Position numbers and translations under genes: made by a program. From Eledone cirrhosa (taxonomy: Eukaryota), in NCBI GenBank assembly GCA_964016885.1, contig OZ024743.1, forward strand, positions 294,872,001-294,936,000: a DNA stretch of 64,000 nt, read 5' to 3'. Each line of letters opens with the position of its first letter. Positions within the stretch are counted from its first letter, which is position 1. Positions 1 to 64,000 of the stretch are shown here, piece after piece. The notes under the pieces are model-generated. The model had not been told where the DNA came from, made no database searches, and was given only the letters and a program-made list of their open reading frames with translations.

Positions 1-164
1 ATAGACGCACAGATTTATTTACGCTCTGCTTGCATAAATCCAATAGAACATACCATAAAGTATACAGCTAATATCTTAATACCTTATTAGTTTAAAATCC
101 TCTTTTCACAAAGGCTTATATATCTTTTAAAAATATACCCATCTTTCTACCTTACTTCAGTATT

Positions 165-348
165 GGATTGGCAGTATCGGTAGAGGGTCGGACGCCATGC
201 TTTCCAGCATAGTTACGTCCCTTTACAATCTGAGTTCAAATCCCGCCGAGGTTGACTTTGCCTTTCATCCTTACGGGGGTGGATAAAAATAAAGTACCAA
301 TAATGCACTGGGTAATTGCTGGCCTTGTGCCTAAAGTAGAAACAATTA
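165..348 (+). mobile_element. tRNA-derived SINE with Nin-like central domain, inserted in PLE family A
   Basis: A-box-like tggcagtatcgg, B-box gagttcaaatccc, central gccgaggttgactttgcctttcatcc...gataaaaataaagtacc; many copies in the window; absent from the 59290 paralogue. Confidence 0.85.
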
Positions 349-1229
349 TATATTATATAATATAAATTACTCATTATATGTCAATCTTCTTTATTATTTT
401 CCTTTCTTCCTTTTTTTCTTTTTTAATTTCTAATCTCTAATCTGTACTTTTTCTTCCCAACTACTTCTCAATTCATAATATTACTCACTAAAGCATTTTC
501 CATTCTTCCATCTTTCCTCATATTATTGGCCATTGAAACTATATTTTTTTAATACATTATAATATTACCATTAGAAGAATTCCGTAAACATATAAACGTT
601 TTTGACGTTAGATATTTCTTCCTTAAATTTTTCTTCTCTCTTCTCTCCTTCCCTGCTCGTTTTAAACCCATTACTAACTTTTACTTTTACATATTAAAAT
701 ACATAAAAACAAACTTAGACCCTAACTAATTCCTCTAAATTCATAACTCATTTATTCTTTCACTTCTTTTCACATTATATCCTTAATATCATTAATATTT
801 TTATCTTAATAATACATATGAATAGATTCTTTTCTTCGCACATATGATTAAACCCTTCAATATACAAACCTTAATTTAATACTATTCTTAATTCCTTTTT
901 CTTCATGCATCAACCTCATTAACTTTTAACTTCAAATTCTTTTAAATTATCTATTATCTTCCAACGGTTTTTTTAATTTCTCTCTGTGAGACAATATTTT
1001 CTCAGTTGTAAAGGCTATCTCTCTCTCTCTCTATCACCCATTTCTCCTGCTCTCTCATCCTTCTTTCTTCTACTCCTCCCCCACCATCCTTTACTCTTAT
1101 TTCTTCCTCTTCCTTACCCCCCCCCGCACTTTTTCCCAATCTCATACATCCATCTTAATTTATTTTTAATATATTGATTTAAAACGTCACTGCTCACAAG
1201 AGTTTTTTAAGCTTCATATCGTGTCTCCC

Positions 1230-1319
1230 TATTTTATCTGATAAGAGCGCAGATGATATCTGATGGTATTATCTGATTATCATGATGGTATTTGTTTTTG
1301 AAATGCGCATAATAAAATA
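1230..1319 (+). ncRNA. Type I hammerhead ribozyme, family A, degenerate (G8A)
   Basis: tattttat-CTGATAA-long stem II-GAAA-tgcgca-TA-ataaaata. Confidence 0.65.
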
Positions 1320-1347
1320 CTTGGAACTCTTTTAACCATCTTTTGAT

Positions 1348-1440
<93 letters not shown>

Positions 1441-1585
1441 ATAATAAATGTAATCTGAGTTTTTCGAATATTAATAACATTCGATTCGTTTGCAATTATG
1501 TAAACAAGGCTCAATTTTATAGCCATGTCATTAGAATGAACATTTCATACTTGCTCTTCTGTTGGCATGCGAGCAGCGAACAGAA

Positions 1586-1629
1586 CTGCAGACATTAATG
1601 TTTCCGAGTATCACCCTTCATCAGTACAG
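1586..1629 (-). ncRNA. Type I hammerhead ribozyme, canonical core, GUC cleavage site
   Basis: Minus strand: ctgta-CTGATGA-agggt gat actcg-GAAA-cattaatg-TC-tgcag; stem I extends by ttggca/tgccaa pairing between 1562 and 1648. Confidence 0.8.
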
Positions 1630-1864
1630 CTCACTGTTCACCTGCCAAACTGTCGGAGCTAGCTAAATATATGCTATTTTCAAAAATACATAGTAATTGA
1701 TCGGCCTGATTTGCATGTCAGCAGACTGCCTGATCAGTCAGATCTGCATAATAGCAGATCAACTGATCAGCCATATTTATGTATATATATACATATATAC
1801 ATATTTGATATATATTTATCCTTATCGAGCCCTCTTTGGATTTTAGTATTCAAATTTATTATAT

Positions 1865-1997
<133 letters not shown>

Positions 1998-2037
1998 GAT
2001 ATTAAATAAATGAAAACTATATTTATAAAACCATATT

Positions 2038-2100
2038 TATTTTATTATATATATTTCAAGTGTACCAAGTCACATTGATACGCTTTCATCAGATAAAATA
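2038..2100 (-). ncRNA. Type I hammerhead ribozyme at PLE 3' end, canonical core
   Basis: Minus strand: tattttat-CTGATGA-aagcgtatcaa tgtgac ttggtacactt-GAAA-tatata-TA-ataaaata. Confidence 0.88.
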
Positions 2101-2303
2101 CAAAGTTTGTTTTATAAATAGAGACATACCCATGAAAATAATACCTTATCGGTTAGAAATTCACTTGATAGTGGAAATATATTAGGGATTTTTCAAACTT
2201 ATGTGTGAATATGCAAACGAATATGTAAAAATTGAAAAACAAACATTTATTTAAACGACTATGGAGAGAGAGAAGAGATAGGAGGAGAGGATAAAATAGT
2301 GCT

Positions 2304-2382
<79 letters not shown>

Positions 2383-3181
2383 GAGAAGGTGAATAAATCT
2401 CATATAACGTTAATTTGAGGGAAATATATTCTAAGTATATATCATAATACTACGTGTATTTACTATTATTAGTTGTTTAAAATTTGTTTATAATATAATA
2501 TTTTTCTTCTGTTATACGTAGATAAATAAATAAATAAATACATAAGTAAATAAATACATAAATAAATAAATAAATACATAAGTAAATAAATATATAAATA
2601 AATAAATAAATATATGGGTATATCATGTGATAGATAATTGTTCTAATGTGTTATGAGGTCTATTTGTTTTTTATTTAATGTAAATAAATATTAAGTTAAA
2701 TTAATTTAAAATGGGAATATACGGAAAAAACTCCGGTTTAATTTATTTATTCGTTATTGTGAGACTTTAGTTAAAATAAGTATAGATGTTGAAAGATACA
2801 TTTAGCCCGAATTAGTTAGTGGTTATAAATCTATTGAAAAATATTGAAAAATATTGATACAGTATTGAGAAAATATTGAAAATGTATTGAAATAATATTG
2901 AAATATTTGAGAAATTAAACAAAAATAATAATTCATAGAAGATAAGTAATTTTAAAGAAATAAATATTAAAGAAATTAAAATAAAGAAATAAAAATTATT
3001 AAAATTAAAATTAAAATTAAAATTTAAAAAAAATTAGAATTATATACGTATATGTTTTATGAGATTTTAAGAAGTGGAAATATAGCAAATGTTTTGGATA
3101 TTATGATTTAGAGATATCAATATATTAAAACCAAGGGGATGAGATTGTTATGGAAATAAGTAGAAATATTATAAGTATAAT

Positions 3182-5417
3182 TTATAAGTTATATATAGTT
3201 CTGAATGTTGAATGCAGGCGATGTCTACAAGAATTAAATAAATTCGTTCTTAGATTAATAGAGTTTTTACATTTAAGTATGAAAAAAATTCCCTCAGTAC
3301 ACAATTTGCAGAATCTAGATAAAGCTGTGTTTCGGTACGCGGGTGCTTTTGAAATTATTTCTCAAGCTAATGAATAGTTCATATTCTTTCATTTTAAGTT
3401 CCATATCAGGTTTGAAACAGAAGTTGAAGATTTTTTATCAAATCTTCGGAAAGAGCATTTGTGATTATTCCAGCGACTTTTAAATTCAGTAGAAGTTGCA
3501 CCGACATAGTTAAATATATTATCACTAGTTTTAACTGTACACTTATAGACAACGTTTTTATATAAGCACCTATTTTGTAAAGGCCAGTTTGATTTAATTC
3601 TACAGTTACATTTGTTGTTGTTCGGAACGGTACTATTATGTTGGATGTTGCTAGAGATATTACTGATATTTTGGTTATTTTTGTTATGGTTTAAATTTCT
3701 ATTATTAATTCTATTTATATTTTGTGCTATGTTCATAGTAGTAGAGTAGGATAGTTTTATAGTGTGTCTGTTAAAGATTGAGTGGTATCTGTGGGCTTTA
3801 GGAAATCATTTATCTAGTGCTTTAAGGAATAGCTTTGCTAAAGGTGTTTTTACGCATAATGAGAATGAGGGTGAATACCAAATAATATTTCTAGTTCTAG
3901 TTCTTCTGTTAGTTTTAGAGTTTAAGTTAAATTTGTTATTATTATTACAATTAATAGTAGGGTTATTTGCCTTATTACTGTTGTCGATGTATTTAATCTT
4001 ATTTATATACCCTGCTCTATTTAAAGCTTCATTATAATATTCTGACTTATCGTCAAAAATCTTTTTATTAGCGGAGATGCGTGAAATCCGTTGTTGGATA
4101 GAATTGACGATAGTGTACTTGATAGATCTTGGATGATTAGAGTTAAAACTTGCATAGTGTAGATTCTCATTAATTTTATGGAATGGATAGTAGAGCCCTG
4201 TCTTAAGGTTTAATGTTACGTCTGAAAAGTTAACAATTTTATAGTTATTCTCTATTTCTAACTTAAGGTTGTAGCTATTGAAGAATTGTATTATGGATTT
4301 TCTTTTCTTATTAATTTCACAATTACTATGATTTTCAATTAAAAGCAGCATATCATCACGACATAAACCACCGGTCATCTCTGGTATTTTTCTATGCAGT
4401 GTATTATTAATAAATAGCCCCACAAGATCCGTTATTTGTGCCGAGTCAGATGATCCCATGGTGATATCAACATTATTTTTTCTATCGGCTCTTGTCCAGA
4501 GATGATTGTTGAATTCAATTAAAGTTTTCTCTGCAGTTAAAATAATATGCATTTCTTCGCTAGATAAATATGTATGTTTAGATGCACAGAGAAGAGCTTT
4601 ATTAAGAAAACTAGGAGTAATAGAGGAGTAGTAGTTTGCAATATCCATTTGTATGAATTTTTTGTTATGTTTAAATTTTATATTATTGAACCAATCTATA
4701 ACCTCGTTAGTACCGTTCCATAGTTTTAGGTCAGATAATTTTTTAAGTTGAGGTATGATTCTATCTAATATAATGTTTACTAACCATGCCTAAGTCTGAT
4801 TTAGATGGGGCTATAAGTCTGACTGGTAGTTCTATTTCAAAGTTTCTTTTCTGGTCTATCAGGTTAATTTTCGGTCTTCTAGGTATAAAGGGTTCGGTCC
4901 TATTTTCGATGCCTAATTTATGAATTATTTCAGAAGCTTCTCTATTTAAAATTTCAAGATCTTCATTAGTTGTTATTTTGTAGTTTTTCCTTAGTTCTTT
5001 CAATATAAGGTTATTGTATTCGTCCTTTTGCATTCCGTATAGATTGTTAGTTTTGTCAGATTTTACGAGGATCTTCTCAGTTTTTTCAAAATTGTCTATA
5101 TTATTCTTGAGGCCTTTAAGGTATTCCTGGCCTGCAAATTGGTTTTTCTTGAATTTGATGTTTTGTATGATCGATATTATTTCATTTTCAAGTTACATTA
5201 ATAGTTTGTTGTTGGGTGGAGTTTTCTTGGATTTGAAGATCATATCTAAGTTGTAACTGGGTTTATTTGTTTTTTCATCTGATTTTCTATCGAAATGGAA
5301 GGAACGCCCTCTAAGTCTTCGTATAAAGGAGTCAGATTTATCAATGAGTTGTTTAAGATATTCCTTATTCTTAGGTAAAGGTACATATTTTAGAGAAGAA
5401 ATCCTAAAGTATTCCAT
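3182..5417 (-). pseudogene. PLE reverse transcriptase + GIY-YIG endonuclease, frameshifted
   Basis: SLKYVPLP..YLKQLIDKSDSFIRRLR; DIANYYSSI; TMGSSDSAQITDLVGLF; GGLCRDD (YRDD mutated); IIWYSPSF; CNC..NVVYKC..YVGATSTEFKSRWNNH; CKLC..E. Several frameshifts and two in-frame TGA codons. Confidence 0.92.
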
Positions 5418-5649
5418 TATTTAGCAATCAGTTATAATTTAAAGTGCTCAACATTAAAGGGCTATTTATAAGTAGAAGGGGTATTTAATTTGTTGGAAGT
5501 CCAACAAATATAAATCTTTATAACTGTCTTTACAAAACGTAGAGCGAATGTTAATAGCATTTCTTTTTAACGAATATGTAGAAATATGTAGAATTTCTCC
5601 CAATTTATCTTTGTTTTCTTCAGCCGCAGATGTCTTCTGTACGATTGTG

Positions 5650-5651
5650 CA

Positions 5652-5685
<34 letters not shown>

Positions 5686-6012
5686 CATGGTGGCTGCCAA
5701 CTCGTTTTCGAGTACGGCCACTACTTTATATCCATGTTGGAGAATTCCTACCGATGCGCTGAACGAGTGTGACTTTTTAGTCCAGCCAGCGACTTGAAAA
5801 CTCTGGTACAAACACTACACTTGTGACAATTATTGTCACATAGTGCTGGGCCCATGGTACCATGTGACAACAAGTGCAGAAAGATATCCAGATATAAAGC
5901 AATGCCTGTGCCGTGAAGCTTTTATAGTGATCAAAGGCACTGCACAAAGCCAGTCCCACTCTCTTAACCAAGATGATATTTACCAAAAAGAAGAACAAGT
6001 CAACATCATTGG
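5650..6012 (-). mobile_element. Internally deleted (bipartite) RTE derivative
   Basis: 5748-5826 minus reads HKCSVCTRVFKSLAGLKSHTRSAHR*, followed by an RTE-like 3' end and (TATG)n; 5880-6012 resembles 10180-10297 upstream of the large RTE ORF. Confidence 0.7.
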
Positions 6013-6215
6013 ATACATACATACATACATACATGATGGCTGCCCCCTCGTTATCGAGTATGGCCATTGCACAATAAAAAAATAAATAAAATAAAATAAA
6101 AAAATAAAAAAAATAAAAAAATAAAAATAATTAAAAAAAAATAAAAAATAAAATAATAATAATAATAATAATAAATAAATTAAAAATAAAAAAAAATAAA
6201 AGAAAAGAAAAAAAG

Positions 6216-6288
<73 letters not shown>

Positions 6289-6439
6289 CATACACATACA
6301 CTCACACATATATACACACATACATTAATAAAAATAATAATAATAATAATAATAATAATAGCAATAATAATAATAACGACAACAACAATAATAATATACA
6401 TATTCATATATATATACACACACACGCACGCACATAAGC

Positions 6440-6519
<80 letters not shown>

Positions 6520-9500
6520 TAGCAACTAACAGTGCTGCGATCGAATGTGGCTTTTTAGCCCAGCCAATGATCTAAAATGTCTTGCACAGAGTCGGCAACC
6601 AAAACATTCACTGGGAATAGTCGGCTGTGGTTGGAGTTCGTGTACTCTTGCATGTCGCTTGAGCCCTCCTGCTGATTTACATTCTCTACCACATGTTTGG
6701 CAAGCATGATGAGTAGCATCTCCAACAGCAGCCTGGTAGTCAACCACTGGTCTTACTTTATGACTGCGAAGATGACTTTCGAGTCCTGCTTTGCTTAGGC
6801 AGAGTCTCGCACAGACGCTGCATGTCAGAACCATAGGAGGACCCTCGCCGTCTGGAAGTGCAACAGCAATGCCCTTCCTCACGTCCCGCTTTACTTTCTC
6901 GTGTGCGATTCGAGATGCCTCAAAGGCAACTTTTCCCTCATATACAGTCTTTCTCCATTTATTACGATCAGCAGCAATATTTTCCCATGTATCAGCAGAG
7001 ATGTTAGCGTCTTTCAGAGAGGCTTTCAAGGAATCCTTATACCTCTTTTTTGGTTTATGTGGCGGTCGTTTTCCTTTAACCAACTCTCCATAGAAGAGTT
7101 GTTTTGGTATTCTAGAATGCTTCATCCTGGCAAGGTGACCACTCCAACGGAGTCGTTGCTTAAGCACAAGAGCTTCTATACTGTCACACATAGAGCTCTC
7201 CAAAATCTCGACATCACTGATGTGGTCCCTCCAGTGAACGCCGTGGATCCGTCTGAGACACATCTGATGGAAACGCTCCAATTGCTTAAGGTGACGTCGA
7301 TATGTGACCCAGGTCTCGCAGGCATAAAGAAGACAAGAGAGTACACATGCCCTGTACACCTTTACCTTTGTCCTCCTGCATATGTCTCGCCGACCCCAGA
7401 GTCGCCTTTCTAGCTTTCCGAAAGCATCACTTGCTTTCCTAATCCTAAGTGAGATTTCACTGTCAAGGTTGCCGTATCGATTGACAGTGCTTCCCAGGTA
7501 GACAAACTGATCAACCACTGCAAGTCGTTTGCCATACACATAGATGTTTGGTTCAGTGTACTGCTTACTAGGGGCAGGTTGGTACATGACGACGGTTTTC
7601 TTGAGACTGACAGTCAAACCCAGGGCAGTGCAAGCGTCAGAAAATACATTCAAAATGTGCTGCATATCACTCTCTGTGTGCGCTACAAGATCGCAATCAT
7701 CTGCATACAAGAGGTCTCTTATGACTGATGTAAATACTTTTGTCTTCGCAGCAAAGCGCCTGATGTTAAATATGCTGCCTGAGGTTCGATATCGGATGTA
7801 AACACCATGCTCGCAATTCCTGAATGCAATACAGAAAACTATTGCAAAGTATATGGCAAACAGGGTCGGTGCTGGAATATCCCCCTGTTTAACTCCATTT
7901 TTTACTGAGATAGGCTCCGACATGTTACCTCCGACATTAACCCAAGCCTTCATGTCGTCATGGAAAGACCTAACTAAAGCAAGGAACTTATCAGGGCAAC
8001 CAAGTTTCTGGAGAACCTTCCATAATGCATCTCTGTTGACAGTATCGAAAGCCTTTGTCAGATCGACAAAAACCTGATACAGATCCAAGCCCTGTTCAAT
8101 GCACTTCTCCTGGAGCTGTCTAGCTGAGAAGATCATATCAATAGTGCCGCGTCCAGCACGAAAACCAGATTGACTTTCAGGAAGGACACAATCTGCAATG
8201 TGTGTCAGCAGACGGTCCAGAAGCACCCTACATAGAACTTTCCCTACGACAGAAAGCAATGATATACCTCTGTAGTTCCCACAATCATTCCTGTTACCCT
8301 TTACCTTGTACAAGACCACCATTACTGCATCTCTCCAGTCCTCAGGCACGGATTCATTAGCCCATATCCTTCCAAACAGAGAGTGAAGATGTTGCAGGAG
8401 TCTCTCACCACCATATTGTAGGAGCTCAGCATGTATGCCATCCATACCTGGAGATCTTCCACTGTTCAGCTTCGAAATAGCCACTGCAACCTCCACAAGC
8501 GTCGGAAGTTCTGCGAGAGCTACTTTCACAGGACTTTCCGGAATGAGATTGAGGAGATCTTCACTGACGACAGACGGCTGATTCAAAAGATCATCAAAGT
8601 GCTCTCGCCACCTTCGTAGAATTCCCTGTGAGTCACGAAGAAGTTCTTTGCCATTCTTGCTGCGAATCGGTGTCACCAGAGAAGAAGACGGTCCATAAAC
8701 CTCACGCAAGAGACTGTACAACAGCTTTGTGTTATTGCAATCAGACGCAGTTTGTATCTCACCAGCCTTCTCACTCCACCACTGATCCTTCATCTGAGAA
8801 AGCCTCACCTAACACGTGATTTTACATCCCCGAGCTCCTCATGCAACGTATTCCTCTCCTGTGGTTTTGCCGTCAAGTAGCGTGACAGAGCACGCCTCTT
8901 ATCAGCCAACAAGTCTTCTATATGTACATCATTCTCATTAAACCAGTCCTGATGTTTTCTCTGCACCAATCCCAGAACACGTCTGCCTACATCATAAACC
9001 GACTTTTTAAGGGTCGGCCAATCCTCACCAAGATCTGCAGCCTGCATCTCTTCTTCCAATGTCCTCTTCACATTTTTATCCTTAAGACGAGCAGCATTCA
9101 ATTTTTTGGGCAGGGTAACACCAGGAGCCCGGATTTTACGTTTGGTGATTAGATGCACTTTTGCGCGTACCAGGCGGTGGTCCGTCCAGCACTCAGCTCC
9201 ACGAAGAACACGTACACACTGCACATCCTGTCTGTCACGCATCCTGACTAGGACGTAGTCCAAAAGATGCCATTCCTTAGATGCAGGATGCATCCATGTG
9301 GTCTTGAATTTGTTCTTTTGTTGGAACATGTTGTTGGTAACACAGATCCAGCTCCTCACACACCTGCAGCAAGAGCATACCATTGCTGTTACACTTTCCC
9401 ACCCCATGCCTTCCGATTACATTCCATGTGTTAAAATCCCTACCCACTCTAGCATTAAAGTCACCAAGCACGATGACTTTGTCTGCCTGAGGGATATTTC

Positions 9501-10109
9501 TTAGCACACCTTTCAAGGCATGGTAAAAGGACAGTTTTTCTTCATCGACAGAATTCATAGTTGGAGCATACACACTCACCAGGGTAGCATATCTTCCCTT
9601 GTCCAGCGGAACTCTCATGGACATAAGACGCTCACTAATCCCTACTGGGAATTCTTCTAAGTTATTCACCAGTACAGTCTTAACAGCAAATCCTACCCCA
9701 GCATCTCTTCTGGTTCCTTCATCTCTTCCTTTCCAGAAGAATGTATATTCTCCACAAAATTCCGTAAGAGGACCATCTCCAGCTAACCTCGTCTCAGATA
9801 AAGCCACGATGTCAAGATCGTAACGTCGAAGCTCCTTTGCAACAAGAGCGGTCCTTCGTTCAGGACGCTCCAAAGAATCCCTATCAAGCAGTGTCCGTAC
9901 GTTCCAGCAGCCAAGACTAAATGCCCTGTTTGGCTCTATTACAATGGCACGATGACGGGCGGGCCCAGGTTGTGATAACTTGGGGCCCCTGCCCTTATTG
10001 CCAATGATCTTTTTTGTTCCAGAACCCAAATTGGCAATTATCTCGTTTACATTGTTCTGGAACATCATTGAATTGGGAAAAAAAAAAAAAAAAAAAAAAA
10101 GTAATAATA

Positions 10110-10148
<39 letters not shown>

Positions 10149-10445
10149 GTACACTATTAATAATTATTAATGCACTCGTGCAATGCCTGTGCGTGACGAA
10201 TATTTTTAAAGTGAGGAAAGACTGTGCACTGAGCCAATCCCACTCTCTGAGCGACAGTAGCTATAACTCGAAAATAAGAAAAGATCAACATCATCGGTAA
10301 CTACTGAGCCGCAGGTTTTATATCGGAGTTAACCCAGTTTCCTTAGATGCCTTCTCCTAGAAGAATACCCTGACAAGGGCTAGGGGTTCTTCACTCCCAG
10401 TGGTTTAACTGCTCGATCGGGCATCCAGCCCGATTATTTCTATGT
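6013..10445 (-). mobile_element. RTE-clade LINE, nearly full length
   Basis: APE + RT ORF; RTE-like 5' UTR motif ctaggagaagg...taaaacc at 10315-10360 (minus); probable 3' end ggccatactcgataacgaggggg...(TATG)n at 6013-6070; outer boundaries uncertain. Confidence 0.85.
6526..10068 (-). pseudogene. RTE polyprotein: AP endonuclease, reverse transcriptase, three C2H2 zinc fingers; two frameshifts
   Basis: GCWNVRTL, ALSETR, SVYAPT, LGDFNARVG, HLLDYV, TDH; NYRGISLLS, QSGFR, FVDLTKAFD, GVKQG, LLYADD, YLGS. Frame changes at about 9340 and 8806; no internal stops otherwise. Confidence 0.95.
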
Positions 10446-11427
10446 CCCCGCGCAAAAAAAAAATCAAAAAAAATCACTTATTGACACTTATACGTACGAC
10501 ATACACACACACGCATACATATGCGCGCACACAGCAACACTCATACATACAACAAACACACACACACGCTACTCTACTCACTTACACGCACACACACACA
10601 TATATATATATATATATTACCGTCATTACTGATACAAGATTACAAGATTATGTCAACTGTTGACTTTCAAGAGTTTGTATAGTTGAAGCCGATCGTATTA
10701 CAGTCCAGTATTACTATAATTGCTTTACAGCATAGAGTTATGGCACTCCAAGGAGTCAACAAAAGAGAGTACCAGTGATGCGCTGGGCCAGACGCTGGAT
10801 CCGTGCCAAAAGCAGAAAAATTATTATTAAAGTTGTTCTTAAGGCCAGGTCGCAGGTGATGGTGATGGCGGCGGCGGTGGCGGTGCTGGTGGTGGTGGAA
10901 GTTGATGTTGTTGTTGTGTTGTGTGTGTGTGTGTGTGTGTGTTTTGTTATTTTGAGTTTTTCTTTTCCTTTCTTTTTTTTTTCCCTTCCCCTTTTCTTTT
11001 TCTTTTCCCTTCCTTTTTTTATGTTTTGATGCCGCTGTTGTTGTTGTTGTTGTAATTGTTGTAAATGTTCATTTCAGTTCATTCTGAAGCTGTTGTTGCT
11101 GTAAACATTAGTGCCGGTGTTGTTGTTGTTGTAGATCTTGGGGTTGAAATCTGGTTGTTTGACTGAGTGATGTATATACACACATATACATACACACACA
11201 TATATAAATATACATTCAACAGAGAGTAGAGAGTTTGACAACAGGTTGATGACTTTAGTCTCGATAGGGTATGGTATGGTAATGACATGTGATGGTGGGG
11301 AGAGGGTGTAGACGTTATTGTGGTGGTGGGGACAGTGAGATGTATCTAGTTCATTTGACCGTTTTCTTCTCTTAGCAAAATTTGAATTCTTGCCATGTTA
11401 TATTGAGATGTAAGTAAATGTAAAATA

Positions 11428-11510
11428 TACATACATACATACATACATACATACATACATACATACATACATACATACATACATACATACATACATACAT
11501 ACATACATAC
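11428..11510. repeat. (CATA)n microsatellite
   Basis: Direct tandem repeat. Confidence 0.95.
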
Positions 11511-11929
11511 AAATACGAATACTAGATAGAAAACTCAATATGCTAAAGACACTAACATAACAAAAGTAAAAATTAAAATCACGAAAAAGAGAAAATACCG
11601 ATTCAATAGAAAATAGAAAAAGCTAAAAATGATATTACAAAAAGAAACAGAGGACGATAGGAAATTGCAAAGAATTAGTTAAGAAGACATTCATTGTTTC
11701 AACATCTTTTGAAGATTATCTATCATATTGCAAATAAAGTTAAATGATGAGTTTGAAAACTAAATCATGTCTACAACGTTTAAACAACTGGCGCAGCACA
11801 TACATCGTTTCTATATATATATTATATACACACACACAGACTCACACACACACATACACACCTCACACGCGCACACAAACACACACATATATGTTTATAT
11901 ATATACAAATACATACACCACCCCACACA

Positions 11930-12835
<906 letters not shown>

Positions 12836-13107
12836 TCTTTATGTATTTATGTTTTTTAGTATTTATCGTATGTATATGTTTGTGCATATGTCTTAAAGTA
12901 ATTGCCTTGATCAAATTCAAAGTTTTTATCTCATCATGTTTCTGCCAACCAAGAATACTGTCTCTAATCTTGAGCGAAATAAAAATTCAAGTTTCTCGTA
13001 AATGAGTGAAAAAAGTTCTGATGAGATTATATATTACAGCAATACAACATTTTAGGATCTATCTTGGAAATGGTGTTTATCCTACGCCGAGTATATTATG
13101 TCGGCCC

Positions 13108-14070
13108 ATTACTGACAAAGGAACGATGAACTAGTGTCTAGCTTATTATCTGTCATCAGCACAGTATACCTTCCTGTCAGTTGATTGAACATTTGAAAGT
13201 ATATACTTTCCTTACGCATATTAACGGCTGAGCAGCCTAATTTGCATATCGAGTGAGTTAGTCGGTCGGAGGTACTGAAAACGATAAATAGGAAAAATGA
13301 AATCTCATTTCTCATTCTTAGTACGGCTGATACTTAGATATAAGTATGGAAACGTACATACATATATGTATACAGATGTACAGTAGTATGTATATATATA
13401 TACATACATGCACACATATATATGTACGTATGGGTTTATGTTCCTTTGTCAGTGTTGAACAAAATGTCTCCGATGGTTGCCGAAAACTGTACGGCTAATA
13501 ATTCGGGCTGTTTGTTTACAAACAAACCGAGCATTATAATACATGTTCAGTAAACCCATACGTACATATATATATATGTGTGAATGTATGTATATACATA
13601 CTACTGTACATCTGTATACATATATATATGTACATATACATGCTTATATTTAAGTATCAGCCGTACTAAGTGTGAGAAATGAAATTTCATTTTTCCCATA
13701 TATCGTTTTCGGTACGACCGGCCGACTAACTCACTCGATATGCAAATTAGGCTGCTCAGCCGTTAATATGCATCAGGAAAGTATATACTTCCAAACGTTC
13801 AATCAACTGATAGGAAGGTATACGGTGCTGATGACAGCTAATAGGCTAGAAACTAGTTCATCGTTCCTTCGTCAGTGTTGTACAAAATGACAACGATGGT
13901 TGCCGAGCAACACTGTACGGGTAATAATTCAGGATGTTTGTTTACAAACAAACCAAGCATTATAATAAATGTTCGGTAAACCCATACGTACATATATACA
14001 TGTGTGCATATATGTATGTATATACATACTTCTGTACGTCTGTATACATATATGTATGTACGTATACATA

Positions 14071-14075
<5 letters not shown>
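13108..14075. mobile_element. ORF-less HHR-bearing element with inverted and direct repeats (PLE-pLTR-like)
   Basis: 13108-13437 is the reverse complement of about 13555-13880; 13441-13650 is directly repeated at 13864-14075. Confidence 0.75.
13822..13864 (+). ncRNA. Type I hammerhead ribozyme; degenerate inverted copy at 13123-13165
   Basis: acggtg-CTGATGA-cagct aata ggcta-GAAA-ctag-TT-catcgt. Confidence 0.8.
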
Positions 14076-14146
<71 letters not shown>

Positions 14147-14151
<5 letters not shown>

Positions 14152-14700
14152 ATACTTGGGGTGGGTCATATTTGTGTAATATTGCCAGAATTAATAACAG
14201 AACACACTCACTGTTTGGTTGGTTTTCGCTTCTCGCTGTCTTTTATATCTGCGATCTAACTTAACCGGTCCTCAATGTTGCCATTGACTGACCGACGGTC
14301 AAAAATAATACAGATACAATATAGACACAAACACATATATATAGTTTACATAATTTACATAAATCTTTCGTTGCACATCTGCAACATCGTCAGTGGTGTT
14401 ATATTTTTTCCTCCTGTTGTGTTGTATGTCTACGCCATTTTTTATTCAGTCTGTCTATATATTTATTTATTTATTTGCTTGTTTGTTTATTTTATTTTGT
14501 CATCTTTGCGCATGCGTTTGCGTGTGTGTACAGTGTTGTGTGTGCTGTGTGACTAGTGTGTATAGTGTTGTGTCTGCTGGGTGACTAGTGTGTGTTCATG
14601 TGCTTGTTGTTATTATGCTTGTGTATGTATTTATTTATCTTATTTTATTTTATTTTATTTATTTACTTATTTATACTTCTCTTAGGTCAGTGTTGTTTGT
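14147..14700 (-). mobile_element. PLE family F 3' UTR/pLTR remnant
   Basis: Homologous to 53857-54260 (shared ttgttatactt..ggtgggtcat end); contains an HHR. Confidence 0.6.
14358..14395 (-). ncRNA. Type I hammerhead ribozyme, family F
   Basis: Minus strand: ca-CTGACGA-t-gttgca gatg tgcaac-GAAA-gatt-TA-tg; stem I short. Confidence 0.65.
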
Positions 14701-14725
14701 TTGGGTGTTGTTGTTGTCGCTAAAC

Positions 14726-14756
<31 letters not shown>

Positions 14757-14834
14757 GAATACACACACACACACATATTTATATATATACATACATACAT
14801 GCATACAGACACACACAGACACACACACACACAA

Positions 14835-14908
<74 letters not shown>

Positions 14909-14968
14909 CTGTGTATGTATGTTTGTATGCATGTATATATATAAATATGTGTGTGTTTGTGTGTTCGT

Positions 14969-15058
<90 letters not shown>

Positions 15059-15749
15059 AAACAATAGTCGTATAGGTAAGCTTTGAGGAGTAAATCTCTG
15101 GAGATCAAGACTCAGAGAATCTTGTTTCCGGTAATCGGACGTTTGGATACATTTCAAAACCATGCAAATTGAAGTAAATATGTGAAAGCGGTAGACGGTC
15201 TTCGGAGAGGTGCAGTAGTGATGCAAGGCAAAGAAGATGGAAGAGGCGCAGCAGCAATGCAGGCGGAGGTCACTGTTGCCGAGATACCCATTTCTCTCAT
15301 TCGCGTCGCGAACGGTGTTCGTGCCCGTTCGTTGCAAATGGTTCCTCTTGTGTGTTCGACAGGTGGATGCGGACACGCAACCGTCGACAAAAGTAAAAAT
15401 AAAAGAGCAAGACATGACTATATTCATGATAGAGCTGTTCTGCTAGAGAAAGGTTCGCAATTGGCGGATAGCAATATGTCCACCAGAAATATAGTTAATT
15501 GTGATATAAGCGGTAAGCTGTTAGGGGGATATGGAGTAATGGGTGACAAAGTTATGTCTCCAATTAACTTTCACATCATCAATGTAGCTACGACGAGGCG
15601 AGTAAAGCCATCCATAACAAATTCCAAGTCTTCGCGTGTCTGAGGAAAATGACTGGCGCAAATATTATCAAAATATTTCTGCAATATGATGAGATTCCAT
15701 ATAAGCATTCATAACTCATTGTCCTATACACAGGATGACAAGGGACACG

Positions 15750-17150
15750 TTCATAACTTGCAGTCTCCATCCAATGCTGCAAGAACTCGCGATGGGCTTG
15801 CTATCTGTCCTGGGAGGACTGGGACGGACACAAAGTTTGACAATAGGTAACTGGAAATGCAAACAGAGTTCCATGCATTTGGTACTGTATATTTGGATGG
15901 GGGATGAAAACTCAACTATTCAGATGTAGCGTCCGAAATAACTGCGCATGCAAAAGTGGGAATGCTCATAAGTCTGGACGTAAAAATGCGTTATAGACTG
16001 TATCTCATTAGGAGGGAGGATTTGCCTCTTGAATTTTAGGCTGAGTGTAAGATTTTTGTGGCTGGTTTATATTTATGCGACAAACAGAGAGAACAACTAC
16101 AGACTGCTAATTGATGGTGTCACTTCAGCATTAGATGCATATATGGCTGAGTCATATATCCTAATGGGGTCCTGCAATGTTCATGTTGGCACAGACTACC
16201 TGACATGAAAAGGAGTGATTGGAAAGAAGGGATAACCTGACCTAAATACAAATGGAGAAGTCTCGTTAAACTTCTGTTCTAGCAACGGGCTTTCTATCAT
16301 GAAAACCTTCTTCCAGTAAACAGGCATCCATTAATACGCATGCTATAAGAGTCATCGAGGACAGAGATCAATAATTGATTTAGTTATTGTCTCTGATCTT
16401 TTCAATTCTGTGCTGGATGTTTGTGATAAATGAAAAGCTGAGCTCTCACTAACCACCATCTAGTTATCTATATCTTGAGACTACCTAAAACCAAGAAATC
16501 CCCAGACCTGGCAGGTCAATGTTGACCAACAGGAGGATGTATGTGACGCTGGTAGATACGGAAATCAGGACCAGATAAGGTGATGTTATTGCATCCATAT
16601 TAAGAGAATTCTCTGAGAAAACGTAAGAGAGACTGTTTAGCTCGTTGGGTTCTGATTCAACTATTACATGCTGCAGGTGAAAATGGCTTCGTGTGCAGCT
16701 GCTTGGCAGCAGGATCCATTAATTTAATCAAGTGGTCAAAGATAACATCTGAGCAGAGACGCAAGCTTACAAAGCTAACTTAGAAATGAGTCCTCCTTTA
16801 TGCTCTTGCGAGTCAAGCAGACATGAAAAGCCGCAGCAGAGAGAGCAAAGGCGTCCAAAGTTACGACATGGGAGGACTTAGGTGTTAAGCTGGAATCCTA
16901 CTTCAAATCAGCAAATAGAGTAAGCATTTTCTGGCTGACGTTTGCATACCGGGTGAACTGGATCTTTGGAAAGACACCTAAACAATCGCAATCGAGTGTG
17001 ATAATCACAATTTCAAAAAGGGAGTCAAGATAGCTTGCTTCAATTACAGTGAGATCTCCTTGAGAAGCCTCCTCTGTAAAATCTACGCTAAGAGACTGGC
17101 AAAGAAATGTAAGTATATTGTCGAGGCTAAACTTGCCGGCTTAGAAATGC
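15750..17150 (+). pseudogene. Old, heavily decayed RTE-like LINE (APE and RT fragments)
   Basis: LTIGNW at about 15837; ILMGSCNVHVG at about 16168; NGLSIMKTFF, RSIIDL; NYSEISLRSLLCKIYAKRL at about 17042; many stops and frameshifts. Confidence 0.75.
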
Positions 17151-17714
17151 GTAGATCTCGTAAAAAATGGAGGCTTCTACGCTGGTGTCAGAAATCTCAG
17201 TCTTCCTGATGACTGTTCCTGTTATCGTGATTTTTTTTTGTTACTTTTGTTTTTGTGGTTATTTGTATTGTATTTATTTTTGCTGTCGTGGTGATTTTAC
17301 AGGAGGCGTGGGCGAGGATTGTGATGGCACTGGCTGTATTGCTGTTGGTATTCGCTGTGCCAACTGTTATGATGGTCGGCTTTCACGCTGGCAGATTTTG
17401 AGAGTGGCGCAAAATCAAGAACGTGTGTTTTGATTTGGGATGTTGTTGTTTTTTGTTTTTGTTGTTGCCGTTTTCGTTTTTTTTATTTGTTTATAAATAA
17501 TAGAACTATTCTTTACTTGACTGCATACTTTGTTAGTCTAGATAAATCAGTTGTTGATAGTTGATAAAAAAACATTATTTTTACAAGATGTACTGTTTCT
17601 TAACATGATTTGTTTTTCAATTTTCAATCACCATTCTTTCAGTTTGAACATATTGTTACGATTTAATATTGATATGCTCTTTGCTAATATTGATTACGTA
17701 TTAACGCTCAATTA

Positions 17715-17826
17715 GTTAAAATCCCGCCGAGGTTAACTTTGTCATTCATCGTTACGGGGTCGATAAAATAAAGCACCAGTAATGCAGTGGGATAATTGCT
17801 GGCCTTGTGCCAAAAGTAGAATCAAA
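17715..17826 (+). mobile_element. Nin-like SINE, 5'-truncated
   Basis: Matches the 3' part of 165-348. Confidence 0.8.
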
Positions 17827-17863
17827 TATGTTTGTTTGGTTCACAATATCATTATACACATTG

Positions 17864-18040
17864 AATTGGCAGTATCGGTAGAGGGTCAGACATGCTTTCC
17901 AGCACAGTTACGTCCTTTTACGATCTGAGTTCAAATCCCGCCGAGGTTAACTTTGCCTTTCATCCTTACGAGGTCGATAAAATAAAGTACCAGTAATGTA
18001 CTGGGTAATTGCTGGCCTTGTGCCAAAAGTAGCAACAATT
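17864..18040 (+). mobile_element. Nin-like SINE
   Basis: Near full-length match to 165-348. Confidence 0.85.
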
Positions 18041-18098
18041 ATACACATAAGGGTGATTTGACCTCCTTCACAATCCTCTATTCTAGTTAGGAAGCAAC

Positions 18099-18272
18099 AT
18101 TCTTCTTCTTCTTCTTCTTCTTCTTCTTCTTCTTCTTCTTCTTCTTCTTCTTCTTCTTCTTCTTCTTCTTCTTCTTCTTCTTCTTTTCGCCGCTGTTGTT
18201 GTTTGCGGTACTGTTGCTGTTGTTCAACAAAATACATTGGATAACAATATAACAACAAACTTACGAGACGAA

Positions 18273-18304
<32 letters not shown>

Positions 18305-18316
18305 GGAGGAGGAGGA
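18099..18316. repeat. (TTC)n and (GAG)n microsatellites
   Basis: Direct tandem repeats at 18099-18184 and 18279-18316. Confidence 0.9.
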
Positions 18317-18551
18317 GTGGGGGCAGAGCAGAAGAAGGAACACAGGGATTAGGAAGAAAAGAAGGAGGAAGGGAGGGATGGAAGGAAAGAAGGATAGTAG
18401 GAAGACAAGGAAAATTGAATTACACTGACAGGAAATAATTAGATGACATAACTTTCACAATACATTAAATGGATGTGAGAAAGACGTGAAGGGAGAACTG
18501 AGAAGTTTACAAGAAAACAGAACAATGAGAGGATAATACTACTTCTGGTCA

Positions 18552-18745
18552 AATAATTGTTTCTACTTTTAGCACAAGGCCAGCAATTATCCCAGTGCAT
18601 TACTACTGCTTTATTTTATCGACCCCGTAAGGATGAAAGACAAGATTAAGCTTGGCGGGATTTGAACTCAGACCGTAAACGTTTATAATTCTCTGCTGCA
18701 AAGCATAGCTTCCGACCCTCTACCGATACTGCCTATCTACCGCCG
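18552..18745 (-). mobile_element. Nin-like SINE
   Basis: Reverse-complement match to 165-348. Confidence 0.85.
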
Positions 18746-18779
18746 ATATAGTAGAATCGTTTTCCGTCAGTGGTTACAA

Positions 18780-19232
18780 TAAGGGTTGCACTTTTTCGAT
18801 TAAGGGAACGATCTGCTCGTGAAATCAATGTATAAATGGTTGAGCATTAAACAAATGCACTGGTCGTCATCAAAGTAACTAGCAGAAACAATTATTCATT
18901 CACTATTTATTGAAAGTAATCCAACTTATTTTACTAACGGGAGAAACAAATATATTCAGGACACAATTGCGCACTCCTCCCTTTAATATATGATTCTCAG
19001 CGTGATTCAGCGTGATACCCTGTGTGAGAAGGCCGACCTTTTGAATTACAGGTATAATCCCACTGCCGGGCTTCCAAACACTTTCCGTCTATCCAATTTT
19101 GTTCATAAAGCTTAGCTCAACCGTGGATATGATATATGACAATTACCAAACATAGCCCGGTGTAGAATCGAATTCGGAATTTAATGATTGCGTAGCGAAC
19201 TTCTTAATCATTCGTCCATGCTCCGTCCACAT
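18780..19232 (-). mobile_element. Second tRNA-derived SINE family, diverged and interrupted
   Basis: Minus strand: ggagcatggacgaatgattaagaagttcgct...gaattcgattctacac (A/B boxes); related to 51204-51460 and 62990-63200. Confidence 0.55.
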
Positions 19233-19279
19233 GTGCAAAGACAGCGAGACTGACCAGCAGCAGCAGCAGCAGCAACAGC

Positions 19280-19341
<62 letters not shown>

Positions 19342-20352
19342 ATGATATTGATGTTTTAGTTGTTGTTTAGTCAATAGGTAATTCTGATGGAAATTCGTTT
19401 ACAGGTACAATTCTATAGATTTGCTGTTGAATATATAAACGAAATCACACACTGATATCGCTGCTGAGCTGGCCATCTGCAGAAGTGACACACTCGTATG
19501 GAAATGACTACTTCAAAGCGTCTCTCTCGCTTTCCTCGAGGTTAATGCTGTCACCATTTTGTCCGCTGGGATCATGAGGCAAGCGGCTTGCAGTAGACGT
19601 TCTACACGTAAGAGAGCGTTCTTCAGCATTTTCCGGGTAAGATGTATCATTGGGATAGCGATAATGTAGATTGCTTATGACTGCAACCCCTCTCGACGCA
19701 CACACAAGCAATCATGCATTGTAAGTTTTATTGTAAAAGAACATTATTTTTGAAAACTACCCTTGATTAAGCCTGTTTCAAAAGTAGAAAATAATCAATA
19801 ATCACTTTGATCCTTTCGCTGTCGATTAATAAAGTACCAACGAACGAAGTTGGATTATGGGTGTAATTAAAGCGTCCGACGGGGCGAATTTCTGAATCTT
19901 TCCCAGTTCTGAGTGTTCTTAGTTCAAATTATGTTTCCAGTCACCGGAAAGATAGTGACATTTTTGCCAAGATTTACGAATGCTGTATCGTATTATTAAT
20001 TGAAACAACAACGCAATCAGTTTCCTTCGTCTGATAAATCCTCTTTCTTTCGTTCGTTTAAACATATAGTTCAAAGATTTATAAACTGTGTTGTGACGTT
20101 CAGTGTTTTGCCAATACTCTGTAGGTGTATTAAGAAAGAAACTAAAATCTTATCAAATTTTACCAATATTCAGCTGTGAAATATATTTACAGAGCTAGCA
20201 AATTGTGTACCAGTAAATAAAGCTTGATTGTTGACAATTCTTAGGGGATCATTTTGTAATTTCTTAGATTATTTTGTCACAAACAAAATTTGATTAATGT
20301 GGCACTAAAACCTGTAATATTTGTTTTACATTCTCGTACCCAGCCCTGTATC

Positions 20353-20496
20353 ATTTCAACATCAGACGAAGCCAACATTGCTTTTTAGCCTTTCTAATGT
20401 CCTCTCTCTGTATATCTTAATCTCTCTCTCTCTATATCTATTTCACTTTCCTCTCTCTTACTCTCTCGTTCTATCTCTCTTTTGCCCTCTTACTCT
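20353..20496. repeat. About 140-bp direct repeat; second copy at 22683-22824
   Basis: atttcaacatcagacgaagccaacattgctttttagcc...tgccctcttactct present twice. Confidence 0.9.
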
Positions 20497-21576
20497 TTCT
20501 CTCTCTATCTCTTTCTGCTCTCTCTCTCTTTCTCTCTCTCAAGCTCTCAAGCTCTCCTTTTCCAGATTGACTCTACAAGTTTGAAATGTCCCTATATCAT
20601 TATGGCGCATCTAGGGTATCATAAGAGGTTATAAGTCCATACATACATGCGTTAAGATGTGTTTCGATGAAAATATTTTTTTACTATTTCATTTAACTTC
20701 ATGTACTCTGCTCCTTGTTATATATATCAAGAGCTTATGGTGGTGACCACAACAGATATAGGTGAGATTGCATCGGTCTACGCATGCCAGCTTCTGCTCT
20801 TCTATAAATGTGATTAGTAGTGTGTATACCAACACAATGTTTAATGACAATAGCCACTTAAATAGATTATTGGGGCTCCCGTGTTTCTCTCTCTCAGTCT
20901 CTCTTTCTCTCTCTGCTTCCTCTCTCACACGCTCTCACCCCCCTCTCTCTCTCTGTTTATTTGCAAATGAGATGGAAAATAGTCTTTTGGGAATCAGCAT
21001 CATATAGGAAAATGACGTGATATATATGTATATATAATTCATTCAATATTGGATTTGGTGAACAATCATTATATTGTTATACTGAAAAAAATAGGCAGAA
21101 ACAAGGAATTTACGGTGTAATTTGATTGAAACAAATATCGCAATGAGTCTGTACGCTGAAGCGTTGTTATGTTGTAGCGTTGCTATGTTGTGTTATCGGT
21201 TACTTTTTGTGCTATTCGTTTTAGATATTTGTAAATATATTGAGATATATTTGTGGATCATGCAAGCAAAAGTAAATCCACACATCGGATTACAAACCAG
21301 ATTGGAACTTCCAAGTTATAGCCACTTTTTTTTACACTTGTTCATGCATATGCATATATATATATATATATATATATTAGATAGAGGTGTTAAAAACCAG
21401 CTAGACCATAACTCACCATAGAACTCCATACTCGGGGTAGTAGAGTGGGTAATATGAAAGGATTCAGGACCCCCACAGATGAACTCCGGCGTTTTGACAG
21501 GCTGATCCGAACACTCAGTTCGGATTGAGTTTTCCAAACGGCTGGAGCTCAGCCGTCAGGATCCTGAATATTTCCA

Positions 21577-21666
<90 letters not shown>

Positions 21667-21812
21667 TTTTGAGTTTATGTTGGTTGTATACCAACACCTC
21701 AGTATGCAGGCTGGAGCACTCGACGAAGTGCGCAGGTTGGTTTGGTTACTCCGGAGTAGTGTAAAATAAAGTTAAATAAAAGTCAAATGATTAAAATTTA
21801 GCTTCGTTTATT

Positions 21813-21867
21813 ACTGCTATATATATTTCAGTGACAGCCATCTTTGGCTGTGACCTCTTCAGGCAGT
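21813..21867 (-). ncRNA. Type I hammerhead ribozyme, family B
   Basis: Reverse complement of 22436-22490. Confidence 0.88.
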
Positions 21868-22435
21868 TTGAATTAGTATGGTATAGACAAGTACATATGT
21901 TGTTTAGGTGTATGATATTGTCAATACTCTGATATGCCCAGTTCCTTGCTGGGTTCCTTGCTGCTGCTAACAATTTAGAAGTACTTCTAAATTGTTAGCA
22001 GCAGCAAGATATAAGCTGACCACTACAACAACAACAGTACCAAAATGATGGTGGAGGTCAAATGTACTGAACAATAGCAGGCATAAACACTACAGGGAGC
22101 CTCACCCCAGAAAGAATTCTATAGACTTCTGACTGAGGAATGCTCTCAGAACTGAACAATGGGAAGTTTGACACATTTTTGATATTTTGTTCCTTCAACA
22201 CCTTGTCCCTTCTACCATTTTATCAATTTTTAAGCTAACTCCAACAATGACAACACTAATAACTGACCAATGAGAGGTGAAGGGGACCTGTGACACGAAA
22301 ATTCGTTTGTTTGAATTAATATGACTCCAGTTCCCCAGTGAATTAACAACCCAGCAAGGAACTGGGCATATCAGAGTATTGACAATATCATACACCTAAA
22401 CAACATATGTACTTGTCTATACCATACTAATTCAA

Positions 22436-22490
22436 ACTGCCTGAAGAGGTCACAGCCAAAGATGGCTGTCACTGAAATATATATAGCAGT
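22436..22490 (+). ncRNA. Type I hammerhead ribozyme, family B
   Basis: actgc-CTGAAGA-ggtcacagcca aaga tggctgtcact-GAAA-tatata-TA-gcagt, immediately followed by AATAAA. Confidence 0.88.
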
Positions 22491-22534
22491 AATAAACGAA
22501 GCTAAATTTTAATCATTTGACTTTTATTTAACTT

Positions 22535-22658
<124 letters not shown>

Positions 22659-22822
22659 GTATATATATATATGTATATATATATTTCAACATCAGACGAA
22701 GCCAACATTGCTTTTTAGCCTTTCTAATGTCCTCTCTCTATATATCCTAATCTCTCTCTCTATCTCTATTTCACTTTCCTCTCTCTTACTCTCTCGTTCT
22801 ATCTCTCTTTTGCCCTCTTACT

Positions 22823-22905
<83 letters not shown>

Positions 22906-24619
22906 ATAATAATAAATTTGAAGACTAAAATCCAAAGAGGGCTCGATAAGGATAAATATATATCAAATATAAAAGAACCGTAGAGCAAATATTTATTAAA
23001 ATAACAGATTAAAGTTTAACCAAAGAATCGCTGCTTTCACCCTTAACGGGATCTTCTGAAACTAACAAAGTCAATCTCTGAATGCAGAAGTGAATATTTC
23101 AAAAAACGTTACAACCGGAGTAAGACAGGAAGACGATACTTTGGTTCGTGGGAACGTTCCCTGGCAAAGAACGGAAAAAAACGAATATAATACGTTATTA
23201 TTTGGAGCGGTGAAAAACAATTACACGCAGAGACAAAACAACTTTTATGGTATAAAAGAATTCGTAGACGAATATTCTATTACATGGTTAATAGAGACGT
23301 TCTCTGGCAATGAACGGAAAAAACGAAGATAATACGTCATATGTGGAGCGGGGAGAACAATTGCACGCAAAGACAAAACCACGTAAATGGTATAACTGAA
23401 GTCGTTGACTAAAATTCTAATTACGAAAGAGAATGATTCCCGGCTTCAGAGTTAAGAATAAAGTAAATAAAATACAGAGGTAAATGAAATTGAATAAATA
23501 CATACACGCATCCATATACGTACAATCACAAGCATACGCGAAAACACTTGCCATAGGTATACAAATACATGCACGTACACAATTAAAAACCGCAAGCACA
23601 TACAGAACCCACGCACTGACTGTACACGAACGCATACGACTGTATTCACCAAATACATATAAAAATATATATAATATATATATATGTGTGTGTGTGTGTG
23701 CTTGTATATATATAATTAAATAAACGTATATAAATAAGTAAATACGTATATAACCAGCGCACACACAAACCTACATGTAAATACACTTATGTTCGGAGAC
23801 GACAAAACACGAAGTACACATATACACACACACTACATACGTACGAACCGGCATACTCACACAGACGCAAAACTCACGTATACATATAACCGAAAGCATA
23901 TGTACCAGAATATATAATATATACGCCATAACATATACAATCAAATATACGTACGAGAAAGTATACGTACCTTAAAAAAACGTACAGGTAATATACACTT
24001 ACCTATACAAATAAGTAATGGTATAAACATAACATATACTTAGCTACCACATCAAGACGTAAACTATCCGAGTATAGTTCGTACTATCCGTTAGATTTTT
24101 TGTTAAAGATGTCTTTGGCGTAGAGTATTTCCGGGGCCTCAGCGGCGCAGAGGTCACATGGTCTTTTATTTCCGTTATACGATCTAGCGCTAGCTAGGAT
24201 CTCCCAGTGTAACTTATATTGGGTGTGGTTGTATTTTAGACTCCAGATATAAGCTGAAAGTGACGTCATATTTCTTCTAGGTCTATTCTCGTACTCTGTA
24301 TATGCTACATTACTGACAAATCCTCTCCGAGCAAGAGCTTCATTGTAATATGTGGAATGGTCGTTGAAATATGCTCGTTAGTAGATAGACGGAAAAGCCT
24401 CAAAGAAACGTTTCTTACCAGATTATTGGCTATGCTTGCAGGATGGTTAGAATGATTTACTTATGTAATTAAGCGTATCATTCGGCTTTCTATACGGGTA
24501 ATGCAAGCCATTCGATAAATTGAGGGTAACGTCGAGGTAATTAACGACCAAGAGGTTGTCCTCAACCTGTATGGAGAGGTTGAAGCCTTTAAAAAAGGCT
24601 GTGAGTTCTTTTCTGAACC

Positions 24620-25458
24620 TGGTAAGTAACGTTTCTTTGAGGCTTTCCCGTCTATCTACTAACGATCATATTTTCAACGACCATTCCACATATTACAATG
24701 AAGCTCTTGCTCGGACTGGATTTGTCGATAAGGTAGCATATACAGAGTACGAGAATAGACCTAGAAGAAATAGATCCCGACGCATTATATGGTATAACCC
24801 ACCATATAATATGGAGGTGGCCACACCATTAGCTAAGATGTTTTTCTCCCTTATTATGAAACATTTTTCCCCTACACATAAATATAGTAAAATCTTTAAT
24901 AGAAATATTCTTAAAATTTCTTACTCTACGACTCCTAACCTTGCACATAATACCACAGCTTCAAATTTAGCTAAACTATCTAACCGTAGGAACACGTGTA
25001 ATCCTGTAGTTAGTACTAACTGTAATTGTAAGAATCGGGTTGACTGCCCCCTTCCGGGAAATGCCGCTCTAGTAACATTGTCTACAAATGTAAGGTTGAA
25101 ACACCCACGTACCGTGGGTCCTACATGGGGTAACCGCCAATAGATTCAAGCAGCTTCTTTATATGCATAGCCCTCTTTTTGTTACCCTTTGAGAAGGAAT
25201 ATGACGTCACCTTCAGCTTATATTTGGAGTCTAAAAGACAACCACACCCAATATAAGTTACACTGGGAGATCCTAGCTAGGGCTAGATCATATAACGGAA
25301 ATAAAAGACTATGTGACCTCTGCGCCGCTGAGGCCCTGGAAATACGCTACGTCAAAGACCACATCTTAAACAAAAGATCTGAGGCAATTTCGGCTTGTAA
25401 ACATAAATTGCACAAAACCTTCCTGTATTACAGCACCACATTATACCCTAACGGATAG
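24620..25458 (+). pseudogene. PLE RT thumb/linker + GIY-YIG, 5'-truncated and frameshifted
   Basis: IIWYNPPY, LKISYS, CNC...CPL, WEIL...CDLCAAE. Confidence 0.9.
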
Positions 25459-26497
25459 TACGAACTATACGCGGATAGTTTACATCTTGATGTGGTAGCT
25501 AAGTATATGTTATGTTTATACCATTACTTATTTGTATAGGTAAGTATATATTAGCTGTATGTTTTGTGAAGGTACGTATACTTTCTCGTACGTATATTTG
25601 ATTGTATATGTTATGGCGTATATATTATTTTTTCTGGTACATATGCTTTTGGTTATGTGTATACGTGAGTTTTGCGTCTGTGTGAGTATGCCGGTTCGTA
25701 CGTATGTAGGATGTGTGTAAAAGTGAACTTCGTGTTTTGTCGTCTCCGAACATAGATGTATTTACATGTAGGTATGTGTGTGCGCCTGTTATATACGTAT
25801 TTATTTATTTATATACGTTTATTTAATTATATCTATACATACACAAACACACACCCATATTTATATATTTTTTAATGCGTATTTGGTGTATACAGTCGCA
25901 TGCGTGCGGGTACTGGCGGTGCGTGGGTACTGTATGTGCGTGCGGTTTTTTTATTATTATTTTTTTATTTCTTTTTTTTTGTACGTGCCTGTATTTGTAT
26001 ACCTATGGCGAGTGTTTTCGCGCATGCTTGTGATTGTACGTATATGGATGCGTGTATGTATTTATTTAATGTCATTTACCTCTGTAATTTATTTACCTTA
26101 TTCTTAACTCTGAAGCCAAGAATCATTCGGTTTCGTAGTTAGAATTTTAGTTTACGTCTTCAGTTATACCATTTACGTGGTTTTGTCTTTGCGTGTAATT
26201 GTTCTCCACGCTCCACATATGACGTATTATCTGCGTTTTTTCAGTTCATTGCCAGAGAACATCTCTATGAACCACCTAATAGAATATTAGTCTACGACTT
26301 CTTTTATACCATAAACGTGGTTTTGTCTTTGCGTGTAATTGTTTTTCACCGCTCCAAATAATGACGTATTATATTCGTTTTTTTTCCCGTTGATTGCCAG
26401 GGAACGTTTCCACGAACCAAATTATCGTCTTCATGTCTTCCTCCGGTTGCAATCTTTTTTAAATATTCACTTCTGCATTCACAGATTGACTTTAGTT

Positions 26498-26548
26498 AGT
26501 TTCAGAAGATCCCTTTAAGGATGAAAGCAGCGATTCTTTGCTTAAACT
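26498..26548 (+). ncRNA. Hammerhead-like motif, family C (U4A core); further copies at 23013-23063(-), 35559-35609(-), 39818-39868(+), 56790-56840(+), 62207-62257(-)
   Basis: Consensus agttt-CAGAAGA-tccc gttaa gggt-GAAA-gca gcgattctt tgc-TT-aaact. Confidence 0.65.
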
Positions 26549-26576
26549 TTAATCCGGTATTTTAATAAATAAATAA

Positions 26577-26670
<94 letters not shown>

Positions 26671-26764
26671 AAATGTGTGTCTGCATATATACATATATAA
26701 CATTGATGATTATAATATTGTTATTATCAAGTTGAGTAATGAAACTTTACCGGAAGGTTTTAAG

Positions 26765-27485
26765 CTCTATGCAATGGGTTCGCGTAGGGCTGTTATATAC
26801 TCTTTATAAACACACTAAAGAATCAATGCATTTGCAAACTAACACATGTTTCAGCCGTAAGCACTTCATCCCGGGGTCATACAGATTTTTAGATTTTAAA
26901 ATTAACAAAAATATTTTAAAATTTTAAAAAGTGTTTATGGTTTTATGCCAGGACCTTCAGGAATTTAGTCTAGCATGTCGATATTTCATATGGGTTCATA
27001 ATTTATATATATACATCAAAACAATGAGAACACCAAAGACGACAGATAGCAAGAACACAGAAGAAAGTACGAAATTTCGAGAATCTCCAACCACTCTATA
27101 TTTAATTCACATGAAGAAATAAAGGGTTTACCTAAATGTCTTTATCAAATACGCTTTAACAAGATTAAAAACGAGATTATAGCTTCATTAATCAGTTTAA
27201 TTATATATTATATTATGTTGTCTGCGCAAGTATGATGTGTTTTGTGTGAGATTTACAAGCTAATATTCATAATTAGATTTAGTTTATCATTGATAAAATC
27301 ATGAGAAAAAGTTTGCAGGAATGTGTTCTAAAAAATTTTTTTTTTTTTTAATTTTAAACTTTGAAAATATGTAACCATATGACACTGGGATGAAGTATTG
27401 TCGGCTGAAATATGTATTAGCTTCAAAATTTTTTATTTTGTGTTTTTTATAACTATTATATATAACACGATGCGAATTAGGATAC
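26765..27485. repeat. Diverged inverted repeat, arms about 26765-26925 and 27335-27485
   Basis: tttcagccg...cttcatcccggggtcata against tatgacactgggatgaag...cggctgaaa; HHR-like remnants. Confidence 0.55.
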
Positions 27486-27656
27486 GGCGGATATCAAACA
27501 TGTTGGAAAAGTATCTGAAGCTTTCAGTGTAAATTTACTACAGAATAAAGTCCAATATCAGGACATATGAACAAATGTTAGGAAACAATGAGCTTCGTAC
27601 GTGGGAATCGAACCCAGTCATCTTATTTTCACTATATACACTCATATACACGTATA

Positions 27657-27740
<84 letters not shown>

Positions 27741-28130
27741 CGTGTGTGTGTGTGTGCGTATGTGTGAGTGTGTGTGTGTATATATGTGTGTGCGTATGTG
27801 GTAATTTCTTATACTACGCCTCCAGAAAGTAATTTGTTTCATGAGATTTTATAATAGAAAAGGTGAATGCATTTGTCAGTGCTTTTACGGTTATACTGAA
27901 ATCCCAAATAAACAATTAATCACACGTATATTTCCGGGGTGATCTTTTCTTCCGCTTCCCATATAAACGAATACATATTCTTTTTTTCTTTACAATGATC
28001 TGAACAAGAATGCTCTTTACTTTCATTAGGGAATGTTATTTTTATTTTCAAATGCAGTCGTATTCTAATATAATTCATCTTCTCAATGATAAAACATCAT
28101 GCAGGTAATTTTAAAAACGTATTTCATATA

Positions 28131-28226
<96 letters not shown>

Positions 28227-28743
28227 CTTGTGTGTGTGTGTGTGCATGTGTGTGTGCGTGTGTGTGTGTGCATGTGTGTATGTGTGTATGTGAATGTGTG
28301 TGCATGTGTGTGTGTTTGTGTGTAAACTATAATAGTTCATACGAAGCATTGTGAGATAGGCAATAAAAGAACGATACACTTAAAAAGCTTGTCCAATGAG
28401 GTAGAAATAGATAAATAGCAATGAATAAGAAGTGAAACAAAATAAAGTTTTACCTAGTATATTTCAAAATCATATATCAGGATGACTACCATCTTTTCAA
28501 ATGTGAATATGAAACGATTCAAACCTTAAACAGTTCTATAACAGTCCTATATGTCAATCGGCATGCAGGATTGTTAAAGAACAAATGATTTAACATAATA
28601 GCAGAAGTTTTGATGATGCCAAACGGAGAAAACAGACTTTGCTAACATCAACTTTATTATACATGTTATAAAGATCCTTTACACACATACACACACACGC
28701 GCACACATACGCACACGTACACACACACACACACACACACATG

Positions 28744-28786
<43 letters not shown>

Positions 28787-28789
<3 letters not shown>

Positions 28790-28900
28790 TTTATCACGGG
28801 TTCAATCGGGGGTAACCACAGTAAGTAAGTACTCAATACAAAGCAGGATAGTAATATTTAATGTAGAAAGGATTCTGCAGGACTAGAACTGTTTCATTCC
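28787..28900 (-). mobile_element. Short PLE-end-like repeat family E; copies at 48465-48560, 49530-49675, 51863-52025, 57118-57305
   Basis: Shared gaatgaaacagttctagtcctg.agaa and ttgagtac...gtggttacc...gattgaacc termini abutting (TA)n. Confidence 0.6.
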
Positions 28901-29419
28901 AGTGGCGTGCATAGAGCTAACTCAGTTGAAAAGACTCGGCTGCTATTTATAGTTGTCGATAACCCTATTCACGGCACTGGGATGAAGCTGGTACGATGTG
29001 TGTATTTTAAAAAAATGCTAGTCATTCGCGGCTTTGAATTTGCTGTGTAAACACAGATAGTAAATCTTCTCCCTTGTTGAACATCGGCGATTTGGCTACT
29101 GTGGTCTACCGTTCGATTGATGGTGAAAAATATTTCTTTAATGAAATATATACAAGGTAGATTAATCAATTTAAAAGGTATCTATATTTAAAGTTCTAGT
29201 TAAACTTTAATTAGTTACCTACCTAGATATGTGTGCTTACACACTTTTACAAATTATTCCCTGTGATTGTTTCATGTGTTTATTATATATATATATACAT
29301 ATATGTCAATCAATTTCAAGTTGATATAAAATAGTCGGATGTAATCATTGGAATCTTGGAGCATATTCTTCAGTGTCTATGGCGCATGTCTCTCTGACAT
29401 GACACCCTTAATTTAATTT

Positions 29420-29462
<43 letters not shown>

Positions 29463-29485
29463 TATATATATATTATATATATAAT

Positions 29486-29518
<33 letters not shown>

Positions 29519-29537
29519 TATATATATATTATATATA

Positions 29538-29576
<39 letters not shown>

Positions 29577-29705
29577 GTGAGGTTTTTTTTACAAGATGAA
29601 AAATAACCGAGGTGTCCTACACGAGTGGAAGTATAAAGAAAAAGGGATGAAATCGAAAATGCAACTGAAGTCTTATTTTTTTAAAAAATATATATTTATT
29701 TGGTT

Positions 29706-29743
29706 CCTTTACCGGTTTCGCAGTTCTTCTGCTTTTCAAAAGG
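29706..29743 (-). ncRNA. Minimal type I hammerhead ribozyme, U3-A8 variant
   Basis: Minus strand: cctt-TTGAAAA-gcag aagaa ctgc-GAAA-ccgg-TA-aagg. Confidence 0.85.
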
Positions 29744-29813
29744 TCAGTTGAGATGGAGGGTCTGTGGTTTTTCTCACATGTGAGAAAAACCACAGACCGT
29801 CCATCTCAACTCA

Positions 29814-29851
29814 CCTTTTGAAAAGCAGAATAACTGCGAAACCGGTAAAGG
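29814..29851 (+). ncRNA. Minimal type I hammerhead ribozyme, U3-A8 variant
   Basis: cctt-TTGAAAA-gcag aataa ctgc-GAAA-ccgg-TA-aagg, AATAAA downstream. Confidence 0.85.
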
Positions 29852-29918
29852 AACCAAATAAATATATATTTTTTTAAAAAATAAGACTTCAGTTGCATTT
29901 TCGATTTCATCCCTTTTT

Positions 29919-29964
<46 letters not shown>

Positions 29965-30269
29965 AAGGACGATTTGTTATGTCCTCGTTACGTTTATTGA
30001 GTAGCGATACGCATTTCGCTGTTGATCAGCTCAAGGTTCGATCTGTATCAGCATAGCCCGCCTCTGGAATCAAATGCTCTTCGGATCGCTGCTGTGATAA
30101 TGCCATTAACAGAAGTCCAATGAGCTGTTGGTTCCTGAAACGGGCTAGATTGATACAGATTGAACCTGGAACTGATCAACAGCGAAACGCGCGTCGCTAC
30201 TCAAGTAACGTAATGAAGACATAACAAAGCAACGTAATGTAGACATAAGAAATCGTCCTTTAGAGCGAT

Positions 30270-30445
30270 GGTTTGGCTGTACCTGTAGAGCGTCAGACAC
30301 CATGCTTTGCAGCATACTTATGGCCCTTTGCGTTCTGAATTTCAAATCCGCCGAGGTTAACTTTGCCTTTCATCCTTACGAGGTCGATAAAATAAAATAC
30401 CAGTGGTGCACTGGGGTAATCGCTGATCTTGTGCCAAAACTATTT
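30270..30445 (+). mobile_element. Nin-like SINE
   Basis: Match to 165-348. Confidence 0.8.
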
Positions 30446-30548
30446 TTATTATTATAATTACTCTGCTTAGATCTACACCTTTTAACCGACTGGAAACTAT
30501 GCATCGAGTGCTCACTCGAGTGAACCTACGGTAACTGCACGTTACATT

Positions 30549-30623
<75 letters not shown>

Positions 30624-30769
30624 TTTTGAGTTTATGTTGGTTGTATACCAACACCTCAGTATGCAGGCTGGAGCACTCGACGAAGTGCGCAGGTTGATTT
30701 GGTTACTCCGGCGTAGTGTAAAATAAAGTTAAATAAAAGTCAAATGATTAAAATTTAGCTTCGTTTATT

Positions 30770-30825
30770 ACTGCTATATATATTTTCAGTGACAGCCATC
30801 TTTGGCTGTGACCTCTTCAGGCAGT
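30770..30825 (-). ncRNA. Type I hammerhead ribozyme, family B (one extra A after GAAA)
   Basis: Same motif as 22436-22490. Confidence 0.8.
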
Positions 30826-32017
30826 TTGAATTAGTATGGTATAGACAAGTACATATGTTGTTTAGGTGTATGATATTGTCAATACTCTGATATGCCCAGT
30901 TCCTTGCTGGGTTGTTAATTCACTGGGGAACTGGAGTCATATGAATTCAAACAAACGAATTTTCGTGTCACAGGTCCCCTTCTCCTCTCATTGGTCAGTT
31001 ATTAGTGTTGTCATTGTTGGAGTTAGCTTAAAAATTGATAAAATGGTAGAAGGGACAAGGTGTTGAAGGAACAAAATATCAAAAAATGTGTCAAACTTCC
31101 CATTGTTCAGTTCTGAGAGCATTCCTCAGTCAGAAGTCTATAGAATTCTTTCTGGGGTGAGGCTCCCTGTAGTGTTTATGCCTGCTATTGTTCAGTACAT
31201 TTGACCTCCACCATTATTTTGGTACTGTTGTTGTTGTAGTGGTCAGCTTATACCTTGCTGCTGCTAACAATTTAGAAATATTCAGTTTGTGTTTTCTCTT
31301 CATCCCACCCGCCACCATCGTAGTGGTGGTGGCGGGGGGGGGGGGGGTTCTTTCATGTATATGAAGAAATATAAGGCAATAAATGAAGAAAACAGAAGAT
31401 AAATAAATAATATAATAAAATAAAATAATTAATATAATTTGTGTAATTTGAAAATAAATAAATAAATAAATAGAGAATAAAGAATAAAGAGTAAATGAAA
31501 GATTGGTGAAAAAGTAATGATAATGTATATGGAGAAGTGAGAAATAATGTAGGATAAAGTGTGTGTGTGTGTGTGCTATAACCAATCTCAAGGTCAGAAT
31601 ATGTTGGATAGATTGGTATGATACAAGATGTTAAGATGAGATATTCAATGTGTTTGTGTTATAATCTATCTCAACTTAAAATAAATATAAGGTTATACAG
31701 TGAAGAGGGCAGGAAACAAATAACAAATTAATAAAGAGAAATCAAGATTTAAGATTGGAACTTTAAAGTCAGAAATCTGGTAAATTAAAAGTGTTTGTGT
31801 TATAGATGTTGGCCAGATTATTATGGCTGTGTCCGATTCTATCTCTAGGCTATCATGGTGTCTGCTCCGCCTGGGTTGTTCCCTATGGCTTGAGGGGAGT
31901 TCACAACCTAGGGTGTTGTAATTGTCCATATAGCTTGAGGGAGGTCTGGCCGAGAGGTGTTTTCATGTTCTGTAGAAGTCCCTATAGCTTGAGGGGAGTT
32001 CACATCTTCTTGTGTTG

Positions 32018-33397
32018 CTACTGTCCATATATTTTGAGAAAGGTCCCGGCTCTAAGGTGTCTGCATGTCCCGAAGAAGTCGGTTCTGAGGTTTATCAGGC
32101 CGCTTCCACCTCTTAGTATCTCGAGGGTCTCGTTCAGGCATAGTTTGCATATGCAAGATCCCCCTTTATCGGGTGGTACTTTCCTGATTATGTACCAGGC
32201 CAGAGAGTATGGGGTCCTGTCCAGCTTAAGCTTCCAGATCAGGTCGGAGAGAGCTGTGCTTTTCCTTTTGGCCTCCTTCTTGAATGAATGGCGATGGTTG
32301 TACCAGCGGTCCTTAAAGCTCGTTGATGTGGCTCCTATGTAGAGGTGTTCGGAGTTGGGGGTTTTAACCCTACAACCGTACACTATGTTCTTCTTGAGAC
32401 ATTCATTACCAAGGGGGCATGATTCGGGGTTTCTACAGTTGCAGAGGGTGGGCGGCCTCTGCGTGCTTAGATTAGGGTTCTCATTATGTGTTACATGTTG
32501 GTCTTCCCCCATGCTCGGTGGGGGGTCCTTGGGTCTGTTTGTGTTTCTTGGGTGGGCTCTGGGTCCCCCCTTCCCTCCTTTCACATGGTTCTGCTGAGTG
32601 TTTGTATTGCCATCTTCTGGTTGTGTGTGGTTTTTAAGCCTACTTCTGTTGATGCTAGCTATGTGTTGGGCCAAATTTCTCGTGGTGGAATACGAAAGCT
32701 TCACAGTGTGTCTGTTGAAGATCCTGTGGTATCTGTGGTCCCTCGGGAAGCATTTGTCAAGTGCTCCAAAGAACAATCGGGCCAAGCTTTTCTTTAGGGC
32801 CTCTGAGTAGGGCTGGGTTGTACCACGTGATTTGTCGGTGTCTCCTCCTATATGTGTGGGTTGGGGGCTTCGTGATTTGTTGGAGATTTGTTGGTTTGCT
32901 GGTGGTTTCCGCACTGTTGCTTCCCTTTTGGGCTCTATACTTTTTGTTATCTTCACGGCCCGGATTTGTGGGGTGGTTGTTGTCTGCCCCGGGAGATCCA
33001 TCGTGGGGTGGTCGCCCGTTTCCCCCCCCCCACGTGTCCTGCGGTTGGGGTTGTCCGTCCTGGGGTAGTTAGCATCACGCCTGAGACTGCTACTCATATT
33101 GTGCTCCATCTCGTGGTCAAGCGCACTAGTCCCCACCGCCCGTGTGGTGGTGTCTGGTACATGGTGCCTATTTGATTTTGCTCTGCCTGTATTGTTAGGG
33201 TTCGCCCTCCCCCCTCTGGTAATGCGGTTGTAGGTGTCTGTTGGGCTATCCACCTCCCGGCTTTTCGGACTATATGTTATATTTTGTCCATGTGCCGCCT
33301 TCTTTAGAGCTGCGTTGTAATATTCCGCGTGGTTGTTGAATATTTCCTTACTTGCGGACAGGCTGGAGATCCTAATAACACTAATAACTGACAACAC
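32018..33397 (-). CDS. 5'-truncated PLE ORF: thumb end, long low-complexity linker, intact Naiad-type GIY-YIG endonuclease
   Basis: 459 aa open frame; CNCRNPESCPL..CL..NIVYGC..YIGATSTSFKDRWYNH..STALSDLIW..CKLCLNE..CRH. Confidence 0.85.
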   Translation of the reverse strand: MLSVISVIRISSLSASKEIFNNHAEYYNAALKKAAHGQNITYSPKSREVDSPTDTYNRITRGGRANPNNTGRAKSNRHHVPDTTTRAVGTSALDHEMEHNMSSSLRRDANYPRTDNPNRRTRGGGETGDHPTMDLPGQTTTTPQIRAVKITKSIEPKREATVRKPPANQQISNKSRSPQPTHIGGDTDKSRGTTQPYSEALKKSLARLFFGALDKCFPRDHRYHRIFNRHTVKLSYSTTRNLAQHIASINRSRLKNHTQPEDGNTNTQQNHVKGGKGGPRAHPRNTNRPKDPPPSMGEDQHVTHNENPNLSTQRPPTLCNCRNPESCPLGNECLKKNIVYGCRVKTPNSEHLYIGATSTSFKDRWYNHRHSFKKEAKRKSTALSDLIWKLKLDRTPYSLAWYIIRKVPPDKGGSCICKLCLNETLEILRGGSGLINLRTDFFGTCRHLRAGTFLKIYGQ

Positions 33398-33576
33398 TAA
33401 TAACCGACCAATGAGAGGAGAAGGGGACCTGTGACACGAAAATTCGTTTGTTTGAATTCATATGACTCCAGTTCCCCAGTGAATTAACAACCCAGCAAGG
33501 AACTGGGCATATCAGAGTATTGACAATATCATACACCTAAACAACATATGTACTTGTCTATACCATACTAATTCAA

Positions 33577-33631
33577 ACTGCCTGAAGAGGTCACAGCCAA
33601 AGATGGCTGTCACTGAAATATATATAGCAGT
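33577..33631 (+). ncRNA. Type I hammerhead ribozyme, family B
   Basis: Identical to 22436-22490. Confidence 0.88.
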
Positions 33632-33675
33632 AATAAACGAAGCTAAATTTTAATCATTTGACTTTTATTTAACTT

Positions 33676-33831
<156 letters not shown>

Positions 33832-34341
33832 GTCTGTGCGTGTGTCTGTGTGTGTCTGTGTTTGTGTGTGAGTGTGTGTGTGTATGTACATATATAAATA
33901 TATTTATATATATACTTCTTCGTTTAATATATAATACACTGCCTTATGGTTGAGTAAAACTTTGGCCAAATCGAACTAATTTTGCTAGTAGCACGTAGCC
34001 TGCCATTGTCCACATTTACCAGCCTTCTATGGGTCAATTGTCACGTAATAGTTCTTTCTTTCGAAATTTTCAGACACCGAACGGCTGGGAATTCTTGTCT
34101 TGAATTTTATTTCTGGACCGAGAAAATCTACAGATGATTTGAGATTTCTACTCGGAGTATCGTTATTTTCTCAATGAAACTGCAGTAGGGACATACGAGT
34201 GAGTAAGGAAATACTTTTTTCTTATCTTGTTTGCTTTTCCTGTATATGATTTGCTTAGGCTCTGAATAAGTCGAACGCCCTGTATGTATCTACACTTGTA
34301 TCTATACTCGTGTAGAGTTATATATAATTCTTTGCTTAATA

Positions 34342-34448
<107 letters not shown>

Positions 34449-34644
34449 GCGTGTGTGTGTGTGTGTGTATGTGTGTGTGTGTGTGTGATACTTTTGTCGG
34501 CCTGTTGTGGCTGTGGCAGAACATATTTGCTGCAGTTATTGTGCAGTTCGTTCGAGACGAGAAACACACGCTCTCGCAACTAACTTCTCAACCTATTCAA
34601 ACCAAACTAAAGATACACCAAGCAAAAACTAAATTCAGAAACGA

Positions 34645-34738
34645 CGACTACTACTACTACTACCACTACTACTACCACTACTACTACCACTACTGCTACT
34701 TGTAGCGGTAACATGATAATGATAAAACAAATGATGCC

Positions 34739-34787
<49 letters not shown>

Positions 34788-34875
34788 GTTTTATAATTAT
34801 GATGATGATGATGATGATGATGTTGATGATGATAATGATGATGGTTAAGATAATTATGATGATGAGGATAATGAG
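34645..34875. repeat. (ACT/ACC)n and (GAT)n microsatellites
   Basis: Direct tandem repeats. Confidence 0.9.
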
Positions 34876-35311
34876 GAAGAAGGAGAGGTGCTGGAAAGAT
34901 GGATGAATATGTGTTTTGCATTAGTTTACATTTATTATTCAACCACTTCATAGTACAAATAGCTGACGGCAAGACATTTTTCGACTAAGCCATTTAACAT
35001 GAAATTTACACATTACGTACTGAACGACATATACTGACGTTAAATGACTCGAAAAGAAAAAAAGGAAATGCTAATATAATGTTTAGTTTGTATTAGTTGC
35101 TTTTGTTTTCCCCCCGTAGTCTAGTATAAAATATAATAGCATGGGAAATCTTCAAGAGTAACGGAAAAAAATAATTATATCTAGATATGCACACATATCC
35201 ACATGCAGCCTCATACATCCGTGTGTACACATTGAGTCAAATGATGCACTCACATGCAATCATATCTCTATGCAAATATATATCTATATACATAAATACA
35301 TATATATATAC

Positions 35312-35448
<137 letters not shown>

Positions 35449-35449
35449 C

Positions 35450-36227
35450 TAATAATAATTAATTGGAAGGCTAAAATACAAAGAGAGCTCGATAAGGATA
35501 AATATATATCAAATATATAAGAACTATAGAGCGAATATTTATTAAAATAACAGATTAAAGTTTAAGCAAAGAATTGCTGCTTTCACCCTTAACGGGAATT
35601 TCTGAAACTAACAATGTCAATCTCTGAACGCAGAAGTGAATATTTCAAAAACCGTACAACCGGAGGAAGAGAGTAAGACGATACTTTGGTTCGTGGAAAC
35701 CTTCCCTGGCAAAGAACGGGAAAAAACGAATATAATGCGTCATTATTTGGAACGGTGAAAAACAATTACACGCAAAGACAAAACCACGTTTATGGTATAA
35801 AAGAAGTCGTAGACTAATATTCTATTAGATGGTTCATAGAGACGTTCTCTGGCAATGAACGGAAAAAACGAAGATAATACGTCATATGTGGAGCGGAAAG
35901 AACAATTGCACGCAAAGACAAAACCACGTAAAAGGTATAACTGAAGTCGTAAACTAAAATTCTAACTACGAAACCGAATGATTCTCAGCTTCAAAGTTAA
36001 GAATAAAGTAAATGAATTACAGAGGTAATTGAAATTAAGTAAATATATACACGGATCCATATACGTACATACACACAAGCATACGCGAAAACACTCGCCA
36101 TAGGTATACAAATACACGCACGTACACAAAAAAAACAAAAAAAAACTGCACGCACACACAGAACCCACGCAACGCCTGTACCCGCACTCATACGAATGTA
36201 TACACCAAATACACATACAAATATATC

Positions 36228-36298
<71 letters not shown>

Positions 36299-39200
36299 TT
36301 TTATGTATACATATAATTAAATAAACGTATATAAATAAATAAATACGCATATAACAAGCCCACACACATACCTACATATAAATACACATATGTACGGAGA
36401 CGCACGTCAACCAAAACACAAAGTACACATATACACATACCTTACATACGTACGAATCCGCATACACACACATACGCAAAACTCCAGTATACACATAACC
36501 AAAGCATATGTACCAGAATATATAATATATACGCCATAACCTATACAATCAAATATACGTACGAGAAAGTATACGTACCAACACAAAACATACAGGTAAT
36601 ATATACTTACCTATACACATACGTAATGGTATAAACATAACATATACTTAGCCTCCACATCAAAACGTAAAATATCCACGTATAGTTCTTACTATCCGTT
36701 AGGGTATAATGTGGGGCTGTCATACAGGAAAGAGTTGTGCAATTTATGTTTACAAGCCGAAATTGCCTCAGATTTGTTGTTAATGATGTTGTCTTTGGAG
36801 TAGAGTATTTCCAGGGTCTCAGCGGCGCAGAGGTCACATGGTCTTTTATTTCCGTTATACGATCTAGCCCTAGCTAGGATCTCCCAGTGTAACTTATATT
36901 GGGTGTGGTTGTCTTTTCGACTCCAGATATAAGCTGAAAGTGACGTCATATTCCTTCTTAAAGTGTAACGAAAAGAATGGGTATGCATGTAAAGACGCTG
37001 CTCGTTAGTAGATAGACGGGCATATTTTCAACGACCATTACCATCAACTGCTACATAATGCTGTAACTAAGGATTACCGTAAAACTAATCGGAGCGCCAT
37101 TAATGAAATCAACGATGCTGGGTTTAAAATCATCTCCGATCTAAACATCCTGGATCGGACTGAACCTCTGGACCATATTTCTCCCCACTTTACCCTGAAG
37201 GATCACAAATCCAATTTTCCGAACAACCCCTCAATTTGGCTTATTAACCCTACGAAGTCCGATTTATATAGACTTAGTAAAAGGATTCTTGATACAATTA
37301 TACCTGAAATTAGAAGTTTGGCCTCTCTTTCACTGTGGAACAATTGTTTCGCGGTGTTTGATTGGTTCAACGGCATATGCAACAAGGAACATTGCCGTTT
37401 TATCCAATTCGACATCAATAATTACTACTCTCCATCACTTTACCACTTCTCCTTAGAGTTATCAATTTCGCTAAAACACTCACTGTGGTGAAGGATTTTG
37501 AAGTTGATGTCATCCTCAATGCCCGTAAGTCGGTGATTAATTTCGACGACTCTATTTGGATTAAAAAATCTAGTAGTACCCATTCGACGTGAGTATGGGC
37601 GCCAGTTATTCTGCGGAGGTTACTGATCTTACCGGCCTTTTCCTTCTTTTTTCTATCAAGGAAGAATTCCCCAACGTAGGCGGTGGTTTGTACCGGTGGT
37701 TTATAACTAAGTGCGGCCCACGTGCTTGCGACAGGTTCATAAAAGAACTCACAGCCTTCTTTAAAGGCTTCAACCTCTCCATGTAGGTTGAGGCCAACCT
37801 CTCGGTCGTTAATTACCTCGAAGTTACCCTCAATTTATCGAATGGCCTGCATTACCCGTATAGAAAGCCGAATGATACGCTTAATTACATAAGTAAGCTT
37901 TCTAACCACCCTGCCAGCATAACCAAGAACCTGGTAAGAAAGGTTTCTTTGAGGCTTTCCCGTATATCTACTAACGAGCATATTTTAAACGACCATTCCA
38001 CATATTACTATGAAGCTCTTGCTCGGAGTGGATTTATCGATAAGGTAGCTTATACAGAGTACGAGAATAGACCTAGAAGAAATAGATCCCGACGCATTAT
38101 ATGGTATAACCCACCATATAATATGGAGGTGGCCACACCATTAGCTAAGATATTTCTCTCCTTTATCACGAAGCATTTTCCACCTACACACAAATATAGT
38201 AACATTTTTAATAGAAATACTATTAAAATTTCTTACTCTACCACTCCTAACCTTGCACATAACATCGCAGCTTCAAATTTAGCTAAACTAACTAGCCGTA
38301 GGAACACGTGCAACCCTGTAGTTAGTACTAACTGTAACTGTAGGAATCGGGTTAACTGCCCCCTATCCGGGAAATGCCTCTCTAGTAACATTGTCTACAA
38401 ATGTAAGGTTGAAACACCCACGTCCCGTAGGGCCTACATAGGGTTAACTGCCAATAGATTCAAGCAGCGTCTTTACATGCATACCCATTCTTTTCGTTAC
38501 CCTTTAAGAAGGAATATGACGTCACTTTCAGCTTATATCTGGAGTCTAAAAGACAACCACACCCAATATAAGTTACACTGGGAGATCCTAGATAGGGCTA
38601 GATCGTATAACGGAAATAAAAGACCATATGGCCTCTGCGCCGCTGAGGCCTTAGAAATACTCTACGCCAAAGACCACTTCTTAAACAAAAAATCTGAGAC
38701 AATTTCGGCTTGTAAACATAAATTGCACAAAACCTTCCTGTATTACAGCCCTACAATATACCCTAACGGATATTTTACGCGGATATTTTACGTCTTGATG
38801 TGGTAGCTAAGTATATGTTATGGTTATACCATTACTTATTTGTATAGGTAGGTATATATTATCTGTACGTTTTGTCATGGTACGTATACTTTCTCGTACG
38901 TAGATTTGATTTTATATGTTATAGCGTATATATTATATATTCTGGTACATATGCTTTGGTTATGTGTCTACTGGAGTTTTGCGTCTGTGTGTGTCTGCGG
39001 GTTCGAACGTATGTAGGGTGTGTGTATATGTGTACCTTGTCTTTTGGTTGACATTCGTCACCGAACATATGTGTATTTATATGTAGGTATGTGTGTGCGC
39101 TTGTTATATACGTATTTATTTATTTATATACGTTTTTTTAATTATATGTATACACACACACACACACACACACACATGTATATATATAAATTTGTTCATA

Positions 39201-39890
39201 TATATTTTTATGTGTATTTCGTGTATACATTCGTATGCGTGTGGGTACAGGCGTTGCGTGGGTTCTGTATGTGCGTGCGTTTTTTTTTGTTTTTTTTTTC
39301 GTATACGTGCGTGTATTTGTATACCTATGGCGAGTGTTTTCGCGTATGCTTGTGTATGTAGGTATATGGATGCGTGTATGTATTTATTTAATTTCAATTA
39401 CCTATGTAATTTATTTACTTTATTCTTAACTCTGAAGCCGAGAATCATTCGGTTTCCTAGTTAGAATTTTAGTCTACGACTTCAGTTATACCATTTACGT
39501 GGTTTTGTCTTTGCGTGCAATTGTTCTCCACGCTCCACATATGACGTATTATCTTCGTTTTTTCCGTTCCTTGCCAGAGAACGTCTCTATTAACCATGTA
39601 ATAGAATATTCGTCTACGAATTCTTTTATACATTAAAAGTTGTTTTGTCTCTGCGTCTAATTGTTTTTCACCGTTCCAAATAAAGACGTATTATATTCGT
39701 TTTTTCCCGTTCTTTGCCAGGGAAGGTTTCCACGAACCAAAGTATCGTCTTCCTGTCTTCCTCCAGTTGTAACGTTTTTTGAAATATTCACTTCTGCGTT
39801 CACAGATTGACTTTGTTAGTTTCAGAAGATCCCGTTAAGGGTAAAAGCAGCGATTCTTTGCTTAAACTTTAATCTGTTATTTTAATTAAT
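35450..39890. mobile_element. PLE family C, longer inverted-repeat copy
   Basis: Left arm 35535-37000 inverted against 38463-39890; RT and GIY-YIG on + strand; (TA)n flanks. Confidence 0.92.
37040..38806 (+). pseudogene. Naiad-type PLE RT + GIY-YIG, frameshifted, catalytic DD deleted
   Basis: TLKDHKSNFPNNPSIWLINPTKSDL, FIQFDINNYYS, SMGASYSAEVTDLTGLF, GGGLYR with DD missing; then ORF 37949..38806 with NIVYKC..YIGLT..FKQR. Confidence 0.92.
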
Positions 39891-40062
39891 ATATATATAT
39901 ATATTTAAGCAAGATGTATGGTAGGTCGTATGTGAATCGCGATAATCACGTCTGACCTACCAACTATGTGACGGTAGCTAGTTAAGCTCTATGCGTATAA
40001 GCAGAGCAGAAATATTAATGAAAAAGAACAAAGGAACTATTATGACATTATAACAAGTTTAT

Positions 40063-40109
40063 TGCCGACAGCCGTTTCGTCCGACCATATGGTGGGACTT
40101 TTCAAGGCA
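40063..40109 (-). ncRNA. Type I hammerhead ribozyme, U3-A8 variant, GUC site
   Basis: Reverse complement of 41626-41672. Confidence 0.85.
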
Positions 40110-55850: not shown

Positions 55851-56950
55851 TTAGGTATATTTTGTGTATACGTTCGTATGTGTGCGGGTACAGGCGTTGC
55901 GTGGGTTCTGTATGTGCGTGCGTGTTTTTTTTTGTGTGCGTCCTTGTATTTGCATACCTATGGCGAGTATTTTCGCTTATGCTTGTGTATGTACGTATAT
56001 AGATGCGTGTATCTATATATTTAATTTCAATTACCTCTGTATTTTATTTACTTCATTCGGTTTCCTAAATAGAATTTTAGTCTACGACTTAAGTTTTACC
56101 ATTTACGTGGTTTTGTCTTTGTGTGTAATTGTTCTCATTGTCCACATAATGACGTATTATCTTCGCCTTTTCTGTTCATTGCCAGAGAACGTCTCCATGA
56201 TCCACCAAATAGAATATTAGACTACGACTTCATTTATACCATAAACGGCTTTTGTCTTTGCCTGTAATTGTTTTCAAAAATTTAAATATATATATATTAT
56301 TAGGACAATGGAATTGATCGGTTAATATCTGTATACAACAACTACAACGGTACGCGATGCCCCCCCCCCCCCCACCACCACACACACACCCGAAACAGCC
56401 CCGGCAGACAGAATGGAGAAGGCGTTTCCCCGGAGGACGGCAAGGGAGACGCGCTGGAAAAGCCACTCCAACTCGCGGAGCTCACACCTGCGGCTGGCCA
56501 GCTCAGCGCCTATGGTGGTGAGTAAGAAGATAGGCCTGGGGCCGAGGACACAAGAAGTCTCCACTGCCAGGGGTTCGACCGCATACCTCTCGGAGAGCGA
56601 CCGGTGTTTGAGGAGTTTGACCACATCTGCCCGACGTGCAGCAGAACCTGGGTCAGTCGCAGACTGCACCAGGTTGCGGCTGCAGAAAGTGTCAGTACAC
56701 CAAACGAACCAAAGTATCGTCTTCCTGTCATCCTTCGGTTTCAACGTTTTTTTAAATACTTACTTCTGCGTTCACAGATAAACGTTTTTAGTTTCAGAAG
56801 ATCCCGTTAAGGGTGAAATCTGCGATTCTTTTCTTAAATATTAATCTGTTATTTTAATAAATATTTGCTCTACGGTTCTTACATATCTGATATATATTTA
56901 TCCTTATCGAGCCCTCTTTGGATTTTAGTCTTCAAATTTATTAATATTAT
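55850..56950 (+). mobile_element. PLE family C 3' UTR/pLTR with tail, interrupted by a CRE-like fragment
   Basis: Colinear with 39200-39890 and the reverse complement of 22901-23680. Confidence 0.88.
56278..56703 (-). mobile_element. 5'-truncated CRE-like non-LTR element: C-terminal restriction-like endonuclease fragment
   Basis: CTDTF..PGSAARRADVVKLLKH..EPLAVETSCVLG..WLFQRVSLAVLRGNAFSIL; GC-rich island. Confidence 0.8.
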
Positions 56951-57036
56951 TATATATATATATATATATATATATGTGTGGGTGTGTGTGTGTGTGTGCG
57001 TGCGTGTGTGTGCGTGTGTGTGTGTGTATGTGTGTG

Positions 57037-57092
<56 letters not shown>

Positions 57093-57309
57093 TGTGTGTG
57101 TGTGTGTGTGTGTGTGTTTAATATAGAAAGGCTTCTACAGGTCGAGAACTCTTTCATTCGGGAGAAATCATCAGGCCTTCTTGAGTGTTCTCCTGAATGA
57201 AAAATTTCTAGTCCTGTAGAAGCCTTTCTATATTAAATATTTATACTCTGCTTTGTATTGAGTACCTAATTTATTGTGGTTACCTGATTGAACTCGGGAT
57301 AAACTTATA

Positions 57310-57387
<78 letters not shown>

Positions 57388-57389
<2 letters not shown>

Positions 57390-60332
57390 GGAGATGAGTT
57401 TTATTGTAGCACAATAAAGCAATGCAATTATCGGATAAGTAGCACTCTACAGTTTGTAGAACTCGAGTATAAATAATATAAGATCAAAAGATGGTTAAAA
57501 AGTTCCAAGTATTTTATTATGGGCATTTCAGAAACAAATATCATCATGGGATGATATCTGCGTTTTCATCAGATAAAATAGGGATACATGATATGAAGCT
57601 TAAAGAACACTTGTGAATAGTGAAGTTTTAAATCAACATATGAAAAATAATTTAAGATTGATGTATGAGATTGGGAAAAAGTGAGGGGGGTTTGGAAAAG
57701 GTAAGGAAGAGGAGCAGATGAGAGTAAAGAATGGTGGGGAAGGAGTATAAGAAGGAAGGATGAGAGAGGAGGAGAGATGGGTGATAGAGAGAGAGATAGC
57801 CTTTATAACTGAGAAAAAATATATATTGTCTCACAGAGAGAAGTTAAAAAGCCGTTGGAAGATAATAGATAATTTAAAAGAATTTGAAATTAAAAGTTAA
57901 TGAGGTTTATGCATGAAGGGAAAAAGGGATTAAGAAGAATATTAAATTAAGGTTTGTATATTGAAGGGTTTAATAATATGTGCGAGGAAAAGAAATTATT
58001 CATATGTATTATTAAAATAAAAATATTTATGTTATAATGATATAATGTGAAAAGAAGTAGAAGAATGAATGAGTTATGAATTTAGAGGAATTAGTTAAGG
58101 CTTAAGTTTGTTTTTATGTAATGTAATATGTGTGCGTAATATGTGTACGTAAATAGTTTGTTTAAAATTGAGCGCAGAAGGCAAAGAAGCAAATAATGTT
58201 TAAGGAAGAAAATATCTAACATCAAAATATATATATGTTTACGAAATATTTTCTAATGTTAATAATATAATATATTAAAAGAAATTAGTTAGGGTTTAAG
58301 TTTGTTTTTATGTATTGTAATATGTAAATGTCAAACGGGCAGGAAAAGTTGAGATAAGGAATTTAAGGAAGAAAAATCTAACGTAAAAAAAAAATGTTTA
58401 TGTTTACGAAGGACTATTAAAGGTAATACTATAATGTATTAAAAAATAATAATAATTTTAATGGACAATTATATGAGGAAAGATGGAAGAATGGATAATA
58501 TTGTGGTGAGTAATAATAAGAATTGAGAAGTAGTTAGGAAGAAAAAGTACAGATTAGAGGTTAGAAATTAAAAAGAAAAGAGGAAGAAAAGAAAGTGATA
58601 AAGAGGAATCATACAGAATGAGTAACTTGTATTATATAATATATAATAAATAATATTGAAATAAGGTAGAAAGATGGGTATACTTTTAAAAGATATATAA
58701 GCCTTTGAGAAAAAGGATTTTAAACTAGTAAGTTTATGGAATGTTCTGTTAATAACACTGTTAATTTCTCTAATCGCAATTGTAGTTGCCCTATTAGAAC
58801 TAAATGACCTCTCAATAACCATTGTATTGATAAAAACTTAGTCTATGAATATCAGTTATAACTGATACCAATTCCTTTACCTATTTCGGTTCCACTTCCA
58901 CCTCCTTTCAAAGCTAGATTTTATAATCACAATTCGTCTTTTAAATACCAACTTAAAAGAACTAACACGGCACTCTCAGAACTCATATGGTCCTTGAAAG
59001 ACAAAAATATTAACTATAACATCTCTTGGAGAAAAGTTTGTTCTACCTCTCCCCACTTGAATGCCTCCCTATCCAGAACATGTAATCTTTGCCTAGCTGA
59101 GAAATTTACCATTATATCTAATTTCAATTCTATAATAAATAGACGCACGGATTTATTTTCTATCTGCTTGCATAAATTCCACAGAACATTCCATAAAGTA
59201 TACAGCTAATATCTAATACCTTACTAGTTTAAAATCCTTTTTCTCAAAGGCTTATATATCTCTTTAAAATATGCCCATCTTTCTACCTTATTTCAATATT
59301 ATTTATTATATGTTATATTACAAGTTACTCATTCTATATCATTCTTCTTTATTACTTTCCTTTCTTCCTCTTTTCTTTTTTAATTTCTAACCTCTAATCT
59401 GTACTTTTTCTTCCTAACTACTTCTCAATTCTTATTATTACTCACCACAACATTATCCATTCTTCCATCTTTCTTCATATCATTGGCCATAACATTTATT
59501 TTTTTTTAAAACATTATAGTATTACCTTTAATAGTCATTCGTAAACATAAACATTTTTCTTTTACGTTAGATTTTTCTTCCTTAAATTCCTTATCTCATC
59601 CTTTCATGCTAGTTTGACTTTTACATATTACAATACATAAAAACAAAATTAAACTAATTTCTTTTAATATATTATATTATTACCATTAGAAAATATTTCG
59701 TAAACATATATATTTTTTTATGTCAGATATTTTCTTCCTTAAACATTCTTTTCTTCTTTGCCTTCTGCGCTCATTTTTAAACAAACTATTTACGTACACA
59801 TATTACGCACACATATTACATTACATAAAAACAAACTTAAGCCCTAACTAATTCCTCTAAATTCATAACTCATTCATTCTTCTACTTCTTTTCACATTAT
59901 ATCCTTAATAACATTAATATTTTGATTTTAATAATACATATAAATAATTTCTTTTCCTCGCACATATTATTAGACCCATCAATATACAAATCTTAATTTA
60001 ATATTATTCTTAATCCCTTTTTCTCTTCATGCATAAACCTCATTAACTTTTAATTTCAAATTCTTTTAAATTATCTATTATCTTCCAACGGCTTTTTAAC
60101 TTCTCTCTGTGAGACAATATATATTTCTTCTCAGTTGTAAAGGCTATCTCCCTATCTCTATCACCCATCTCTCCTCCTCTCTCATCCTTCCTTCTTATAC
60201 TCCTCCTCCACCATTCTTTACTCTCATCCTTATTTTATCTGATGAAAATGCAGATATCATCCCATGATGATATTTGTTTTTGAAGTGCGCATAATAAAAT
60301 ATTTGGAACTCTTTTAACCATCTTTTGAGCTT
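57388..60332. mobile_element. PLE family A inverted-repeat copy with central GIY-YIG fragment
   Basis: 57480-58750 inverted against 59180-60332; HHRs at 57510-57580(-) and 60231-60301(+, GAAG). Confidence 0.9.
58830..59209 (+). pseudogene. Naiad-type GIY-YIG C-terminal fragment
   Basis: TYFGSTSTSF/KARFYNHNSSFK..TALSELIWSLK..SW..CNLCLAEK..CLH. Confidence 0.85.
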
Positions 60333-60379
60333 ATATTATATATATATATATACATATTTTAAATCAACAATATAAGGCC

Positions 60380-60520
60380 AGAAAATAGAAAATAGAGGTC
60401 CGAGTCAATTGGGGGACAACCTGCCAATTCAGTGTTTAAACAATGGCGCATTGTCTGCCATTTCTATAACATTGATTTGGCAGGCTGTTTCCGAATCGCT
60501 CCTCTATTTTCTATTTTCTA
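60380..60520. repeat. Long imperfect hairpin of about 140 nt
   Basis: agaaaatagaaaatagagg/cctctattttctattttct outer stem; acaacctgccaattcagtgtt/aacattgatttggcaggctgt inner stem. Confidence 0.75.
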
Positions 60521-61513
60521 TTTTCTGTATCATATAAACAGACCTAGATCTGCTAAAATGAATGTGTTTTAATTCGTCGTACACATCCACCCTCAATTTC
60601 AGCAATAGCAGGAAAGATTTCTTTATTGGGTTTCATTTTGTTTAATTGTGCTGTTTTATTACGTTCCGCGGGAGAAATGTATATACATGAATTAATTTCT
60701 CTCTGTAAAATTTCGCTGAGTCTATACTTCAATTTTTTATACTTTTGATTTTCCAAGTTCATTGCAAGTGTAATATTAATAACAGCTTTCCACAACAGTC
60801 GACGTAGAATCAGTTGATTCATGTAGTGTCAAATTTCTTACCGATATAGTTGTTTCAAGGGACTGTTCGTGTATTACTGTTGCTTGTTGATGATCAGCCT
60901 GGCTGCCACAAAGTCTATTAGAATGGTGGCCTGTAGCGCGCGTTGTTGATTGCATGTTTCATTTGGGGAACTTACAGTGAATAATGATCGTGTTATTTTT
61001 ACGTATTTTACATTCAACAAACATTGTTGGTTGGCGTAATTTTTTTGGCTGTGAAGTGATTTAACTCTGGGTGAATTTCCACCCCGTATAGCGTCATTTT
61101 CTGTCATTTTATAACAATTAAATTAACCATTATTAAGTTCCTAACTCCAAGAGAAATGCGATTCATAATTTCGATTTCTTCTGCAGCTACAGCTAAAGAA
61201 ATTTTGTTTAGATTTCTCGTAGTTGTTTTTCTTAGGCACTCCACTAATATTGTTGGTGTTGAGTTCAGCCATGCTGTTTGTAAAACGAATTTAGTATTTA
61301 GTCGGATATCTCTACGATTTCGAATAAAAGTTGTCTTTAGTGGGTATAGTTAGAAGAATTTCCAACTTTTCAAAACGGTTTGTGTTTGTTTCATTAATCT
61401 CGGAGATAGTATTCGTTAACATGTGCGACTTGTCGCGTTAATGCATGTATGTTGGTATATATGTATATATAAATGTGCAAAGTAAATGGAACAACAATGG
61501 GAACTGTTATAAG

Positions 61514-61558
<45 letters not shown>

Positions 61559-61974
61559 GAATGAAGACATAAACAAATATGTTGAGAGTTTTGCGTTTCT
61601 CAATAAGCAAGCTCGATAGAGCAATACAAACAAAATGAAAAGGATATATGTATATATATATAGAGAGAGAGAAATAGCCATATATCGTATAAGAAACAGT
61701 GTATTGTATATATACCAAATTCATATTATATAGAAGAATATGTACAGATGTGGAATCATAAAGGAAACCTTATAGCGCTATTTCATACCTGGAGAGTGTA
61801 GCTCAAAATCAATCTATGTAATTGATCTTCGAAAAAAATCAATCAATATAATCGATCATGTGGTTTAATCATAATCGATAATTTATCTTTGATAATCGCT
61901 TATATTGATTGATTTTTGCTGTGTTTCTTATGCGATATGTGGCCCTTTCTCTCTATATATATATTTTTCATTTG

Positions 61975-62602
<628 letters not shown>

Positions 62603-62827
62603 ATATATATATATTCATTAGTTTAACGCTTGGGTCTTAATCGTTAGATATAAATCATTCGATATAAAATAAGAATTAGAAATATAGATGTGAGTAAGAA
62701 AAAGAAAGGAATACGTTTGAAAGAGCGAAAGCGAAAAAGTATTTAGGTGAATTAGGGATCAAATTTCAAGGTATTTCAGATATGAGATGCTTGGAAAGGG
62801 AGATAATCCTATATTAATTGGAACCCC

Positions 62828-62930
<103 letters not shown>

Positions 62931-62989
62931 CGTATATGTCTGTATTTATATAACTGACACTTCGTTGGTTCGGATCAACGCAACACACT

Positions 62990-63200
62990 ACTCCTGAAAT
63001 CAACCTGAAAATGGGTGAGCATTCCACAGCAAGGCATACTCTTCAGCTTCACACAGAATGTGACAAGGCAGGCCCTTCAAACAACAGCTCCATCTCATTA
63101 TTACCACTTGATTGCACTGAAGCAACTTGTAATAAAATGTCTTGCACAAGGACACAACTTACCCCAGGTAATCGAACCCAACACGTTAGGGTCATGTTCA
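62990..63200 (-). mobile_element. Diverged SINE fragment
   Basis: B-box-like gggttcgattacct on minus; gtgacaaggcaggccctt resembles 19024-19042. Confidence 0.45.
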
Positions 63201-63339
63201 GATGATATAGACTTTTACCCTTCCTTCTGTATATGTTTATTTTTATTTTTATTTGTACTTCTACAATCGTTTTTCCTCCCTTTTCTCCCCCCCCCCACCA
63301 TGTTTTTCTAAATGTCCTTCCACCACTACCCCATACACC

Positions 63340-63482
63340 CACGGAACTCTCTTCCTACCTGCTTTTCTCCTGATGAAGGCTTATGCCCGAAACGTCGTCC
63401 CTCACCCACTCTCAAAACCTTGAACCTAATAAACTCATATTTGTACTGCCTCTCTGTTTTTGTTCCCGTCTAAGATTTAACT
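63340..63482 (+). mobile_element. PLE-like terminus with minimal HHR core (63370-63396); tail also at 47056-47136
   Basis: CTGATGA-aggc ttat gccc-GAAA-cg-TC with poor stem I; aataaa..tttgtactgcctctctgtttt; then (TA)n. Confidence 0.6.
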
Positions 63483-63549
63483 ATATATATATGTGTGTGT
63501 GTGTGTGTATATATATATTATATACACATATATATACATATATATATAA

Positions 63550-63640
<91 letters not shown>

Positions 63641-63673
63641 TATGTTTAAATATATATATATATATATATATAT

Positions 63674-63728
<55 letters not shown>

Positions 63729-64000
63729 AGTGTGTGTGTGTGTGTGTGGTTTGGCCTTGTACCTAAATTAGAAATTATTATTATTATTTGTATTTTATCG
63801 AATATTTGTGATCGATTATCGCCGTAGTCTTTCCCTCGTTTCTTGATAGATAGCGGACAATAATCTTATACATGGGTCTCTGTTTGTGTGTACATTAGCT
63901 TGTATGTGTTTTAGGAGAGAACTCAGATTGAGAAGCTGCAAATACCGTCTTGATTTCTCCTGTTGTCAGTTTTTTCTTTAGGATTTCCTTCTTCGTATTC

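Follow-up and report, generated by a model that had tools for sequence, protein, structure and literature searches.

A recurrent hammerhead-bearing palindrome in Eledone cirrhosa is a probable by-product of the insertion of a Penelope-like element

Inverted, 5'-truncated copies with an optional one-sided tail are standard for EN+ Penelope-like elements (PLEs) (PMC8557442, PMC3846280), and the formation of their inverted and tandem structures and of their tails is described as undefined (PMC8557442); here and below, published work is cited for the passages concerned. For palindromes of rotifer Penelope elements, self-priming on an antisense template has been proposed (PMC3846280). The Poseidon PAc protein of Anolis nicks and extends both strands in vitro on uncleaved RNA, with two internal start sites that bound the tail, and the cited passages of that text treat neither inverted products nor the transcription start (PMC11167929). 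In Schistosoma, dual minimal hammerhead ribozymes 100-700 bp apart on opposite strands have been ascribed to truncated PLEs, in a single sentence of the cited passages that gives neither mechanism nor junction analysis; the same paper describes PLE ribozymes with a U3-A8 core and a palindromic stem III (PMC4209133).

Here, we analysed a palindrome in a window of 64,000 nucleotides of the Eledone cirrhosa genome (GCA_964016885.1, contig OZ024743.1, positions 294,872,001 to 294,936,000). Like the inverted copies of EN+ PLEs, it consists of a head-to-head inverted pLTR piece with a tail at one end, a (TA)n target and a hammerhead in the pLTR. Unlike the copies described in the cited passages, its body is reduced to zero, its tail measures 61 nt instead of 30-40, roughly half of the insertions sampled here have their junction 30 nt downstream of a TATA box, and the arms can derive from two haplotypes. 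With the Schistosoma pairs it shares the opposite-strand minimal ribozymes, the U3-A8 core variant and the palindromic stem III. Non-LTR retrozymes are likewise small, non-coding and PLE-derived and carry a type I hammerhead, but as far as the cited passages go they are arranged as head-to-tail tandems, have their ribozymes on the same strand and form circular RNA (bioRxiv 10.64898/2026.07.22.740005). The window instead holds one ribozyme per strand, head to head, and the assignment to retrozymes, which calls for at least two head-to-tail hammerhead units on the same strand, was rejected. In L1 twin priming, the second target strand primes on the RNA, but the inversions are not known to duplicate the 5' end, as happens here. 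The minus-strand strong-stop DNA of LTR elements is a short cDNA that starts close to the 5' end and reaches the cap; it is tRNA-primed and is not known to be integrated, unlike the palindrome.

A preliminary description, made from the letters of the window, had reported a spacer-less palindrome centred at 29778/29779 with about 4 mismatches, one outward-pointing 38-nt hammerhead per arm, a left-only tail of about 60 bp, (TA)n on both sides and no ORF. This anatomy was borne out: the arms (29632-29778 and 29779-29925) are 147 bp each with a spacer of 0, the mismatches are exactly 4 (29758/29799, 29745/29812, 29726/29831 and 29682/29875), the tail stands on one side only, and the single ATG near the sense strands of the arms is an ATG-TGA at the centre. 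In element coordinates, where +1 is the inferred transcription start discussed below, the features are:

29422..29570, no strand: (TA)n target microsatellite on the tail side, from the sequence
29571..29631, minus: PLE tail, element +152..+213, between the two insertion end points, from genome matches and parent comparison
29632..29779, minus: tail-bearing arm, element head +3..+151, from identity with the parent pLTR
29706..29743, minus: minimal type I hammerhead with U3-A8 core and palindromic CCGG stem III, from a descriptor match
29778..29779, no strand: fold-back centre, a shared self-complementary AT (element +3/+4), from junction comparison
29778..29925, plus: tailless inverted arm, element head +3..+151, from arm alignment
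29814..29851, plus: the other minimal hammerhead, whose loop II bears a private change at 29831, from a descriptor match
29922..29951, no strand: (TA)15 target microsatellite on the tailless side, from the sequence

The AT at the centre thus lies two bases inside the putative start, and the outer end of the tailless arm falls on a template TATA. The four arm mismatches are private changes, and arm plus tail are identical at 206/209 positions to the pLTR of the ORF-bearing copies L159, L163 and L164.

Spacer-less palindromes are a known class of artefact, and raw reads over the centre are few (~10-23 per run), two points in favour of a fold-back of the assembly or library. The preliminary description had named an assembly fold-back as an outcome that would overturn it. 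The private mismatches, the one-sided tail and joints between opposite strands in the raw reads from two further samples (122 and 150 reads, with only 2-3 start places each) effectively refute this explanation, and the fixed outer ends, the many junction types at distinct loci and the palindromes with mixed haplotypes also speak against it; we regard it as having next to no chance of being right. Also rejected was a MITE or foldback DNA transposon, since the one-sided tail breaks TIR symmetry and the parent is a reverse transcriptase (RT) element.

Both ribozymes consist of stem I CCTT/AAGG, the core TTGAAAA (U3-A8), stem II GCAG/CTGC, GAAA, stem III CCGG and TA, and so have the core, stems I and II, palindromic stem III and UH site of a minimal type I hammerhead. 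A strict type I descriptor matched twice in the window and not once in any of 20 order-4 Markov controls, and Rfam at the gathering score gave no match anywhere in the window. The predicted cuts fall between 29710 and 29709 on the minus strand and between 29847 and 29848 on the plus strand. The exact motif is kept in 36/65 sampled heads, and the newer AC haplotype at element +38/39 has 4 pairs in hammerhead stem I compared with 3 in the older TA haplotype. Internal duplications in L034 and L157 (2/253 cores examined) have their breakpoints at or beside the predicted cut (+72). The preliminary description had ribozyme folding compete with the hairpin, and in silico the hairpin dominates: the RNA of the palindrome folds at a calculated -233.4 kcal/mol (z -35) with a hammerhead stem pairing probability of 0, while a native single-arm transcript reaches predicted stem probabilities of 0.83 (stem II) and 0.27. 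A predicted cofold forms an intermolecular duplex via CCGG, which stands for pairing and not for activity. In the explanation favoured below, the two ribozymes of the palindrome are passengers on opposite strands.

The preliminary attribution to a PLE proved right, as the parent element was found in the same genome. An RT fragment that lies fused to one copy, L072, gave as query 150 scored matches among 13,393 candidates, many of them in open frames of 775 aa. This ORF2 combines an RT (RVT_1 at 295-441, E 1.3e-6, just below the curated cut-off) with a GIY-YIG endonuclease at its C-terminus (682-772, above the cut-off) in one frame. The endonuclease carries the CCHH motif defined for EN+ PLEs, with two Cys between GIY and YIG (LIYAIKCKGCNEDYIG...H...H), and is preceded by a linker finger CX2-5CxxC in the form CX4CxxC (CGRSNCGTC at aa 645); both are features of Neptune and Nematis (PMC8557442). 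By the linker finger and the (TA)n target, the parent appears Neptune-like. The RT frame continues into the sequence upstream of a window-type head in 19/19 loci, and the layout derived from ten 10-kb loci is promoter-head (+1..+151)-tail (+152..+213)-ORF1 (~400 aa)-ORF2-3' UTR-promoter-head-(tail). The order promoter-head-tail-ORF1-ORF2 is present in two copies, L157 and L164, where both parts of the pLTR side are seen. As in EN+ PLEs, the pLTRs are tandem or inverted and come with tail and hammerhead. In full-length copies the tail is 5' UTR, ~30 nt before the ATG of ORF1, AATAAA stands at +82 in 67/70 heads, and no Pfam family was found in ORF1. Insertions end on one of two TA motifs of the template, CTTTATA (+151) or CTAATATATA (+213), with the tail on either end of the insertions.

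Two further observations concern the expression of the element. At 4392-4479 of L164, 88 nt are common to ORF1 and ORF2, which overlap there in the -1 frame and have a slippery-type heptamer, T TTT TTA; this makes a programmed frameshift possible there; a frameshifted ORF1 is listed for some PLEs in the Fig. 1 legend of PMC8557442. The minus strand of window 29617-29712 also carries splice-like signals, a GTAAAG donor that coincides with the ribozyme cut and, in the tail, a pyrimidine tract with TGTAG. The corresponding predicted intron would start from GTAAAG at +70, across the cut, and extend to TGTAG at +166. It is unsupported: the genome has 0 spliced copies, and the joint +70/+166 was absent from the sequencing runs examined, none of which is recorded as RNA.

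Is the window's centre common to the copies of this family, as the preliminary description had proposed to check? A DNA search in the same genome (3.0 Gb) returned 1,050 candidates, of which 40 were scored, all near full length and palindromic, and 30 fetched copies have a common centre, ends, tail and (TA)n flanks. Since this fetched set was selected for likeness, the parts of the palindrome were counted separately. The exact 26-nt centre occurs 174 times in the genome, whereas a 30-mer of the tail is matched 11,675 times at up to 2 mismatches. Fold-back junctions at the hot spot described below, with up to 14 free bases, number 1,611; the window's exact centre makes up 11% of these, and the commonest junction among those listed is CACATC(T/A)GATGTG, which keeps +1. 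At least 8 nt of (TA)n stand on both sides in 37/40 measured exact-centre copies (4/44 were not parsed). We further examined 90 of the first 91 exact-tail loci listed on contig C1 (C1:34884361 was skipped), a sample that is biased to young copies because it holds exact-tail matches of one contig; L047, itself a fold-back, was excluded as reference. The sample contains 18 long and 72 short copies. An adjacent inverted arm is present in 42/90 loci, the others being solo heads, long copies or copies whose inverted arm lies at a distance, and it ends at +151/152 in 33/42 (with the reference cut at +152; a second alignment agrees except for L103). The window's centre was found at one of the 90. Thus, the centres vary from copy to copy, which is largely the outcome that the preliminary description had itself set as its refutation, and the window's centre is one junction that recurs at a hot spot.

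This hot spot is sharply defined. The 5' ends of short copies fall within the 9 nt from -3 to +6 in 36/72 cases (P ~1e-35 versus uniform) and within -3..+12 in 43/72, with a sharp edge at an A in CCAGATG, and 25/42 adjacent inverted arms end in -1..+8. Relative to the hot spot, TATAAAA starts at -30, CCAATCA at -79 and GGCGC motifs at -109 and -298. Such a TATA-to-start spacing is usual for polymerase II promoters, so that the hot spot is likely a polymerase II start, with transcription probably beginning at +1. In two independent DNA runs of 2026, raw RAD reads also had loose ends at +1 (169 and 199), and in a third run the summed contig depth, which is not a copy number, steps up at +1 and collapses after the tail. 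Alternatively, the hot spot could be a reverse-transcriptase pause or an RNA processing site on longer transcripts, in line with the 23/90 copies that pass +1 into upstream sequence. Read-through copies are expected, however, since the element carries the repeat at either end, and the sharp edge, the TATAAAA at -30, the CCAAT at -79 and the lack of a stable structure in native RNA at +1 (z 0.63) make a pause or processing site very improbable. At the ribozyme cut, no enrichment of 5' ends was found (3/72, P 0.15), and the template RNA was thus likely uncleaved.

Are the palindromes inherited as units or remade at each insertion? We compared the arms of 68 palindromes (44 exact-centre, 24 others) over 7,215 paired columns with the T/A tract and ends masked, and found 72 variants mirrored in both arms and 108 confined to one arm, nearly all of them private. 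The preliminary description had suggested a non-autonomous or retrozyme-like, possibly self-regulating unit. Such a self-propagating unit would be transcribed whole and mobilised in trans, with its ribozymes under the control of the hairpin. The exact centre common to 174 copies, the same anatomy in the 30 best copies and a second copy in tandem in L008 are in keeping with such a unit. Yet this centre accounts for 11% of the hot-spot junctions and occurs on at least 4 haplotypes, which both arms mirror; few one-arm variants recur, and these lie at CpGs, in homopolymers or on unrelated backgrounds, tandem same-strand ribozymes are missing, and so is an internal promoter. No lineage-inherited arm asymmetry was detected among the 44 exact-centre copies and no descent as a unit, in contrast to a non-autonomous PLE family of the MRC1 type. 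With the centre on several haplotypes, no shared asymmetry and the promoter excluded, all three epithets are unsupported, and we hold a self-propagating unit to be most unlikely. Instead, as the promoter (-300..-1) lies outside it, the palindrome is probably a dead end, remade per event from promoter-bearing copies, and we are confident that it is not copied onward. The variant 79T, mirrored in L004 and unique among palindromes, is also present in both heads of the ORF-bearing L159. The palindrome in the window is real, and it is probably a young and recurrent by-product of PLE insertion.

A further kind of variation concerns the boundary between T-run and A-run (window 29680-29692 and 29870-29882), which in all copies slides over 3-10 T at a nearly constant total length. 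The total length is matched between arms in 42/54 (rho 0.64) and the boundary is not (rho 0.15), presumably owing to a hypermutable TTTAAA context that acts after insertion.

The best explanation, which we consider probable, is that two target strands prime on PLE RNA and that two heads of ~150 bases are joined head to head. In one insertion event, both cut strands of the (TA)n target would prime reverse transcription on uncleaved element RNA, at +151 and +213, and both cDNAs would run off at the predicted transcription start or cap. The tail-bearing arm would be the cDNA primed at +213 and the tailless arm that primed at +151, the 61-nt tail being the gap between the two sites, and end-joining would then link the two cDNA ends head to head, here via the self-complementary AT at +3/+4. 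Poseidon PAc and this family have start sites ~80-140 nt below the ribozyme cut in common (PMC11167929). In the cited passages, PAc starts without target homology, whereas both sites here have TA homology, which counts against two primings; unlike those of PAc, the sites are also located within the 5' UTR, ahead of a separate ORF1.

The main rival is that one cDNA folds back at its 3' end, or an antisense RNA primes itself, and is copied to +151 before being joined to the target. Such copying would leave matched arms, as seen in 97.5% of the palindromes typed at +38/39: 514 and 1,016 of 1,569 are matched and 39 combine the older TA with the newer AC. Likewise, 12 mirrored variants are singletons, which fit the copying of one cDNA as well, and junctions away from the start are near-symmetric in 10/42 copies, mostly at self-complementary TA/T-A tracts or TGCA, so that fold-back self-priming or a later central deletion explains them equally well. 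Other observations speak against a single cDNA or for two primings. In 4/42 copies the inverted arm is much the longer one and holds 70-135 nt that the tail arm lacks, while in 6/42 the tail arm is much the longer; and inverted heads are joined directly to ORF1-side sequence in L160 and L163. Moreover, +151 is also the free 3' end of the long copies L157, L158, L161 and L156 and so a likely priming site, the commonest listed junction leaves no room for a hairpin loop, and the hot spot fits a sense promoter. We therefore judge fold-back or self-priming to be unlikely.

The 39 mixed palindromes bear directly on this choice. In the 30 that were fetched, the tail stands on the AC arm in 16 and on the TA arm in 14, and the arms of L194 differ at all 5 diagnostic sites. 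Mixed arms amount to 2.5%, however, compared with ~45% under random pairing from one pool, which counts against two primings; the templates would then mostly be the same molecule, stem from the same locus or belong to haplotypes active at different times. Many mixed palindromes differ at the +38/39 pair only, and in 5/30 this pair sits on an otherwise young arm, so that gene conversion or recurrent change is possible in these. On balance, we lean towards two separate primings.

A more speculative reading, which we offer tentatively and think rather doubtful, is that PLEs replicate like a target-primed LTR element, with a dimeric enzyme and two uncleaved RNAs paired via the self-complementary CCGG of the hammerhead. 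[quoted passage not shown] If AATAAA at +82 or the ribozyme cut ended the transcript, both priming sites would be present near its 5' end only. Should this hold, the ribozyme would be chiefly a dimerisation signal.

The window contains other elements of related kinds. A second, older fold-back family (29963-30262, tail at ~30445-30552; 3,016 candidates of ~80% identity) follows the same head-to-head plan, with a one-sided tail of ~100 nt, flanks of TA/TAA and a cluster of 5' ends at an Inr-like TCATTAC; its copy in the window has ~180 bp of another repeat between arm and tail. Its GAAAC-GCGC-GTC resembles the 3' half of a hammerhead; the descriptor found no hammerhead core in it, a parent ORF was not found nearby, and a TATA box 30 nt above its hot spot is not evident. 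On the minus strand at 6526-10260 lies a near-complete, putatively RTE-like LINE with a presumed RT frame of 760 aa and upstream endonuclease-like frames. Further Penelope-like ORF fragments are at 44219-44992 (minus), 32018-33457 (minus), 37012-38806 (plus), 3806-4789 (minus) and 24541-25143 (plus), the first with a GIY-YIG end like that of the parent and from another family. Two related 140-bp tandem duplications lie 12.5 kb apart at 23154-23424 and 35687-35964.

In the main texts of the literature searched, we found no report of a start-anchored PLE palindrome centre or of arms from two templates, and the cited part of an octopus repeat annotation mentions neither palindromes nor ribozymes (PMC13282606). 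The novelty of both features is provisional, and the supplements of PMC11167929, which map genomic ends, may bear on it. This family provides young natural products in their thousands, in which the priming sites and the stop are fixed and haplotypes are marked. Its palindromes connect the inverted structures of PLEs with the two-site result obtained in vitro and argue against antisense self-priming. Annotators should note that palindromes in (TA)n that look MITE-like or like a 'double ribozyme' can arise as recurrent by-products of retrotransposition and not be families, and that they can mark the transcription start of an element without RNA data. As a natural record of how PLEs insert, the palindromes are unusually clean.
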